This document shows positions 1 through 64,000 of a DNA stretch of 64,000 nucleotides, in pieces. Position 1 is the stretch's first letter. The number at the start of each line of letters is the position of its first letter. A program made the position numbers and the translations under genes. Source of the stretch: Campylobacter sp. (lineage in GTDB: Bacteria; Campylobacterota; Campylobacteria; Campylobacterales; Campylobacteraceae); NCBI GenBank assembly GCA_052170535.1, contig JBQNAH010000006.1, positions 15,027 through 79,026 of the forward strand. Direction: 5' to 3'. The notes beneath the pieces were generated by a model, which did no database searches, had not been told where the DNA came from, and saw nothing but the letters and a program-made list of their open reading frames with translations.

Positions 1-552
1 TTTCATAAATTCATCAAGTCCGCTTAAATCTTTCTTATCAAAAAACAGCTCTTTAAGCCTTACCGTTCCAATATCCAAAGAAATACTTTGAGAAATTTTG
101 CCATCTTTTACAAAAGCCATTTCCGTTGAACCGCCACCAATGTCAATCGTAATAAACTCACTTAGCGGTTGGAGTAAATTTAAAGCCGCTATTCCGCCAT
201 AAGTCGCTTCATCTTCGCCTTTTACTATCTTTAAACTTAGCTTAACTTCACGCCTTATCAGACTTATAAGCTCGTTTGCGTTTGGAGCATCACGCAAAGC
301 CGAAGTTCCAGCTGCAAAAATTTTGTTACATTTGTAGCTTTTTGCGATGTTTTTAAATTCCAAAAACACCTCCAAAGCCTTTTGCATCGCGTCTTTGCTT
401 ATCATGCCACCGCTTTCATAAGCACCTTCGCCGATGCGCAATTTCATTTTAAATTCACCAATTGTATGAAATGCGTAATGAGAAGTTTTCTCAAATATAG
501 CCATACGTGCTGAATTTGATCCCAAGTCAATAACGGCGGTTCTTTTAGCCAT
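1..552 (-). CDS. ppx: Ppx/GppA family exopolyphosphatase (5' part; runs off the window)
   Basis: Manual translation from ATG at 552: MAKRTAVIDLGSNSARMAIF...LRIGEG...AGTSALRDAPN...EEATYG-like segment...IDIGGGSTE, the ASKHA Ppx/GppA motifs; overlaps the kinase stop. Confidence 0.9.
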   Translation of the reverse strand, partial: MAKRTAVIDLGSNSARMAIFEKTSHYAFHTIGEFKMKLRIGEGAYESGGMISKDAMQKALEVFLEFKNIAKSYKCNKIFAAGTSALRDAPNANELISLIRREVKLSLKIVKGEDEATYGGIAALNLLQPLSEFITIDIGGGSTEMAFVKDGKISQSISLDIGTVRLKELFFDKKDLSGLDEFMK

Positions 553-1846
553 CTTTTCTCCTAATTTTTGTTTGTTTTTCAAATGGCAAGACAAGCGAAC
601 TTATCGCTCCACTTTTGCCATCGGTTCGATTTTTTATACTCACGATACCACCCATCGCCTGAGCCGCACCTTTGGCTAAAAAAAGCCCAAGTCCAGCCCC
701 ACTTTTCTCACCAAAACGCTTAAATGGGGCGAACAAATCCTTACTTTCATCTATCCCGCACCCCTCGTCCATAACCTCTATGACAAATTCGCCGTTTTCT
801 AAGTAAGAGCTAATTGTTATGGCAGATTTTGCTGCAGAAAATTTGATCGCATTTTGGACAAAATTTTGTATAACGTGCGTTAAAAGCGTCGTTTGCAATG
901 TGATTTTTAAGCTAGATGGCGACCAATTAGTAATTATGTCTTTGTCATCTCCGCGTGCTAAAATTTTAAAATTATTCGCCATTTGCTCCAAAAATTCTAT
1001 AACATCTATCCGCACAGCCTCTTCAAACTGCGCCCCCTCTTGCCTGCCAATCTCCAAAATCGAACTTATCATTTTATTCATTTGATTTATGGATTCGTTG
1101 TTGTTTTTGAGAGCTTCAATGTATTTCTCACTATCTCGCTGCTTTATGAGCGTAACCTCATTTTTTGTTTTCATAACAGCAAGTGGTGTTTTTAACTCGT
1201 GAGCTACACCTACAAAAAGCTCTTTTTGATACAAAACAAATGTTTGAATTCGCTCTATCAAGCGATTTAAGCTTTTGCCAAGTGGCTCAAATTCTATCGG
1301 CAACTCATCGATGCTAACCGGCTTTAAAAAGCGTTCATTTAAAGCTCCTAGCTTCATGCTTAAAATTTTTATCGGAACAAGCAACATTCTAGATAAAAAA
1401 AGCGCATAAAAAAGCACTAGAAAAATCGCCGTGGCATTTACTATCACAATATCAATTAAAATTTGTTTTATGAGCCTGCTTTGGTTTGTCGTTTCTTTTG
1501 TCATTGCTATGCTTTTTTCGTGCGTGTATGGATAATAAAGTGTTAAAAAGCTCTTTTGATCAAACTCTTCGATTGTAAAATACGAAGAATTTATTGCACC
1601 TGGCATAAGTTTTATCTTAGTCGATGTATCATCTAATGAGTTGTATTTTAAACTATCTTGAATGGCTGGCAAATTCGAGCTAGTTGATAGAATTTTAGCT
1701 TCATATATAAGAGTTTGAGATACGCCCTCATATATCGTTACTTTTATGTATTGATACAAAAGGACAGAAATGATAAGAATTAGCATCGTTGAAGCCGATG
1801 CTAACTGCAAAATAAATCTAAGCCTTAGGCTTTTTTGGGAAAGCAA
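545..1846 (-). CDS. cosS: Sensor histidine kinase (two TM helices, HAMP, HisKA, HATPase), CosS-like; exact start uncertain
   Basis: H-box VAHELKTPL, N-box NFVQNAIKF, DEGCGI and GAGLGL G-boxes; directly downstream of the CosR-type regulator. Confidence 0.8.
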   Translation of the reverse strand: MLSQKSLRLRFILQLASASTMLILIISVLLYQYIKVTIYEGVSQTLIYEAKILSTSSNLPAIQDSLKYNSLDDTSTKIKLMPGAINSSYFTIEEFDQKSFLTLYYPYTHEKSIAMTKETTNQSRLIKQILIDIVIVNATAIFLVLFYALFLSRMLLVPIKILSMKLGALNERFLKPVSIDELPIEFEPLGKSLNRLIERIQTFVLYQKELFVGVAHELKTPLAVMKTKNEVTLIKQRDSEKYIEALKNNNESINQMNKMISSILEIGRQEGAQFEEAVRIDVIEFLEQMANNFKILARGDDKDIITNWSPSSLKITLQTTLLTHVIQNFVQNAIKFSAAKSAITISSYLENGEFVIEVMDEGCGIDESKDLFAPFKRFGEKSGAGLGLFLAKGAAQAMGGIVSIKNRTDGKSGAISSLVLPFEKQTKIRRKDG

Positions 1847-2496
1847 AATCTATATCCGCGACGACGAACAGTCTCAATTGTAGATATATTCAGTGGCTTA
1901 TCCATTTTTTGGCGAATTTGATTAATTGCAACCTCAATCACATTTGGCGTAACAAGCTCAGGCTCTTCCCAGATCGCATCTAAAAGCTGTTCTTTACTAA
2001 CGATTTGATCGGAATGACGAGCAAGGTGGGTTAGAACTTCAAACGGCTTTCCTTTAAGCTCAATGTCTTGTCCAAGATAGGTTATTTTTTCTTCATCAGG
2101 ATCAATTATCAAATCATCAACTTTAATGATATTTGTTCCGCCAAAACGTAACCTAGCCTCTAATCTAGCCAATAACACCTCAAAATCAAACGGCTTTTTA
2201 ATGTAATCATCAGCACCTACTTTAAATGATTTTACCTCGCTATCCTTATCGTCTTTTGCTGACAAAACAACAACAGCTGTGCGTGGAGATTTTTGTTTTA
2301 TGATGTTTATCAAATCCACACCATCACCATCTGGCAACATCCAATCAGTCAAAACCAAATCATAATTTCTAATACCTATAAAGTACTCAGCATCTTTAAA
2401 ATTTTCAGAACTATCGGTCTGATAACCGAATTCTTGCAAACCCTCAGCAATCGTCTTATTTAACGTTACTTCATCTTCTACTATCAAAATTCTCAT
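1825..2496 (-). CDS. cosR: OmpR-family response regulator CosR/HsrA
   Basis: MRILIVEDE...DWMLPDGDG receiver; C-terminal IWEEPELVTPNVIEVAINQIRQKMDKPL...TVRRRGYRF typical of CosR/HP1043. Confidence 0.92.
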   Translation of the reverse strand: MRILIVEDEVTLNKTIAEGLQEFGYQTDSSENFKDAEYFIGIRNYDLVLTDWMLPDGDGVDLINIIKQKSPRTAVVVLSAKDDKDSEVKSFKVGADDYIKKPFDFEVLLARLEARLRFGGTNIIKVDDLIIDPDEEKITYLGQDIELKGKPFEVLTHLARHSDQIVSKEQLLDAIWEEPELVTPNVIEVAINQIRQKMDKPLNISTIETVRRRGYRFCFPKKA

Positions 2497-2569
2497 CTTA
2501 ATCTCCTTTTAAAATTTCGCGTGATTGTATCATAAATTAAGCAAAATTTCAAGATTTTTTAAAAAAAAA

Positions 2570-2887
2570 TTAATATTTTATCTCTATTTTTGCACCAAAC
2601 AAACCATTTTTGACAATTTCAAGTTTGAAAATTTCCATCTTTAAAAAGCTCAAACTTGAAAAATTCTCTTTAAGCTTTTGGGAGCAAAATTTAAGCGAAT
2701 TTTCGACTGTATCGAATTTTTGCTCATTGTAAATCGCTTCAACAAATTTCGCCATCTGCACATAATCAACAAATTCGCAACTTTCAAACTCGATATTTAA
2801 GCGAATTTTTTGCGGAGCGTTGCGCTCAAATTCGAGCAATCCTATAATCGTTTGAAATTCATAATCCTTAATGAAAGTTCTTATCAT
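2570..2887 (-). CDS. folB: Dihydroneopterin aldolase (FolB-like)
   Basis: IIGLLEFER.PQKI, VDY and K.EI motifs; position between plsY and cosR as in other Campylobacterales. Confidence 0.75.
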   Translation of the reverse strand: MIRTFIKDYEFQTIIGLLEFERNAPQKIRLNIEFESCEFVDYVQMAKFVEAIYNEQKFDTVENSLKFCSQKLKENFSSLSFLKMEIFKLEIVKNGLFGAKIEIKY

Positions 2888-3498
2888 ATAACGCGTTTTT
2901 CTTGTCGAGTAATTAGCCGTTTTATGTTTGGAAAATGCTTATAAACAACAAAAAATGCTATCAAAAAAATAGGCGTGTAAGAATCTATATCTGGGATTTT
3001 TGGGTGAATAATTAGGCAAGATACCACAAAACACACAAGCGCACACAAAGAAGCCAAAGATGAAATTTTAAGTACTTTTCCAACAATAAACCAAACCAAG
3101 ATAGCAATTAAAATTTCAACCGGCAAAAACACAGCCAAAACCCCAGCACCAGTCGCCACACCCTTGCCACCTTCAAATTTCAAAAAAGGCGAATAGCAAT
3201 GCCCGATGACAGATAAAACAGCCATCGCCCAAAGAGTATCTGGTGAAATTCCAAGAAATTTAGCTATCAAAATAGGCAAAATTCCCTTCAAAGCGTCAAA
3301 AGCAACGGTCAAAATTGCGACTTTTTTTGCGATTTGTGGTTTTGTTTGCTTCAAAACCCTAAGCACGTTTGTTGCTCCTATGCTACCACTTCCAGCTTGT
3401 TTTATATCAACACCACCAAAAATTCTCGCAAAAATAAGTCCAAAAGGAATTCCTCCTAGCAAATAAGCCACAATGTAAGCTATAATATTTTCATTCAT
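2884..3498 (-). CDS. plsY: Glycerol-3-phosphate acyltransferase PlsY
   Basis: AYLLGGIPFG, GSGSIGATNVLR, GHCYSPFLKFEGGKGVATG, H..NIKRL. Confidence 0.95.
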   Translation of the reverse strand: MNENIIAYIVAYLLGGIPFGLIFARIFGGVDIKQAGSGSIGATNVLRVLKQTKPQIAKKVAILTVAFDALKGILPILIAKFLGISPDTLWAMAVLSVIGHCYSPFLKFEGGKGVATGAGVLAVFLPVEILIAILVWFIVGKVLKISSLASLCALVCFVVSCLIIHPKIPDIDSYTPIFLIAFFVVYKHFPNIKRLITRQEKRVI

Positions 3499-3572
3499 TT
3501 TAGTTCCTAAATTTGATTTAAAGCCATATAGTAATTAAAATTTTCTAATTTTTTAATAAATTTTATTATTTT

Positions 3573-3942
3573 TTAGCATTTAAGATTTGAGATTTCAAGC
3601 TCATAACCGCTAAAATCTATTTCATAGTAATCAAAAGTTTTAAATTCATCTATAAACAAAAGCTCGTCTAAATTATAAAAATTTTCTATAATTTTTAGTC
3701 CATCGTGAAGCAAATCAATACACAAATTAGCATCGGCAAAATTTTCATCACAAACAACGCTTTGATCGATTTTTAAAACATCGCCATCTTCAACTGATAG
3801 AATTTTGCCACAAATTTCATTCAAAACGCTACTTTGGCTAGATAAAACAACACTATCGCCCAAATTTACGAAGCTATCGATTAAAAGTTCTCTTTCATAT
3901 CCGTTTTTACCACAAACCTTAATGTTTCAGCTTATTTGTCAT
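3573..3942 (-). pseudogene. Hypothetical acidic protein, apparently frameshifted near its 5' end
   Basis: The frame of ORF 3573-3863 stays open upstream to about 3925 (IKVCGKNGYERELLIDSFVN). ATG at 3942 is one base out of frame (span 370 nt) and stops after 7 codons. Confidence 0.4.
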
Positions 3943-4014
3943 AAGGGTGATATTTTACTACCAATTTGTTAAAAATGTTGTGAAGTTTTTGAATAAATTT
4001 TGTATTTTAAGAAG

Positions 4015-4031
4015 AGGGGCAAATCGCCCCT
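4015..4031 (-). terminator. Probable intrinsic terminator of ahpC
   Basis: AGGGGC/GCCCCT hairpin with 5-nt loop about 10 nt after the ahpC stop. Confidence 0.6.
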
Positions 4032-4041
4032 TATTTTTGAA

Positions 4042-4641
4042 TTATAGTTTGTCGGCATTATGCGCAAGATAATCAGCAACTCCAGCAGTATCGGCTTTCA
4101 TTCCCTTATCGCCTTTGTTCCATCCAGCAGGGCAAACCTCTCCGTGCTCATTTGTAAATAGCATCGTATCAACCATTCTTATCATCTCATCGATATTTCT
4201 TCCAAGCGGAAGATCGTTTATGACAGCGTGGCGGACAGTGCCGTCTTTATCTAGCAAAAATGATCCGCGAAGTGCAACACCGGCTTCTTCTATAAGCACG
4301 TCAAAACCGCGAGCGATTGATTTTGTCATATCTGCTACGATTGGGAATTGAACTTTACCAATACCGCCTTTATTAACCGGAGTTTCTTTCCAAGCAAAAT
4401 GCGAGAATTGATTATCGCAAGAGACGCCAATTACTTCGATACCACGAGATTTAAATTCTTGATACCTTTTATCAAAAGCTATTATCTCGCTTGGGCAAAC
4501 GAAAGTAAAATCCATAGGGTAGAAAAATACTACCGCTCCTTTTTCACCAATATTTTTATATAGGTTAAAATCATTTACTATCTGATTATTTCCTAAAACC
4601 GCTGCAGCTGTAAAATCAGGTGCTTTTTTTGTTACTAACAT
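4042..4641 (-). CDS. ahpC: 2-Cys peroxiredoxin AhpC
   Basis: FYPMDFTFVCPSEI and GEVCPAGW motifs. Confidence 0.97.
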   Translation of the reverse strand: MLVTKKAPDFTAAAVLGNNQIVNDFNLYKNIGEKGAVVFFYPMDFTFVCPSEIIAFDKRYQEFKSRGIEVIGVSCDNQFSHFAWKETPVNKGGIGKVQFPIVADMTKSIARGFDVLIEEAGVALRGSFLLDKDGTVRHAVINDLPLGRNIDEMIRMVDTMLFTNEHGEVCPAGWNKGDKGMKADTAGVADYLAHNADKL

Positions 4642-4676
4642 ATTTTCTCCTAATAATAAATTTTATCAACAGCGAA

Positions 4677-4685
4677 ATTATATCA
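4677..4685 (-). promoter_or_regulatory. Extended -10 element (TGATATAAT) upstream of ahpC
   Basis: Exact TGnTATAAT on the minus strand 36 nt upstream of the ahpC start, in the AT-rich divergent ahpC/fdxA spacer. Confidence 0.55.
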
Positions 4686-4807
4686 TTTAAAAATTAAAAC
4701 AAAATAAATTTATACAAATTTTGCAGGTTAATTTAACATTTTAATTTAATATCAAATTTACCAATATTTTGATAAACTCACGAAAATTTTAATTTAAAGG
4801 AGAAAAA

Positions 4808-5092
4808 GTGGCTGTAAAAATAACAGATATTTGTATAAGTTGCGGATCTTGCATAGACGAGTGCCCAGTAAGCGCGATTGTTGATGATAGTGATAATCCG
4901 ACAGGAGAAAGTGCATATTATGTATATGCAAATAAATGCGTTGAATGCGTTGGACATAATGACGAACCAGCCTGTGCTAGCGCTTGTCCAACAGACGGCT
5001 GTATAGTATGGGACGCCCCATATGATGGACAGCCATCACGTGCAGAGATTGGGCAAGAGCTTAGAAACGGAACAATTCCTGTTATGCAATAA
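4808..5092 (+). CDS. fdxA: 2x[4Fe-4S] ferredoxin FdxA
   Basis: CISCGSCIDECP and CVECVGH...CASACP; divergent from ahpC; AAGGAG RBS before GTG. Confidence 0.93.
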   Translation: MAVKITDICISCGSCIDECPVSAIVDDSDNPTGESAYYVYANKCVECVGHNDEPACASACPTDGCIVWDAPYDGQPSRAEIGQELRNGTIPVMQ

Positions 5093-5098
5093 ACCCCT

Positions 5099-5134
5099 AA
5101 AATAAGCCTTTTAAATAGGCTTATTTTGTTTTTT
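5099..5134 (+). terminator. Intrinsic terminator after fdxA
   Basis: AAAATAAGCCT-N7-AGGCTTATTTT hairpin followed by a T-rich run. Confidence 0.7.
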
Positions 5135-5144
5135 AATTTTTTTT

Positions 5145-5153
5145 TGATATAAT
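5145..5153 (+). promoter_or_regulatory. Extended -10 (TGATATAAT) for the ndk-rpmF-plsX-fabH operon
   Basis: Exact TGnTATAAT 32 nt upstream of the ndk ATG. Confidence 0.55.
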
Positions 5154-5184
5154 CTTCGCTCTAAAAATAAGCTAAGGAAATTTT

Positions 5185-5598
5185 ATGCAACAAACACTTT
5201 CTATAATTAAACCCGATGCGGTCAAAAAAAATGTTGTAGGTAAAATCATAGATAGATTCGAATCAAACGGGTTGAGAATCGCAGCTATGAAAAAGGTAAA
5301 ACTTACTAAATGCGATGCAAAGGTATTTTATGCAGTTCATAAAGATAGACCGTTTTATAATGATTTGGTCGAATTTATGGTTAGCGGTCCAGTTGTCGTT
5401 ATGGTTTTGGAAGGTGATAATGCCGTTGCTAAAAATCGCGATTTAATGGGTGCAACAAATCCAAAAGAAGCTGCTGCTGGGACGATTAGAGCTGATTTTG
5501 CCGATAGTATTGACGCAAATGCGGTACACGGAAGCGACAGTTTGGAAAATGCAAAAAACGAAATCGCTTTTTTCTTTGCAACAAAAGAAATTTACTAA
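5185..5598 (+). CDS. ndk: Nucleoside diphosphate kinase
   Basis: [30 protein letters not shown]. Confidence 0.97.
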
Positions 5599-5608
5599 GG
5601 CAAAAAAT

Positions 5609-5965
5609 TTGAAAATCGCCTTTTCAAACATTGCAAACAACGAAATTCCGTTTGATTTGAATTTGGACGGTCTGAATTTTAGTGGTAAGCTAAAAAGAAT
5701 TGATTCAAATTTAGTGCAATGTTTAGTTGATCTTAAAGGTAAAATTTCACATATTTGCGATAGATGCGGTGATGATATTAATTTATCGCTTGATCAAAAT
5801 ATTGATTTAATTTTAAGTAACGGAATTTACAAAAACGAAGAAGAAAATTTAGTCGATGTTGTTGAATTTTTTGATGGTTTTGTGGATTTGCAAGAAGTGC
5901 TGGTAAGCGAAATAGAAGCCTATAAAAGCGACTATTTTTATTGTGAAAAATGTAAAAATTTATAA
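5609..5965 (+). CDS. YceD/DUF177-like protein (TTG start at 5609)
   Basis: CDRC and CEKC Zn-type motifs; position immediately before rpmF; AAGG RBS upstream of TTG. Confidence 0.7.
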
Positions 5966-5976
5966 AGGAGAATAAA

Positions 5977-6123
5977 ATGGCAGTACCTAAGCGAAGAGTA
6001 AGTCATACTCGTGCAGCAAAGAGAAGAACTCACTACAAAGTAACCCTTCCTATACCTGTTAAAGACAAAGACGGCTCATGGAAAATGCCTCACCGTATAA
6101 ACAAAACAACCGGTGAGTATTAA
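5977..6123 (+). CDS. rpmF: 50S ribosomal protein L32 (48 aa, not in ORF track)
   Basis: [57 protein letters not shown]. Confidence 0.95.
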
Positions 6124-6128
6124 CAAAG

Positions 6129-7118
6129 ATGACTAGCATTTGCATTGATGCAATGGGTGGGGATTTTGGTCCTAAACCAATAATTGAAGGTGTTTTAGCC
6201 GCGTTGAAAGACTTAAAATTTCACGCTGTTTTGGTTGGTAAAAGCGACGAAATACGCCCGCTAATACCTCCACACCTTGAAAAATTTATAACCTACATAG
6301 AGGCAAACGAAGTGGTGCTTATGAGCGATAGCGCAACAGATGCGCTAAAACGCAAAGAAAGTAGCATTTTTAAAGCCATAGAACTACTAAAAAATAAAGA
6401 TGTTCAAGCCGTTGTTTCAGCTGGTCATAGTGGAGCTACTATGAGCATAGCCACGCTTAGGGTTGGTAGGTTAAAAAATGTTTTGCGCCCCGCGATAGCC
6501 ACGCTGATGCCGAGGATTGATGGCGGTAAAACACTTGTTTTAGACGTTGGAGCAAACGTGGATTGTAAGCCAGAACATCTATTTCAATTTGCAGTTATGG
6601 GCGAGGCATACGCGAAAGAAATTTTAAAAATTCAAAAACCAAAACTCGGGCTTTTATCAAATGGTGAAGAGAGTTGCAAAGGCAACGAAGTAACCAAAGA
6701 AGCTTTTGCAATGCTTTCAAAGTTAGATAATTTCGTCGGAAACGCCGAGGGCAACCAAGTCTTTGACGGAAGCGTAGATGTTGTTATCTGTGATGGCTTC
6801 ATTGGAAACATTTTGCTAAAAACTAGCGAAGGTGTAGCGGATGCAATCGGCAAAATAATCAAACGTCAAGCAAAAAAGTCAATCGTTGCCATGACTGGTT
6901 CTATTTTAATGAAGAAAGTTTTTACTTTGTTAAAAAAACAAGTCAGCTACGATGAATACGGCGGTGCACCACTAATTGGCGTAGATGGTTGTGTTATTAT
7001 AAGCCACGGCAAAAGTAACTCCAAAGCCATCAAAAATGCTATTTTTCAGGCGATAAATTTTGCCAATTCAAATATAAACAAAGTCATTAAAGACGAACTT
7101 TCACACTTTGCAAGATAA
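6129..7118 (+). CDS. plsX: Phosphate acyltransferase PlsX
   Basis: [32 protein letters not shown]. Confidence 0.96.
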
Positions 7119-7121
7119 AAT

Positions 7122-8078
7122 ATGTCACAAGCCTCATTAATATCCATAGCATCTTACGTTCCTGACAAAATTTTAACAAATTTTGACCTAGAAAAAATGG
7201 TTGATACAAGCGATGAGTGGATAGTCAAACGCACAGGAATAAAAACAAGACACATAGCCCAAAACGAAGACACAAGCGATCTTGGCACAAAGGCTGCAAA
7301 TTTGGCCTTAGAAAGGGCAAATTTAAAACCAAATAACATCGATGCTATAATCTGCGCAACAATATCGCCCGATCATCACTGCATGCCATCTACGGCTTGC
7401 AAAATAGCTAAAAATTTAGGCATAAATGAAGTAACTGCTTTTGATATTTCAGCTGCTTGCACTGGTTTTATATATCTGCTTGAAATAGCAAAATCGCTAA
7501 TCGAGAGCGGAAATAAAAACAATGTTTTGATAATTGGCACAGAAAAATTGAGCAAAATAGTTGATTGGAGCGATAGAAGCACGTGCATACTTTTTGGAGA
7601 TGGAGCCGGTGCAGCAGTCATTTCAGCAAGTGATAAAAATGGTATTTTAGACGTTCACACAGCTTCTGATGGCAACTACGGTGATTTATTGATAACGCCT
7701 GGCGGAGAAGAAAAATTTATCAAAATGTCTGGAAACGAAGTTTTTAAAATAGCGGTACAAACGCTAACAAAAGATGTCGTTACTATACTTGAAAAAAATA
7801 AAATTCCAAGTCAAAAAGTTGATCTTTTCATACCCCATCAGGCAAATTTACGCATAATCCAAGCTGTCAAACAGCGACTAAATTTCACGGACGATAAGTG
7901 CGTTATAACTGTTGATAAGTACGGAAACACAAGCTCAGCATCAATACCGATGGCAATGAACGACGCGTATGAATCAGGCAGGTTAAGAAATGGAGATTTA
8001 ATGCTACTTGATGCCTTTGGTGGCGGTTTTACTTGGGGATCGGCGTTACTTAAATTTGGCGGTGAAAACCACAAATAA
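7122..8078 (+). CDS. fabH: 3-oxoacyl-ACP synthase III
   Basis: [33 protein letters not shown]. Confidence 0.96.
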
Positions 8079-8105
8079 AGCAAATTTTACAAACAAAGGT
8101 TGCCG

Positions 8106-9368
8106 ATGCTAGTAAATCAAACTTACGAAATTAAATCCTGCGACGATGTTGAGCTGCGCATCAAAAGAGATAGTTTGCTTGAATTTAGACTTACCTATGA
8201 TGATAAAACCGCGCCAAAAGCCCTAGTTTTTATCATTCCAGGACTTGGCGGCGATGCTGATTACAACTACCGCGAGCATCTTGCTCAATTTGTTGCAAGT
8301 AAATTTAAAGTAGTAGTTGCGAGCGTAAATTACCACTGCGTAGGCGACAGACCTCAAACTGGTTCAACTGTGTTTATGGACGAAATTGATAAATTTATCT
8401 TCAAAAAGCGTTGCGACGAGATAGGGCTTGATGTGAGTGGCGATTTTAGCATTCTCGGTAAGCACAATGAGGTATTAGAAACTCTAAATCAAGTTGATAA
8501 TTTTATAAATTCTCAAAAGAAAGATAAGAAATTAAACGAAGATTTTGATCTAAAAGTATCATTGACAATCAGACCAACTAAGAATGAATATCAAAATTTT
8601 GGCATTATGCAAGCCCAAGACATCATAAATTCGCTTCTATTTATCAAACAAAATTTAACATTTAGCCAAAATGGGGGGGGGTGCGAGCATCTTCGTGTGG
8701 TTTTAATCGGTAGTTCGCACGGCGCATATCTAGCCTATATGGCTGCAAAAATCGCTCCGTGGCTAATTGATGGGGTTATAGAAAATAGCGGATATGCAAA
8801 AATTCACTGGCAATTAATCGGCTTTGGTAAAGAAATCGACTACACAAAATATTATAGCGCAATAAGTCGATGGCACTACGAAAACATTATACTTTATTTT
8901 TCAAACAAAACATATTGGACGCTTCAACCACAATCGCCCAACTATTTCTCACAAGCCAGAGAAGATATAAGAAATATCTTAAATTTAGACCATTTAAAGG
9001 TTCAAAGCAACTATCCAAAGCCAATTTATGCAAGTTATCACTGCATAAAAGACCTTGATATAGCCCCATCTTCTGAGAAAAATGAGCTTTATGACGAGCT
9101 TAAAAAACTAAATTTTGATATAAAATTTAATATGATAAAAGACGAAAGCGAAGTTGATGGAAAATTCATCAAAAGACTTACGCACGGGCTTGATATGTCG
9201 ATAAAAACGCTTGTTACAAAAGAGTTGCCTCAGATGTTGGATAAAATTTCGCACAAACCAAAACAACGGTGGCAAAATAAATCAATAACATACGTAAGTG
9301 AAAATTTACAATACAATTTTTTTGAAACAGATAACAAGATACAATTAAAAATCACAAATTTAAGCTAA
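8106..9368 (+). CDS. DUF2920 family alpha/beta-hydrolase-like protein with an internal poly-G tract (currently in frame)
   Basis: SCDDVEL.IKR.S.LEFR, EYQNFGIMQA.D, GSSHG, KIAPW..DGVI.NS, DGKFIK.L.HG motifs typical of Campylobacter DUF2920 proteins. Confidence 0.85.
   Translation: MLVNQTYEIKSCDDVELRIKRDSLLEFRLTYDDKTAPKALVFIIPGLGGDADYNYREHLAQFVASKFKVVVASVNYHCVGDRPQTGSTVFMDEIDKFIFKKRCDEIGLDVSGDFSILGKHNEVLETLNQVDNFINSQKKDKKLNEDFDLKVSLTIRPTKNEYQNFGIMQAQDIINSLLFIKQNLTFSQNGGGCEHLRVVLIGSSHGAYLAYMAAKIAPWLIDGVIENSGYAKIHWQLIGFGKEIDYTKYYSAISRWHYENIILYFSNKTYWTLQPQSPNYFSQAREDIRNILNLDHLKVQSNYPKPIYASYHCIKDLDIAPSSEKNELYDELKKLNFDIKFNMIKDESEVDGKFIKRLTHGLDMSIKTLVTKELPQMLDKISHKPKQRWQNKSITYVSENLQYNFFETDNKIQLKITNLS
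8673..8681 (+). repeat. G9 homopolymer (contingency tract)
   Basis: AAT-GGGGGGGGG-TGC; the only long G/C run noticed in this AT-rich window. Confidence 0.85.
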
Positions 9369-9414
9369 TTTAACCTCGTATATTTAGTTAGCGTCTAGTT
9401 TTAAATGCGTTAAT

Positions 9415-9445
9415 AAAACACCAAATTAAGCAAATTTGGTGTTTT
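9415..9445. terminator. Bidirectional terminator between the DUF2920 gene and serC
   Basis: AAAACACCAAAT-N7-ATTTGGTGTTTT perfect 12-bp stem between convergent genes. Confidence 0.7.
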
Positions 9446-9474
9446 GTGAAATTTAAACACTTTTTCGGTTAAAT

Positions 9475-10554
9475 TTAGCCGTTTTTTCTAGCAAATTCCT
9501 TCATAAAATCAGCCAAAATTTCTACATTTTGCAAACTTACCGCATTATAAATCGATGCGCGTATGCCGCCGATGTGGCGATGTCCTTTTAATCCCAACAT
9601 ACCGGCTTCTTCGCTTTGTTTGACGAATTTCATATCCATATCCGCACCCAAAGCTGTTTTAAAACTGACATTCATAACAGAGCGACTTTCTGGCTTTGCG
9701 TGTCCGATATAAAAGCCGTTTGAACTGTCTATCACGTCATACAAAAGCGCGGCTTTTTGCTTATTTATTTTCTGAATTTCACCCAATCCGCCAAGAGATT
9801 TGATCCAGCCAAGTGTTAAATTTAGCATATAAATTCCAAAAGTTGGTGGCGTGTTGTAAAGAGATTGATTATCGGCGTGAGTTTTGTATTTTAGCATAGT
9901 TGGAGTGTTTTGTTTTGGAATTCTCTCTAGCAAATCCTTGCGAATTATCACAACCGTTACGCCGCTTGGACCAGCATTTTTCTGAGCTCCACCATAAATC
10001 ATACCAATTCCATCAAAATCTATCGGATAAGAGAAAAAATCGCTCGAAACATCAACCACCAAAGGCGCTTTGCTTTTTGGAAATTTTTTATATTGCGTGC
10101 CAAAAATTGTATTATTTGAGCAAATATATCCATACGCGGCATCGTCGCTAAATTTCACGTCTGGAATGTGATCAAAAGTCGAGCTTTGCGAACTTGCTAC
10201 AACTTTATGCGGTATCGCTAAATTTTGAGCTTCTTTTATCGCTTTTGTCGTCCAAACGCCTGTATCTGCGTATTCAGCCATACCGTTAGAAGCTAAATTT
10301 AGCGGTATCATACTAAATTGCAAATGCGCTCCCCCTTGCAAAAACAAAATTTCATACTCATCGCCGATACCGTAAAGATCGCGAATTTTATCCATTGCGC
10401 CAAAATGCACCTCTTCAAAAATTTTGCTTCTATGGCTGATTTCCATTATCGAAAAACCCTTGTTTTGATAATCCAAAAGTTCGTTTTGAGCGTGCTTTAA
10501 AACACTTAAAGGCAATGCAGACGGACCTGCGCTAAAATTTAATTTTCTATTCAT
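9475..10554 (-). CDS. serC: Phosphoserine aminotransferase
   Basis: [45 protein letters not shown] at 10554. Confidence 0.96.
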
Positions 10555-10670
10555 TTTAACCCCTTGTAAAATTGCTAAATTTAACAAATTTTAGGTTAAA
10601 AATTACCTAAAATATGGCATAAATTTACTTTTTAAGCTACCTTTTGATACAATTAATCAAGGAGCGAGAT

Positions 10671-12083
10671 ATGGTTTTAGAAATAGAGCGCAAATTTATT
10701 TTGCGTAATTTATCCGTTTTAGAATCGCTCAACAGTGATGGCGTTGGCGTTTTACAAAACGATATTATTCAAATTTATACAAAAATAACGCCTATTAACG
10801 AGATTAGATTTCGCAAAATAAACGATAAATTTTTCACGACACAAAAATACGGCAAAGGGCTTATTAGAGAAGAGATAGAGAGCGAAACATCAAAAGAAAT
10901 TTTTGAAGAAGCACAAAAAAATAGTATCGGAATGCCGATAAAAAAGAGTAGGTTTAGTTTTAAAATCAATAATTTGCCTTGCAATATCGATGTTTTTAGC
11001 GAAATGCTAGAAGGATTGATAACGCTTGAAATAGAATTTTTAAACGCCGAAGATGCGGCAAAATTTGCAATTCCAGATTTTATTCAAAACTCAATCAAGA
11101 CCGAAATAACAAATGATGAACGATATAAAAATAAAAATTTAGCACTTTTTGGACTACCGCAAAATGATTTTGACATAGAGCGAACGTTTAAAATTTTACA
11201 AAAAAACCCAAACCTTAAACTTGCCGTTCCAAGCGGACTTCGCAGCATTGATGCACTCAGGGTTGTTTTGTTTCAAATTTACAAAACGCTAAGTTTAAAT
11301 TTGACCGAATTTGAGCTAAAAAATCAGAGCGAAACATTGCATCAAATTCGCATAAATTTACGCACTACTAGATCTTTGCTAGAACTTTTTAGTTGTGTTT
11401 TTGATACAAAAGTATCGCAATATTTTATGTCAAATTTCAAATCTTTGGCAAATTTAACAAATTTAAAACGTGATATAGACGTATTTTGCGAATTCTTATC
11501 AACACAAAAGCATTCAAGCGAATTAATACAAATCTTAAAAAAGCTAGAAAAAAATGAAAATCAAGCCATTCAAAAACGCTTAAACAGCTTTGAAACAAAC
11601 GAATTATTAAAGGATTGGGAGGTGTTTTTAAAAGAACAAAGCGACTTTTATAAGGGTCAGAATTTTGATGAAATTATAAAAAAAATAGTCGCAAAAGTTA
11701 TGCGTTTGCAAATCCTAAAAATAAAAAAACACCTCATTTATTTAGATAAACAAAGTATTAATGAAAAATTTCACGAAACTAGAAAACATATAAAAAAGTT
11801 GCACTATTTGGTTGAAATTTTCATTGATCTTTTCTCGATAAAGCAACTTGAAAAATGTTCAAAAAGAGCAAAAAATATGCAAGATTTGTTTGGAAATTTA
11901 CAAGATACGGACTTATGGCTGGGGCTTTTAGCGCGCATGCAAGGACACGATAAAAATCATAATATAAAAGAAAAAATCGAAAAAATCGCGCAGAAAAATC
12001 GCGCAGAAATACTAAGCAAAAAGGCTAAATTTGCTAAAACTTTAGGCAAAGTTTCAAGAAGCTTAAAAATTTATTACATTTAA
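10671..12083 (+). CDS. CYTH + CHAD domain protein (polyphosphate/triphosphate metabolism)
   Basis: EIERKF and LEIEF CYTH motifs; LHQIRINLR..RS, RDIDV, H..RK..KK, LQD CHAD motifs; AGGAG RBS. Confidence 0.85.
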   Translation: MVLEIERKFILRNLSVLESLNSDGVGVLQNDIIQIYTKITPINEIRFRKINDKFFTTQKYGKGLIREEIESETSKEIFEEAQKNSIGMPIKKSRFSFKINNLPCNIDVFSEMLEGLITLEIEFLNAEDAAKFAIPDFIQNSIKTEITNDERYKNKNLALFGLPQNDFDIERTFKILQKNPNLKLAVPSGLRSIDALRVVLFQIYKTLSLNLTEFELKNQSETLHQIRINLRTTRSLLELFSCVFDTKVSQYFMSNFKSLANLTNLKRDIDVFCEFLSTQKHSSELIQILKKLEKNENQAIQKRLNSFETNELLKDWEVFLKEQSDFYKGQNFDEIIKKIVAKVMRLQILKIKKHLIYLDKQSINEKFHETRKHIKKLHYLVEIFIDLFSIKQLEKCSKRAKNMQDLFGNLQDTDLWLGLLARMQGHDKNHNIKEKIEKIAQKNRAEILSKKAKFAKTLGKVSRSLKIYYI

Positions 12084-12093
12084 AAGAAGAGAT

Positions 12094-12810
12094 ATGCAAA
12101 AACAAGAAAAAATAGTCAAAATGTTTGATGACATCGCGCCAACTTATGACATCGCAAACAGAGTTATGAGTATGGGTGTGGATATTAGTTGGCGTAAAAT
12201 CGCGTGCAAAACCGTGCTAGAAAATTTCAAAAATCAAATCATAGATATAGTTGATGTTGCGTGCGGGACAGGCGATATGATGGGCTTTTGGAGCAAAACA
12301 GCAAGCGAAATGGGCATAAAAATCAACACCTTAACCGGTGTTGATCCGTCAATTGGAATGCTAAATGTGGCAAGGCAAAAATTTCCAAACTTTACATTTC
12401 TCCAAGCATTAGCCGACAACATATCTTTACCAAATGCTCACGCAAACGTGCTTAGCATAAGTTATGGTATACGAAACGTTGTGGCTAGACAAGCTGCGCT
12501 GAGAGAATTTAACAGAATTTTAAAAACTGGCGGATATATAGTGGTTTTAGAATTTACAAAACGAGAAAAAAGTGGATTTTTTACTAAAATTCGAGATTTG
12601 TATTTAAGTAAAATTCTGCCTGTTATAGGCGGTTTGATCTCAAAAAATAAAGAGGCGTATGAATATTTGCCAAATTCGATAGAGAATTTTCTTGACGCAA
12701 AAAGCTTTAATCAAGAGTTAATAAACGCGGGGTTTGAAATTGAAATTTGCAAAGGATTTTCGATGGATATTTCGACACTTTTTATAGCTAAAAAGGTGCG
12801 AGATTGCTAA
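12094..12810 (+). CDS. ubiE: UbiE/MenG demethylmenaquinone methyltransferase
   Basis: MFDDIAPTYD..NR..S.G, DVACGTGD, YGIRNV, AYEYLP.SI. Confidence 0.93.
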   Translation: MQKQEKIVKMFDDIAPTYDIANRVMSMGVDISWRKIACKTVLENFKNQIIDIVDVACGTGDMMGFWSKTASEMGIKINTLTGVDPSIGMLNVARQKFPNFTFLQALADNISLPNAHANVLSISYGIRNVVARQAALREFNRILKTGGYIVVLEFTKREKSGFFTKIRDLYLSKILPVIGGLISKNKEAYEYLPNSIENFLDAKSFNQELINAGFEIEICKGFSMDISTLFIAKKVRDC

Positions 12811-13967
12811 GTGTAAGCGAGCTGAACGAACAGGCTAAAACACTGCTTGAAACGACATTTTCGTATGTCGAGGTGCAGGGAGAAATTTCACGTCTTACAA
12901 AGCACGGCTCGGGGCATTGGTATTTTACGTTAAAAGATGAAAATAGCTCAATTTCAGCTGTGATTTATAAATCTAATAACGTAAAATTAAAATTTAACGT
13001 ATTAGACGGTATTAAAGTCGTTTTATACGGCAAAATTTCGCTATATGCACCAAGTGGAAGTTATCAATTTATCGCGACTTTGATAAGACCAAGTGGCGAA
13101 GGCGAGCTTGAATTGGCTTTTAAACAACTTCAAGAAAAATTATCAAATGAAGGACTTTTTGACCAAAATTTGAAAAAAAAGTTGCCTAAATTTCCGAGCA
13201 AAATCGCCATCATCACGTCAAAAACATCGGCAGCTTTACAAGATATGCATAGGATTATAAATCAAAAATGGCCAATTGGCGAAATTATTATTTTTGATTC
13301 GCTAACACAAGGCGAAAATGCCGCAAAAACAATAATAAACGCGCTCAAAAAGGCAGATAAAATAGATGCTGACGCCATAGTAATAGCTCGTGGTGGCGGA
13401 AGCAGAGAGGATTTGTGGTGCTTTAACGATGAAAATTTAGCGCGTGAAATTGTTGCAGCTAAAACACCGATTATTTCGGCTATCGGACACGAAATTGACT
13501 ACGTAATAAGTGATTTTGTGGCAGATTTTAGAGCGCCTACTCCAACGGCAGCTATGACTACGCTGTTGCCAGACATTAACGAAATAATGCAGACAATCGA
13601 CGCAATGAGTACCGAGCTAGATAAGCTTGTTAAACATAATTTGGAGCGAAAATTTAATACGATTTCGCTTTTAAAAATGCGGTTTCACAGTGTCGGTTTA
13701 AAGCAAAAAATCAAAAATAAAGAGCAAATTTTGCAAAATTTAAAGCAAGTTTTAAATAACGCAATGCTAACGAAATTATTAAAACTGCAAAATCAAATCG
13801 ATATATTTAAAGAGGGTTTTAAACATCAAGAGCAATTTTTTACTCAAATTAAAAATTTTGTTCGTATCCAAAAAGATGGTAAAACGGTGAATTTAAGTCA
13901 ATTACAAAGCGGAGATGAGATCGTGCTAAGCTCGACACAGACACAAAAAACAGCTAAAATTTTATAG
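12804..13967 (+). CDS. xseA: Exodeoxyribonuclease VII large subunit
   Basis: GEIS, SGHWYFTLKD, ARGGGSREDLWCFN, SAIGHEID, RAPTPTAA. Confidence 0.95.
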   Translation: MLSVSELNEQAKTLLETTFSYVEVQGEISRLTKHGSGHWYFTLKDENSSISAVIYKSNNVKLKFNVLDGIKVVLYGKISLYAPSGSYQFIATLIRPSGEGELELAFKQLQEKLSNEGLFDQNLKKKLPKFPSKIAIITSKTSAALQDMHRIINQKWPIGEIIIFDSLTQGENAAKTIINALKKADKIDADAIVIARGGGSREDLWCFNDENLAREIVAAKTPIISAIGHEIDYVISDFVADFRAPTPTAAMTTLLPDINEIMQTIDAMSTELDKLVKHNLERKFNTISLLKMRFHSVGLKQKIKNKEQILQNLKQVLNNAMLTKLLKLQNQIDIFKEGFKHQEQFFTQIKNFVRIQKDGKTVNLSQLQSGDEIVLSSTQTQKTAKIL

Positions 13968-13975
13968 GAAATAAA

Positions 13976-14488
13976 ATGAAAAGAATTTATATTTTAATAT
14001 TTGCCATTATATTTAGCGGATGTGCGAATATGAGTTGTGATAACAAAGAAGTCGTAAAGCTTGTAGGCAAAAACATCAGTAAAACCGAATTTGTCAAGAA
14101 AGATTACCAAGATGTAAAAAATCAAGAATTCGCCCTAGCTTTCTTAGATGAAATTTTCTCAAATAAACTTCCGCAAGAACTAGAGCCCATAGGTGAAATT
14201 TTTGCCAATATCCGCAACAAAAACTGCGATAACGATAATATAGTATGCAAATTTGCAAAAGCTTTAAACAAAGCAAAAACCGCGATAAACGAAGATAATA
14301 TTGTTTTAGCAAATTTTAAAAAGATTGCCAAAAATGATGAAAAAATCGTGTGCGAAGCTGATATGTGGCTAACGGATAACGACGGCAACGAACTTTTAGA
14401 TAACGATATGATTATAAAATATCAAGCGTGGCTGGCTAATGATAAAACAAGGGTCAAAATTTTGGATATTAGAGAAAAAGGCGAATAA
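13976..14488 (+). CDS. Hypothetical lipoprotein
   Basis: Signal peptide MKRIYILIFAIIFSG-C (lipobox); AGGA RBS. Confidence 0.7.
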   Translation: MKRIYILIFAIIFSGCANMSCDNKEVVKLVGKNISKTEFVKKDYQDVKNQEFALAFLDEIFSNKLPQELEPIGEIFANIRNKNCDNDNIVCKFAKALNKAKTAINEDNIVLANFKKIAKNDEKIVCEADMWLTDNDGNELLDNDMIIKYQAWLANDKTRVKILDIREKGE

Positions 14489-14494
14489 ATTTCG

Positions 14495-14905
14495 CTATTT
14501 TCTACAATGCTCGCAATCTTTTGTCGTTACCGTAACGCTCATTTTTTGAATGAAATTTCCAAGATTGCGTTGCAATTTTTCCTTATAATTATCAAGCGTA
14601 TCGCAAAAATCATAATCTGTAATTTTACCGCAATTATCGCAAATAACGTGGATATGCGGACAACTAAAAATGTCGTATTTTACCTTTTGGTTTGGTATAT
14701 TTACCTCTACAACCAAACCCTCGTCTTTTAGCATATTTAAATTTTTATAAACTGTCGCAAGAGAAACGGAAGGGTTTTCGGCACAAATTTCGCCATACAA
14801 TTCATCAATAGTCGGATGAGTGTGGCGATCTAAAATTTTTAGCACGGAGATTCGTTGAGGTGTAGCTTTTAAACCGCGCTCTTTTAATAATTCCATATAA
14901 TTCAT
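14495..14905 (-). CDS. perR: Fur-family regulator, PerR type
   Basis: LKATPQR, HPTIDELY, SLATVYKNL, HIHVICDNCG, C-terminal CEHC. Confidence 0.85.
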   Translation of the reverse strand: MNYMELLKERGLKATPQRISVLKILDRHTHPTIDELYGEICAENPSVSLATVYKNLNMLKDEGLVVEVNIPNQKVKYDIFSCPHIHVICDNCGKITDYDFCDTLDNYKEKLQRNLGNFIQKMSVTVTTKDCEHCRK

Positions 14906-15007
14906 AAATTTTCCTTAATAATTTGTGGCAATTTTACAAAAAGATTATTTAAAACTTCTTTATATTTGTTAATATAAATTATTATTTGAGAAAAATATTT
15001 TAAAAGT

Positions 15008-16831
15008 CTAAATTTTAAGCTCGTTTTTTATCTTGTCTTTAATACTATAAGTATCGATTTTTAGGCTCTTTTCTACATCGGCTGTTTTGCCGTGAGTGAT
15101 AAACTTATCATCAAATTCAAAGCTAACAACACTAACATCATAAATTTTATTATCTTGCAAAAACGAACTCAATATCTCACCTACTCCGCCTTTTTTGGCG
15201 CTATCACTAAAAATAAACCATTTTTTATGCTTTTGACAAAGTTGCATTAAAAGCTCTGTATCAAGCGGTTTTACAAAAACCAAATCCACCAGCGCGACGT
15301 CAATATCAAGCAAATTTCTAACTTCGTTCGCCTTTCCGACGCCATTTCCATAACCGATAAATAAAACATCACTATCGCCAGATTTTAAAATTTCACCCTT
15401 TGCAAATTGCAATGGTTTAGCTTTAAATTTATCGCTTTTAAGCAAAAAACTTCCGCGCGGATACCTAAATGCGCATACGCCAACGTGCAAATACGCATAT
15501 TGCATAGCAAATTTTAAGCTATCAGCACACCTTGGCGCAAAAAGCGTGATATTTGGTATCGCGTTTAAGAAGCTAATATCAAAAGCGCCCTGGTGCGTTT
15601 CGCCATCTTCGCCGACTATACCAGCGCGATCCATCGCAAATACGATATTTAAATTCATAATACAGCAATCATGAATGACTTGATCGTAAGCTCTTTGCAA
15701 AAACGTGGAGTAAATCACTATAAACGGTTTAAAACCTTCGCGTGCCATTGCAGCCATTGATGTTACAGCGTGTTGCTCTGCAATAGCCACGTCCCAAAAG
15801 CGATCTGGAAATTTCTCGATTAACAAATCAAGCCCAGTTCCAGTTGGCATAGCCGCCGTTACACCAACTATGTTTTCATGTTTTGAAGCAAGTTCTAGCA
15901 AATTTTCACTAAAAAGCGTGGTTGCTGTTTTTTGACTGCTTTTATGTATCAACTCCCCACTTTGTAAATCAAAAGGACCAACCCCGTGCCAATTTGCATA
16001 GTGCCCCTCAGCTTTCTCATAGCCTTTACCTTTTAGAGTTTGAGCGTGAACAACGACAGGTTTTTTTATCGCTTTTGCCACGCTAAATGCGTCAATAAGG
16101 GCTTTTAAATCATGCCCATTTACAGGACCGATGTATTCAAGTCCCAGTTCTTCAAAAAACATTCCTGGCGTAATGAGCCTAAAACCCTCTTCTAAACGCT
16201 TTGCCATATATGCAGCAGAATCTGGCATATAACTTAAAAATTTCTCAACTCTGCCTTTAAATTTTTGGTAAAATTGCCCTGCCATCATTTGGCTTAGATA
16301 TTTACTAAGCGCACCGATTGGCTTGCTTATACTCATTTCGTTATCGTTTAAGATTATCACACAAGGATATTTTCTATCTCCAAGCTCGTTTAAAGCTTCA
16401 TACGCCATTCCTGCGCTCATAGAACCATCACCTATTAGCACAACTGGCAAACGATCTTCGTTTTTAAGACTGATTGCTTTTGCTGCGCCAACTCCAAGAG
16501 ATATGGAAGTGGAGCTGTGTCCTGCTATAAAATAATCATACTCGCTTTCGCTTGGCTTAGTATATCCGCTTATACCGCCAAATTTTCTAAGTGAGCTAAA
16601 TTTATCAAAACGATCGGTCAAAAGTTTGTGAGCGTAACTTTGATGGCTGACGTCAAATATAAATGGATCTTTTGAAACGTCAAATACGTAGTGCATCGCC
16701 ACGATAAGCTCGACTGCACCGATATTTGAGCTTAAATGTCCGCCGTTGTGGCTAACTACGTCTAAAATTCTATCCCTAAGCTGCTTGCAAAGCTCGTTTA
16801 ATTCGCTTAAATTCTTTGATTTTATATCCAT
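15008..16831 (-). CDS. dxs: 1-deoxy-D-xylulose-5-phosphate synthase
   Basis: GGHLSSN, DVSHQSYAHK, GHSSTSIS, GDG..NDN, IAEQHA, DGETHQG. Confidence 0.97.
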   Translation of the reverse strand: MDIKSKNLSELNELCKQLRDRILDVVSHNGGHLSSNIGAVELIVAMHYVFDVSKDPFIFDVSHQSYAHKLLTDRFDKFSSLRKFGGISGYTKPSESEYDYFIAGHSSTSISLGVGAAKAISLKNEDRLPVVLIGDGSMSAGMAYEALNELGDRKYPCVIILNDNEMSISKPIGALSKYLSQMMAGQFYQKFKGRVEKFLSYMPDSAAYMAKRLEEGFRLITPGMFFEELGLEYIGPVNGHDLKALIDAFSVAKAIKKPVVVHAQTLKGKGYEKAEGHYANWHGVGPFDLQSGELIHKSSQKTATTLFSENLLELASKHENIVGVTAAMPTGTGLDLLIEKFPDRFWDVAIAEQHAVTSMAAMAREGFKPFIVIYSTFLQRAYDQVIHDCCIMNLNIVFAMDRAGIVGEDGETHQGAFDISFLNAIPNITLFAPRCADSLKFAMQYAYLHVGVCAFRYPRGSFLLKSDKFKAKPLQFAKGEILKSGDSDVLFIGYGNGVGKANEVRNLLDIDVALVDLVFVKPLDTELLMQLCQKHKKWFIFSDSAKKGGVGEILSSFLQDNKIYDVSVVSFEFDDKFITHGKTADVEKSLKIDTYSIKDKIKNELKI

Positions 16832-17652
16832 TATTCACTAATTATCTTTCTGATTTTATCAAATCTCGCTTCGATAGTGCCGTCTAAATTTCCAACATCG
16901 CTTAAAACTATCACTCCGCCGATATTTATGGCATCATCAGAGCTTACCTTGATATTTTCGCTTTTGCTAAACGCCTCTTTGATAAATTCATAATCTTTTA
17001 AGCTAACTTTTATCTCTATCGTTTTTGCATCTTTAATCTCTTTTAAAAGCGTATTGCAAAGCGACATTGCAACCTGTGAAGAATGTGCAGAGATTTCTTT
17101 TTTCACAACCTCTTTTGCTATATCGACAGCTGTATTTGAGAGCTCGTTTTCGCTTGTCGTAAGCAAATTTGAGAATTTTTGTGCCTCGTCATCGAGCTTA
17201 GATATAGACGCTAAGAAGCGATTTTGTAGCGATTTTAACTCATCTTCAAATTTAATAGTAGCTTCGTCAAAGCCTTGTTTTACGCCCTCTTCTTTGGCTC
17301 TTTGCGTTTCGCTTTCTAAGCGTTTTGCAAATTCTGTTTCTTGATTTTCCATTTGCATTTGAAGCTTTATAATACTTCCAGACATCTCATCTATGCGTTT
17401 TAAAAGCTCCTCGACAAAGCTTGGCTGATTTTGAATTACGGAAGAATTTTGCTCAACTTGCTCGTCGTTTGTTAAATTTAGCTCCGAAGTATCGGCTTGT
17501 GGCTGAGTAAATTTTGCATCTTGCATCTTTGCCATATGCGCATCTTGGTCGTGCTCTTCGTCGCTTTTTTGCTCTTGGCTTAAAATTTTGAAGCGATAAT
17601 TCTCTACAAAATGCCCGCTAACTTGTTCGTTTGTAATTACGCTACTTTTCAT
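16831..17652 (-). CDS. fliH: Flagellar assembly protein FliH
   Basis: Follows fliG; AKEEGVKQG, GGVIVLSDVGNLDGTI. Confidence 0.9.
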   Translation of the reverse strand: MKSSVITNEQVSGHFVENYRFKILSQEQKSDEEHDQDAHMAKMQDAKFTQPQADTSELNLTNDEQVEQNSSVIQNQPSFVEELLKRIDEMSGSIIKLQMQMENQETEFAKRLESETQRAKEEGVKQGFDEATIKFEDELKSLQNRFLASISKLDDEAQKFSNLLTTSENELSNTAVDIAKEVVKKEISAHSSQVAMSLCNTLLKEIKDAKTIEIKVSLKDYEFIKEAFSKSENIKVSSDDAINIGGVIVLSDVGNLDGTIEARFDKIRKIISE

Positions 17653-18680
17653 TCTATCATCTCATCAGCTTCGCCTATTTGGAACACTCCGCTATCGGCT
17701 AGAGCTTGGACTTGCTCGACTATGCGGCGCTGGGCTTCTTCGACATCTTTTAGCCTAACCGCGCCAAGATATTGCATTTCTTCTTTAAAGGCTTCGCTAG
17801 CACGTTGGCTCATATTTGACATAAATTTCTCTTTTAAAGAATCTCCTGCACCTTTTAGCGCGATCATTAGATCTTTTTTATCGACATTTTTCAAAATTTC
17901 CCTAATCGCATTTTGATTAAGCGTATTAATATCTTCAAACGTAAACATAAGCTCTTTAATCATAGTCGCTAGCTTACCATCGCTTTCTTCGATGAAATCA
18001 AGCGTAGTTTTGGAAGCTTTTTGACCAAGTCTGTTTAGCACTTCCGCCACAGCTCTTGGGCCTCCGACCTCAACTTTATACGACGTCAAGCTTTCTAGTT
18101 TGCCTTCTAAGACAGTTGAAACGCGCTTAATAACAGATGGGCTAATATCGCCTAAATTTGCCATTCTAACGACGACTTCGCCTCTTAATTCATCGCTAAA
18201 AAATGATAACGTTTCAGCCGCGGAGGTAGGGTCCATATGCGCTAGTATCAAAGCTATCGTTTGAGGGTGCTCTTTGATGATAAAATCAGCTAGTTGTTGC
18301 GGTTTGACCTTGGTAAGATAGCCAAAACTTTTTGAGCTTTCCATACTTTTGGCTAATTTATCTAAAATTTTCTGCGCCGTTTCAGGACCGAATGTGCGGT
18401 ATAAAATTTCCTTCGCATACTCGAAACTTCCACCTTTTATGTATTGATTTGACTGCATTAATGCGTAAAATTCTTCCAAAACAGCTCCAGCTACGGCCTT
18501 ATCCACACTTTTTGCGGTCGCTATATAGCGCGAAATTTCGGTAATAACATCAACTTCCATATGAGAAAATAGCAATGTCGTAGAATCTTCGCCAAGTTGA
18601 ATCAAAAGTATCGCGACCTTTTCGGGCATCGAAAGATCGTCATAAACCATTTTTTGCTGATCGGTTAGTTTTATTGCCAT
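17649..18680 (-). CDS. fliG: Flagellar motor switch protein FliG
   Basis: KVAILL, EHPQTIALIL, GGPRAVAEVLN, MFTFED, NMSQRA. Confidence 0.97.
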   Translation of the reverse strand: MAIKLTDQQKMVYDDLSMPEKVAILLIQLGEDSTTLLFSHMEVDVITEISRYIATAKSVDKAVAGAVLEEFYALMQSNQYIKGGSFEYAKEILYRTFGPETAQKILDKLAKSMESSKSFGYLTKVKPQQLADFIIKEHPQTIALILAHMDPTSAAETLSFFSDELRGEVVVRMANLGDISPSVIKRVSTVLEGKLESLTSYKVEVGGPRAVAEVLNRLGQKASKTTLDFIEESDGKLATMIKELMFTFEDINTLNQNAIREILKNVDKKDLMIALKGAGDSLKEKFMSNMSQRASEAFKEEMQYLGAVRLKDVEEAQRRIVEQVQALADSGVFQIGEADEMIE

Positions 18681-20374
18681 CAAAAATCCTTGCGATTACT
18701 AAATTCCGTATCGTTTTTTATCATATCTTGAAGCAATGTTGAAATTTCATCGGTTCGCTCTTGGATAACTAATTTCATTTTTTCAAGTATGACGTCGTAT
18801 TTAAGGTCATCTTCGTTAAATTCGCCATTTAAACCAAGCTGTTCTTCAACCCGTTTTTTGGTTTGTTGATATTTCTCCAGCGTATCCTCGCTATCGTCTA
18901 AATCAACCATTTCAGGTTGAATATCAACCTCTTCTTCCTTAATATCTTCAAGCATTTTAGCCATAAACGGCACGATGACTTTTTTGTAAAAGATAAATAA
19001 AAGCAAAATAACAAACAAATATTTAACAAACGGCATAAACGGCGAAACGTAAAGACCAAAAAAGCTACTAACTTTGTTCGCTGGCGTTTGTGAATCTTGC
19101 TTTTGAAACTCAAAGTTACTAACCGTAATCTCATCTCCGCGATCTTCTTTAAAGCCAACGGCTTGACGGATTAACGAATTTATCTGGGCTAGTTGTGTAT
19201 CAGTTAGTGCGACATATTCAAGCTCGCCAAGAGATTTGCCGTTTTCGTCCTTTTTATCTATGTATTTTCCATCGACAACCACAGCTGCACTTAAACGCTT
19301 AATCGTGGCAAATTGATCTTTTATACGCTCAACTTTCTTTGAAATTTCGTAATTTGTCGTAGCCGAGCTTTTCGAGTAAAGCTCCTTCATTTTGTTATCT
19401 TCTAGTCCCTCGACCGGACCTATATTGCTAACAGCTCCTGGCACACCTTGAACATCAGCTTCTTTGCTTCCTTGACGCTTCTCTTCTATATTTTGCTCGC
19501 TTCTAGCGACAGAATTTGGATCAAACGTTTCGCTTTGAATATCCTTTCTGGCAAAATCAAAATCAATTGTAACCTTTGCCACAACCTTGCTTGAGCCACC
19601 GACAATCGGACTTAAAACATTTATGATTTTTTGTTCAAGCGAGGCTTCGGCTTCGCGTTTATAACGAATTTGCTGAGTGATTTGATCGCTATCGTATTCG
19701 CCGTCTTCTTCCCCAAGAGGAACGCCGTCTTGATTTACGATTTTGACATTTTCCTGCGTTAAATTCGCAACCGAAGCGGAAACTAAATTCTTAATACCAG
19801 TAATTTGTTTTAAATTTAAATTTTGTCCGTCTTTTAGATTAAGCACAATTGACGCACTAGGCGGCGTGGCTCGCTCGATAAAAAGCGTTTCTTTGGGGAT
19901 AGCAATGCGAACGATAGCTTTATTAATCGGCGCTAAACTCTCTATCGTCCTAGCAAGTTCGCCCTCTAATGCACGCTGAAATTTAACCTTTTGTTCAGCA
20001 TCAGTCGCTCCAAATTCCTGCTTGTCAAAAATTTCAAAACCGACCTTGCCGTCTTTTAAAATCCCTAAACTAGCAATCGCGATACGCTCTTTATAAACAT
20101 CAGAAGTTGGCACTAAAATAGTATTTTCATTTACGATTTTATAATTAATTTTATCTTTTTCAAGCTGCTGAATAATAAGTGCTGAATCAGCTGCTGTCGT
20201 ATCTTCAAACAACACAGCATAGCCATCATAGCTTGTGTTTGAGCTTTTATAAATGCTTAAAAATACCAAAAACCCAACGACCAAAACAACCGAACTAGCC
20301 GCTACAATACGCTGTTTTAGCGACAAATTTTGATAAACTTGACCGATTTGTTGAAGTAAAGCTTTAAAATCCAT
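18680..20374 (-). CDS. fliF: Flagellar MS-ring protein FliF
   Basis: GFEIFDKQEFG.T, RALEGELARTI, ASIVL, RSEQ, NYEISK; two TM segments. Confidence 0.96.
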   Translation of the reverse strand: MDFKALLQQIGQVYQNLSLKQRIVAASSVVLVVGFLVFLSIYKSSNTSYDGYAVLFEDTTAADSALIIQQLEKDKINYKIVNENTILVPTSDVYKERIAIASLGILKDGKVGFEIFDKQEFGATDAEQKVKFQRALEGELARTIESLAPINKAIVRIAIPKETLFIERATPPSASIVLNLKDGQNLNLKQITGIKNLVSASVANLTQENVKIVNQDGVPLGEEDGEYDSDQITQQIRYKREAEASLEQKIINVLSPIVGGSSKVVAKVTIDFDFARKDIQSETFDPNSVARSEQNIEEKRQGSKEADVQGVPGAVSNIGPVEGLEDNKMKELYSKSSATTNYEISKKVERIKDQFATIKRLSAAVVVDGKYIDKKDENGKSLGELEYVALTDTQLAQINSLIRQAVGFKEDRGDEITVSNFEFQKQDSQTPANKVSSFFGLYVSPFMPFVKYLFVILLLFIFYKKVIVPFMAKMLEDIKEEEVDIQPEMVDLDDSEDTLEKYQQTKKRVEEQLGLNGEFNEDDLKYDVILEKMKLVIQERTDEISTLLQDMIKNDTEFSNRKDF

Positions 20375-20375
20375 A

Positions 20376-21476
20376 TTAATTTATCATTTCCGCAAGTTCG
20401 CTTAATACCCTATCGTTTTGCTCCGGCGTGCCAATCGTGATACGAATCGCATTCATCGAATAGCTTTTTAAATCGCGCAAAATTATACCTTTTTTCAGTA
20501 AATTTTGTGCGATTTGCGAAGCGTTATGCTGGCTAAATTTAAACACGATGAAATTCGTATAGCTTGGCAAATACTCAATGGCGTATTTTTTGGCGAATTC
20601 TTCGTATTTTACCATCTCTTTGAAATTTAACTCCAACGTTTTATTTACAAAATCTTCATCTTTAAGCGCTTCAATCGCCGCTTTTAAACTCAAAGTCGTG
20701 ATGTTAAACGGGGCTCTTAATTTATAAAGCTCTTTTATCAAATCATTTTGTGCGATACCGTATCCCACTCGCATTCCGCCCAATCCATACGCCTTTGAAA
20801 ACGTGCCAAGATAGATAGAATTTGGAAACTGTTTAATTAGTCTATCTGGTATAATCTCCTTTTTGCTGTCTTTAAATTTAGCAAATTCTTGATAAGCACA
20901 ATCAACAACCACTAAAACATCATTATCGATTTTTGACATAAAATGATAAATTTCATCAGCATTTAAACACTCGCCAAGCGGATTGTTTGGCACACACAAA
21001 AATATAACACCAATCTCGTTTTTGTGTGCTTCATAAACGCTTAAAAACTCATTTAAATCGTGCCCTTGCGATCTTGTTTTAAAAATTTTTGCTCCAACAA
21101 TTCTAGAGTAAATTTCATACATCGCAAATGTCGTGCCAGCCATTAAAACGCCACTTTTTTCGTTAGCTTTGGCATTGACGCAAAATTCTATAATCTGATC
21201 GCTTCCGCTACCGATTATGATATTTTCACTCTTGACGTCAAATTTGCTCGCCAAAGCCTCTTTTAGCTCAAAATAACTATCGTCTGGATAAAGGTGCATT
21301 TTAGTCGCCGCATCGCAAACTGCGTTTATAACGGCTTTACTTGTGCCGTAAGGATTTTCGTTGCTGGCAAGCTTTATCACGTCTTTTTCGTCTATGCCGT
21401 ATTCGCGCACGACAAGTTCGATTGGCTTGCCTGCTTCATAAGTCGTTAAATTAGCCAAATTTGCATTAAATTTCAT
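20376..21476 (-). CDS. hisC: Histidinol-phosphate aminotransferase
   Basis: [30 protein letters not shown]. Confidence 0.95.
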
Positions 21477-21477
21477 A

Positions 21478-22551
21478 TCACTCCCCTGCTACGTAACTAC
21501 CAAGCCAAGTTATCTCACTTCCACAAGCAGTCGCTTTTGCGATGGCTCTTTGGACATTTTCATCATCAATATGCCCTTGAAAATCTATATAAAAAACGGT
21601 GGTAAAATCCCTTTGCTTCATAGGACGATTGTCTAGTTTGGTTAAATTTATACCCTCATCTCTAAAAATCCCAAGCAAATCAGCAAGTGCACCAGGACGA
21701 TGGTCCGTCTTAGCCAAAATAGACGTTTTGTTATTTATGCTTTGAGCGTTTTTAAAATCGCTCAAAATAAAAAATCTCGTTCGATTCGCCATATTATCTT
21801 CAATCGTTTCAAATAAAATGGGAACGTTATAAAGTTTGGCGGCTATTTTAGAGCAAATAGCAGCAGAATTTGGCTCGATACTTGCAAATTTAGCCGCTTG
21901 AGCTGTCGATTTAGTTGGAATAAATTCTGCTACACTTAGCAAATGATCCTCTAAAAATTTGCGGCACTGATTATATCCTTGCGGATGGGAGTAAATTTTT
22001 TGAATATTTTTTAAATTTTCCTGATTGCTCGCAAAACTATGATGAATATCGATAAAAAGCTCTGCTACAATGCGGACATCATCAAATCTAGCCAAACAAT
22101 CAAGCGTAACACCAACAGCTCCTTCGGTGTTATTTTCTATCGGCACAACACCGTATTTAGCTTCTTTGTGTTTTAATTTAGTAAAAACAGACTCTATCGT
22201 AGCAAGCGGTAAATACGAACTCATAGCGCCAAAACGGCTCTCTGCGGCTTGATGAGTGTAAGTACCCTCTGGCCCCAGATAAGCTACGATCTGAGGCATT
22301 TCAAGATTACGACTGACGGCAAAAATTTCCAGATAAATCGCCTCAATCGCGGCTTTATTTAAATACGGCGATTTTAGATTTTCTAGCCGGTTTAAAATCG
22401 CTCGTTCGCGTTCTGGACGATAAATAGAATTGCCGCTTGTCTGTTTCAATTCGCCAATTTTTTTTACAAATTCCATTCTATCGTTTAGTTTTTTTAATAT
22501 TTCATCATCGATTTTATCAATACTGGCTCTTAGATCATCGATGTTTAGCAT
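21478..22551 (-). CDS. pheA: Chorismate mutase/prephenate dehydratase
   Basis: LRASID.IDD, YRPERE, YLGPEGT, PIEN, NRTRF; ATG at 22551. Confidence 0.95.
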
Positions 22552-23768
22552 TTCTCGCCCTTGTTTAAAAACTCGCATTCAAGTGCTATAACATCCTCAA
22601 ATTTCTCCCTTCGCCTTATCAAAAAATCTTGCCCTTGTTTTAGTGCGATTTCAGCTACTCTTGGACGGGTGTTGTAGTTACTACTCATCGCAAATCCATA
22701 CGCTCCGGCTGATTTGACAACTAGCAAATCGCCGCTTTTTAATGGTGGCAAATTTACATCTTTGCCCAAAAAATCGCCACTTTCACAAACAGGTCCAACG
22801 ACATCACAAGGAGAAATTTCATCACAAGGCTCGTTTGTAACGGCAAAAATTTGGTGTTTAGCTTGATAAAGGCTCGGGCGTATAAGGTCGTTCATCGCGC
22901 CATCAACGATAACGAAGCGTTTATTTTTGTTAAATTTTTGATACAAAACGCTTGTTAAAAAATATCCGCAATTACCAACGATAAAGCGCCCTGGCTCACA
23001 TACAACAGTAACATCAAGACCGCTTAAATTTGACAAAATTCCCTGCGCGTAATCGTATAAATTCGGTTCGTTTTCATCGCCATAAACGATACCAAGTCCT
23101 CCACCAACATCGAAAAATTTAATATCTATTTTAGCTGCTTGCAACTCACGAAGTAGGTTCGATACGATTTTGGCAGCGTCTATTATGGGAGAAATGTCTG
23201 TTAGTTGAGAGCCGACGTGACTGTGAATTCCAATCGGCTGTAAAAAGTCCGAATTTGCCGCATAAAGATACATTTTACGCGCGGTTTGTATATCAACACC
23301 AAATTTATTTTCATTTAATCCAGTTGAAATATAAGGATGGGTTTTTGCATCTACGTCTGGATTTACGCGGATTGAAATTCTAGCTTTTTTGCCAAGTTTT
23401 TGAGCCACGCTCTCTAAGCGATACATCTCAGCTTCGCTTTCTAAATTTATCATCAAAATTTCATTTTCCAAAGCAAAAATCAGCTCGTCATCTCGTTTGC
23501 CAACCCCGCTAAAAATGACCTGATAACTCTTTGCTCCAGCTAGCAAAGCTCGTTTTATCTCACCAACACTCACGCAATCAAATCCAGCGCCAAGACTAGC
23601 CAAAAACTGCAAAAGGCTTAAATTTGAATTTGCCTTAACGGCGTAACAAATCATGGATTTTCTCGCATTAAATACATCTTTTATAGCTTTATAACGCGAA
23701 GAAATATGGTTAAAATCATAAACGTAAAGGGGTGTGCCATATTTTTTAGCCAGATTTACAAAATCCAT
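22545..23768 (-). CDS. lysA: Diaminopimelate decarboxylase
   Basis: YAVKANS, HVGSQ, DVGGG, EPGR, GPVCESGD, GAYG..MSSNYN. Confidence 0.97.
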   Translation of the reverse strand: MDFVNLAKKYGTPLYVYDFNHISSRYKAIKDVFNARKSMICYAVKANSNLSLLQFLASLGAGFDCVSVGEIKRALLAGAKSYQVIFSGVGKRDDELIFALENEILMINLESEAEMYRLESVAQKLGKKARISIRVNPDVDAKTHPYISTGLNENKFGVDIQTARKMYLYAANSDFLQPIGIHSHVGSQLTDISPIIDAAKIVSNLLRELQAAKIDIKFFDVGGGLGIVYGDENEPNLYDYAQGILSNLSGLDVTVVCEPGRFIVGNCGYFLTSVLYQKFNKNKRFVIVDGAMNDLIRPSLYQAKHQIFAVTNEPCDEISPCDVVGPVCESGDFLGKDVNLPPLKSGDLLVVKSAGAYGFAMSSNYNTRPRVAEIALKQGQDFLIRRREKFEDVIALECEFLNKGEKC

Positions 23769-23823
23769 AATTTACCTTGTTTAAAAATGGTTAGATTTTA
23801 GCTAAAATTTGCCTAAATTTGAC

Positions 23824-24885
23824 TTAACGGTTGCGAAAATATAGATAATTTGCAAAACAAAGAAGCAAAAATATCGGAATTAAGATCGCAATTTCGGGAA
23901 TAATAATGTCGTTTTGCGCAAATCTGATTAGCACAAAAAGCACGCTCCAAACGCAAAGAGATACGATGGTAAAGATAAAACTCGTTAGCGCAAGGCTCAT
24001 AAAACGCCCTGTCATAGGCAAAAAATAATATATTATAAGCACCAAAAGCGGTGCGAAAAACGGAGTAATCGCAAGCGAGTAAAGCGCTGTTTTGGCTGAA
24101 TTTAGCCCAACACCTTCATCTTTAAATGCGAAAATAAAATCAAGCGCGTCTAAAATAGAAACTGCCGAACTACCTACAGCGGCATTTTCTATAACTTTGG
24201 GTTTAAAATTTTCCAAAATCTTTAGCTTCTCAAAATCGCTTTTTTGTAGCCCTTCGCCACCTAATTTTATGCTTTGTGGCAAAACAGTTAAATTTACATC
24301 TTTTATCTCCCAACCACCATTAATAAATTTCGCCTCCGTGCCAAAGCTAGCCGAATTTAGTCCTGAATCATTTATATCAAAAATTCTCACATCGCGTGCC
24401 TCGCCACTAAGCGGATTTAGCTTGCCGATGTAGATAAATTTGCCTTCAAATTTTACAAAAATATCCGAGCTCGTATTTGAAATTTGAGATGTTTTTACCA
24501 GATTGCGACCAAATTCCTGCGAATACGCAAACGGCGTAAAATTTAATCCGATATATACAAGAGTGATTGTCAAAGCTATAAAAAACGGCGGTTTAATAAG
24601 CTCGTTTCTAGTGATACCAAGCGAATATAAACTCACCAATTCGTTGTTTCTAATCATACTAAATTTGCTAAGTATCAACGCAAGAACGAGCGAAAGCGGT
24701 AAAACGTAGCTAACCGCGCCCATAGAGATTAAACCGACATAAATTAATTTTAAATTCGCACTTGTTGGCAAATCCTTAAGATTTGTCAAAATATCAATAC
24801 CAACATAAAACGAAACCAAAGCGAAAAATAAAATAATAAAATATTTAAAATAAAGCCAACCGACATAACGAGCATAAAGATTCAT
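23824..24885 (-). CDS. LptF/LptG family LPS export permease
   Basis: Six-TM layout with periplasmic domain; LPLSL, RNNELV...SLG motif. Confidence 0.85.
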   Translation of the reverse strand: MNLYARYVGWLYFKYFIILFFALVSFYVGIDILTNLKDLPTSANLKLIYVGLISMGAVSYVLPLSLVLALILSKFSMIRNNELVSLYSLGITRNELIKPPFFIALTITLVYIGLNFTPFAYSQEFGRNLVKTSQISNTSSDIFVKFEGKFIYIGKLNPLSGEARDVRIFDINDSGLNSASFGTEAKFINGGWEIKDVNLTVLPQSIKLGGEGLQKSDFEKLKILENFKPKVIENAAVGSSAVSILDALDFIFAFKDEGVGLNSAKTALYSLAITPFFAPLLVLIIYYFLPMTGRFMSLALTSFIFTIVSLCVWSVLFVLIRFAQNDIIIPEIAILIPIFLLLCFANYLYFRNR

Positions 24886-24947
24886 TTTAGCTTAAACCCA
24901 CCTAAAAATTTAAAAAATGTATCAAAAGCGATCTATTTTTAAAATTT

Positions 24948-25508
24948 TTACAAAAACGCCTTTTTTGTTGAATATTTTTGCGAAACAGTTTGAATATCGC
25001 TTTTAATCAGCTCATTTACAGCCTTTAGGCAATAATTTAAAATTTGATCTAATTCCCCAATTTCATCGCCGCAAAATTCACCCAAAACGTGGCTAACAAC
25101 AGCATTTTCACCACTATATTGACTTTTGCCGATACCTATCCTGACACGCTCATAATCAACGCCATTAAGAGTATCTATCGATTTTAAGCCATTATGACCT
25201 CCATTGCCACCACCTTTTTTAAATTTTACCGCACCGAAATTTAAGTCCATATCATCGTGGATAACAACAATGCGACTAGGTTTGTAAAAATCACTAACAA
25301 CCTTTACGCTTTCGCCACTTAAATTCATAAAAGTACTCGGTTTTAGAAGAAGCAAATCGCCATTTTTAAAAAGCTCACCCTTAAATTTTGACGAGCTAAC
25401 ATTTTTAAAATTTGAGTTTAAAAGAAGATCTATCAGCATAAATCCGACATTATGCCTAGTTTTTTGATACTGTGAGCCAGGATTTCCCAGCCCAACTATA
25501 AGTGTCAA
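24948..25508 (-). CDS. pth: Peptidyl-tRNA hydrolase
   Basis: [30 protein letters not shown]. Confidence 0.97.
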
Positions 25509-25516
25509 AATTCGCC

Positions 25517-26053
25517 TTATTTAGCTTTTATAACGCCAACAACAGCCACACGATCGGCATCAACCATCGTAATACCAGCTGGCACTTGTATATCGCGAAC
25601 TAGAATTGTATTATCAACATCAAGATTAGTAACATCGATTTCAAACGCATTTGGCAAATTTTCCAATTTGCATTTAACAGCCAAACGTCTTTTTGAAACA
25701 ACCAAAACACCTTTGTTTTTTAAACCTATCGGAGTTCCTACTGGTTTAACAGGGATCATATACCTTGATAAAATTCCAGGCAATGCAACTTTTAAATCAA
25801 CGTGGATAAGCGCACCTGTAACCGGATCTTTTTGGTATTCGACTATAACGACTTTTAGCACCTTGTCGCTAATTTTTATATCAAACGCAAGGGTTTGTTT
25901 TTTGCGGACTTCTTTAATAAAATCATTTACCTTAAATGCCGCTTCAATATTCTCTAATCCCTTACCATAAATATTAGCGATTAGATAACCATCTTGTCTT
26001 AAAGCGCGTGACGCTTTTTTACCAATACTCTCTCTAACGATACCTTCTAACAT
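25517..26053 (-). CDS. rplY: 50S ribosomal protein L25/Ctc
   Basis: GKKAS.ALR.DG...ANIYG, QKDPV....HVD. Confidence 0.95.
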
Positions 26054-26111
26054 CGTTTTCCTTTCTTAAAAAATAAGAGCCGATGATAGCTAAAAAAATA
26101 TAAATTTACGG

Positions 26112-27293
26112 TTAAATTTCATCTTTAAGCTGTTCTATAAGCTCCAAATCGTCATTTGAACCACCAATATCACTTTTTAGCGAATTTGCGCTATTGATTT
26201 TATTCTCTAATGTTTTTAGATTGCACGAGTTGTTTAATGCCTCTTTTTCGTCTATAATGCCTTGCAAATACATATCAAAAAGGTGCTGGTCAAACGTTTG
26301 CATACCGTAAGTATCCCTACCAGCGTCAATGGTCGCATAAATTTCGTCCGCTTCGCCTCTTATGATAGCTTCTCTCATTATTGGGGTATTAATCAAAATC
26401 GAAGTAGCCGTTCTTCTAGTGCTATCAAGGGCTTTGACGACCTTTTGAGCCATTATGACCTGGATATTATTAGCTAATACAACTCTGGCTTGCTTTCTCT
26501 CCTCGATAGGGAAAAGTTCGGTTAAAAATTTAAGCACCTCTATCATATTTGCAAAATTTAAAACGCCAATCACAAGCAATCCGTTTTGAGACGCCAAAAT
26601 GCAAGCCCTAATAGTATCTAAATCCCTAATTTCACCCACATAAATAACATTAGGATCTTCTCTTAAAGCATCGCGGATAGCGCAACCAAAACTTAACGCG
26701 TCTTGTCCGATCGCACGCTGAGAAACGATACTTTTATTATCCAAATGAATAAATTCTATCGGATCTTCAATTGTGATAATATGCTGCTTTTTAGTTGAAT
26801 TTATGCGCTCTAACATACTAGCAACAGTCGTGCTTTTGCCACTTCCAGGAAGTCCTGTGATAAAAACCAAGCCTTTACTAATAGTGTCGCAAATTTTCTC
26901 AACAACAGGAGGTAAAAATCTCTCTTGTAGTGTCGGAATTTTGCTAGGAATGAGCCTAAACACGACAGAAACACCTTCGAGCTGAAAAAATATATTGACC
27001 CTAAATCTGCTTCCGTCATTAAGCCTGTGCGTAAAATCAACACTTTTTCGCTCCACTAACTCATAAAATCTCGTTCTAAGTAGCTCTTTGGCTAAAATTA
27101 TCCCATCTTGCTGTGTTAAAATTTCATCGCTAAATTTCTTAATTTCTTGACCGATCCTAGCGTAAATAAAACTACCTGATTTGATATGCAAGCTAGTTCC
27201 ACCAAGCTCAATGAGCCTAAAAAGATGCTCATTTACTCTATTTCGCCTTACAAAATCTAGCTCAGAAACATCGACTTTGAAATTTTGCTCCAC
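26112..27293 (-). CDS. PilT/PilU-family ATPase with degenerate His box
   Basis: RFRVN.F, Walker A GLPGSGKST, TIEDPIEF, ALREDP..IYVGEIRD, GMQTFDQHL. Confidence 0.85.
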   Translation of the reverse strand: MEQNFKVDVSELDFVRRNRVNEHLFRLIELGGTSLHIKSGSFIYARIGQEIKKFSDEILTQQDGIILAKELLRTRFYELVERKSVDFTHRLNDGSRFRVNIFFQLEGVSVVFRLIPSKIPTLQERFLPPVVEKICDTISKGLVFITGLPGSGKSTTVASMLERINSTKKQHIITIEDPIEFIHLDNKSIVSQRAIGQDALSFGCAIRDALREDPNVIYVGEIRDLDTIRACILASQNGLLVIGVLNFANMIEVLKFLTELFPIEERKQARVVLANNIQVIMAQKVVKALDSTRRTATSILINTPIMREAIIRGEADEIYATIDAGRDTYGMQTFDQHLFDMYLQGIIDEKEALNNSCNLKTLENKINSANSLKSDIGGSNDDLELIEQLKDEI

Positions 27294-27302
27294 ATTACGA
27301 CC

Positions 27303-28301
27303 TTATTTCAAGTTTTTCATAATATCCTCAAATGCAACAACAAACTGCCTTAATCCATCATTTAAAAGATCTTTATAAACCTTTTCCATATCGATTTTCG
27401 CCCTTGCTATAACTTCGAAAAATTTCTCGATACTATCATCGGTCGCAATTTCTTTTTCTTGCGATTTAGTTTGGATAAACGCCTCAATAGTTTCCAAAGG
27501 AGCAGTATTTATACAGTTTTTAAATAGCAACTCTTTTATGTAATAATCTTTTGGCAAATCATCGCCCTTAACGCCTGTGCTAGCAAAAAGAGCTCGGACA
27601 TTTGAAAGCCCTTTGGCTTGAATTATTTTGTAAATTTTAGTCGCATTCATTATGCCAATTTGCCCTGTTGGGAGAGAATTTTGTCGCATAATATCGTCTA
27701 AAAATCTATCAAAACGGCTTACAAATACGCTTATAACACCTTTTGGAAGTCTTGTGTTTGGAAATCTTTTTTTGTAAATTTCGCTTCCAGTTTCAAACGC
27801 TTCAAGACAACCCTTAGCCTGCTCAGCAGAAAATATCAAAGTTGCATTTACGTTAATACCCTTTGACATCAGCACAGACATAGCTTCAAAACCACTTTTT
27901 GTAGCTGGAATTTTAATCATCACATTTGGCATCGCAATCGTGTTAAAAAGCCTAACACCTTCATCTATCGTCGCTGATGTGTTATCACAAAAATTCGGAT
28001 CAACCTCGATGCTAACAAAGCCATCATTATCATCAGTATAGTTTTGAAGCATCTTGTCAGCAGCGACTTTAATATCTTGCGTAGCTAAAAGCTCGTAAAT
28101 CTCTTTTGCGCCTTTGCGTGAATTTTCGGCAATAACGCTTTTGTAAGCATTTGAAGTTGAAAATGCAGATTTGAAAATCGCAGGATTTGATGTTGCGCCA
28201 TTTATGATATTTTTATGGATTAAAGTTTGAAATTTACCATCTAAAAAATCGCGCTCAATAAAATCACACCATAATGAAAATTTAATATTTTCGTTAAACA
28301 T
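27303..28301 (-). CDS. tal: Transaldolase
   Basis: LWCD, GATSNPAIF, VSIEVDP, MIKIPAT, NATLIFS, SVFVSR.D, ASTG.K. Confidence 0.95.
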   Translation of the reverse strand: MFNENIKFSLWCDFIERDFLDGKFQTLIHKNIINGATSNPAIFKSAFSTSNAYKSVIAENSRKGAKEIYELLATQDIKVAADKMLQNYTDDNDGFVSIEVDPNFCDNTSATIDEGVRLFNTIAMPNVMIKIPATKSGFEAMSVLMSKGINVNATLIFSAEQAKGCLEAFETGSEIYKKRFPNTRLPKGVISVFVSRFDRFLDDIMRQNSLPTGQIGIMNATKIYKIIQAKGLSNVRALFASTGVKGDDLPKDYYIKELLFKNCINTAPLETIEAFIQTKSQEKEIATDDSIEKFFEVIARAKIDMEKVYKDLLNDGLRQFVVAFEDIMKNLK

Positions 28302-28312
28302 ACGTAACCTTT

Positions 28313-28936
28313 TTATACTATTGTTATAATTTCTCGTAGATCTTTTTTGTCAATGCAGTGCGTTGCTTGGGCTTTTAAAATTTCCTTAGCGCAAAACGCA
28401 ACTCTTAATTTAGAATAAGCAAACATAGATAAATCATTTGCCCCATCACCAACACTCATAGTTTCTTCGGGCAAAATTTTTAAAAGCCTTTGCAAATTTA
28501 AAAGCATATCGCCTTTTGAATGAGAAAACATCATCTCTCCGCCTACAAGTCCAGTTAGGACGCCATCTTTATGATGTAAAATATTTGCAAAAGAAGCGTC
28601 AAATTTTAGTATATTTTGAGCCTTATCGGTAGCCAAATGAAAACCGCCACTAAAAACGACTACCTTAATGCCTTTATTTTTTAAGTGAGATATAAGCTCA
28701 ATAGCTCCGTTCATAAGCGGTAAATTTAGGCAAACTTCATCGGCTTTTGAAAGAGAAAGTCCTCTTAGTAAAGATGCTCTTTTTGTTAAGCTCTCAAAAA
28801 AATCAAGCTTACCACTCATAGACAATCTCGTAATCTCGCTAACTTTCTCGCCAACACCATTAGCATCGGCAAGAAAATTTATCGTTTCTCCGTCCATTAA
28901 CGTAGAATCAAAATCAAAAACGCAAAGTTTTATCAA
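28313..28936 (-). CDS. serB: Phosphoserine phosphatase
   Basis: FDFDSTL, SGGF, GDGANDLSM (HAD motifs). Confidence 0.95.
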   Translation of the reverse strand: MIKLCVFDFDSTLMDGETINFLADANGVGEKVSEITRLSMSGKLDFFESLTKRASLLRGLSLSKADEVCLNLPLMNGAIELISHLKNKGIKVVVFSGGFHLATDKAQNILKFDASFANILHHKDGVLTGLVGGEMMFSHSKGDMLLNLQRLLKILPEETMSVGDGANDLSMFAYSKLRVAFCAKEILKAQATHCIDKKDLREIITIV

Positions 28937-28945
28937 AATTTAACC

Positions 28946-29443
28946 TCAAAAATCGCGTTTTAAAAGACTCTCGACTTTTAATATAGTAAGGATATTTTGA
29001 TCGCGCTTACCGATGCCATAAATCATGCCCTTGTCTTTTAACAAAGTCTCAGGTGGCGCATCAATCCTACTTTTTTTAATCCTGATAGCCTCGGTTAATC
29101 TATCTATAACAAAACCAGCAACATTTTCTTCGTCTTTTAAAACGATATATCTCGTGCTGGCATTTTGTTTAGTCGATGCTAATGAAAATCTTTTTCTTAA
29201 ATCTATCAAAGGTATAACGCTACCTCGTAGATTAAACACACCCAAAACATAATCTGGAACACTAGGAACTCTCGTAAATTCTATCGGTTTGATGATTTCC
29301 TTGATGTTAAGAATAGGTATAGCATATTCTTCTTCACCAACTATAAATCCAACTAATTGGATAATCTCATCTCCATCTTTTTCTTCTGCAGTTGCGACTT
29401 GTTTCTTTTGTCTTTTTAGAACCTGATTTAGCTTTTCATTCAT
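28946..29443 (-). CDS. cheW: Chemotaxis coupling protein CheW
   Basis: IKEII, TRVP..PDYVLGVFNLRG..IPLIDL. Confidence 0.95.
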   Translation of the reverse strand: MNEKLNQVLKRQKKQVATAEEKDGDEIIQLVGFIVGEEEYAIPILNIKEIIKPIEFTRVPSVPDYVLGVFNLRGSVIPLIDLRKRFSLASTKQNASTRYIVLKDEENVAGFVIDRLTEAIRIKKSRIDAPPETLLKDKGMIYGIGKRDQNILTILKVESLLKRDF

Positions 29444-29454
29444 GTTCTATCCTA

Positions 29455-31797
29455 TTAATTTAATTTTATATTTTTTCTAACAACATTCTCAAGATATTCT
29501 GACGAGTATGGTTTAGTAATATACTCAGTCATTCCTACCTCAACACCTCTTAGTCTGTCAGTCTTTGATGTCCTTGATGTTACGGCAATTAGCGGTAAAT
29601 TTCTATATTTTGAATATTTACGAATTTCACCAGCCAATGTGTATCCGTCCATTCTAGGCATTTCAATATCAATTAATATCGCATCAAGGGCGTGCTCGCC
29701 AGATTTAACTATGCTAAGAGCTTCAACACCGTTGGTGGCTTCTATAATTGTAACCCCGATTGGTTCAAGCGATTTTTGCATAATAGTCCTATCCATTTTT
29801 GAATCATCAACTATCAAAACCTTATAATCGCTCGGTTTTTCTTTAACCCTGCCTGCATTTGCAGCTTCCATGCTGGCTTTTATATCGACTTTTATATCTT
29901 TTGCCATACTCATCATCGCGCCAACATCTACAATTAAGGTTACACGACCGTCGCCACGAATAGTCGCACCAGCTATACCAGGTATGTTTTGTAGATAATC
30001 ACCCATTGATTTGATAACAACCTCTTCTTGTCCGACTAGGTTATCAACTATAATGCCAAGTTTTGACTCAGCAACACCAATAACTACAACATAAGTCTGA
30101 TCCGTTCCTTCAAACACCTGTTTAACGCCAAAAATGTCAGAAAGTTTAACAAGAGAAAGAACCTCATCGCGTAACCTAAGAACGTTTTTGCCATCAATTG
30201 TATAAATATCATCAATTGGAACGCGCACCGTTTCAAGCACGCTCGCGAGTGGAATAGCAAAGAATTCTTCCTGTGCACCAACCAAAAGTGACTGCATAAT
30301 AGCAAGAGTGAGAGGAATTTTAAGCTTCATTGTAGTTCCTTTTCCAAGCTCACTCTCAATATCAATTATGCCATTTAATTTTTCGATATTTGTCTTAACG
30401 ACGTCCATTCCAACGCCACGACCACTTACATTTGTAACCTTCGCCGCAGTAGAAAATCCTGGTTTAAATATAAGACCAAAGGCTTCTTTATTACTCATAG
30501 CATCAGCTTCACGCTCTGTAATAATGCCTTTTTCTATCGATTTAACTTTTAGCATATCAGCATCAAGCCCCTTACCGTCATCTGTGATCTCAATAACAAT
30601 ATGGTTGCCTTCGTTGTATGCTTTCAGCTGTATAGTTCCTTTTTCAGGCTTTCCAGCAGCAACTCTGATAGAGCTTTCTTCAATACCATGATCGCAAGAA
30701 TTTCTAATCATATGCACGAGCGGATCGCCAATTCGCTCAACTATTGATTTATCTAGCTCTGTTTCCTCTCCGGTAATTTCAAGATCTATTTGTTTATTTA
30801 GCTCACGGCTCAAATCGCGAATCATACGCGGGAATTTGTTAAACACTTTCGCAATCGGAAGCATACGAGTTTTCATAACAGCAAGCTGAATATCAGTAGT
30901 AACCAAGCTCAAACTAGAAACAACTTGATTTAACTCTTCTAAGAATTTCTCGCCCTCGTAACGCTCCTCAACATCGTCGTAAATTTTAAGCAAGCGGTTT
31001 TTACCAAGCACAAGCTCGCCGATCAAATTCATCAAGTGATCAAGCCTTTTAACTTCAACGCGAATTGTTTGCTCGTCCGCACTTGTGCTACTTGACGTGG
31101 TCGGAACCTTCTTCTCTTCGTCTTTTTTTGCAGCAGGTTTTGGTGTGGCAGGAGCTGGTGTCGGAGTTGCTGGCGTAGCAGGTTTTGGTGCATCTGATGC
31201 CGAATTATTTGCTTTTTGAGCTCGTCTTGCCTGATCTTCGGCCTTTCTAACTTTAAGCAACCTTTCTATCTCAGCCTCAACTTCGTCATCGCTTAAATTC
31301 GATAGTTGCTCATCGCTAACTGGCTCTGGTTCCACAACAGGAGCTGGTGTCGGCTCAGGCTCAGGCACAGCAGGTGGAGTCGGTGCTGATTGTGTAGCTG
31401 GCGCTTCACCCTCGGAAATAGCGGTTAGCCTTTGGCAAATTTCATCTATTTGTATGCCTACATCTGTATCGTTGCCATGATCTCTTATGCCGTGTAATAG
31501 CCCCTTCATCATATCGATGGATTCCAAAACGACGTCCATAATGTCAGGAGTTATTTTAAGCTCATCTTTTCTAGCCTTATTTAAAACATCTTCCATATGG
31601 TGAGTAAGCCTTGTCAAGATGTCAAAATTTAAGAAGCTAGATGAACCTTTTACGGTATGGGCAACGCGGAAAATTCTATTTAAAAGCTCCAAATCCTCCG
31701 GATTTGATTCAAGCTCAACCAAATCGTGATCTATCTGCTCTATAAGTTCAAAGGCTTCTACAAGGAAGTCTTCCATTATTTCTTTCATATCTTCCAT
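29455..31797 (-). CDS. cheA: Chemotaxis histidine kinase CheA with C-terminal receiver (CheAY)
   Basis: IFRVAHTVKG Hpt, HMIRNSCDHGIE, SGRGVGMDVV, CheW domain, receiver DIEMPRMDG. Confidence 0.97.
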   Translation of the reverse strand: MEDMKEIMEDFLVEAFELIEQIDHDLVELESNPEDLELLNRIFRVAHTVKGSSSFLNFDILTRLTHHMEDVLNKARKDELKITPDIMDVVLESIDMMKGLLHGIRDHGNDTDVGIQIDEICQRLTAISEGEAPATQSAPTPPAVPEPEPTPAPVVEPEPVSDEQLSNLSDDEVEAEIERLLKVRKAEDQARRAQKANNSASDAPKPATPATPTPAPATPKPAAKKDEEKKVPTTSSSTSADEQTIRVEVKRLDHLMNLIGELVLGKNRLLKIYDDVEERYEGEKFLEELNQVVSSLSLVTTDIQLAVMKTRMLPIAKVFNKFPRMIRDLSRELNKQIDLEITGEETELDKSIVERIGDPLVHMIRNSCDHGIEESSIRVAAGKPEKGTIQLKAYNEGNHIVIEITDDGKGLDADMLKVKSIEKGIITEREADAMSNKEAFGLIFKPGFSTAAKVTNVSGRGVGMDVVKTNIEKLNGIIDIESELGKGTTMKLKIPLTLAIMQSLLVGAQEEFFAIPLASVLETVRVPIDDIYTIDGKNVLRLRDEVLSLVKLSDIFGVKQVFEGTDQTYVVVIGVAESKLGIIVDNLVGQEEVVIKSMGDYLQNIPGIAGATIRGDGRVTLIVDVGAMMSMAKDIKVDIKASMEAANAGRVKEKPSDYKVLIVDDSKMDRTIMQKSLEPIGVTIIEATNGVEALSIVKSGEHALDAILIDIEMPRMDGYTLAGEIRKYSKYRNLPLIAVTSRTSKTDRLRGVEVGMTEYITKPYSSEYLENVVRKNIKLN

Positions 31798-31806
31798 ATT
31801 TTACCC

Positions 31807-32760
31807 CTATTTCGCAGATTTGTTTTGTGCTTCAATCACGCGAAGCACCTCGTTGTAGAATAAAGTCGCGTCAAATTTCGTAAGATACGCGGCTGCACCA
31901 GCTTCTTTGCTTTGCATTTCGCTATAATCGTTACTTAGCGACGAATTGAAAATTATAGGAATTCCAGCGTATTTCGGATCGTCCTTTAAATGCGCGGCAA
32001 AGCGGTAACCATCCATTTGCGGCATTTCAATATCGCTTAAAATAACCCTTAAAAATTGATTTAACCTATCGCCATACATATCGTAAAGATCTTGCATTTT
32101 AGCAAGTCCTTCAACTCCGTCTTTGGCTTCAACAACCTTTAAGCCCATTTTCTCAAGCGTATCTTTGACTAATTTTCTAGCAGTCGAGCTATCATCTAAA
32201 ACAAGCGCCAAACCGCTTAACATCTTACTTTCATCTATATCAACTTCTATTTTTGGACTGTAAATTCCAAGCTCTTCAACAACGCTTTCAAGATCAAGTA
32301 TCAAAAGCACTTCATCGTTTTCTATACGAGTTACACCAGTAATCTTGCCTTTATCAAGCGTGCCAGAACTTGCACTAAAAGTAGCCGCTTCTATGTCAGC
32401 CCAGCTTATGCGACGAATTCTTTTGGCTTCATGGACTATAAAACCTATCAAAATCTCGCTAAATTCTGCTATTATAACGCGCGGTTTTAAAAGAGCGGAA
32501 CTAGGCTCTTCTATTTGCATCCACTTAGCTAAATTAATAACCGGAATGACAACGCCACGAAGATCGAAAATTCCCTCGATATACTCGGGAACACCTGGAA
32601 GCTCGGTTAAATTTGGCATTTTGATGATCTCGCGCACCTTTGCGACATTGACGCCGTATATGCCTTCATATACCTTATCGCCAGTCTTTTTCAAGATACG
32701 AAAATCAACAAGTTCCATCTCGTTTGAACCGGTTTTCAATACATCTCCTCCATCAAACAT
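31807..32760 (-). CDS. cheV: Chemotaxis protein CheV
   Basis: CheW domain (YGVNVAKVREI) plus receiver (DDS, SDIEMPQMDG). Confidence 0.95.
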   Translation of the reverse strand: MFDGGDVLKTGSNEMELVDFRILKKTGDKVYEGIYGVNVAKVREIIKMPNLTELPGVPEYIEGIFDLRGVVIPVINLAKWMQIEEPSSALLKPRVIIAEFSEILIGFIVHEAKRIRRISWADIEAATFSASSGTLDKGKITGVTRIENDEVLLILDLESVVEELGIYSPKIEVDIDESKMLSGLALVLDDSSTARKLVKDTLEKMGLKVVEAKDGVEGLAKMQDLYDMYGDRLNQFLRVILSDIEMPQMDGYRFAAHLKDDPKYAGIPIIFNSSLSNDYSEMQSKEAGAAAYLTKFDATLFYNEVLRVIEAQNKSAK

Positions 32761-33496
32761 TTTGGCCCCTTACGTCCATTTCGGACAAACTAAATTTTTG
32801 TTTGTCGTATTTTACAATAAAAAATCTTTGCTTGCACGCAAAAGATGAAATATTTATGTAAAATTGTTTTTTCGGACTTATAAATTCAAAGCTTTTACCC
32901 TGATGAAAATGCCCTTCTATAACGATTTTAGCGTTGTAAAAGCTACATCTTTTTTTTGCGATTTTCTCAAAATTTTCTATCTCATAATCAAGTTTTTTAT
33001 CGGCAAGTTTTGCTAAAATTAGCTTTGAAATTTTATTATTTAAGACATTATCTACAAAATTTATCGTTTTTAAAAAGAAATTTGTGCGTAAAAAAAGTAG
33101 CGAATATTTAGTAAAAAATGGCAAAAACATATCTCCGTGAGCTATTGCAACGCTATCTCCAAATAGCGTTTTAAACATTGCTGGCTGTGAATTTATGGGA
33201 TAAATTTTAATATTTTTTAGAAGCGAAGATAAATTATAATCGTGATTACCTTCAAAATAATAAATGTCTATTTTTTCGGCAAGCTCGTTTAAAAGCTCAA
33301 TCTCTTTTTTAAAAAAATCGACAAAAAAATCGGTCTGAGAAGCTATAAAATCAAACATATCTCCCATTAAAAAAAGCTGGGTTGGTCGTATTTCTTCGCT
33401 TTTTATTAAATTTAAAAATAGATTAAAGCTGTTTCGATTAGCGTTTTCGTGGGCATCGGCTATAAATACAGCCCCATTTTTTATGATATTATCCAT
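32753..33496 (-). CDS. lpxH: UDP-2,3-diacylglucosamine hydrolase (LpxH-like metallophosphoesterase)
   Basis: IADAH, GDMFD, EGNHD, AHGD, GHFH. Confidence 0.8.
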   Translation of the reverse strand: MDNIIKNGAVFIADAHENANRNSFNLFLNLIKSEEIRPTQLFLMGDMFDFIASQTDFFVDFFKKEIELLNELAEKIDIYYFEGNHDYNLSSLLKNIKIYPINSQPAMFKTLFGDSVAIAHGDMFLPFFTKYSLLFLRTNFFLKTINFVDNVLNNKISKLILAKLADKKLDYEIENFEKIAKKRCSFYNAKIVIEGHFHQGKSFEFISPKKQFYINISSFACKQRFFIVKYDKQKFSLSEMDVRGQNV

Positions 33497-33546
33497 TAAA
33501 ATTTTTCAGTAAATTTTAAAATTTTAGCCACGCAATCCCTTAAAAA

Positions 33547-34029
33547 CTAAAAATTTATAGGCTTATAACAAACCGAAACTATTTCGATTTCGCTACGCCC
33601 GTTTGGTAAATTAAGCATTATTTCATCGCCTTGCGCCTTGCCTAAAAGCTGCTTTGCAAGCGGTGAATTTATAGAAATCAGACCGTTTTCTAAGTTGCTT
33701 TCTGGCGTGCCAACAAGCGTATATGTGCGCTCAAGTTCGGTTTCAACGTCCATTATCACAACAGTTGAGCCAAATTTCACCCTGTCGTGTTCGTATTGGC
33801 TTGGATCTATTACTTTTGCTCGGCTTACTATGTCGCTAAGCTCAGCAATGCGACTTTCTATGAAAGCTTGCTTTTCACGTGCGGCGTGATATTCTGCATT
33901 TTCTTTCAAATCGCCGTGGCTTCTTGCTATATCAATCTCTTCAACGATTTTAGGTCGTTCGACGTTTTTTAAATTTTTCAACTCGTTTGTAACTTTTTCA
34001 TATCCAAATAGCGTCATTGGTTCGGTCAT
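33547..34029 (-). CDS. greA: Transcription elongation factor GreA
   Basis: [30 protein letters not shown]. Confidence 0.97.
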
Positions 34030-34031
34030 TT

Positions 34032-35063
34032 TTATCCTTTATTTATCAAAATTTTCGCAACATTCGCTGCAGCGCCGTGCTTTAAATAATTTCTAAGTTT
34101 CAAGCAACTATCTAAAAACCGCTTTTTGTCGCAATTCTCATAGCTTTTTAGTAAATTTTCACTCGTTACGTCGCCTTGCAAAAATTCATCGTGAAGCGGA
34201 TTTTTTCCCATAAAATCAAACATTATATTGGCCAGCCCAATATGCTTTAACTTAACAAAAAATTTAGCTATGGCTATATCGACTGGATTTGCCTTATAAG
34301 CAAGCACAAACGGCGTAGCCACCAAAGCGGCTTGAAGAGTTGCGGTTCCTGAGCAAATAAATGCAAATTCGCTTTGCAAAAGTGCTCTTGGCGTATCGAA
34401 AATAAGCTCAAATTCGCTTACATCTCCATAAATTTGCATACTATTTTCTAAAAATTTTGGCACTACGAGCAATTTTTTCTTATCGGTAATTTTTTTAGCA
34501 ACTTCTCTAAAAATCGGCATTAATCTTACTATTTCAGACCTTCTAGAGCCTGGCAAAAAGGCTATTTTATCACTTTTTATCAAATCGTTTTTTCGCACGA
34601 TAAGCTCGTCTAGCAAAGGATGTCCGACGTATGCGCAACGGTCAAAATACATTTTATCAAACGGCAAAATAGATGCTAAATTATCGCAATACTTTTGCAC
34701 TTTAGCAACCCTATTTTTTTTCCACGCCCAAACTTGTGGCAAAATATAATACGTTATAGGCGTTTTAATACCAGCTTGTTTTATCGCTTTTGCAAGAGGC
34801 AGATTAAAAGCTGGACTATCTATAAGAAGCACCGCATCACAATCTGCCGCCATTTTAACCATCTGTTTTATAGCGCGTTTTGCCTTAAAATAAAGTGGTA
34901 AAATTTCGACAAAACCCATTGATGAAAATTCTTTACTATCTATAAATGGTGTGCCAAATTTCGTATCAAAAACGCCTTGTAAATCACACTTTGGCAAATA
35001 ACTTAAAATTTGCTCGAAATGCAAATTTGCAGAAGCCTCAAGGCAAGAAACGAGAATTTTCAC
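34032..35063 (-). CDS. lpxB: Lipid-A-disaccharide synthase
   Basis: E.SA, IDSPAFN, PQVWAW, VGHPL, LPGSR, SGTATL. Confidence 0.95.
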
Positions 35064-35188
35064 TGTTTATCCTTAAATTCTGCAACCGCGTATAAAACGT
35101 GCTCTTTTGACATCTTTAAATCCAGCAAGCTTAAATTCGCCAAAATAAAATCGGCTAGAAACGAGATAAAAAGTACTTTTTTAAGCAA
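35060..35188 (-). CDS. Small hypothetical ORF, 42 aa (not in ORF track)
   Basis: AAGGA RBS, TTG start, [42 protein letters not shown]; stop overlaps the lpxB GTG (GTGA). Confidence 0.5.
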   Translation of the reverse strand: MLKKVLFISFLADFILANLSLLDLKMSKEHVLYAVAEFKDKQ

Positions 35189-35280
35189 TTAATTCCTTTA
35201 ATTTTTTGCAAAATTATCGCCAAAAACGCCTAAATAAACAATAAATTTTAAATTCACGAGAAAAAAGGGGTTAAAATTTT

Positions 35281-35308
35281 AAAACCCAAAGCTAATCGCC
35301 TTGGGTTT
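35281..35308 (-). terminator. Intrinsic terminator after nrfA
   Basis: AAACCCAAGGC-GATTA-GCTTTGGGTTT hairpin on the minus strand just after the nrfA stop. Confidence 0.65.
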
Positions 35309-35314
35309 ATGCAG

Positions 35315-37021
35315 TTATTTGAAATTTAAATTCTTGACGTTTTCGTCAGTTTGTTTCATTTTTTCAGTAGGCAACGCACCAATAGGCGGTTTGTGTCCAA
35401 GCGGAGCCGGAGCGACAACTGGGGTTGCCTCTTGCGTTAGCTTAATACTAATACCATAAGGTGCTAGTTCATTTACTAATTCAAGCTGTCCTTTTCGCGC
35501 AAATTCTTTACATTGTCCAAGAATTCTAGCTGCTTCTTCATCTCCGTGGAAACCATAGCTATTTTCGCTAAATGCGAAGTCCCAGCGGATATGAGTTTTG
35601 CGGTGCAAATAAAGCGTTTTTTCAAGAGCCTTACTGATAGCCTCTTTCTTCTCTTTTTCATCGGCGATTGAAGCAAATTTCTCGTGTTTAGCTAACTCCG
35701 CTCTTGCTGTTTTTACGTCTTGGATCAAAGAAAGCATCGCATTTTCGCAATTTCTTAGCTCATAAGCGTGGCGATTTTGGATAAAGTCTATTCTGGATTT
35801 TAACTCATCTTCGCCTTGCGGGTGGCAAGTTTTGCAAGCTGCGTTAAGGTTGTTGTAAGGAGTTAAAATATTATGCTCGCTTACTTTTTGAGCCCCATCG
35901 CGTTTATAAGGCATATGACAATCCGCACACGTTACACCGTTTCTACCGTGAACGCTAGTAGAGTAAAGCTCGGCTTCTGGGTGTTGCATTTTTATCATCT
36001 TTGCGCCAGTATCTTTGTGGATAAAATCAAATTTAAATCCACCATCTTTGGCTAACTGATCGTCATAATATTTGTCAAAATTTTCTATCTTAAACGGCTC
36101 GCCTTTTTTCCAGAAAGTCCAAGGGAAAGTTAAGGTTTGATCTTTGCCAAAATAATACTCAACGTGGCATTGCATACAAACAAAATTTCTCATCTCGGCT
36201 CTAGTTGCTTTTATACCGCTTTTTGCGTCGGCTTCATATCCGCGAGCAGCCATTGCATTTACAAACGCCGGTCTTGTTACTCTTAAGCTCATATCATCTG
36301 GGTGGTGGCAATCCGCACAAGCACTTCCTAAATGCGAACCATGAACGCTCTCGCCGTGCTTATCGGCTATTTTTTTCATTACGTCAAAATATGGGATGGA
36401 ATTCATCTTCGTCCAAGCTGCTTTTCTCATCTGTCCCTCTTCTTTTGGCATCACGTCAAAAAACGGCATAGCTAAATTTGCAGCAGGTGTCGGATTTTCA
36501 CTTAGTTTATAATCAGGATCAAGTTGGAGTGCGGTTAAATAACCAGTATGACAATTCACACAGGCACCTGGCTGACCTTTAAAGGCTGGCAATCCGTGAG
36601 AATTTAAAAATTCCTTGTCATTTCTTTTTGTTTCGATTTGATCTATTTGTGTGTAAAAGTGAGTTCTAGGCTTGCTATAATCAACCGCAAACGCATAGCC
36701 GTTCCAAAAAGTAGTGGCAGCTGGCCAACGAATAATCTTACTAAACGGAAACGAACCACCAAATGGGGTTTGGATCAACTCGCTTCCATTTGGATTTTCA
36801 TCACTTTTATGCTCCATTTTTTTGTAATCATCAAGCTGGCTAGGGAAATTTGCACCCCATTTTTCAAAATCCGGCTCAAGCTCGCTGACTTTATTTAACA
36901 TTAACGGATAATATCGCTCTTGGGCTTTTTTCTCACCTATATCGGTAAAAAGAGCAAACATAGCCGCACCAAGTACAACGGCTACCAAAAAAGCAACCAT
37001 ATACAACAACTTGTTTTTCAT
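35315..37021 (-). CDS. nrfA: Pentahaem cytochrome c nitrite reductase NrfA, CXXCH-type active site
   Basis: Five haem motifs CVNCH, CADCH, CMQCHVEYYF, CADCHMP, CKTCH; GYAFAVDY..PR.H, KMQHPE, ENSYGFH. Confidence 0.93.
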   Translation of the reverse strand: MKNKLLYMVAFLVAVVLGAAMFALFTDIGEKKAQERYYPLMLNKVSELEPDFEKWGANFPSQLDDYKKMEHKSDENPNGSELIQTPFGGSFPFSKIIRWPAATTFWNGYAFAVDYSKPRTHFYTQIDQIETKRNDKEFLNSHGLPAFKGQPGACVNCHTGYLTALQLDPDYKLSENPTPAANLAMPFFDVMPKEEGQMRKAAWTKMNSIPYFDVMKKIADKHGESVHGSHLGSACADCHHPDDMSLRVTRPAFVNAMAARGYEADAKSGIKATRAEMRNFVCMQCHVEYYFGKDQTLTFPWTFWKKGEPFKIENFDKYYDDQLAKDGGFKFDFIHKDTGAKMIKMQHPEAELYSTSVHGRNGVTCADCHMPYKRDGAQKVSEHNILTPYNNLNAACKTCHPQGEDELKSRIDFIQNRHAYELRNCENAMLSLIQDVKTARAELAKHEKFASIADEKEKKEAISKALEKTLYLHRKTHIRWDFAFSENSYGFHGDEEAARILGQCKEFARKGQLELVNELAPYGISIKLTQEATPVVAPAPLGHKPPIGALPTEKMKQTDENVKNLNFK

Positions 37022-37041
37022 TTTTTCCTCCTATTTAAATT

Positions 37042-37566
37042 TTAAAAATTATGCGCGTGTCCAGCTTGTCTGTGGCAAGATACGCAGTTTAAAGGCTCAT
37101 TTGAGCTGTTTTGATGTTCTTTTAAATTTTTATCAAACGGCTTCGCGTCGCCTATGGCTCTTGGATCTATTACGTTTGCGACGTATTCTTTATGACAACT
37201 AATACAATTTTCCTGAACTACTTTTTTTGTTTTTGCATTTGCAGTAAATGCGTATGGATTATCTTTAAAAGTTACGGCGTAAGCGTGTCCTAAACCGCTT
37301 TGAGCTTTCATAACCCAGTATCCCAAGAAATCATTGCGTGGCAAATGGCAGTCGTTACAGGTCGCAACGTTTTGATGTCCGCCTTTCATCCAGCTTTCAT
37401 AAACTTGATTCATAACGTGGCAGTTTTTACAGGCTGCGGGATCTGGACTAAAATACGAAAAGCCTTTTGCGTAATAAAACGTGTAAATTCCGTGTCCTAT
37501 CACCAAACCAAAAGATATTAGCAAAAGCACAATCCAAATAGACGCCTTTTTTCTCGCTTTTTCCAT
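37042..37566 (-). CDS. nrfH: Tetrahaem quinol dehydrogenase NrfH
   Basis: N-terminal TM helix; CKNCHVM, CNDCHLP, CISCH, CVSCH; upstream of nrfA. Confidence 0.93.
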   Translation of the reverse strand: MEKARKKASIWIVLLLISFGLVIGHGIYTFYYAKGFSYFSPDPAACKNCHVMNQVYESWMKGGHQNVATCNDCHLPRNDFLGYWVMKAQSGLGHAYAVTFKDNPYAFTANAKTKKVVQENCISCHKEYVANVIDPRAIGDAKPFDKNLKEHQNSSNEPLNCVSCHRQAGHAHNF

Positions 37567-37609
37567 AGTTAGCTTTTAACCTCCTTTATAAATTTACTAA
37601 TTAGTTTTT

Positions 37610-37651
37610 ATTATATTGTTTTATTGCTTAATTTTTATTGATTTATATCAA
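37610..37651 (-). promoter_or_regulatory. nrfH promoter: TATAAT (37610-37615) and Crp/Fnr-family box TTGAT-N4-ATCAA (37638-37651)
   Basis: Perfect TTGATTTATATCAA; centre about 41.5 nt upstream of the start site implied by the -10 box. Confidence 0.75.
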
Positions 37652-37752
37652 TTTTATTAAATAAACTTTTAATATTATTTTAAATATTAGTTAATTTTAC
37701 AAAACAAAAACTATTATGGTAAAATACCGATTTTTACTCAAGAAGGCTAAAA

Positions 37753-38526
37753 ATGTATGAAATTTTAATAACAAACGACGATGGATTTGAGGCCGCTGGA
37801 CTTCGTGCACTGTCAAATACAATAAAACAAATTCCAAATACGCACGTTACAATAGTCGCTCCAAGTTCTGAAAAATCAGCTTGTGGACACTCTTTGACAC
37901 TGACTAAACCGCTTAGATTTATAAGTATAAACGATGATTTTTATAAACTTGATGATGCTACACCAAGCGATTGCGTTTATCTATCCTTGCACGCACTTTA
38001 CGAAAAAACTCCTGATTTAGTCATAAGTGGCATAAATCACGGTGCAAATGTTGGCGAAGATATAACGTATTCTGGCACTTGCGCAGCGGCGATGGAAGCG
38101 GTCTTGCAAGGCGTAAAAAGTGTTGCATTTTCTCAATTTTACAAAAACGATAGCTTAGAAAATTTGGGGTTTAACCTAGCCAGCGAAGTGGTAAAATTTA
38201 TCGTTACAAAAATACTTAATAACGAAATTTCTTTGCCAAATCGACAATTTTTAAATGTTAATATTCCAGCTGTAAATTTGCAAAATTTTAAAGGCTACAA
38301 AATCGTTCCAGTCGGTAACAGAAGCTATGCAACCCACGCCATGCTTAATACAAATCCGCGTGGCGTGGAGTATTATTGGCTCGGACTGCCATCAAATTTA
38401 GCATACGAGCAAAACAAAGAGTGCGATATAAGCGTTTTAAACGAGGGTTTTGCTTCAATAACGCCGATAAAACTTGATATGAGTGCGTATGAAAGTTTAG
38501 AAAATTTAAAAAAGGTTTTTAAATGA
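37753..38526 (+). CDS. surE: 5'/3'-nucleotidase SurE
   Basis: ILITNDDG, TPSDCV, SGINHGAN, YSGT.AAA.E. Confidence 0.96.
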   Translation: MYEILITNDDGFEAAGLRALSNTIKQIPNTHVTIVAPSSEKSACGHSLTLTKPLRFISINDDFYKLDDATPSDCVYLSLHALYEKTPDLVISGINHGANVGEDITYSGTCAAAMEAVLQGVKSVAFSQFYKNDSLENLGFNLASEVVKFIVTKILNNEISLPNRQFLNVNIPAVNLQNFKGYKIVPVGNRSYATHAMLNTNPRGVEYYWLGLPSNLAYEQNKECDISVLNEGFASITPIKLDMSAYESLENLKKVFK

Positions 38527-39176
38527 GCCAAAATGATAAATTTACGCGTTGCAAATGGCTTTTTGGCGATGAAAATTTTAAAAAATTACAAAACTCAAAT
38601 GTCCTTGTTTGCGGCGTAGGCGGCGTGGGCGGAATATGCGTTGATACTCTTGTTAGAAGCGGAGTTGGTAAAATAACGATTATCGACAACGATACGTTTG
38701 ACATAACAAATCAAAACCGCCAAATTTACAGCGAATCAATAGGAGCTGTTAAAGTGCAAGAATTTGCTAAAAAATATGAAAATATCACGCCTATCAAAGA
38801 GCTAATAACACCAGAATTTGTTGCAAATTTAAACTTTGAGCCGTTTGATTTGGTGATTGATGCGATTGACGATGTCGTAGCAAAAGTCGCACTTGCTTTA
38901 AAAACTCACAAGAAGCTAATCGGCTCGATGGGTGGGGCAAAAAGGCTTGATCCAACCCAAATAAAAGTCGCCGACATTTTCAAAACATACAACGATCCGC
39001 TCGCCAAAAAAATGAGAACAGAACTCAAAAAAGCCAAATTTGACGGAAAATTTGACGTCGTATTTTCTAGCGAAATTCCAACCTGCACAGCACTTGGTAG
39101 TTTTATGGGAGTAACGGCTTGTTTTGGACTAAATTTAGCCGCGTTAGCCGTTAAGAAAATTTTAAATAGTACTTAG
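38523..39176 (+). CDS. tcdA: ThiF-family protein, tRNA threonylcarbamoyladenosine dehydratase-like
   Basis: GVGGVG, D.FD.TN.NRQ, IDAIDD, SMG, DPLAK, VFSSE. Confidence 0.8.
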   Translation: MSQNDKFTRCKWLFGDENFKKLQNSNVLVCGVGGVGGICVDTLVRSGVGKITIIDNDTFDITNQNRQIYSESIGAVKVQEFAKKYENITPIKELITPEFVANLNFEPFDLVIDAIDDVVAKVALALKTHKKLIGSMGGAKRLDPTQIKVADIFKTYNDPLAKKMRTELKKAKFDGKFDVVFSSEIPTCTALGSFMGVTACFGLNLAALAVKKILNST

Positions 39177-39246
39177 TAATTTGGTGGCAAATATGAAAAT
39201 TTTCAAACCACTAAAATGATGTCTTTGCGATTAAATATGGCAAATT

Positions 39247-40605
39247 TCACACATAGCCTTGATCAATCATCGCATCAGCGACTTTTTTAAATCCTGCTAT
39301 GTTTGAGCCAAGCACTAAATTTCCAGCATCGCCAAATTCAACACTTGTTTGATAACTTAACTCAAAAATGTGCTTCATTATGCCTTTTAATTTAGCATCG
39401 ACTTCTTCAAAACTCCATTTTGTCATTCCAGCATTTTGCATCATCTCTAGTCCTGATGTGCCAACCCCGCCTGCATTTGCCGCCTTAGCTGGAGCAAAAT
39501 GAAAATCCTTTTTAGAAAGCATAAAATCAATCGCTTCAAGCGTGCTTGGCATATTTGCGCCTTCGCATACGAACCTGCAGCCATTAGTATAAAGCGTTTT
39601 TATATCTTCTAAATTTAGTTCATTTTGAGTTGCGCTTGGGAATGCGCCATTGCAAGGAACTGACCAAACGCCGTTTGTGCCAGCTTTGTATTGGCTAACT
39701 GGCGTAAATTTCGCACTTGGGCGAATTTTGACATACTCGCTTAGTCTTTGTCTGCGAACTTCTTTGATCTCTTTTAAAAGCGCGATATCTATACCTTCGC
39801 TATCATAAACATAACCGCTTGAATCACTTACCGTAATCGGCAATGCGCCCATATGATAAAGCTTTTCAGCCGTATAAATAGCGACATTTCCAGAGCCACT
39901 TATCGCACACCTTTTGCCCTCAAGACCAAACCCTGCTTTTTTAAGCATATTATCGACAAAATATACCGCACCATATCCCGTAGCTTCCGTTCTAGCAAGG
40001 CTTCCGCCCCAGTTTAGCCCCTTGCCCGTTAATACCCCGTCAAAACGATTTGTTAATTTTTTATATTGTCCGAACAAATATCCGATTTCTCTAGCACCAA
40101 CATTAATATCCCCAGCTGGAACGTCAGTAGTGTGGGCGATATGACGAAAAAGCTCACTCATAAAAGCCTGACAAAATCTCATAACTTCATTATCGCTTTT
40201 GCCCCTTGGATCAAAGTCCGAACCACCTTTTGCTCCGCCCATAGAAACGCCTGTTAAGCTGTTTTTAAAGATTTGCTCAAAACCAAGAAATTTCAAAACT
40301 CCGACATTTACGCTTGGATGAAATCTAAGTCCGCCTTTATACGGTCCGATAGCCGAATTAAACTGAATTCGCCAGCCATTATGCACTTGAGGCAAGCCAT
40401 TATCGTCAATATAAGTTACCCTAAAATGAAATGCCCGCTCAGGTATCGTAATACGCTCTAAAATCGCGTGTTTTTCATATTTGCCCTCCTTTTTTAAAAG
40501 CGGATTTAAACTATGAAGCACCTCTGTAACAGCCTGGATAAACACCTCTTGACCAGGATTTGCAAATTTAAGATTATCCAAAATTCTCGATATATACTCG
40601 CTCAC
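39247..40605 (-). CDS. gdhA: NADP-specific glutamate dehydrogenase
   Basis: GPYKGGLRFHP, GGAKGGSDF, DVPAGD, EATGYG, SGSGNVA, KAANAGG. Confidence 0.97.
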   Translation of the reverse strand: MSEYISRILDNLKFANPGQEVFIQAVTEVLHSLNPLLKKEGKYEKHAILERITIPERAFHFRVTYIDDNGLPQVHNGWRIQFNSAIGPYKGGLRFHPSVNVGVLKFLGFEQIFKNSLTGVSMGGAKGGSDFDPRGKSDNEVMRFCQAFMSELFRHIAHTTDVPAGDINVGAREIGYLFGQYKKLTNRFDGVLTGKGLNWGGSLARTEATGYGAVYFVDNMLKKAGFGLEGKRCAISGSGNVAIYTAEKLYHMGALPITVSDSSGYVYDSEGIDIALLKEIKEVRRQRLSEYVKIRPSAKFTPVSQYKAGTNGVWSVPCNGAFPSATQNELNLEDIKTLYTNGCRFVCEGANMPSTLEAIDFMLSKKDFHFAPAKAANAGGVGTSGLEMMQNAGMTKWSFEEVDAKLKGIMKHIFELSYQTSVEFGDAGNLVLGSNIAGFKKVADAMIDQGYV

Positions 40606-40805
40606 ATACTCTCCTTTTTTATAATTTGTAGTGAAATACTAGCACTGTATTAAAAAGTTTTGTTTAAAGTTAATTTTATATTTTTATTTTAGGCTATCAT
40701 TGTTACAATATGAAACTTTTTTAATTTAACGAAAAAAAATAAACCGAAAATTTTGTGCTAAAAAGTAGTGTTTTTAAATTTATATTTAAATAATATTTAT
40801 AAAAT

Positions 40806-40829
40806 ATTTGGACTAAATTTAGCCCAAAT
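40806..40829 (-). terminator. Probable terminator after the TupA-like gene
   Basis: ATTTGGGCTA-AATT-TAGTCCAAAT hairpin (one G.U pair) followed by T-rich sequence. Confidence 0.5.
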
Positions 40830-40839
40830 TTGAGATATA

Positions 40840-41640
40840 CTAATGCGCGATGAAGTAGTTTTTTGCGTATTGTGCATCATTATATATGCTTTGCCCGTAT
40901 TTGTCTTTGCCAAAATTTCTCATAATTTCTTGTCCTTGATTTGAAGCCACAAATTCTATAAATTCCTTCGCCTTATCGCTTTGCAAAGAATTTGCTGAAT
41001 TTTGTCTTAAAGCACAATATACGTTTATTAAAATTTCATCGTTCCTAAACAAAATTTCGCTTGATTTTATCAGGGCTTTTGCAACAACCCAAGTGCTACT
41101 ATCGCTCATAAAATAAACGCCGTTTTTATCGGCTTTCAAAAGTGTTGCTAACATAAAATCCTTATTTTGCTTATACCAGTCGCCTTGTGGTGAAATTCCA
41201 GCCTTCTGCCATATCAAAAGCTCCTTTTTATGCGTTCCAGACAAATCAGCACGCGTGTAAAAAGCCGATTTGCTCGTGGCTATTTTTATGTATGCCTCAA
41301 CCGCACTTTTGGCTGATTTTATATTTGCCGGATCAGATTTTGGTCCAATTATATAAAATTCATTCGAGCCCAAAAGCGTCCTTTGAGTAGCCCAACCCTC
41401 TTTTATCGCACTAATCTCAACTGATGGCGAATGCACCATTGCAACATCTATCATTTTATCTTTTAAAAGCCCCAAACTCTCACCGCTTCCAGCCTTAACC
41501 CAACAAATTTTCGTATCACTAAATTTAGTAAATTCATTTGCCAAAACTTCAAGCAAACCAAGCTCGCCCGGGCTTCCTGTCGCTACTTTAAGTTCGATTT
41601 TACCATTTCCATAAACATCTTTGTATTCAACTTTTCTCAT
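40840..41640 (-). CDS. TupA-like (tungstate/oxyanion) substrate-binding protein, no signal peptide visible
   Basis: GSGE.L, D..MVHSP, N.F.IIGP.SDPA, R.D.SGTH.KE..IW, N.Y motifs of TupA-type binding proteins. Confidence 0.75.
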   Translation of the reverse strand: MRKVEYKDVYGNGKIELKVATGSPGELGLLEVLANEFTKFSDTKICWVKAGSGESLGLLKDKMIDVAMVHSPSVEISAIKEGWATQRTLLGSNEFYIIGPKSDPANIKSAKSAVEAYIKIATSKSAFYTRADLSGTHKKELLIWQKAGISPQGDWYKQNKDFMLATLLKADKNGVYFMSDSSTWVVAKALIKSSEILFRNDEILINVYCALRQNSANSLQSDKAKEFIEFVASNQGQEIMRNFGKDKYGQSIYNDAQYAKNYFIAH

Positions 41641-41661
41641 AATTTACCTCAAATTTTAAAG

Positions 41662-42084
41662 TTATCTTAATCTTTTGATATTTGTTTTTGAAATTTTATA
41701 AATTTTTGAGCTAGAATTTTGGCTAAAATTTCCATCAACAACAACGTCAGCAACGCTTTTTGCCCAAATTTCATCAAAATTTTGTCCGTGAATGTTTGCC
41801 GAGCTTGAATAAAACCAGCCGTTTTGCTCCAAGAATTTTGCGTGTTTACACCATTTTACAACTCGAATCGCCTTTAAATTCGGATACAAAAACGTCGTTT
41901 TTTTAGCTCGCCTTACCTGATTTTTAAATTTTTTCGGCACTCTGGTTAAATCTAAAAGTTCGCTAAATTTTGCTGTCGTTATAAGACAAGGCTGATTTGC
42001 GGAACGTGATTTAATGCTATTTATTTCCATTAAATTTTTGCTTAAAAACCCAGCCGTTGTGTCTGTTTGAGCCAAATAAACCAT
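41662..42084 (-). CDS. Sua5/YrdC/TsaC-family protein (short epsilon type)
   Basis: MVYLAQTDTTAGF, IKSR, YSSSAN, SSKI; GGAG RBS before ATG 42084. Confidence 0.85.
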   Translation of the reverse strand: MVYLAQTDTTAGFLSKNLMEINSIKSRSANQPCLITTAKFSELLDLTRVPKKFKNQVRRAKKTTFLYPNLKAIRVVKWCKHAKFLEQNGWFYSSSANIHGQNFDEIWAKSVADVVVDGNFSQNSSSKIYKISKTNIKRLR

Positions 42085-42423
42085 TTTTTCTCCAAAGAAA
42101 ATACGCAAAAATGCAATTAAACTGAGTGCATTATACAAATTTATTCGTAAAAATTTAACAAATTTAGCCAGCATTTCATCAAATACTTCTTGCAAATTTC
42201 TCTTTATTCTTAAATTACAACATAATGTTAAATTTTGAATTTTATAACAAAAGTTAAGTGAATTTTCGCTTTAATGCACGCTTATCACGAACAAAGTAAT
42301 GGCAAAAGGCTAAATTTGAGCGATAAAATTACCACTTTTAGTAAAATTGACACCGCAAACAGTTAATTTGACAAGCAAAATTCGGCTAAGCACTTTTATA
42401 TAATTGATTTTTGTTTTCAATTT

Positions 42424-43251
42424 TCATAAATTAAGATTATTCTTTTTTAATAATTTTAAATCCGCAATTTTTCCATAAATCGCGCTAAAATTTGCATCCA
42501 GCTCGGCTTTTCGCGCCTTGCAAATTTCTACAAATTTACTCTCTTTTTCGATTCCGATGAAATTTCGCCCGAGTAAATTCGCCCCGATTCCAGTCGTTCC
42601 AGCCCCGCAAAATGGGTCGCAAATCACGCTATTTTCGTTGCTTGCCATTAAAATTAGTCGCACTAGCAAAGACAACGGCTTTTGTGTCGGGTGTTTGCCA
42701 CACGTCTTTTCCCACTGCGCGATTGCGTTAAACGCCCATACGTCCTTCATTTGCTTATCATTGTTTAATTTTCTCATTAAATTATAGTTAAAAATATGTT
42801 TATGTTTTTCACTTTTTCGCGCCCAAATAATCTGCTCGGTCGAGTGCGTCAGATAGCGACAGCTGAAATTTGGCGGCGGATTGGTCTTTTGCCACGTGAT
42901 GACGTTTAGGATTTTGTAGCCCAGTTTTTGCAGCATACGACCGACCGAGAATATGTTATGATAAGTCCCGCTAATCATCAAGCTGCCGTTATCCGTGAGC
43001 GCATTTTTAGCCAGCGCGAGCCATTTAAGGTTGAATTTATCGATCTCATCGATGCCACAACTTTTATCCCACTCGCCTTTATTGACGCTGACGATTTTGC
43101 CGCTTTGAATACTAAGCCCATCGCTTGAGAGAAAATACGGCGGATCGGCAAAAATCAGGTCGAATTTGGCGTCAAATTCAGGCAGAATTTCAAAGCAATC
43201 GCCTTGAAAAAGTCTGAATTTAGCGTCTTGTGAAGTGAAATTATAATCCAT
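42424..43251 (-). CDS. dpnA: Beta-class amino-DNA methyltransferase, DpnA-like (predicted GATC m6A)
   Basis: IFADPPYFLS..G...SG..VSV.KG.WDK, WQKTNPPPNFSCRYLTHSTE, KHPTQKP, DPFCGAGTTG; closely resembles DpnA/M.HpyAIII-type enzymes. Confidence 0.85.
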   Translation of the reverse strand: MDYNFTSQDAKFRLFQGDCFEILPEFDAKFDLIFADPPYFLSSDGLSIQSGKIVSVNKGEWDKSCGIDEIDKFNLKWLALAKNALTDNGSLMISGTYHNIFSVGRMLQKLGYKILNVITWQKTNPPPNFSCRYLTHSTEQIIWARKSEKHKHIFNYNLMRKLNNDKQMKDVWAFNAIAQWEKTCGKHPTQKPLSLLVRLILMASNENSVICDPFCGAGTTGIGANLLGRNFIGIEKESKFVEICKARKAELDANFSAIYGKIADLKLLKKNNLNL

Positions 43252-43567
43252 TTTTCACATCCACTATAAAGTCCCCAATATTGGCTAAGTTGTAAATTTC
43301 CACGCTTTTATAGGCTTCTTCGAGTTTATTTTTAGCAGCCAGCCAGCCTTGACCATCGGTTATCCAGATAAATTTAAAGCCGTTAAAGCGCGAAATTTTC
43401 TCTGAAATTTCTATATACGAGCGCGCAACTTCGTTTAATTTTGAACCGCCCGTACTATAAAAATTTGCTTCAATTAGATACGTTACGCCGCCCGCTTTTA
43501 TAACGAAATCAAAAATCTTTTGATCGCTTCCTAAGTTTAGAGTGAAATTTTTACTACTGACTTCGGC

Positions 43568-43591
43568 TTGAAAGCAGATATTTTCACTCTT
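43568..43591 (+). repeat. Left 24-bp inverted repeat TTGAAAGCAGATATTTTCACTCTT
   Basis: Reverse complement of 43883-43906 at 23/24 positions; 17-bp perfect core 43575-43591. Confidence 0.95.
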
Positions 43592-43882
43592 TTTGAACAA
43601 AGTAAGCAATGCTTCAAAGTGTTAAATTTACTCATCGCCGTTCGCGATAAAAACACTGATGTGATTTTGGCAAGTGGCGAGCTAACGAAGATGGGAACGT
43701 ATTTTGAAAGTCCAGAAAAAATTTACGAATTTTGCCGCGAAACTGGACTAGATAAAATTTTCATAGACGGAAAGGTTAAAAATTTGCACGATTACGTTTT
43801 TGGAGTAGAGATCGGACTTGATACGAATGCGCGTAAAAATCGCGGTGGCGTAAATTTCGCGCGAACTATTTCAGAATACTTT
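43592..43882 (+). other. 291-bp inverted (putatively invertible) intragenic segment, 97 codons
   Basis: Encodes the middle of the endonuclease on the opposite strand; bounded by the inverted repeats. Confidence 0.85.
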
Positions 43883-43906
43883 AAGAGTGAAAATATCTGT
43901 TTTCAA
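43883..43906 (-). repeat. Right 24-bp inverted repeat (plus strand AAGAGTGAAAATATCTGTTTTCAA)
   Basis: Reverse complement TTGAAAACAGATATTTTCACTCTT differs from the left repeat at one base. Confidence 0.95.
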
Positions 43907-44072
43907 ATTTTTAGAGCCGAGCAAAAAATTAAGCGTATTCAGATGAATTGATACTTCTTGCACGTTTTTATCGCATTTTTCAAAATCAGTAAAGTAGCCA
44001 AGATTCGCATTCGTTTTTCTAAGCGAGCGTAAAAAATCATCAAATTTCGTTAAATTTCGTTCCATAAAATTC

Positions 44073-44258
44073 CTAAATTTTGATATCGGGCTCACCAGCT
44101 GCCTTAAAGTCTGCGCAGACAAAATCATCTGCACACAAAACGATCTCGCAGTTTTCGTAAGCCGCTCGCGCGATCTTACACGCTTCTTCTTTATTTTTTG
44201 CTTTAATCACGACCTTTTTTGCTAAAATTTCAGTGATCTCTACTTCAAATTCTTTCAT
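44073..44258 (-). CDS. DpnD/PcfM-like small protein (61 aa)
   Basis: FEVEITEILAKKVVIKAKNKEEA......YENCEIVL.ADDF pattern typical of the DpnD/PcfM family; TGATG coupling with the upstream gene. Confidence 0.7.
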   Translation of the reverse strand: MKEFEVEITEILAKKVVIKAKNKEEACKIARAAYENCEIVLCADDFVCADFKAAGEPDIKI

Positions 44259-44968
44259 CAAATCCCCATAGAAATTTTACCAATTTCACTCTCTTTTTCA
44301 TATTGCCTTACGATATCTTCATAGCAAGCAAATTTAACTTTTTTGCTTATACCCTCGTAAATGCTATCCTTTAAAACATTATCAAACTCCTTTTTTCTTT
44401 GAAAATCAGCCACTATAAACATTTTAGCGTTGAAATCCTGCAGTTCATAAAATTTATTTAGAGAGTTTTTAAAGTCGGTACTGTGTTCTACTTCGTAAAA
44501 TGCATCTGGCAAATTTCTACGATTAAACCATATCGCATCAACGTTTTTTGCTTTCTTTACGATATTTTCATAACTAAAATTATAAATTTCTTTTAGCGTC
44601 GTTAATTCGGTTAGTTTTTTATCAAGATAAAACTTATTTTTGTCTTGCGCTGGCACATATGTCTGAAAATGCCTCAAGTTTCCGATTTCGACAATGATTC
44701 CTTGATAATATGCGTGAGTAAAATTTGGATTTATTTCGCTTTTACCATCGCCAGTTTTAGCCGTATTTTGTGCTTCAAAATCCTTAAGCCCCCAAAGTCC
44801 GGGCCTAATTTTATAAAATTCTTTATTGGTTTGTACTATGCTTCTTATACTCGCAAACGGGGTTTTTGTTCCCCATTTACTAATATCGGTTTTAGAATAA
44901 AGTTGCGAGAAAGTAGCCATACCGCCAAGGCTGGCTAAGGCTTTTATAACGCATTGTTTTTGTGTCAT
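44258..44968 (-). CDS. Putative nuclease: N-terminal winged-helix-like domain plus PD-(D/E)XK-like domain
   Basis: N-terminal ...[11 protein letters not shown]....[10 protein letters not shown] (HARE-HTH/wH-like); C-terminal H...QG..VEIG, VDAIW...[12 protein letters not shown] overlap with the carB stop. Confidence 0.55.
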
Positions 44969-47900
44969 CTCAAATACTCCTGCAAACTCTTAACTTCATA
45001 AACCGATCCATCTTGAACTGCTTTTATTGATTTAGTTGCCGCCAAAGCCGCTGCCATCGTGGTAAAGTAAGGAATTTTAAAGCGTAAAATATTTTGCCTG
45101 ATTTTCTTGCCGTCATCGGCGTTTGACTTGCTATCGCTTGTGTTAATAACCATTGCAATGTCGCCATTTTTAAGCCTGTCTTCGATATTTGGACGGCTTT
45201 CGCTTATTTTATAGACAAATTCCGCGCTGATTGCATTTTCGTTTAAAATTTTATGCGTTCCACCAGTTGCGATTATCCTAAATCCAAGAGAGATAAGCTT
45301 GCGCGCTAAATTTGCAGCCTGAGCTTTATCTTGATCAGCTAATGTCAAAAACACAAGCCCGCCCGTTGGTAGCGGATTGTTTGCAGCGATTTGACTTTTA
45401 GCAAAGCTTCGCGCAAAATCGCTTGAAATTCCCATAACTTCACCTGTGCTTTTCATCTCTGGACCAAGAATCAAATCCGCACCAGTTAGCTTATTAAACG
45501 GAAAAACCGCCTCTTTTACACAAACGTGATTTTTGATGCGTGGTAAAAATATCCCGTTTTCCTGCGTTAATACATTGTAAATATCATAAAATTTTAGTGC
45601 TTCTGGCAAATTCCCCTGCCACATTACGCGAGTGGCGACTTTTGCCATCGGTATGCCTGTTGCTTTACTTACAAAAGGCACGGTTCTGCTAGCTCTAGGA
45701 TTTACCTCAATCATATAAAGATTGTCTTTAAAAATCGCAAATTGGATATTCATAAGTCCGATAACGCCTAAATTTAGAGCAATATCACGTGTTTGAGTTC
45801 TGATTTTAGTAATCATCTCATCACTTAAATTTAACGGTGGCAAAATGCAAGCCGAATCGCCTGAATGAATGCCAGCTTCTTCAATATGTTGCATAATCGC
45901 ACCGATATAAACGTCTTTTCCATCGCTTATCGCATCAACATCAAGCTCGGTTGCGTCTTGTAAAAATTTATCAAGTAAAACTGGGGAATTATTACTAACA
46001 TCAACTGCTTCGCTCATATATTCACGCAACTGAGCCTCGTTATGCACGCATCGCATCGCACGACCGCCTAAAACGTAACTAGGTCGCACAAGCACTGGAT
46101 AGCCTATATTTGCCGCCTTTTGCACCGCCTCTTTTTCGCTCGTAGCCGTGGCATTTTGCGGTTGAAGAACGCCAATTTTGCTTATAAAGTCGCTAAATTT
46201 CTTACGATCTTCGGCTATATCAATCGTTCTAGCACTCGTGCCAATAATTTTAGCACCGATAACACTTAGATGCTTGGCAAATTTTAACGGTGTTTGTCCG
46301 CCAAAATGTACTATCACGCCATCTGGATGCTCGCGCTCAATAACCGATCTCACGTGCTCAAAATCAATCGGCTCAAAATATAAAATATCGCTCGTATCGT
46401 AATCGGTGCTAACCGTTTCTGGGTTGCAGTTATACATTATCGTTTTTAAACCCATATCGCGCAAAGCAAAGCAGGCGTGCACACAACAATAATCAAACTC
46501 AATGCCTTGCCCTATGCGGTTTGGACCGCCACCGATAATCATTACCTTTTTGCAATCTTGCAAATTTTGCTGAAAGAGCGGTAATTTTGTTATATTTGTA
46601 GTTGAGTAAAGATACGGCGTAAGTGCCTTAAATTCTCCCGCGCACGTATCAACTTCGTTGTATTCAAAAACGACGCCTAATTTATTTCTGGCAAAATAAA
46701 TATCGCTTTGGCTTAATTCAAGATTGTCTTTTTTATTTATCAAACGAGCTATCATTTTGTCTGAAAAACCCATAGATTTGGCTGTTCTTAGTAAATTTTC
46801 ATCATTTAAAATATCCATATCTATCTTGTTTTCAAAACAAACAATGTCAAAAATTTGACCCAAAAACCAAGGATCAATTTTGCTAAATTCGTGCACTTGC
46901 GATACGCTAAAGCCTTCGCGAAACGCTTGAGCTATCATTAAAATTCGCTTCTCGTTTGCATTTCTAAGCCCATAAATCAACTCTTCGCGACTTAAATTTA
47001 ACTCATTAAATCCGTAAAAATCGCGCTCCATCGAACAAAGTGCCTTTTGAAGGCTTTCTTTAAAAGTCCTGCCTATCGCCATCACTTCACCTACACTTTT
47101 CATAGCCGTACCTAAATATGGATTTGAGCCTGGGAATTTCTCAAATGTAAAGCGCGGAATTTTAGTAACGATATAATCAATCACTGGTTCAAAACTAGCC
47201 GCCGTGCCTGTAATGTCGTTTTTTATCTCGTCAAGACTAAATCCTACCGCAAGCAAAGTCGCAACTTTAGCTATCGGATAACCAGTAGCTTTTGAAGCCA
47301 AAGCCGAACTGCGACTGACGCGCGGATTCATTTCTATGACGATCATTCTGCCAGTTTTAGGATCTATTGCAAATTGAACGTTTGAGCCGCCCGTATCAAC
47401 GCCTATCTCGCGCAAAATAGCAAAACTAGCATCTCGCATCATTTGATATTCTTTATCAGTTAATGTAAGCGCGGGCGCAACCGTAACGCTATCGCCAGTA
47501 TGCACACCCATCGGATCAAAATTTTCAATCGAGCAAACGATAATGCAATTATCTTTACAATCCCTAATAACCTCCATTTCGTATTCTTTCCAACCAAGCA
47601 AACTCTCTTCTATTAAAATTTCGTGAATAGGGCTAGCGTCTAAGCCAAATTGGGCCAATTCGCGAAATTCGTCTATATTATAAGCTACTCCAGATCCTGC
47701 TCCACCAAGCGTGTAACTTGCTCTAATAATAAGCGGGAAACCGATATTTAAAGCTGCGTTCATAGCCTCTTCAAAGCTATAAGCATACTGGCTTTTTGGC
47801 AAATCCATACCGATTTTTTGCATAGCTTTTTTAAATTCCTGCCTATCTTCGCCCTTTTTTATAGCCGCTGGATTTGCGCCTAAGAATTTCACATCGCCAA

Positions 47901-48222
47901 GCATATCGTTTTCGTAAAGCTCCATAGCCACATTTAGCGCAACTTGCCCGCCCATAGTAGGCAAAATCGCATCGACTTTTTCTTTTTCGATTATGCTTTT
48001 GATACTCTCTTTAGTTATCGGCTCGATATAGGTTGCGTCGGCAAAATCAGGATCGGTCATAATCGTAGCTGGATTTGAGTTAATAAGCACGACGCGATAC
48101 CCAAGCTCTTTTAGAGTTTTAGCCGCTTGCGTGCCAGAATAATCAAATTCGCATGCTTGTCCGATGACGATTGGACCACTACCAATCAACAAAATTGTTT
48201 TTACATCTTCTCTTTTTGGCAT
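44965..48222 (-). CDS. carB: Carbamoyl-phosphate synthase large subunit
   Basis: [55 protein letters not shown] domain. Confidence 0.98.
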
Positions 48223-48977
48223 TATTTGTCCTTTGTTACTATATACATATATGACGGAATACTAGGTTTTGCATCAGGTTTAACAACTACGCTTTTATAC
48301 AAACTCTCTTCAAGTACTTCCACAACCCTTCCAACTCCAACCCCACCAAAAAATATCCCGTCTAATCCGCTGGTAATAACCTCATCGCCAACCTTTGGAA
48401 AAAGCCACTGAGGGATAAATTTGACGGTAACCTTATCTCTATCGCCGTGAGCTATGCCAGGAATTTTCTCATCGCCTATAAAAACAGCAAATGTGCTTTT
48501 TGGGTCATTTTGCAACAATGCAAGTGGTCTGCCGTCTTTTGAAACGACTATGCCAGCGCTCTTGCCTTGATATATAAGTCCGTAAATTTTTGAAGTGTTA
48601 AAATCATCGAATTTATCGAGCCAAATTTTGTTATAATCGCCTATATTGGCGTAATTTAACGCCCTAACAAGTTTGACATTTGGCTCATAGATGCTGGAAT
48701 TTTTATCTTTTGAAATTTCATTTATTTCGTTTGCGAAAGTGCTAAGCAAAACGGCTGATTTTTCAAGCTCGAAATTCTGCGCTCTAAGCCTTAGAATTTC
48801 GTCTTTTTGAAAAATATGTTCATTGACTTTATCTTTAATAAATCTTAAACTATCGTCATAAATTCCAACAAACCAAACGTTAATGTTTATAAATTTTCGA
48901 CTTATCAAATCGCTTTTTTGAAGCGAAATAAAAGACAAAAATCCAATAACTAAGATGAATAAAATTTTACTCTTCAT
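48222..48977 (-). CDS. mreC: Rod shape-determining protein MreC
   Basis: N-terminal TM, coiled coil, [14 protein letters not shown]; follows mreB. Confidence 0.92.
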
Positions 48978-50004
48978 TTGTTAGCTGTTGAAGCAAAGCT
49001 ATCTCTTCAAGCGCCTTACCTGTGCCTCTTGCAACAGCCATCAGCGGCTCATCGGCTACGAAAACTGGAAGCTTTACGATGTCGCTTAGATATTTATCAA
49101 GTCCCCTTATCAAAGCTCCACCGCCAGTTAGCACTATGCCGTTTTCGACAATATCACCAGCAAGATCTGGTGGCATCATTTCAAGGACAGTTTTTAGCGC
49201 GTCAGCTATCTCTTTTAGCGGTTCTCTCATCGCTTCTCTGACATCTTCGCTTGTTAGCTCAATCCTGCTTAAAAGTCCGCTTACCTGATCGCGACCTTTA
49301 ACCGTTATGCTAAGCTCTTCTGGTAGCTGAATGGCTGATCCGACCGAAATTTTTATATCCTCGCCAGCTCTTTCGCCAATTAATAGATTGTATTTTTCTT
49401 TCACATAATTTACAATGCTGACATCAATTTTATCGCCTGCTGTGCGAATTGATTTGCTAATAACCAATCCACCAAGCGATACGACACCTATCTCGGTTGT
49501 TCCTCCGCCTATATCAACGACTAAATTTCCTTGCGGTTCTTTAACCGGCAAATTTGCACCAATCGCTGCTGCCATCGGCTCTTCTATCAAAAATACCTCG
49601 CGAGCACCAGCACTTAGCGCACTTTCACGCACTGCTTTTCTTTCAACTTGCGTAAGACCGTAAGGCACAGAAATAATAATTCTTGGGCGCAAAAAGCTCT
49701 TTCTGCGGTGAGTTTTTTCTATAAAATAGCGTATCATCTTTTCTGTCATATCAAAATCAGCAATAACACCATCTCTCATCGGACGGATTGCCTCAATGTC
49801 GCCTGGCGTTTTACCAACCATCTCTTTTGCATCGTGTCCAACGGCTAGAATTTTTTGTTTGCCATATTTTTCACGCTGAACAGCAACCACGCTTGGCTCG
49901 TTTATAACAATCCCCTTATTTTTTACCAAAACTAGCGTATTTGCAGTCCCTAAATCTATACCCATATCACTCGAAAAAAGTCCAATAATCTGATCTAAAA
50001 TCAT
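48967..50004 (-). CDS. mreB: Rod shape-determining protein MreB
   Basis: [42 protein letters not shown]. Confidence 0.98.
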
Positions 50005-50012
50005 CTCTATCC

Positions 50013-51251
50013 TTACGCGCTTATTTTATTATTTTTTACAAAAATCGGCTTTTCACGCCCATTTACAACATCTTTTGTTATGACAACGTCATATCCCGCC
50101 AACTCTGGCAACTCATACATAATATCTATCATAACCTCTTCCATTATAGCTCTTAAACCTCTTGCGCCAGTTTTTCGCTCAATCGCTAATTTTGCGACCT
50201 CATTTAGAGCTTCGTCATCAAATTTCAAATTCGCCTTATCTATCGCAAAAAGTTTTTGATACTGTCTTAAAATCGCATTTTTAGGCTCTGTTAAAATTTT
50301 AACCATATCATCTTGCGTTATTTTGTTTAATGTCGCAACCACGTGCAAACGTCCGATTAGCTCCGGGATAAGTCCGAAATGAACCAAATCATCGCTTTCG
50401 AGCATATCTAACAAATTTTCTTTATCGTTTTTCGATCGCTTGTCTTGATTAAAACCAAGCACGTTTTTGCCAATCCTTCTTTCTATTATGTCCGCCAAGC
50501 CGTCAAAAGCTCCACCACAAACAAATAAAATATTTGTCGTGTCTATTTGTATAAAATCCTGATTTGGGTGCTTTCGCCCACCTTTTGGCGGTATGTTTAC
50601 AACGCTTCCTTCGATTATTTTTAAAAGAGCTTGCTGCACCCCTTCGCCCGAAACATCACGAGTTATCGAGCGATTTTCGCTCATTCTGGCTATTTTATCG
50701 ATTTCATCGACAAAAACTATGCCCTGTTCTGCGCGCTTGACATCGCCATTTGCGGCTTGAAGAAGCCTAGTTAAGATATTTTCCACATCTTCGCCAACAT
50801 ATCCAGCTTCTGTTAAACTTGTGGCATCACAAATTGCAATCGGAACATCTAAAAATTTTGCCAAAGTCTGAGCCATAAGCGTTTTTCCGCTTCCAGTCGG
50901 ACCGACAAGCAAAATGTTTGATTTAGAAATTTCTGTATCGTCTTGCATTTGAGTTTGCTTAAAAATTCTTTTATAGTGATTATAAACACCTACGCTAAAT
51001 ACCTTTTTAGCTTTTTCCTGACCTATGACGTAACTATCAAGCACACCTTTAAGCTCTTTTGGTGTTAAATTTTGATAATTGACACTTTGCTCTTTGCTCT
51101 CAATCTCGCCATCTAAACTCGTATCGCCGTATATCATATTGTAAGCTGCATTTACGCAATATTCGCAAATAAAAGCCTTATTATCCAAATCAGCAAACAA
51201 TCTCCTATCGTTTGATTCGCTCTCGCCACAAAAATTACATTTTCTCGCCAT
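50013..51251 (-). CDS. clpX: ATP-dependent Clp protease ATPase ClpX
   Basis: CNFC...CEYC Zn finger, [33 protein letters not shown]. Confidence 0.98.
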
Positions 51252-52040
51252 CTATTCTCTTCCTTTTGCCAGCGGAATTCCCCTGCTTGTATTTAATATA
51301 AATTCACACATTTTTTGAACTTGCGGATTTTGATTTTGAGCCAAAAGATCCTTTGCAGCAACCTTTATATCGCCACTTTTCCTAAATAAAATTTTATAAG
51401 CTTTATTGATCTCTTCGACAACATCTCTATCAAATCTTCTGCGAATTCCGACTAAATTTAAACTTCTTATGTAAGCTCTGTTGCCTTCTGCTAAACAAAA
51501 CGGCACTATATCCTGGCTAAGCGCGGAAGCACCAGCTATCATACAACTTTCGCCGACTTTTACAAACTGATGAATCGGTGTCATACCACCAACAACGGTG
51601 TAATCCCCAAGCTCAACGTGTCCTGCTAAAGTCGCGTTATTTGCCAAGATGACGCTGTTGCCTACATTACAATCGTGCGCAACGTGGCAATACGCCATTA
51701 TAAAGGCATTTTCGCCAATGCGAGTTAATCCATCGCCCTTGTGCGTGCCAGAATTTATCGTAACAAATTCTCTAATTGTAGAATTTTTACCAAGCCTGAC
51801 ACCTGTGTTTTCTTGCATTTTGTAACTAATATCTTGTGGAATATCTCCGACAATCGCATAGCTATAAATTTTACAATTATCGCCAATTATAGTATTTCCA
51901 ACGATCCTAGCGCCTTGTTTAATAACAACTCCATCGCCTAAAACCGCGTCTTTACTCACATAAGCGTATGCTTCAATGACAACGTTTTCTCCGATCTTTG
52001 CACCATCTTCAATAACGGCTGTTTTATGGATATTTTTCAT
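51252..52040 (-). CDS. lpxA: UDP-N-acetylglucosamine acyltransferase
   Basis: Hexapeptide repeats, PQD, HVAHDC, LAGHV, HQF. Confidence 0.97.
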   Translation of the reverse strand: MKNIHKTAVIEDGAKIGENVVIEAYAYVSKDAVLGDGVVIKQGARIVGNTIIGDNCKIYSYAIVGDIPQDISYKMQENTGVRLGKNSTIREFVTINSGTHKGDGLTRIGENAFIMAYCHVAHDCNVGNSVILANNATLAGHVELGDYTVVGGMTPIHQFVKVGESCMIAGASALSQDIVPFCLAEGNRAYIRSLNLVGIRRRFDRDVVEEINKAYKILFRKSGDIKVAAKDLLAQNQNPQVQKMCEFILNTSRGIPLAKGRE

Positions 52041-52052
52041 TTCAGATCCGAA

Positions 52053-52499
52053 TTATTTATCTACAATCATAGCTTTTAGCTCGGCTTCGCAAGCTAAAAT
52101 TTCATCAACATAAGCCTTTCCGCTTAAAACCCAAATATTTCCTTTGTGTTTTACTACTTCCAAGCGGTATTCTAATCTATCGCCAGGACGCACCGGATGA
52201 CGGAATTTAGCACCGTCTATACTCATGAAATACACGACTTTATTTTCAATATCCTTTTGATGCTCATCACTCATACTTTTAAATGCCAAAACCCCGCCAG
52301 CTTGTGCCATCCCTTCGATTATCATAACGCCTGGATATATAGGATGACCTGGAAAATGCCCCTGAAAAATAGGCTCACCAATGGTTACGTTTTTATACGC
52401 AACCACGTTTTTTGCAGGTTGCAACTGCGTTACTCTGTCTATTAATAAAAACGGAAATCTATGGGGGAGAATTTTTTGAATTTCAACTACGTCTATCAC
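52053..52499 (-). CDS. fabZ: 3-hydroxyacyl-ACP dehydratase FabZ
   Basis: [30 protein letters not shown]. Confidence 0.97.
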
Positions 52500-52558
52500 T
52501 TTTGACCTTGTAAAAATAAATTTCGCTAGATTTTATCTAATTTTTACTAAGAAAAAGA

Positions 52559-53635
52559 TTATTTGTCTATCACTAAAATTTCTCTACTGTCGTTATAAAT
52601 TACACTTTTTGCATAAATTTCATATCTTGCAGGGAGAATTTCATCTAAGATTATGATTGGATTTTGGCTAAAATCTCCGCATAAATCGCGCCTAAATTTT
52701 AGCTCATCGTCTAAATTTGGCGCAAATTTGCAAAGCTCGTTAATATTTTTAAATTTCATCTTTAAAATTTCGTTAAATTTACTTAAACTAACGATCATAA
52801 CGCCATCTCTTAACTCATCGCAAATTTGTTTTTCTTTATTTATTGTGATTTTTACATTTTCGCGTTTGAAATTCGAATAAAGTGTAAAATAGCTTGGGAT
52901 AACGTATTTATCGCGCTTTACGTATGCTCTAAGCAAGCGGTAATTTAAAAAATATTTTCTGGCTAAATGAAAATTTTTTCCACTTTCTTCGCACTCGCGC
53001 ACCGATTTATACAGCGATAATCTCTCTTCAATTCCGCCCATCAAAGCACGCCCACTAACATCACTCATAAGCTCGCTAAGTGGCAATTTTTGCGCTTCAC
53101 GCTGTTTGCTTAAACCAAAAATGCAACCGCAATAATTTTGATGATAAAGCTTATCTTTTTTGGCTAATTCAAATTGCTCATTTGTGCCGCCATTTACGCG
53201 ATAATCAACCGCTACAACGCTTAAATTTGTCCCCAAAACCGCTTTATTTAAGGAATTTTGCAATTGAGAAAAATCTTTTTTCGGACTCATTAAAAGCGTA
53301 GTTGTGATAGTTTTTTGTCCTATTTCAAGCGCTTTTTTTACGCAATTTTCAACCCGAAAGTCAAAACAATACGAGCATCTTTTGCCCTTTTCTGGCTCAT
53401 TTTCCAAACCGCTCGTCCCGCTTAGCCAAAATTCATAATCATATTCGCCACAAATCAGCTCAATGCCTAATTTATCACAAGATCGTTTTACATCTTCATA
53501 GCGCAATAAAAATTCGCTATAAGGATGAATGTTTGGGTCGTAAAAATAACCAATGATCGTCTCGTTTAAAAAATCTTTCCTAAGCCGCTGCAAAAAATAA
53601 TGACTATCAACCGAACAACAAATATGAACTAACAT
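52559..53635 (-). CDS. queH: Epoxyqueuosine reductase QueH (DUF208)
   Basis: HICCSVDS, PNIHP..E, EPEKG.RC..CF, YHQNYCGC. Confidence 0.9.
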   Translation of the reverse strand: MLVHICCSVDSHYFLQRLRKDFLNETIIGYFYDPNIHPYSEFLLRYEDVKRSCDKLGIELICGEYDYEFWLSGTSGLENEPEKGKRCSYCFDFRVENCVKKALEIGQKTITTTLLMSPKKDFSQLQNSLNKAVLGTNLSVVAVDYRVNGGTNEQFELAKKDKLYHQNYCGCIFGLSKQREAQKLPLSELMSDVSGRALMGGIEERLSLYKSVRECEESGKNFHLARKYFLNYRLLRAYVKRDKYVIPSYFTLYSNFKRENVKITINKEKQICDELRDGVMIVSLSKFNEILKMKFKNINELCKFAPNLDDELKFRRDLCGDFSQNPIIILDEILPARYEIYAKSVIYNDSREILVIDK

Positions 53636-53789
53636 TTTCTCCCTATCTTAGCTTGCGTTGTGCGCGTATTTGACTAAATGAGCATTCTTAACATTTGCTA
53701 AATTTGTATTGCCTGCTTTAAGTTTATGGCTAAGTGCTTTTAAAACAGTTGTTTGCAATCGCCCATTTCTACCACTTAAATTTGCAAAT

Positions 53790-54680
53790 TTAACCCTTCA
53801 AAAACTCTGTAATTTTAGCTTTGCATTCCTCTACACTTCCGCTAAATTTATCCTTAAACTGCGAGCGATTAAATGTGCGCTGACGCTTTGCTAGTTGCGC
53901 TGTATGCGTGCAAATTAGCTCATTTAACTGCGAGCTAGTTTTTATCTCGCCACGCAAAAATTCGCCACACTCTTTTAATCCTATCGATTTTAACGGCTTT
54001 AGCTCATAATCATATTTGCCAAAAAGCTCTTTTGCCTCCTCTAGCAAGCCATTTTGCAGCATTTTTTCAGTTCGTTTAGCTATGCGTCTTCTTAAAATTT
54101 CCTTATCAAAAACAATATCAAAAATCGCTAAATTTGATATTATCGGCTCTAAAGTATTTTCACGTAAAAATTCACTTGGCGTCTGAAAAATGGCGTTTTT
54201 TTGTAAAAATAGATATATATCCAGCCATTTTTGCAAACGATATGTGTCGCCAGAGTTGAGCTTTTGAGCTGTTTTTTCATCTTTTGATAAGATTATTTGA
54301 TAAATTTCATCGTTGCCTGGATAGTTTAAAGCCTTATCGATTTTTGGCGCAAGTCCGCAAAGCAAAGCCTTGAGATAAAAACCACTTCCGCCTACTATAA
54401 ATAAATTTTTATCATTTTCTAGAGCAAATTTCTTAGCATCTTTGTAAATTTCAAAAAACATTCCGACATCAAAATGTTCGTTTGCAAAGAGCAAATTTAC
54501 CCCAAAATGCGGCACTAATTGTAGCTCACTTTGCGACGGTTTCGCGCTTGCGATGTTTATCTCTTTATATATACAAAGCGAGTCAAGACTTAAAATAACA
54601 CCGCCAAATTTACTCGCTAATTCAAGCGCAAGAGCGGTTTTGCCACTAGCTGTCGTGCCGATAATGGCTAATTCTTTCAA
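53790..54680 (-). CDS. miaA: tRNA dimethylallyltransferase
   Basis: GTTASGKT, DSL.IYK.INI.SAKP, VGGSGFY, AKRQRT. Confidence 0.95.
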   Translation of the reverse strand: MKELAIIGTTASGKTALALELASKFGGVILSLDSLCIYKEINIASAKPSQSELQLVPHFGVNLLFANEHFDVGMFFEIYKDAKKFALENDKNLFIVGGSGFYLKALLCGLAPKIDKALNYPGNDEIYQIILSKDEKTAQKLNSGDTYRLQKWLDIYLFLQKNAIFQTPSEFLRENTLEPIISNLAIFDIVFDKEILRRRIAKRTEKMLQNGLLEEAKELFGKYDYELKPLKSIGLKECGEFLRGEIKTSSQLNELICTHTAQLAKRQRTFNRSQFKDKFSGSVEECKAKITEFLKG

Positions 54681-55840
54681 GCAAAAAGTCCAGAAAATAG
54701 CAAAATTTCGTCGCTACTTGAATTATCTTTGTTCTCTTTTAAAAGATCAACTAAAATTTTTGTGATTACTGGCGCAAATAATGTTTCATTATTACCCAAA
54801 CCGCTGCAAAAACATAAATTTTCAAATTTTTCACATTTGCCAAAAAGTGGATACAAATGCGGTGTAACGGCTATTGTTTTGACATTAAAAGTCGGATTTT
54901 TGAGCTCAAAATAACTGCTAAACGGTTTAAGTTTGGATAAAGCCAAATTAATTTGCGTCATATCAAGTTTCGTGTCGTTGCTGTTAAGTTGTGGTTTAGT
55001 TTGTATTATTATTTTATTATCTTTTATATCGATTTTCATTAATAATTCATTTATTAAAATTCCCTCTTTTGGTGCCGTTTTATCGTCGGCATCAAAACTT
55101 ATCTCGTAAATTTTAGCTGGAATTAAGTCTAAATTTATCCCGAGCTTTGAAGCCAAAGTCTTATCCGCGCCAGCTGCTTGGATAAATTTCTTAGCCTCAT
55201 AAACTGCATTTTTACAAACCAATTTTGTTACATCAGTGCCGTTATTTTCGTAGTTTATAGCTTCATCGATTATAAATTCAACGCCATTTTTTTCCAAAAA
55301 ATTCATTAAATTATTAACCAAAGCTGAAATATTTATCCTTGCGTTTTGCTTAAGTTTTATCACGCCTTTTATATTTTTATCCAAAAAGCCACTTTTGCTT
55401 ACATCAGCGCCCAAAATTTCAAGCCTTTCATCGCCTACTTTTATAGTTTCAACTACTTTTTTATACTCGTTTAAATCCGTAAAAACGAGCAAATTTCCGC
55501 TTTGTTTAAAGCCAAATTCTCCAATATCGTCTTGTAAATTTTTTAAAATTTCATAGCTTTTCTTAGCAAATTTATGATACAAAATTTGCAACTTTTTATC
55601 GGCTTTGTTAGCTTGATTTAGTCCAAATTTAAGTAGCCAGGAAAGTAGATTTTTATCAAAATTAGCTGGCGTTGATAGCTGTTTAAAATCGTTTGTAATA
55701 TGCGAATTTAAAGTTCCAATCTCGCTAAATTCTAAATTCCGACTTTTTGAAACTATCGCCACGCTTAAGCCGTTTTTAATACACCAATACGCGCTAAAAA
55801 GACCAGAAATTCCGCTTCCTATGATTATTACATCTCTCAT
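54677..55840 (-). CDS. FAD-dependent oxidoreductase (DadA/DAO-like, divergent)
   Basis: N-terminal IIIGSGISG Rossmann motif; AAG motif; overall DAO-family length. Confidence 0.65.
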   Translation of the reverse strand: MRDVIIIGSGISGLFSAYWCIKNGLSVAIVSKSRNLEFSEIGTLNSHITNDFKQLSTPANFDKNLLSWLLKFGLNQANKADKKLQILYHKFAKKSYEILKNLQDDIGEFGFKQSGNLLVFTDLNEYKKVVETIKVGDERLEILGADVSKSGFLDKNIKGVIKLKQNARINISALVNNLMNFLEKNGVEFIIDEAINYENNGTDVTKLVCKNAVYEAKKFIQAAGADKTLASKLGINLDLIPAKIYEISFDADDKTAPKEGILINELLMKIDIKDNKIIIQTKPQLNSNDTKLDMTQINLALSKLKPFSSYFELKNPTFNVKTIAVTPHLYPLFGKCEKFENLCFCSGLGNNETLFAPVITKILVDLLKENKDNSSSDEILLFSGLFA

Positions 55841-55928
55841 TTGGCAAAGCCTTTGTATAAAATTTTCTATAATTTTAGCAAATTTTTGTAATTTAGGCTA
55901 AAATAACACAAAAAATTATGGATAAAAT

Positions 55929-56795
55929 ATGCAAAAATTTCTCAATTCACTAAAAGATATAGGCGATTTGATTGTTTTTAAACACTCAATTTTTGCACTG
56001 CCGTTTATTTTTACGGCGATGATTGTGGCTAGTTATAAGCTTAATAATACGACTTGGTTTGGCTTTAAGCTCCTCATTTTAGGCACAATTTGCGCCGTTT
56101 GCGCTAGAAATTTCGCAATGGCTTTTAACCGTTACAAAGACGAAGACATAGACAAACTAAATCCTCGAACGTCAAATCGTCCAAGCGTAGATGGTCGTAT
56201 CGGACGAAAAAATATGCAAATTTTCATCATCATAAACGCAGCCATTTTTATCATCGTTGCGTGGCTTATAAATTCTCTCGCATTTTGGCTTAGTTTTCCG
56301 ATTTTAGCCATTCTTGGCGGATATTCGCTGTTTAAGCGTTTTAGCGAATTAGCGCATCTAGTTTTAGGGCTTAGTTTGGGACTTGCGCCAATCGCTGGTG
56401 CGGTGGCTGTTTTGGGCGAAATTCCGCTTTGGAGCGTGCTTCTTTGTGCTGGCGTGATGTTTTGGGTTGCTGGATTTGACCTTCTTTACTCATTGCAAGA
56501 TATAAATTTTGACCAAGAGCACGGATTATTTAGCATTCCATCAATCTACGGAGAAAAAGCCACGATGTTTATTTCAGCCATCTTTCACGCAACCGCTATT
56601 TTGTTTTGGCTACTTTTTGCTTGGGCTGCAAATTTAAGCTTTTTTGCATTTATTGGTATCGTGATAAGTGGCGCGATTTTATGGCAAGAGCACCGCATTG
56701 TAAGGCGTGATTTTAGCAAAATAGACCGTGCTTTTTTTACGTTAAACGGCTATTTGGGAATTTTATTTTTTATATTTATTTGGATTAGTTTATGA
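55929..56795 (+). CDS. mqnP: UbiA-family prenyltransferase of futalosine menaquinone synthesis
   Basis: HSIFALPF, NR..D.DID..NPRT..RP, YS.FKRF, FDLLYSLQD. Confidence 0.88.
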   Translation: MQKFLNSLKDIGDLIVFKHSIFALPFIFTAMIVASYKLNNTTWFGFKLLILGTICAVCARNFAMAFNRYKDEDIDKLNPRTSNRPSVDGRIGRKNMQIFIIINAAIFIIVAWLINSLAFWLSFPILAILGGYSLFKRFSELAHLVLGLSLGLAPIAGAVAVLGEIPLWSVLLCAGVMFWVAGFDLLYSLQDINFDQEHGLFSIPSIYGEKATMFISAIFHATAILFWLLFAWAANLSFFAFIGIVISGAILWQEHRIVRRDFSKIDRAFFTLNGYLGILFFIFIWISL

Positions 56796-57307
56796 GATTT
56801 GTCCCAACAAATTTAGATATTTATTTTGAAGAAATCGGCGCGAGAGAAGATGAATTTTTAGCTGAATTTGACAAACTTAACACAAACGAAGACGATCCGC
56901 TTGGAGCTTGGTATAAGCGCGCAAAAAGCAGAGGCGAAACAAAAGAAAGCGACCAAATTCTTCTAACACTTTTAGTAGAACTTCACAGAAAAATCGATGA
57001 TTTAAATGCCTTTTTAAGAAACGAAAAAGTCGTAAAAATAGAGCTTGAAAAGACTGCTAAAGTGCAAGCTATCGGATTTGACGGATTTAGCGTTAGCGAT
57101 GAAATTTTGCAAGCTGGTAAAACGTATTATGCTAGAATTTCGATGCCGATTTTCCCAAAGCGAGATGTTGTCGTATTTTTTGAAGCTATCGATACAAAAA
57201 TAGCCAAAATCACGAAAATGCACGAAAGTGACGAGAGCGATTTTAACGCATACGTAGCCGCGCGCGAACGCGTGATGATAAGAGAAATGAGAGGTAAAGA
57301 TGAGTGA
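56792..57307 (+). CDS. Conserved hypothetical protein
   Basis: ATGA-type overlap with mqnP; LLVELHRKID and ARER..IRE motifs. Confidence 0.75.
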   Translation: MRFVPTNLDIYFEEIGAREDEFLAEFDKLNTNEDDPLGAWYKRAKSRGETKESDQILLTLLVELHRKIDDLNAFLRNEKVVKIELEKTAKVQAIGFDGFSVSDEILQAGKTYYARISMPIFPKRDVVVFFEAIDTKIAKITKMHESDESDFNAYVAARERVMIREMRGKDE

Positions 57308-57824
57308 AATTTTAATCCTTGCGATATTTGCAATACTTTTGGTATTAATAGCAGCTTACGTATTTTTAAAAGATGCCGACGCAAATAAGAAATTTGCACG
57401 CTATGAACGCGTTATAGAAGCGCTCGTGCAAGAAAATCACAGCATAAAAAAACAACTCAAAAATTCTCAACCCATTAGCGATTTTAATCAAACACAAATT
57501 GATTTAAACGAGATGGAGAAAAAACTTGAAGCAAAATTAAATCAATCCATAAACTCACAAATCATACCGATTTTAAGCGTGATTCAAGGGCTTGAAAGCT
57601 CGATTGACAGCTTCCAAAACGAACAGCAAAATAAACTTTACACCATCGAAGAACGAACAAAAAATATCGGTAAAATTTCGTCATTTGCTGACGATAATGA
57701 CGAAATAAGAGCCAGAATAATCGCAATGTATCAAAGCGGCAAAAGCAAAGAAACGATAGCTAAAAATTTGGGTATCGGCGTTGGAAAAGTTGAATTTGAG
57801 CTTAAAATGGGCGGAGTTATGTAA
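57300..57824 (+). CDS. Hypothetical membrane-anchored coiled-coil protein with C-terminal HTH-like end
   Basis: N-terminal TM helix; IIAMYQSGKS.E.IAK.LGIG.G.VE. Confidence 0.75.
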   Translation: MSEILILAIFAILLVLIAAYVFLKDADANKKFARYERVIEALVQENHSIKKQLKNSQPISDFNQTQIDLNEMEKKLEAKLNQSINSQIIPILSVIQGLESSIDSFQNEQQNKLYTIEERTKNIGKISSFADDNDEIRARIIAMYQSGKSKETIAKNLGIGVGKVEFELKMGGVM

Positions 57825-57951
57825 GCTTTAAAATATAAAAAAATAATATCATTTTTATATGCAAAATTTAAAAAAACTTAAAGCTTAACTATCTATAATC
57901 ATAACATTACATTTTTCAAAATAATGTTTTTTGAAATTTTGGGAGAGAAAA

Positions 57952-58917
57952 ATGCTAATGGACGGATATGGACGAGTAGTTGATTATTTGCGTATTTCTG
58001 TAACGCAAAGGTGTAATTTTCGTTGCAAATACTGTATGCCCAAAACACCTTTTAGCTGGGAGCCGCGAGAAAATTTATTGAGTTTTGAAGAGCTTTTTTC
58101 ATTTGTAAAAGTCTGCCTTGAAGAAGGCGTGAAAAAGATACGCATAACAGGTGGCGAGCCGTTAGTTAGAAAAGATTTGGATAAATTTATCAAAATGATT
58201 AGCGATCACAGTCCGCAAGTTGATTTAGCCATTACTACAAACGGTTTTATGCTAAAGCACTACGCAAAAGCCTTAAAACAAGCTGGATTAAAACGCATCA
58301 ATATGTCGCTTGACACGCTTGATAGCAAAAAGGCGGAATTTATAGCTCAAAAAAGCGTTTTGCACGAAGTTTTAGCTGGACTTGACGCAGCACTTGAGGC
58401 TGGATTAAAAGTCAAAATAAACACCGTTGCGTTAAAGGGCGTAAATGATGATGAAATTTTATCCCTACTGCACTTTGCCAAATCGCTAGACTGTCAAATT
58501 CGCTTCATCGAGTATATGGAAAATATCCACGCAAATGACGAATTAAAAGGCGTAAAATCTGATGAAATTTTAAAAATAATTTCAAAAAAATACACTTTTT
58601 CGCAGGTAGATAAAGGCAATGGTCCAGCTAGTATTTACGAGCTTGAAGATGGATACAAATTTGGCGTTATCGATCCGCATAAACACGATTTTTGTGACAG
58701 CTGTAACCGCATTAGACTAACAGCAGAAGGGCATTTGATACCGTGTCTTTATTTTGATGAAGCGATGAGTATCAAAGAAGCTATTAAAAGCGGAGATATA
58801 GTCGCTGCAACTGAAATTTTACGCAAAGTTTTACAAAGTAAGCCAAAAGAAAACAAATGGGCGATCGGCGCGGAAAATCAAACTTCAAATCGAGCATTTT
58901 ACCAAACGGGCGGATAA
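57952..58917 (+). CDS. moaA: GTP 3',8-cyclase MoaA
   Basis: [38 protein letters not shown]-terminal GG; ATG at 57952. Confidence 0.96.
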
Positions 58918-58941
58918 TTTTGCTATAATCAGCCAAATTTT

Positions 58942-59718
58942 ATGGAGCGCGCATTGGATTTAAATTTGGTTGAGAGCTTTTTAAGCATACAAGGCGAAGG
59001 CGCAAGTATAGGCAGACTCGCTATTTTTTTAAGATTTGCTGGTTGTAATCTTACTTGCAAGGGTTTTGGCGTGCAAACAATCTCACAAAAAACTGGCGAA
59101 ATTTTAACCGGTTGCGATACAATAAGAGCTGTTTTTACTAAGCATTTTGAATACAAAAGCATAAAATTTGCAAACAAGCTATCTGAAATCATCACCCAAA
59201 AAAGCCAAAATTTATATCAAAAACCAATTATAATAATAACTGGTGGCGAGCCGCTTTTGCATTACAAAAATGAAATTTTGTTAGAATTTTTAAAATGGGC
59301 GCATTTGCAAAAATACGAAATCCATTTTGAAACAAATGGAACGATTGAGATTGATTTTGATAAGTTTGAAATTTATAAAAACTGCCACTTCGCAATTGGC
59401 GTAAAGCTCGAAAATAGCGGTGAAAGCAAGGCAAAACGCATAAACAAATCAGCTCTTTGTGCAATTAAACAAAATGCAAAAAGTAGTTTTTACAAATTTG
59501 TGCTAGATAAGGCTAGCTGCGAAAATGGCACAGCAATCAAACAAATAAGGCAAATTTTAGACATTTGCAAAAACGAAATTTACTGTATGGCTCAAGGACA
59601 CGATAAAAAAAGCTTGGAGCAAAATGCCAAAAGTGTTGCGGAATTTGCGATAAGGCACGGTTTTTGCTACTGCGATAGAATACACATCAGGCTTTGGAAT
59701 GACAAGGAAGGAATTTAA
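58942..59718 (+). CDS. queE: 7-carboxy-7-deazaguanine synthase QueE
   Basis: ESFLSIQGEG...G....FLRFAGCNL.C...CDT, TGGEP, ETNG. Confidence 0.9.
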   Translation: MERALDLNLVESFLSIQGEGASIGRLAIFLRFAGCNLTCKGFGVQTISQKTGEILTGCDTIRAVFTKHFEYKSIKFANKLSEIITQKSQNLYQKPIIIITGGEPLLHYKNEILLEFLKWAHLQKYEIHFETNGTIEIDFDKFEIYKNCHFAIGVKLENSGESKAKRINKSALCAIKQNAKSSFYKFVLDKASCENGTAIKQIRQILDICKNEIYCMAQGHDKKSLEQNAKSVAEFAIRHGFCYCDRIHIRLWNDKEGI

Positions 59719-60299
59719 TGATTATTAGAAAATTATTTAAATTTGAAAACGCTCACATCGTGAGATATTGTAGCTCGAAGCGTTGCAAAACAAGCATTCA
59801 CGGGCACAGCTACAAAGCTGAAATTTTACTTAGCTCGGACTTTTTAGACAACGCCGGAATGGTTTATGATTTTGGTTTAATGAAACAAAATATCGCAACC
59901 ATAATAGACAGTTTTGACCACTCCACAACGATTTTTAGTGGCGATAGCATCGAATACAAAAATAGCATCAAAAAGCACTCCAAACGCTGGATAGAAATTC
60001 CTCTAAACCCCTCAGCCGAGCAGTTTTGCAGGATTTTTTTTGTCATTATTGATCGCCTTTTGCAAGCGACAAAAATGCAAAACGGCGAAAAAAATGTCCA
60101 AATTTACAGCGTGATCGTGCACGAAACTGACACCGGTTATGCGCAGTGCTTCAAGCAGGACGCTTACAACTTGCAAATGGGCGAAGTAGATTTAAATAGT
60201 ATTGTTTTTTCGCCTGATATTACTTATGAATGGGAAGATCCCGAGCTTTTTAAAAAGATAAAAAGTCTAAATGAAATCGTAAATCCAAAGGAAGTTTAA
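59718..60299 (+). CDS. queD: 6-carboxytetrahydropterin synthase QueD
   Basis: FENAH...C..IHGHSY, GMVYDF, FDH, NPSAE, VHET. Confidence 0.88.
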   Translation: MIIRKLFKFENAHIVRYCSSKRCKTSIHGHSYKAEILLSSDFLDNAGMVYDFGLMKQNIATIIDSFDHSTTIFSGDSIEYKNSIKKHSKRWIEIPLNPSAEQFCRIFFVIIDRLLQATKMQNGEKNVQIYSVIVHETDTGYAQCFKQDAYNLQMGEVDLNSIVFSPDITYEWEDPELFKKIKSLNEIVNPKEV

Positions 60300-60481
60300 T
60301 GAAAATTAAATTTATTATTTTTTTTACGTTGATGGTGTTTTTTATTGGTTGCGAAGATAAAATTGAGCCTACGAATTCGGACACAAGCGAAGCAATCTCC
60401 GCAGATATACCCATATCATCTCCTGACGCAAACGTCAGCATAGATGAAAATTTGCCACCAGAACCAGTAATTGGAGGCTAA
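60299..60481 (+). CDS. Small hypothetical lipoprotein (60 aa)
   Basis: MKIKFIIFFTLMVFFIG-C lipobox; TAATG overlap with queD. Confidence 0.65.
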   Translation: MKIKFIIFFTLMVFFIGCEDKIEPTNSDTSEAISADIPISSPDANVSIDENLPPEPVIGG

Positions 60482-60482
60482 A

Positions 60483-60896
60483 ATGCACTTTAATGAAAAT
60501 TTAACAGAAGTTTTTATCTTGGCTAAAAGCATTCATATTTACATTGTGTTGATTATTTTGGCTTTGATTTTGATTCATTTTTGCCTTGTAAATTTTGGCA
60601 TAAACTCGCCAAATTATGCAAAACGCATAAAACTTTTTTTGCCGACATATTACGGATTTTTAGCCGCGATGATACTAACTGGACTGCTTTTAATGAGTGC
60701 GTTTTATTTTCAGTTAAGTTTAAAATCAGCCATTATGATAGTTGCTGTTACACTTCTGATCGGGCTTGGAGCGGTGGAATTTAAAAAATTAAAACAAGCC
60801 ATGATAAAGAAAAATTTCACCGATTTTAGACAAAAAATGCGCATAAAAGTAGCGGTTGATTTTGCTTTAATCTTAATTGCAAGTGGAGTAAGATGA
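60483..60896 (+). CDS. Hypothetical membrane protein
   Basis: Four hydrophobic segments; GGAGG RBS before ATG 60483. Confidence 0.75.
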   Translation: MHFNENLTEVFILAKSIHIYIVLIILALILIHFCLVNFGINSPNYAKRIKLFLPTYYGFLAAMILTGLLLMSAFYFQLSLKSAIMIVAVTLLIGLGAVEFKKLKQAMIKKNFTDFRQKMRIKVAVDFALILIASGVR

Positions 60897-61546
60897 AATT
60901 TTTATACTCGAAAATGGCTAAAAATACAGACATTCAAATACAAGGCGAAGGCTTTTTGCACCTAAAGGCCAGACGCGCAAAAATTGGCGATAGAATTGAC
61001 GTTAGAAATTTGCAAGATGGTGTAAATTATATTTATGAAATAACGCAATTTGATAAAAAAAGTGTGAATTTAACGCTCGTTTTCTCACACAGTGTGGAAA
61101 ATAAAACAAGTAATTTGACGTTAGCTTGGGCAATAATTGAACCAAAAATAATAGAAAAAACACTACCCAGCTTAAACGAACTTGGCGTATCAAAAATCAT
61201 ATTTTTTTATGGGGATTTTTCTCAAAAAAATTTTAAAATCGATTGTGAGCGTTTGGAAAGAATTTTGATAAATTCATGCCAACAATGCGGTAGAAACGAC
61301 ATTATGAAATTTCAAATATTAAAAAACATAGATGAACTTGCGAAAAATTATCAAAATTTAGCGCTAATTGATTTTGAAGCACAGAGTTTAGACATGTATG
61401 ATAGCGAAATTTTAATCATTGGTGCAGAAGGTGGATTTAGCCAAAGCGAAAGACAAAAAGTCACAAAAAAATATAGTCTGAAAACAAAAAATATATTGCG
61501 CTCACAAACAGCTATTTTGAGTGTAACGGCAAAAATTTTGCTATAA
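60893..61546 (+). CDS. rsmE: 16S rRNA m3U1498 methyltransferase RsmE
   Basis: HLKARR, ELGV, SCQQCGR, IGAEGGFS..E, ILRSQTA. Confidence 0.9.
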   Translation: MKFLYSKMAKNTDIQIQGEGFLHLKARRAKIGDRIDVRNLQDGVNYIYEITQFDKKSVNLTLVFSHSVENKTSNLTLAWAIIEPKIIEKTLPSLNELGVSKIIFFYGDFSQKNFKIDCERLERILINSCQQCGRNDIMKFQILKNIDELAKNYQNLALIDFEAQSLDMYDSEILIIGAEGGFSQSERQKVTKKYSLKTKNILRSQTAILSVTAKILL

Positions 61547-61633
61547 ATTTGCTTTTTTAAAAAGTTTTTAGTATAATCACGCCTTATTTTAAAAATCAAA
61601 ATACAGATAAAACAGCCCAAAAAGGATAAGATA

Positions 61634-61834
61634 ATGAAAAAAGAAATTCACCCAGAATTTGTAGATTGCCAAGTAACTTGCGCTTGCGGAAATACATTTA
61701 CTACAAAATCAAACAAAAGCGAAATCAGAGTAGATATTTGCAACCAATGCCATCCATTTTTCACAGGTAGCGAAAAAATCGTCGATAGCGCGGGTCGCGT
61801 AGATAAATTTAAGAAAAAATACAACTTGAAATAA
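61634..61834 (+). CDS. rpmE: 50S ribosomal protein L31
   Basis: [28 protein letters not shown]. Confidence 0.97.
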
Positions 61835-61839
61835 TTACT

Positions 61840-62655
61840 TTGCTATATTTCGTTCCTACACCGATAGGAAATTTGCAAGATATTTCGCTTCACGCTTTGA
61901 GTGTTTTACGTGAATGCGAAATTATATTTTGCGAGGACACGAGAGTAAGCAAATCGCTAATAAATCTTCTCAACGATCGATTTTCGGCAAATATAAATAT
62001 TACAAATTTTATTCCGTTACATACACACAATGAAAATTCGATTTTAAGCCAAATAGACGTGCGAACATTTGATAAAAATGTTGCTTTTTTAAGCGATGCT
62101 GGAATGCCTGGCATTAGCGATCCAGGCGTAGCTTTGGTAAAATTTGCGATAAAAAATGGAATTAATTACGAAGTGTTAAGCGGATCAAACGCGGCACTAC
62201 TTGGACTCGTCGCAAGTGGTTTGTGCGAAAAGGAATTCGTATTTTTGGGATTTTTACCAAACAACGGCAAGGAACGCGAAATAGCCATACAAAATGCTTT
62301 AAATTTAGCCTTTCCTTGCGTTATATACGAAAGCCCAAAAAGGGTTTTATCTCTAACAGAAAATATCGCAAAAATCGAGCCAAATCGTGAAATTTTCGCC
62401 ATAAAAGAGGCAACAAAAAAATTTGAAACAAAATTTAGTGCAAAAGCAAGCGAGCTGGTGCAAAAACTAAAAAATACCAACCTAAACGGCGAGTGGTGTT
62501 TAGTAATGGACAAAAGCCCAAATTTAGCTACCGAAAAGATAACAAAAGCCGATATAAACGAGCTTGATATATCGCCAAAAGCCAAAGCCAAACTGCTTGC
62601 TAAAATCACAGGGCGAAGCGTAAAAGAAATTTACAGCGAACTTACAAAACAATAA
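61840..62655 (+). CDS. rsmI: 16S rRNA C1402 2'-O-methyltransferase RsmI
   Basis: PTPIGNL.DIS, CEDTR, SDAGMPGISDPG, YESPKR, KEATKKFE. Confidence 0.96.
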   Translation: MLYFVPTPIGNLQDISLHALSVLRECEIIFCEDTRVSKSLINLLNDRFSANINITNFIPLHTHNENSILSQIDVRTFDKNVAFLSDAGMPGISDPGVALVKFAIKNGINYEVLSGSNAALLGLVASGLCEKEFVFLGFLPNNGKEREIAIQNALNLAFPCVIYESPKRVLSLTENIAKIEPNREIFAIKEATKKFETKFSAKASELVQKLKNTNLNGEWCLVMDKSPNLATEKITKADINELDISPKAKAKLLAKITGRSVKEIYSELTKQ

Positions 62656-62741
62656 TGAAATTTCTACAAATTTATTAAAAAATTGTTAAATATAATTTAA
62701 AAATAAGCTATATTTTACTGATTTTTAGCTATCATCAGGGA

Positions 62742-63422
62742 ATGATAGTCTATGGTAAGCAGTTATTTTTACACATTTTAAAAAAATATAAAAAAAATAT
62801 TAAAACAGTCTTTTTAGCAAAAGAGTGTGACAAAGCCATTTTTGCGCAAATAGCACGCACTGGCGCGATCATAAAGCGCGTGGATAACAAAAAGGCTCAG
62901 AGCTTGGCTCGTGGCGGAAACCATCAAGGTTTTCTAGCCGAAGTAGAAGAATTTGATTTTAAAAGCATAGACGAGATAAAAAAGCTTGATTTCATAGTCG
63001 TGCTTTATGGATTAAGCGATGTCGGAAACATCGGAGCGATAATTAGAACAGCTTATGCTCTTGGATGTCAAGGTGTCGTTATAATCGGCAAAAACATAGC
63101 TATGGAGGGCATTTTGCGCGCTAGTAGTGGTGCTGCTTATGAAGCCAATCTAGCCTTAGTTGATGATGGATTGAGTTTATTAAATGAATTAAGGCAAGTT
63201 GGTTTTAAAATTTACGCTACTGCAAGCGGTGGCAAGAGCGTCCATCAGAGTAAATTTGGCGGAAAAATAGCTCTTGTGATGGGTAGCGAAGGCGAGGGAT
63301 TACATAAAAAAGTCCTTGCTAAATGTGATGAAACGATAGGAATAAAAATGAAAAACGATTGGGATAGCCTAAATGTCTCAGCTGCATTTGCGATAATTTG
63401 CGATAGGATAGTAAATGAATAG
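62742..63422 (+). CDS. rlmB: 23S rRNA G2251 methyltransferase RlmB (SpoU family)
   Basis: NHQG, D.GNIGAIIRTA, GSEGEG, SLNVSAA. Confidence 0.9.
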   Translation: MIVYGKQLFLHILKKYKKNIKTVFLAKECDKAIFAQIARTGAIIKRVDNKKAQSLARGGNHQGFLAEVEEFDFKSIDEIKKLDFIVVLYGLSDVGNIGAIIRTAYALGCQGVVIIGKNIAMEGILRASSGAAYEANLALVDDGLSLLNELRQVGFKIYATASGGKSVHQSKFGGKIALVMGSEGEGLHKKVLAKCDETIGIKMKNDWDSLNVSAAFAIICDRIVNE

Positions 63423-64000
63423 TATAGAAATTTTAAAAGAAATCGGATTAAATGAAGTTTCACGTAAGACACACATAGATTCAAAATATCTAGAACATAT
63501 CATAAATAAAGATTTTGCAAATTTAAAACGCCTAAATGCAAAGGGTTTTACCAAAATTTTGCAACGCGAATACAACATAGATTTTTCAACTTGGATCGAA
63601 GAATACAATACATTTTTAGGTGAACATGCCAATGAAAATACGCAAAATCGTGTTCTAGTCGAGCCAACCATATCAGCTTATAAATCTACATCAAAGAATT
63701 CTCACGGCTTTTTGATAACGATAATTTTTCTAGCCATAATTGCGCTTGGAGCGTGGTTTTTTGAGCTTCACAAATATTTGGACGAACTGCCAAAAATTTT
63801 TAGCGACAAAAACCAAAGCATCAACTACTCAAACACGACCACCGTCCAAACCGCACAGCAAAATTTAGTCATCTTAAAAGAAGAAAACGAATCTGTTGCA
63901 TTGCCACAACAAGATACGAATTTAAGCATTCTTTCTATCAACGACGTTCCAGCACTTGGACCAAATGATACAAATTTAACACAAGAAGTGCAAGAGCAAA
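63415..64000 (+). CDS. RodZ-like membrane protein (N-terminal HTH-like domain + TM), runs off the window
   Basis: MNSIEILKEIGLNEVSRKTHIDSKYLEHII...GFTKILQREY then a hydrophobic helix FLITIIFLAIIALGAWFF. Confidence 0.65.
   Translation, partial: MNSIEILKEIGLNEVSRKTHIDSKYLEHIINKDFANLKRLNAKGFTKILQREYNIDFSTWIEEYNTFLGEHANENTQNRVLVEPTISAYKSTSKNSHGFLITIIFLAIIALGAWFFELHKYLDELPKIFSDKNQSINYSNTTTVQTAQQNLVILKEENESVALPQQDTNLSILSINDVPALGPNDTNLTQEVQEQ

Follow-up and report, generated by a model that had tools for sequence, protein, structure and literature searches.

The window, a 64,000-nucleotide stretch of Campylobacter DNA, carries on its minus strand (positions 43241-44065) a single gene for a DpnII-family restriction endonuclease whose middle 291 bp are inverted (Table 1). 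An earlier note had proposed that three apparent open reading frame fragments belong to one such gene. Each of the pieces matches a different portion of the PF04556 (DpnII) profile: positions 1-55 are matched by 44065-43871 on the minus strand (E 1.7e-13), 49-175 by 43568-43951 on the plus strand (E 7.7e-32) and 169-273 by 43609-43241 on the minus strand (E 2.5e-35), and together they span the full length of the family profile. The coordinates and numbers of that note all hold on recomputation. The 24-nt inverted repeats are complementary at 23 of 24 positions with 291 nt in between, the frame starting at ATG 44065 stops after 64 aa, and in silico inversion of 43592-43882 yields one open frame of 274 aa (61 + 97 + 116). 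The window is thus in the OFF state. With the repeat pair lying wholly within one open reading frame and inversion leading to an early stop, the element falls in the premature-stop class of intragenic invertons. Neither an hsdS gene nor a second copy of the invertible segment, as expected of a Type I hsdS shufflon, was found at the locus.

Table 1. Features of the endonuclease locus and its neighbors (window coordinates)
Feature	Position	Strand	Remarks
Partner DNA methyltransferase, beta-class N6A/N4C type, DpnA/CcrM-like, 275 aa	42424..43251	(-)	PF01555 E 1.9e-57
Endonuclease 3' part, 109 codons + stop, fixed orientation	43241..43567	(-)	PF04556 169-273, E 2.5e-35
Arm C, inverted repeat; gene strand encodes KSENICFQ	43568..43591	(+)
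Arm C core TGAAAG-CAGATA-TTTTCA	43569-43586
Invertible segment, 291 bp = 97 codons; plus-strand coding = OFF	43592..43882	(+)	PF04556 49-175; in silico flip
Premature stop codon of the OFF state, three codons past arm A	43871..43873	(-)
Arm A, inverted repeat; encodes LKTDIFTL	43883..43906	(-)	Kept in relatives
Arm A difH-like core TGAAAA-CAGATA-TTTTCA	43888-43905
Endonuclease 5' part, codons 1-53, fixed orientation	43907..44065	(-)	ATG 44065; PF04556 1-55
DpnD/PcfM-like gene, 62 aa, directly upstream	44073..44261	(-)	PF14207 E 2.2e-15
236-aa gene, island head	44258..44968	(-)	PADLOC REase_II E 3.3e-10

At its end, the endonuclease gene overlaps with the start of the methyltransferase gene. 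The methyltransferase is intact, as the earlier note had stated, and also matches the PADLOC MTase_II model (E 2.3e-100); in 42 of the 44 related loci, its frame stays open over 255 aa or more, independently of the orientation of the endonuclease gene. On the opposite side, the DpnD/PcfM-like gene adjoins the switch gene in every carrier whose contig includes that side. The 236-aa gene that heads the island shows a weak HARE-HTH match, a restriction-endonuclease-like C-terminal part (NmeDI_C-like) and an atlas match to PF27126 clusters (score 0.98). It is absent or frameshifted in many carriers, G129 among them, and is dispensable for the switch.

The product of the gene was further characterized through the intact orthologue of a related genome, G578, which matches PF04556 over positions 1-272 (E 8.1e-84). 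A sequence search found no relative with a solved structure. Its structure model has a pLDDT of 83.5, and the best Foldseek matches are weak ones to restriction and Can2/Card1-type nucleases (BstEII, E 1.4e-4, TM 0.41). The endonuclease is presumably specific for GATC. In the genome, this tetramer has an observed/expected ratio of 0.62, the fifth lowest of the 16 palindromic tetramers.

Orientation of the segment was compared among relatives. The DpnII gene is present in 42 of the 142 genomes of the same genus, 41 of them with the arms, and 14 of 78 genomes of a second Campylobacter genus have the switch gene, again with these repeats. Of the 44 loci that are contiguous, 9 are in the ON and 35 in the OFF state, and both states occur in close relatives with conserved arms: G160 (ON) and G005 (OFF) encode identical proteins, and G105 (ON) and G006 (OFF) are only dS 0.006 apart. 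In a tree of 30 of the genes, the two orientations are scattered, with no more clustering than in trees with shuffled labels; six changes are needed, at least four of them forced by well-supported branches. The chromosomal position of the inverton varies among carriers. A search of 185,579 species genomes gave 35 matches to the two-arm pattern, none of them outside the genus name Campylobacter. Elsewhere in the order, about 30 DpnII genes were identified, each as a single intact match, and no equivalent repeat was found in the 12 examined. A different repeat, 16 nt long and perfect, lies inside the DpnII gene of two genomes (G400 and G410) of another genus, g26; a second type of switch in that genus was dismissed, all 8 of 8 full genes being colinear.

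These data bear on the possibility that the window merely holds a dead gene, left by a one-off inactivating inversion, or that an artefact arose when this genome was assembled. The gene is indeed broken as assembled, and additional damage is found in 3 of the 27 OFF copies of the genus (G122, G083 and G148). The other 24 become open once flipped, and comparisons between OFF copies give a median dN/dS of 0.12 (147 pairs), indicative of purifying selection. Such a history is contradicted, furthermore, by the occurrence of the same OFF arrangement in 35 independent assemblies, by the interleaving of the two states on the tree and by the conservation of the arms in relatives. We therefore regard a dead gene or an artefact as highly improbable. 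A recoding role for the OFF state was also rejected, as every one of the 27 OFF loci in the genus has the stop three codons past the arm.

Several assemblies have contigs that end exactly at the repeats. The segment between the arms forms a separate contig of 301 nt in G092 and of 307 nt in G129, and the G138 assembly contains both junction types on the 3' side. Direct evidence for flipping comes from the orthologous locus. A long-read survey (PMC10028968, bioRxiv 10.1101/2023.03.11.532203) lists there an inverton whose repeats are 22 nt and whose segment is 297 nt long, for which the portion of the survey considered here gives 50 forward and 4 reverse reads in one run and 2 and 333 in another. 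The coordinates of this inverton coincide with the arms in G578. Reads thus show inversion at the orthologous locus, with both states carried in cultures, which again speaks against a dead gene. Read data, assembly breaks, the presence of both orientations in relatives and purifying selection on OFF copies all support the reversible intragenic inversion that the earlier note had put forward as a candidate, and the element is very probably a reversible ON/OFF switch.

The sequence of the arms provides a lead as to how the inversion might take place. Both arms contain a core made of a TGAAA(A/G) half-site, the 6-nt spacer CAGATA and a TTTTCA half-site, in agreement with the published difH core, TGAAAAC---A-TTTTCAAA, and its 6-6-6 layout. 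At the half-sites and the initial C of the spacer, arm A matches at 13 of 13 positions and arm C has a single mismatch (TGAAAG). Pattern TGAAARCNNNNNTTTTCA has two matches in the window, both corresponding to the arms, when 0.04 are expected; none of 100 shuffles gave two or more. The likeness is confined to the 18-nt core. The outer arm positions differ, also at the outer T positions of the 40-mer difH consensus, and the flanks are coding sequence unlike difH; the fifth spacer position is a T where the consensus has a conserved A, and the bases past TTTTCA are CT where the consensus has AA. Work on XerH, as far as covered by the parts of the papers considered, places the base-specific contacts in the inner 5 bp of each arm and describes the central region as barely contacted (PMC2731167, PMC3325230, PMC5241119). 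At one of the bases that XerH recognizes specifically, arm C has a G, and in some clades the inner half-site is weakened (TTAACA, TTTCCA). The genome has a canonical difH of its own (G000:C3:87671-87688), with the spacer CTATAA where the arms have CAGATA. Since the arms are two inverted copies inside a gene, and not a single intergenic copy near the terminus, and since the genome's own difH lies elsewhere, they are not the dif site itself but at most mimics of it. None of 781 relaxed sites in this genome yielded a further convincing difH-like inverted pair.

At third codon positions, the arms are the two most conserved stretches of the gene (entropy 0.38 versus 0.91). Protein constraint was rejected as the reason for this conservation, as the amino acids encoded by the arms are not conserved in 13 homologues lacking the repeats, and concerted change in the arms alters the protein. 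All concerted arm-to-arm changes fall within the 6-nt spacer. Position 2 of the spacer can be A, C, T or G, yet it is matched between arms in 28 of 28 cases, at the cost of replacing Cys with Gly, Ser or Arg; in one clade, G has become A at position 3 of both arms. The outer half-site has an A/G mismatch that keeps to its flank in ON and OFF loci alike, whereas differences in the inner half-site move with the invertible segment. The exchange is therefore bounded to 8 nt that include the spacer.

Resemblance of the arms to difH points to a named recombinase, XerH. The genome encodes an XerH orthologue (E 2.7e-92 to PDB 5jjv), and XerH is the only tyrosine recombinase with orthologues common to this genome and three other carriers (G092, G129 and G578). 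Serine recombinases (PF00239) are present in this genome and in G087 but were not found in the other five of the seven carriers examined (G092, G129, G138, G031 and G578), which led us to discard a Hin/Gin-type invertase; an IS110/Piv-type enzyme was likewise discarded, the corresponding genes not being found in G129 or G578. XerH thus appears the most likely catalyst, a candidate arrived at by exclusion from the gene content of four carriers. In the proposed mechanism, XerH would synapse the two inverted difH-mimic sites, and strand exchange within the spacer would flip the 291-bp segment; with their private spacer, the mimics would sit in stretches of the endonuclease frame tolerant to such changes. 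The full interpretation, a programmed intragenic inverton that alternates between a 274-aa ON and a 64-aa OFF form of the DpnII endonuclease and is flipped by XerH at difH mimics, is the one we favor, with slightly more confidence than doubt.

Further observations, besides the departures of the arms from difH, weigh against XerH. In H. pylori, the enzyme depends on FtsK, with licensing believed to take place at the septum, according to the parts of the literature considered (PMC2731167, PMC3325230, PMC5241119). The inverton lacks a constant chromosomal position. Moreover, recombination guided by 12-17 nt of identity alone would also limit crossovers to the core. We give somewhat less than even chances to the idea that XerH was co-opted as a phase-variation invertase through intragenic difH mimics, with the adjacent DpnD-like protein possibly licensing it away from the septum.

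A different possibility is that the inversion is reversible but proceeds through general host recombination, or template switching during replication, between short repeats, the likeness to difH being coincidental. No carrier has a recombinase gene within about 3 kb of the locus, and 12-25 nt are identical between the arms. Dyads of the AT-rich TGAAAA/TTTTCA type are, besides, some 10 times commoner in the genome than base composition predicts (12 strand matches versus 1.26 expected). This scenario leaves unexplained, however, why the dyad has a 6-nt spacer, why concerted changes affect the spacer only and why the arms are retained when the genes have diverged beyond a dS of 1. The confinement of the two-arm pattern to Campylobacter and the excess of the core pattern in the window over chance also tell against it, and we deem it unlikely.

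Alternatively, inversion could be the work of another dedicated recombinase, either of an unrecognized family or encoded by the island itself, namely by the DpnD-like or the 236-aa nuclease-like gene. The invariable presence of the DpnD-like gene next to the switch gene is suggestive in this regard, and the survey preprint states, in the part considered, that for most intragenic invertons the invertase is not known (PMC10028968). The DpnD-like proteins, however, are small (62 aa), and no catalytic fold is known for them. The 236-aa gene was rejected as a recombinase because many carriers lack it or have a broken copy; one of them is G129, where the assembly breaks at the arms. With serine and IS110-type recombinases not found in several carriers, and XerH the sole tyrosine recombinase common to four, a different dedicated enzyme seems quite unlikely, and XerH acting on the difH mimics continues to be our preferred reading.

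If the methyltransferase is expressed in both states, as the mechanism supposes, switching would be safe in either direction. A population would then contain both cells that restrict and cells that admit unmethylated DNA from outside, an arrangement that may bring a bet-hedging benefit. The excess of OFF loci (35 versus 9 ON) could, however, have arisen not from balanced bet-hedging but because selection disfavors the active enzyme.

Phase variation of restriction-modification has precedents in Type I, Type III and fused Type IIG systems, in which it relies on repeat tracts or cassette shuffling. The design suggested here is different: a classical Type II endonuclease is toggled by an inversion internal to its reading frame, and methylation is kept on. 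Oral Campylobacter could in this way raise and lower their restriction barrier and remain methylated throughout; defense against foreign DNA would vary with the methylome left as it is and with no danger of self-cleavage. Conservation of the switch extends to at least 55 species-level genomes of human-associated Campylobacter, and its mostly OFF condition bears on the trade-off between defense and gene uptake in naturally transformable bacteria. The difH-like arms make the enzyme behind intragenic invertons, a long-open question, directly testable, and hint that programmed targets of Xer recombinases may exist besides dif. On a practical level, annotation pipelines would label such genes as pseudogenes, and assemblers break at such loci.

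The closest precedent is the PhaVa survey (PMC10028968). The invertons described in the portion of it considered likewise have short inverted repeats within one open reading frame, acquire an early stop upon flipping and coexist in both orientations in cultures; one row of a supplementary table of the survey corresponds to the orthologous locus. That row carries neither gene identity nor discussion, and restriction is mentioned once in the main text covered, for Type I only. The gene targeted here encodes a classical Type II endonuclease, and the switch is conserved over the at least 55 genomes. The earlier note knew of no description of such a switch for a DpnII-type gene: in the literature as far as covered, none was found that presents this element as switching a restriction gene, but the inverton itself does figure as that unannotated row.

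The arms share with the sites of XerH/difH dimer resolution in Campylobacter and Helicobacter (PMC2731167, PMC3325230, PMC5241119, as far as considered) the same TGAAAA/TTTTCA half-sites and a 6-bp center that begins with C. As described in these parts, difH occurs once, between genes and close to the terminus, and acts as a direct repeat on chromosome dimers, whereas the arms are two inverted intragenic copies with a private spacer, different outer positions and one changed conserved spacer base. Xer-family inversion at short inverted repeats has a parallel in Mollicutes. XerC at the mba/UU172 locus of Ureaplasma parvum (PMC3599477, PMC3047005) and Xer1 at the Vpma locus of Mycoplasma agalactiae (PMC2268961) produce ON/OFF or alternative expression, the recombinase role being proposed or shown across these cases; in the sections considered, the switches concern surface lipoproteins and move promoters or swap gene parts, and do not lie in a restriction open reading frame. 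Site pairs for Xer also bracket rearranged DNA segments in the pdif modules of Acinetobacter plasmids, but those described in the part considered are XerC/D sites around whole resistance genes, not a switch inside a coding sequence (PMC9947245).

Finally, inversions in Type IIG, BREX and DISARM methyltransferase genes (PMC9881135) and in Type I hsdS shufflons (PMC7672463) resemble the Campylobacter switch in diversifying restriction-modification within a clone; no mention of DpnII or MboI was found in the part of PMC9881135 considered. As reported in the portions of both papers covered here, these inversions exchange specificity modules with silent partial copies, changing both target and methylome. 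The Campylobacter switch operates without an alternative cassette, turning the nuclease ON or OFF with methylation unchanged.

The earlier note had read three apparent ORF fragments in the window as a single DpnII-family endonuclease gene (the switch gene) whose middle part lies reversed between 24-nt inverted repeats. This reading holds: the arms are complementary at 23 of 24 positions with 291 nt between them, and the three PF04556 (Pfam) matches are ordered along the profile. As assembled, the frame stops after 64 codons; inverting the intervening segment in silico (by script) restores one open frame of 274 codons. The methyltransferase gene next to it is intact, as claimed (PF01555, E 1.9e-57). 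Within the source genome the window occupies G000:C6:15027-79026. Below, OFF denotes this broken arrangement and ON the colinear, intact frame.

Positions of the switch gene, its arms and neighbors, and related sites (window positions unless prefixed; G000, source genome; G578, a genome of a second Campylobacter-named genus)
Feature	Position	Strand	Remark
Switch gene	43241-44065	(-)	DpnII family
PF04556 match, 5′ piece	44065-43871	(-)	profile 1-55
PF04556 match, middle piece	43568-43951	(+)	profile 49-175
PF04556 match, 3′ piece	43609-43241	(-)	profile 169-273
Arm C	43568-43591		
Segment	43592-43882		
Arm A	43883-43906		
Methyltransferase gene	42424-43251	(-)	
DpnD/PcfM-like gene, 62 aa	44073-44261	(-)	directly upstream of switch gene
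236-aa gene, island head	44258-44968	(-)	directly after carB, precedes DpnD/PcfM-like gene
Canonical difH	G000:C3:87671-87688		spacer CTATAA
Lone difH-like site	G000:C18:12877-12894		outside window, within glycosyltransferase gene
G578 arms	1743913-1743934, 1744232-1744253		22 nt each, 297 nt between

A six-frame PF04556 search of 142 genomes of the genus found the gene in 42, and the loci were fetched and sorted. Twenty-seven show the same three-piece inverted arrangement as the window, five are colinear with the same arms, nine are interrupted by contig ends and the last, that of G029, lies at another locus and is a distant colinear copy lacking arms. In the second genus, 21 of 78 genomes have PF04556 matches: 14 carry the arms (4 ON, 8 OFF, 2 split at the arms), in five the copy is more distant and largely colinear (intact in four, in two pieces in the fifth), and the other two show C-terminal fragments only. 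The arms were absent from the two distant copies fetched. Comparing orientation among relatives, as the earlier note had proposed, revealed both states, with 9 ON and 35 OFF among the 44 contiguous loci of the two genera. When 185,579 species genomes were scanned with the two-arm pattern, all 35 loci recovered (7 ON, 27 OFF and a hairpin in G138) came from records titled Campylobacter (concisus, showae, gracilis, sp., uncultured), ten of them belonging to the second genus. Among 401 sampled genomes of the order, the three-piece arrangement was limited to the genus of G000, and no equivalent repeat was found in 12 DpnII genes of other genera or in G029. The DpnII genes of two genomes from another genus of the family (L071 in G400, L072 in G410) contain a perfect 16-nt inverted repeat, TAATCATTTAAATTTT, which differs from the switch arms and has 241 nt between its own; all eight full DpnII genes of that genus are colinear, hence give no sign of flipping.

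Broken frames might reflect decay of the gene rather than a reversible switch. On flipping in silico, 23 of the 27 OFF genes became open over 270-274 codons, G113 showed no stop within the 299 codons read, and the remaining three (G122, G083, G148) carried extra damage. With these four left out, pairwise dN/dS between OFF genes had a median of 0.12 (range 0.06-0.38; the 147 of 253 pairs with dS > 0.05). Furthermore, G160 (ON) and G005 (OFF) encode identical proteins, and G105 (ON) is separated from G006 (OFF) by a dS of 0.006. The low dN/dS, the open flipped frames and the identical ON/OFF proteins argue against decay. In a maximum-likelihood phylogeny built from 30 proteins (24 OFF, in flipped form, and 6 ON) the states are scattered, orientation requiring 6 changes, at least 4 of them forced by well-supported branches (shuffled mean, 5.6). 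Together these data bear out the ON/OFF switch put forward in the earlier note. A recoded OFF protein is ruled out, since a stop lies three codons past arm A in every OFF locus; the predicted OFF product is thus a stub of 61-64 aa. Of the 44 loci, 42 have an open methyltransferase frame of at least 255 aa, the exceptions being G070 (242 aa) and G137, whose contig ends before the gene.

Several assemblies break at the arms. In G092 and G129 the 5′ part, middle and 3′ part occupy three separate contigs, the middle one (301 and 307 nt, respectively) being exactly the between-arm sequence. One contig of G024 ends precisely at the inner edge of arm A and one of G125 at arm C; G031 and G087 have the 5′ part (with an OFF-type join to the segment start) and the 3′ part on different contigs. 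ON-type junctions are present in G136, where the contig stops 9 nt past arm C, and in G104, which has a gap within the segment. Because the repeats (16-25 nt) are shorter than the k-mers usually employed in assembly, we infer that breaks at their inner edges stem from reads of both orientations. The hairpin-like contig of G138 has both an ON-type and an OFF-type junction on the 3′ side. This palindrome (L027, G138:C25; Sua5-like gene, methyltransferase, 3′ part, segment, 3′ part, methyltransferase, Sua5-like gene) arose in assembly from a mixture of orientations at the switch.

Direct read counts come from the PhaVa long-read survey (PMC10028968, file 3, rows 1634 and 11483), which tabulates an intragenic inverton with 22-nt repeats and a 297-nt flipped segment in a Campylobacter gracilis reference genome. 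One run counted 50/4 forward/reverse reads, a second 2/333. The arm coordinates on the 2,281,652-nt contig of G578, whose switch gene is ON (273 aa), are identical to this entry. Hence, according to the survey table, individual cultures contained the orthologous switch in both orientations, the predominant state of one culture being opposite to that of the other.

Each arm reads, from the outside inwards, TTGAAA(A/G) CAGATA TTTTCA, so that a 6-nt spacer separates the two 6-nt halves of a dyad. This core occurs in the window at the two arms only (0.04 expected; none of 100 shuffles reached 2). It resembles the difH consensus of Campylobacter and Helicobacter, TGAAAAC---A-TTTTCAAA (PMC2731167, Table 2). 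Among 28 aligned carriers, any of the four bases can occupy spacer position 2, and the two arms always agree (28/28), even though in arm C the variants change Cys to Gly, Ser or Arg; in one clade position 3 goes from G to A in both arms. Such variation fits a putative tyrosine-recombinase site. Whether a locus is ON or OFF, the A/G difference of the outer half-site remains with its flank, and the inner differences move with the segment, which bounds the exchange to 8 nt including the spacer. G087 (L059, L060) has G at the outer position in both arms, unlike most genomes (A in arm A, G in arm C), so the mismatch can be homogenized. At third codon positions the arms are the two most conserved windows of the gene (entropy 0.38 vs 0.91), and the amino acids they encode are not conserved among 13 homologues without arms. 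In a G578 protein model (pLDDT 83.5) one maps to the start of helix 54-75, the other to the end of helix 148-160 and the loop beyond it. The lone site in the glycosyltransferase gene (TGAAAA-CAGATT-TTTTCA), which lacks a nearby inverted partner, shares 18 of 19 bases with arm A.

The roughly 3 kb on either side of the switch locus contain no recombinase gene. G000, G129, G092 and G578 encode 8, 5, 8 and 5 tyrosine recombinases, respectively. By all-against-all BLASTP, the only orthologue common to the four is XerH (69-89% identity; 353 aa in G000, E 2.7e-92 to PDB 5jjv), the chromosome dimer resolution recombinase; other matches spanning them do not exceed about 33% identity. Serine recombinases (PF00239) were not found in G092, G129, G138, G031 or G578, nor IS110/Piv-type enzymes (PF01548) in G129 or G578. 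Site likeness and exclusion make XerH the leading candidate for flipping the segment. Against this, the likeness to difH is confined to the 18-nt core, with one conserved spacer base and the bases following TTTTCA off consensus; inner half-sites are weakened in some clades. Structural work (PMC5241119) reports that XerH makes base-specific contacts with the inner 5 bp of each arm and very few with the central region; arm C has G at one of these base-specific contacts. The H. pylori enzyme requires FtsK.

Structural matches of the DpnII-family protein to restriction and Can2/Card1-type nucleases were the best obtained, all weak, and a sequence search found no solved structure of a relative. Arm C is flanked by invariant residues, with E134, N140 and R142-R145 in the segment and D186, E199 and N201 in the 3′ part, so that inversion splits the conserved core; catalytic roles among them are putative. 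GATC specificity is assumed from the family. In the genome (1.67 Mb, 36% G+C) GATC is moderately depleted (observed/expected 0.62); GGCC (0.14), CATG (0.24) and GTAC (0.26) are far more so, which suggests that other restriction systems may be active. Because the methyltransferase stays intact in either state, switching would be safe for the cell and would be expected to yield a population in which restricting and permissive cells coexist.

The DpnD/PcfM-like gene always adjoins the switch gene in relatives; in pneumococcus, dpnD is part of the alternative DpnI cassette. The 236-aa gene appears to encode a second restriction endonuclease: it matches PADLOC REase_II (E 3.3e-10) and Atlas clusters of PF27126 NmeDI_C (score 0.98), and its N-terminus gives a weak HARE-HTH match. 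G129 and several other carriers lack this gene, and in many relatives it is frameshifted or replaced. Many relatives also have a 41-aa duplicate of the carB C-terminus downstream of the methyltransferase (L022, L026, L030-L035, L040-L043, L045 and others), from which the four-gene island looks to have been inserted at the carB 3′ end; the window has no such duplicate.

The earlier note knew of no such switch in a DpnII-type gene. The literature, as far as accessible and including a 2025 review, yielded no description of one, and none that links XerH or difH-like sites to phase variation; the novelty is qualified by the PMC10028968 table row, which the available survey text does not discuss. 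Intragenic invertons as such are already described there; inversions in Type IIG, BREX and DISARM genes are known too (PMC9881135), and inversions driven by Xer-type recombinases have been described in Mollicutes (PMC3599477, PMC3047005, PMC2268961).

What the first reader, a model, noticed from the sequence alone, without database searches (positions are those of the whole stretch)
43568..43906. Each repeat is a TGAAAA-N6-TTTTCA dyad resembling an XerH/difH tyrosine-recombinase site
Seen: the right site is TGAAAA-TATCTG-TTTTCA (43888-43905, perfect 6-bp arms). The left site is TGAAAG-CAGATA-TTTTCA (43569-43586, one mismatch). The asymmetric 6-bp spacers are identical (CAGATA) and oppositely oriented. 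Established: two inverted arms around a 6-8 bp asymmetric spacer is the layout of tyrosine-recombinase sites, and inverted spacers give inversion. As I recall it, the difH site used by the single XerH recombinase of Campylobacter/Helicobacter has a TGAAAA-N6-TTTTCA core; this must be verified. No recombinase is encoded in this window. Inference: a recombinase acting in trans, plausibly the housekeeping dimer resolvase XerH, is co-opted to flip a defence gene.
Basis: partly seen in the sequence, partly recalled or inferred. Interest (0 to 1): 0.85.

Follow-up and report, generated by a model that had tools for sequence, protein, structure and literature searches.

The report
Flip switch inside a restriction enzyme gene
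A 300-base piece in the middle of a restriction-enzyme gene can be flipped to turn the enzyme off and on, and the flip sites look like the site used by the cell's chromosome-untangling enzyme XerH, which may therefore do the flipping.

Summary
Two 24-nt inverted repeats (43568-43591, 43883-43906; one mismatch) each hold a TGAAAR-N6-TTTTCA dyad with identical, oppositely oriented spacers.

They lie inside a DpnII-family restriction endonuclease gene. In this window the 291-bp segment between them is inverted, which splits the gene in three. Inverting it in silico restores one open frame.

The element is conserved in the genus. Of 142 species genomes, 46 hold the locus:
- 26 are OFF like the window.
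- 5 are ON with both sites.
- 9 have contig ends inside the switch.

A tree of sequence outside the segment needs at least 5 independent flips. In 23 of 25 OFF copies tested, flipping gives an intact frame. Spacers differ between species (5 variants) but match between the two sites in 34 of 34 genomes, even where this changes an amino acid.

The arms keep TGAAA/TTTCA, the bases that H. pylori XerH reads in difH, with the same spacing and the conserved C. No recombinase is linked to the locus. XerH is the only recombinase of this genome with orthologues in five other switch genomes.

XerH action is inferred, not shown: the outer-arm T4 is missing, and no reads were available.

The parts
43568..43591 (.). 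Left inverted repeat, called site B here (the downstream site in gene direction). The dyad TGAAAG-CAGATA-TTTTCA lies at 43569-43586. The outer arm is on the low-coordinate side.
   Evidence: The homologous site is conserved in relatives.
43883..43906 (.). Right inverted repeat, called site A here (the upstream site in gene direction). The dyad TGAAAA-TATCTG-TTTTCA lies at 43888-43905. The outer arm is on the high-coordinate side.
43592..43882 (+). Invertible segment. It encodes the middle third of the endonuclease (Pfam DpnII positions 49-175 of 278). In this copy it reads on the + strand, opposite to the rest of the gene, so the gene is OFF.
   Evidence: E 7.7e-32 to PF04556 for the + strand ORF 43568-43951. 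In one search, in-silico inversion gives one open frame.
43871..44065 (-). N-terminal piece of the endonuclease gene. The likely start is the ATG at 44065 (MERNL...). In the OFF state the frame stops 3 codons after site A, giving a 64-aa stub.
   Evidence: PF04556 positions 1-55. The start was placed by alignment with intact homologues.
43241..43567 (-). C-terminal piece of the endonuclease gene (PF04556 positions 169-273).
   Evidence: E 2.5e-35.
42424..43251 (-). Intact DNA methyltransferase of the N6_N4_Mtase family with a DPPY motif. It overlaps the end of the endonuclease gene by 11 nt and lies outside the switch, so inversion does not break it.
   Evidence: (PF01555, E 1.9e-57).
44073..44261 (-). 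Small DpnD/PcfM-like ORF directly upstream of the endonuclease gene.
   Evidence: PF14207, E 2.2e-15. It is syntenic in relatives.
44258..44968 (-). 236-aa ORF between carB and the DpnD-like gene. It has no Pfam or NCBIfam hit and only a weak match to a PADLOC Type II restriction enzyme model. It is not a recombinase family member, and an unrelated ORF replaces it in one switch-bearing clade.

Best explanation
This is a programmed ON/OFF flip switch (an intragenic inverton) inside the endonuclease gene of a DpnII-type restriction-modification system.

Two 18-bp recombination sites sit in inverted orientation in the reading frame, 319 bp apart start to start. Each site has two inverted TGAAA arms around a short asymmetric core.

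Conservative site-specific recombination within the 6-bp spacers inverts the middle third of the gene:
- In one orientation the 274-codon gene is intact (restriction ON).
- In the other, the state seen in this window, translation stops 3 codons after the first site (restriction OFF).

The methyltransferase gene downstream is untouched. The genome can therefore stay protected, and the switch can safely flip back.

The most likely enzyme is XerH, the cell's single chromosome-dimer resolvase, acting in trans. The arms present exactly the bases that XerH reads in difH, at the same spacing. The different spacer keeps the switch from recombining with difH itself.

Shown here: the anatomy, the conservation, the recurrent inversion between species and the maintained coding capacity. 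Inferred: switching within a population, continued methylase expression, and XerH as the enzyme.
For: ANATOMY
- Three pieces of one PF04556 gene cover profile positions 1-55, 49-175 and 169-273, with the middle piece on the other strand.
- In-silico inversion gives one open frame.

CONSERVATION AND RECURRENCE
- 46 of 142 genus genomes hold the locus. By they fall into these classes:
  - 26 OFF.
  - 5 ON with both sites.
  - 1 ON without sites.
  - 9 with contig ends in or at the switch.
  - 1 with site B deleted.
  - 4 remnants.
- A maximum-likelihood tree of 1080 nt outside the segment (31 rows) needs at least 5 changes of state, all forced by well-supported branches. It contains three ON/OFF sister pairs with branch lengths of 0 to 0.021.

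MAINTAINED FUNCTION
- 23 of 25 OFF copies tested give a full-length open frame when flipped in silico. 2 carry frameshifting indels.

SITE-SPECIFIC SIGNATURE
- In several species the repeat is only the 19-nt dyad, and the flanks differ.
- The outer arms keep TGAAA in every correctly registered row of the 30 genomes aligned (3 rows were mis-registered).
- The spacer has 5 variants (CAGATA 18 genomes, CCGATA 8, CAAATA 5, CTGATA 2, CGGATA 1). It is identical between the two sites in 34 of 34 genomes.
- The variable second spacer base is synonymous at site A (Thr ACN) but changes Cys to Gly, Ser or Arg at site B.
- DpnII homologues outside the genus are intact, carry no dyad and have variable residues at both places.

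HETEROGENEITY HINT
- 9 of 46 assemblies break at the switch.
- In a 3-contig assembly (G092), two contig ends stop exactly at the two outer arms.
- In G129 the segment forms its own 307-nt contig.

XerH
- H. pylori XerH reads the inner 5 bp of each arm base-specifically (TGAAA/TTTCA by my indexing of the published site). It barely touches the 6-bp central region (PMC5241119, passages).
- The conserved C next to the left arm is present in all switch sites (PMC3325230).
- The genome has a full-length XerH (E 2.7e-92 to PDB 5jjv) and its difH.
- XerH has 84-88% identical orthologues in 5 of 5 tested switch genomes. The other three full-length tyrosine recombinases reach only 24-41%, apart from one 70% match that is a pseudogene. 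The serine recombinase has 0 of 5.
- IS110/Piv-type genes are found in only 32 of 142 genomes, and none was found in either member of the G005/G160 sister pair.
- H. pylori XerH excised a difH-flanked cassette at the ectopic ureAB locus (PMC3325230). A site far from the terminus is therefore not an obstacle.
Against: - No reads could be examined (one search listed none). Co-existence of both orientations in one culture is inferred only from contig breaks.
- The states are strongly skewed: 26 OFF against 5 ON.
- A seven-species clade with a one-base change in an inner arm is OFF in 7 of 7. This could mean locking or decay there.
- The switch sites lack the outer-arm thymine (T4 / position 14) in nearly all arms. 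Its substitution practically abolished recombination in H. pylori and E. coli assays (PMC5241119). A review reports that C. jejuni XerH showed no left/right binding preference (PMC5357621 section 13).
- One clade still flipped recently (G007 ON versus G122 OFF) with an inner arm reading TTAACA. That is two changes in bases XerH is said to read.
- XerH recombination at difH needs FtsK in H. pylori (PMC3325230), and the switch lies 666-785 kb (about 35-38% of the chromosome) from difH in five near-complete genomes.
- A recombinase from a family not searched cannot be excluded. Orthology of the other recombinases was tested in only 5 switch genomes.
Confidence: 0.55

Rival explanations
1. The switch is a programmed site-specific inverton, but a different, unidentified trans-acting recombinase flips it. 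The recombinase's half-site happens to resemble, or was copied from, the XerH half-site. It could be a tyrosine recombinase on a variable element or an enzyme of a family not searched.
For: - Every switch genome of good quality has 2-15 PF00589 matches.
- The sites lack the T4 feature of difH.
- A TTAACA arm is tolerated.
- Recombinases named Xer in Ureaplasma invert phase-variable loci while another protein binds dif (PMC3599477, abstract seen).
Against: - None of G000's other recombinases has an orthologue in all five tested switch genomes.
- IS110-type genes are missing from several switch genomes.
- No recombinase gene lies beside the locus in any of the loci read.
- The sites are nearly invariant across species whose variable recombinase sets differ.
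Confidence: 0.22
2. No site-specific enzyme is involved. The segment inverts by recombination between short inverted repeats, either RecA-dependent or by template switching at the hairpin-forming dyads during replication. Selection keeps the repeats because the reversible knock-out is useful.
For: - Each site is a potential hairpin, and the two copies share 14-24 identical bases.
- All inferred crossover windows fall within the shared stretch, as any homology-driven event would. The windows run from the spacer into the inner arm in the G005/G160 pair and cover the 16 nt shared in the G007/G122 clade.
- Arm changes are tolerated.
Against: - Homology alone would let the whole repeat drift as long as the copies match. 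Only the spacer does this (5 matched variants in 34 of 34 genomes). The palindromic arms stay fixed on TGAAA/TTTCA.
- Homologous exchange does not need the internal two-fold symmetry of each site.
- Repeats of 14-19 nt are very short for at least 5 flips among 30 species plus 9 broken assemblies.
Confidence: 0.15
3. The inversion is an accidental, essentially irreversible rearrangement that killed the gene. The likeness to difH is coincidence.
For: - Most copies are OFF (26 against 5).
- Three copies show further decay: G122 and G083 have frameshifts and G148 has a deletion.
- A single TGAAA-N8-TTTCA is not rare in this genome (15 sites).
Against: - The tree requires at least 5 independent state changes.
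- 23 of 25 OFF copies remain intact apart from the inversion, although the loci differ by 20-33% in DNA.
- The spacers change in concert at an amino-acid cost.
- The dyads are absent from homologues in other genera.
Confidence: 0.03

Closest known systems
difH / XerH chromosome-dimer resolution site of Campylobacter and Helicobacter
   Same: Both have inverted TGAAA(A) arms, a 6-bp asymmetric central region and a C at the first central position (TGAAAAC). The same host encodes XerH. The outer arm of site A with its flank (AATTTGAAAA) equals one arm of the genome's own difH.
   Different: - There are two copies in inverted orientation, inside a coding sequence.
- They lie about 35-38% of the chromosome away from difH.
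- The spacer differs from the difH spacer CTATAA at 4 of 6 positions.
- The outer-arm T4 is absent.
- The outcome is inversion of 300 bp, not resolution of chromosome dimers.
Intragenic invertons of the premature-stop type (Bacteroides thetaiotaomicron thiC and others; bioRxiv 10.1101/2023.03.11.532203, passages seen)
   Same: The inverted repeats lie wholly within one ORF. One orientation gives the full protein and the other a premature stop.
   Different: - The target here is a Type IIP restriction endonuclease.
- The element is conserved with both states across dozens of species.
- The sites mimic the host's dif site, and no dedicated invertase is apparent.
- The passages I saw in that paper name no Campylobacter and no Xer (0 occurrences each).
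Phase-variable restriction-modification by inversion: Type I hsdS shufflons, and the Type II/IIG, BREX and DISARM gene-altering inversions (PMC9881135, passages; PMC4948785 and PMC7672463, listings and abstracts only)
   Same: A defence system is diversified or switched by programmed inversion, giving heterogeneity within a population.
   Different: Those systems swap specificity modules between a gene and silent partial copies, usually with a linked invertase. Here there is no silent copy and no change of specificity, only ON/OFF of the nuclease while the methylase stays intact.
fimS switch of E. coli with FimB/FimE (recalled, not checked here: a 314-bp element with 9-bp inverted repeats)
   Same: A tyrosine-recombinase type layout inverts a segment of about 300 bp, giving stochastic ON/OFF.
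   Different: fimS carries a promoter, lies between genes and has two dedicated recombinase genes next to it.
Exploitation of Xer by other DNA: plasmid cer/psi sites and integrative elements such as CTX phage (recalled; mobile elements using dif/Xer are mentioned in the abstract of PMC5357621). Also the 'Xer'-named invertases of Ureaplasma and Mycoplasma (PMC3599477 abstract; PMC5634654 listing)
   Same: [quoted passage not shown] Xer-like enzymes can drive phase-variable inversions.
   Different: The known hijackers integrate or resolve rather than invert a host gene. In Ureaplasma the inverting 'XerC' is a separate enzyme from the one that binds dif. Here only one Xer exists.

Membership tests
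difH-type XerH recombination site | Two inverted arms whose inner 5 bp (TGAAA / TTTCA) are read base-specifically by XerH | tested here: met
   All four arms in the window carry TGAAA/TTTCA. The feature is taken from PMC5241119 and indexed by me on the published H. pylori sequence. The left site's G/A mismatch falls on the arm base next to the spacer, outside those 5 bp.
difH-type XerH recombination site | 6-bp asymmetric central region with a conserved C next to one arm (position 23 of PMC3325230) | tested here: met
   The window has TGAAAA-CAGATA and TGAAAG-CAGATA. The C is kept in all 5 spacer variants.
difH-type XerH recombination site | Conserved thymine in the outer part of the left arm (T4 / position 14), needed for recombination in H. 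pylori | tested here: not met
   The base three positions outside the T of TGAAA is A or G in all four arms of the window, and in most relatives.
difH-type XerH recombination site | Single copy, intergenic, near the replication terminus | tested here: not met
   There are two copies inside an ORF, 666-785 kb from difH in five near-complete genomes.
difH-type XerH recombination site | Bound and cleaved by XerH | not testable with these tools
   Needs EMSA, suicide-substrate or in vivo assays.
Intragenic inverton (premature-stop type) | Inverted repeats within one ORF, with inversion creating a premature stop | tested here: met
Intragenic inverton (premature-stop type) | Both orientations occur in nature | tested here: met
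   26 OFF, 5 ON with sites, and at least 5 independent changes on the tree.
Intragenic inverton (premature-stop type) | Both orientations co-exist within one clonal population | tested here: inconclusive
   No runs were listed. The only indirect evidence is that 9 of 46 assemblies have contig ends in or at the switch.
DpnII restriction endonuclease family (PF04556) | Match to the family profile over its full length, above the curated cut-off | tested here: met
   The three pieces score 49.8, 111.1 and 122.6 bits (cut-off 23) and cover profile positions 1-273 of 278. Intact relatives of 272-274 aa exist. GATC specificity was not tested.
Invertible switch with a dedicated linked recombinase (fim/hin type) | Recombinase gene next to the invertible segment | tested here: not met
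   No PF00589 or PF00239 hit lies on the window's contig. The neighbours are carB, a 236-aa ORF, a DpnD-like gene and the methylase.

The most novel reading that the evidence does not exclude
XerH, the single housekeeping chromosome-dimer resolvase, doubles as the invertase of a host phase-variation switch. The lineage would have written two weak difH mimics into the reading frame of its own restriction endonuclease, at an amino-acid cost, with a private spacer that insulates them from difH. This gives reversible restriction ON/OFF without any dedicated recombinase gene. If so, Xer recombinases are a hidden source of programmed inversions, and 'orphan' invertons in other bacteria may be explained by dif mimicry.
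Probability: 0.5. Interest if true: 0.88.

Novelty: new variant of a known kind. Interest (0 to 1): 0.78.

Why it matters
Phase-variable restriction is known from repeat-tract slippage and from shuffling of specificity genes. Intragenic invertons were described only recently. This case adds three things.

1. It is a clean ON/OFF inverton in a classical Type IIP nuclease gene. It is kept, with both states, across dozens of species, which makes it one of the better comparative proofs that an intragenic inverton is functional.

2. It shows a sequence signature that separates site-specific from homology-driven inversion without any experiment: arms fixed, spacers drifting in concert.

3. It offers a concrete, testable candidate for a long-standing gap, namely which enzyme flips invertons that have no invertase nearby. 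If XerH does it, a universal housekeeping recombinase becomes a regulator of defence and DNA uptake in naturally transformable Campylobacter-type bacteria.

In practice, the state of this switch could decide whether a strain can be transformed or infected by phage in the laboratory.

Tried and rejected
- Public sequencing runs holding the locus: none was listed. Read laying was therefore not used, and heterogeneity within a culture could not be measured.
- Dedicated recombinase near the locus: rejected.
- The upstream 236-aa ORF as a hidden recombinase: rejected.
  - It has no recombinase family hit.
  - It has a weak match to a Type II restriction enzyme model.
  - It is replaced by an unrelated 232-aa ORF in the G005/G020 clade, where a recent flip is seen (G005 OFF, G160 ON).
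- IS110/Piv-type invertase: only a 103-aa fragment in this genome, and present in 32 of 142 genus genomes.
- Enrichment of difH-like dyads genome-wide: none. 15 TGAAA-N8-TTTCA sites against 3-20 at other spacings, and no second matched pair in this genome.
- A solved structure for the endonuclease: none by sequence.
- Promoter and terminator scan of 43000-45100: 4 promoter-like sites against 5.6 expected and no terminator. This is uninformative about methylase expression.
- GATC avoidance as a hint to specificity: observed/expected 0.62, fifth lowest of 16 palindromic tetramers. Not decisive.
- Literature: searches for XerH with difH, XerH with inversion, Campylobacter concisus with DpnII, Campylobacter with inverton, intragenic invertons, dif-like with inversion, phase variation and Xer, and Campylobacter with inversion, restriction endonuclease, inverted repeats and phase variation. 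Judged by the listed titles and abstracts and the passages I opened, none describes this switch. The library lacks most subscription journals, including Leroux et al. 2013 on C. jejuni XerH, which I know only through the review PMC5357621.
- Script slips: one search failed on a bug of mine. In one search, three rows (G122, G127, G083) were mis-registered because of 1-2 nt indels or a wrong site pick. In one search, G122 and G127 were mis-registered and G083 showed its 318-nt spacing. All three were redone by hand.
Full report
**1. The observation**

One search shows TGAAAG-CAGATA-TTTTCA at 43569-43586 and TGAAAA-TATCTG-TTTTCA at 43888-43905. One search finds them as the cores of a 24-nt inverted repeat (43568-43591 / 43883-43906, one mismatch, 291 nt between the arms).

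The motif alone is not special in this 1.67-Mb, 35.7% G+C genome:
- Exact TGAAAA-N6-TTTTCA occurs 6 times, against a mean of about 2 for the 20 other spacings from 0 to 20.
- With up to one mismatch there are 67 sites.
- The minimal core TGAAA-N8-TTTCA occurs 15 times, inside the range of 3-20 at other spacings.

What is special is the pair. It is the only pair within 30 kb in the genome whose spacers match.

**2. What the repeats sit in**

The repeats lie inside a restriction endonuclease gene on the minus strand. Three ORF pieces all match Pfam DpnII (PF04556), over profile positions 1-55, 49-175 and 169-273. The middle piece is on the plus strand.

Inverting 43592-43882 in a script gives one uninterrupted frame. 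By alignment with intact relatives it starts at the ATG at 44065 and has 274 codons. The window therefore holds the OFF state: the frame stops three codons after the first site, leaving a 64-aa stub.

Directly downstream, overlapping by 11 nt, is an intact N6_N4-type DNA methyltransferase (42424-43251; PF01555, E 1.9e-57). Upstream lie a DpnD/PcfM-like ORF, a 236-aa ORF and carB.

**3. Is it a one-off accident or a switch?**

I searched the 142 species genomes of the genus with 1.2 kb of the locus (a first draw). Forty-six hold it. Reading the loci gave these classes:
- 26 are arranged like the window (OFF).
- 5 have both sites with the segment in gene orientation and an intact 272-274-aa gene (ON: G007, G023, G061, G105, G160).
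- 1 has an intact gene without any dyad (G029).
- 9 have contig ends in or at the switch.
- 1 has a deletion that removes site B (G148).
- 4 keep only remnants.

A maximum-likelihood tree was built from 1080 nt outside the invertible segment, with 31 rows. G137 and the broken assemblies were left out for lack of flank. The tree needs at least 5 changes of state, all forced by well-supported branches. The ON label is no more clustered than shuffled labels. Three ON/OFF pairs are sisters with branch lengths of 0 to 0.021: G007/G122, G160/G005 and G023/G006.

Although the loci differ by 20-33% in DNA, 23 of the 25 OFF copies tested regain a full-length open frame when flipped in silico. G122 and G083 carry 2-nt and 1-nt deletions. 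A dead gene would not stay intact like this. The OFF copies must spend enough time ON to be seen by selection.

**4. Hints of mixed populations**

Reads could not be examined (one search listed no runs). However, 9 of 46 assemblies break at this 340-bp element.
- In G092, an assembly of only 3 contigs, one contig ends exactly at the outer arm of site A. Another begins exactly at the outer arm of site B.
- In G129 the segment is a separate 307-nt contig.
- In G138 one contig carries the C-terminal flank on both sides of the segment. It therefore holds an ON-type and an OFF-type junction together. That genome has 8% contamination, so two strains are an alternative.

A repeat of 18-24 nt is shorter than usual assembly k-mers, so breaks here suggest both orientations in the reads. 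This is indirect evidence.

**5. Signature of the recombination sites**

Aligning both sites in 30 genomes (three rows were mis-registered and redone) and reading the rest shows four things.

First, in several species the repeat shrinks to the dyad itself. In G014 it is T-TGAAAR-CAGATA-TTTTCA (19 nt), and the flanks differ.

Second, the outer arms keep TGAAA everywhere. Inner arms are mostly TTTCA, with single changes in some clades (TTTCC, TTTCT, TTTTT) and TTAACA in one clade.

Third, the spacer varies between species but is the same at both sites in 34 of 34 genomes:

| Spacer | Genomes |
|---|---|
| CAGATA | 18 |
| CCGATA | 8 |
| CAAATA | 5 |
| CTGATA | 2 |
| CGGATA | 1 |

The variable second base is the third position of a Thr codon at site A. 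At site B it is the first position of a Cys codon, which becomes Gly, Ser or Arg. The two spacers thus change in concert at a cost to the protein.

Fourth, DpnII homologues in other genera of the order are all intact, have no dyad, and have variable residues at both places. This rests on 401 genomes searched, 38 with a match including G000 and 7 other genus genomes, and on the intact out-of-genus homologues read and aligned with 4 switch-bearing ON copies. The sites are therefore a derived feature written into tolerant parts of the protein.

Fixed palindromic arms with freely co-drifting spacers is what a recombinase that binds the arms and exchanges strands across the spacer predicts. Pure homology would let the whole repeat drift and has no use for two-fold symmetry within each site.

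**6. Comparison with difH**

Published Campylobacter difH sites read TTGAAAACTATAATTTTCAA, and the epsilonproteobacterial consensus is TGAAAAC---A-TTTTCAAA (PMC2731167 Table 2; PMC3325230 Tables 1 and 2; passages). This genome's difH (G000:C3:87671) is identical over 40 nt to the published C. curvus site.

The XerH-difH crystal structure paper (PMC5241119, passages) makes these points:
- XerH covers 11 and 10 bp of the arms.
- XerH reads the inner 5 bp of each arm base-specifically.
- XerH hardly contacts the 6-bp central region.

Indexing the published sequence, those 5 bp are TGAAA and TTTCA. These are exactly what all four arms keep. The conserved G/A mismatch of site B falls on the next base, outside them.

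The C next to the arm, whose mutation impaired recombination in H. pylori (PMC3325230), is kept in every spacer variant. The spacer differs from the difH spacer at 4 of 6 positions. That would prevent exchange between the switch and difH.

Against membership:
- The outer-arm thymine T4, essential in the H. pylori assays, is absent from nearly all arms.
- The sites are in a gene.
- They lie 666-785 kb (about 35-38% of the chromosome) from difH in five near-complete genomes.

Two published points soften this. H. pylori XerH excised a difH-flanked cassette at the ectopic ureAB locus (PMC3325230). A review reports that C. jejuni XerH bound left and right half-sites equally (PMC5357621 section 13).

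**7. Which enzyme?**

The genome has 7 places matching the tyrosine recombinase domain and one serine recombinase, none on the window's contig. One is a full-length XerH (353 aa, E 2.7e-92 to PDB 5jjv over the whole length).

I tested the recombinases against five switch-bearing genomes spanning the diversity: G121, G014, G023, G129 and G011.

| Recombinase of G000 | Result in the five genomes |
|---|---|
| XerH | 84-88% identical orthologues in 5 of 5 |
| Three other full-length tyrosine recombinases | 24-41% at best, apart from one 70% match that is full of stop codons |
| A 165-aa fragment | 52-54% in two genomes only |
| Serine recombinase | Matches nothing |

IS110/Piv-type genes occur in 32 of 142 genus genomes. 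They are missing from G005, G160, G023, G105 and G014.

The 236-aa neighbour is not a recombinase by any library. An unrelated ORF replaces it in a clade that still flips.

XerH is thus the only recombinase-family protein found in all the switch genomes tested. It is also found in nearly every genome of the genus: 139 of 142 have a PF00589 match, mostly at XerH-like scores of 120-130 bits. Co-occurrence therefore cannot prove the link.

**8. How it most likely works**

- Shown: two dyads in inverted orientation inside the gene, recurrent inversion, and preserved coding capacity.
- Inferred: recombinase dimers bind both dyads, synapse across the roughly 300-bp loop and exchange strands within the spacer. 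This flips the middle third of the gene and toggles restriction. The untouched methylase keeps the chromosome protected, so either state is safe.

The excess of OFF states (26 against 5) may reflect three things: selection for DNA uptake or against self-restriction in culture, a biased switch, or partial locking. The clade with a TGGAAA/TAGAAA inner arm is OFF in 7 of 7.

My estimates:

| Reading | Probability |
|---|---|
| Programmed switch | about 0.9 |
| Enzyme is XerH | about 0.55 |
| Another trans-acting recombinase | about 0.2 |
| Enzyme-free repeat recombination | about 0.15 |

**9. Novelty**

Intragenic invertons that create premature stops are known (bioRxiv 10.1101/2023.03.11.532203, passages). 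Programmed inversions that alter Type II/IIG, BREX and DISARM genes are also known (PMC9881135, passages). Xer-named enzymes invert phase-variable loci in Ureaplasma, where a different protein binds dif (PMC3599477, abstract).

I found no description of an invertible DpnII-type endonuclease gene, of this Campylobacter switch, or of a dimer-resolvase site mimic used for inversion of a host gene. The library lacks most subscription journals.

I therefore file it as a new variant of a known kind. The XerH co-option is the bold reading that remains open.

Noticed in passing
window 44258-44968 (-): A 236-aa ORF between carB and the DpnD-like gene has no Pfam or NCBIfam hit. It has a weak match to a PADLOC Type II restriction enzyme model (PDLC03534, E 3.3e-10, residues 80-187). 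In the G005/G020/G024 clade the same slot holds an unrelated 232-aa ORF (BLASTP E 0.42). The slot may be a variable second-nuclease position in the locus.
   Followed up: partly
window 44073-44261 (-): A DpnD/PcfM-like 62-aa ORF (PF14207, E 2.2e-15) sits directly upstream of a DpnII-type endonuclease gene and is syntenic in relatives. As I recall, in S. pneumoniae dpnD belongs to the alternative DpnI cassette, so the pairing here is unusual. Its function is unknown.
   Followed up: no
L057 (G113:C12), locus around 1640-2320: After in-silico flipping, the endonuclease frame runs on for 538 aa, into the methylase gene. The stop codon between R and M seems lost in this species, so a possible R-M fusion would form when ON.
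   Followed up: no
L064 (G087:C23) 37-54 and L063 (G087:C124) end: In G087 the arm base next to the spacer is the C/G variant on both outer arms. In other genomes it is found only at site B. This could be a point change or gene conversion between the sites. Both contigs end in or within 36 nt of the dyads.
   Followed up: partly
L041 (G138:C25) 1300-2041: One contig carries the C-terminal flank of the gene on both sides of the segment, in opposite orientation. This palindromic join contains one ON-type and one OFF-type junction. The cause is either mixed orientations in the reads or two strains (8% contamination).
   Followed up: partly
G000:C18:12877-12894 (outside the window): A further exact dyad TGAAAA-CAGATT-TTTTCA has a spacer one base different from the switch spacer. 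It is a single copy with no partner within 30 kb. Four other exact dyads lie on C1, C7 and C22, and on C3 (the difH site).
   Followed up: partly
whole genome G000: GGCC, CATG and GTAC are strongly under-represented (observed/expected 0.14, 0.24, 0.26). GATC is at 0.62. This suggests several other active or past restriction systems.
   Followed up: no
L043 (G148:C157) about 2020-2030: This OFF-state copy has a deletion of about 100 bp that removes site B. It is an example of terminal decay of the switch.
   Followed up: partly
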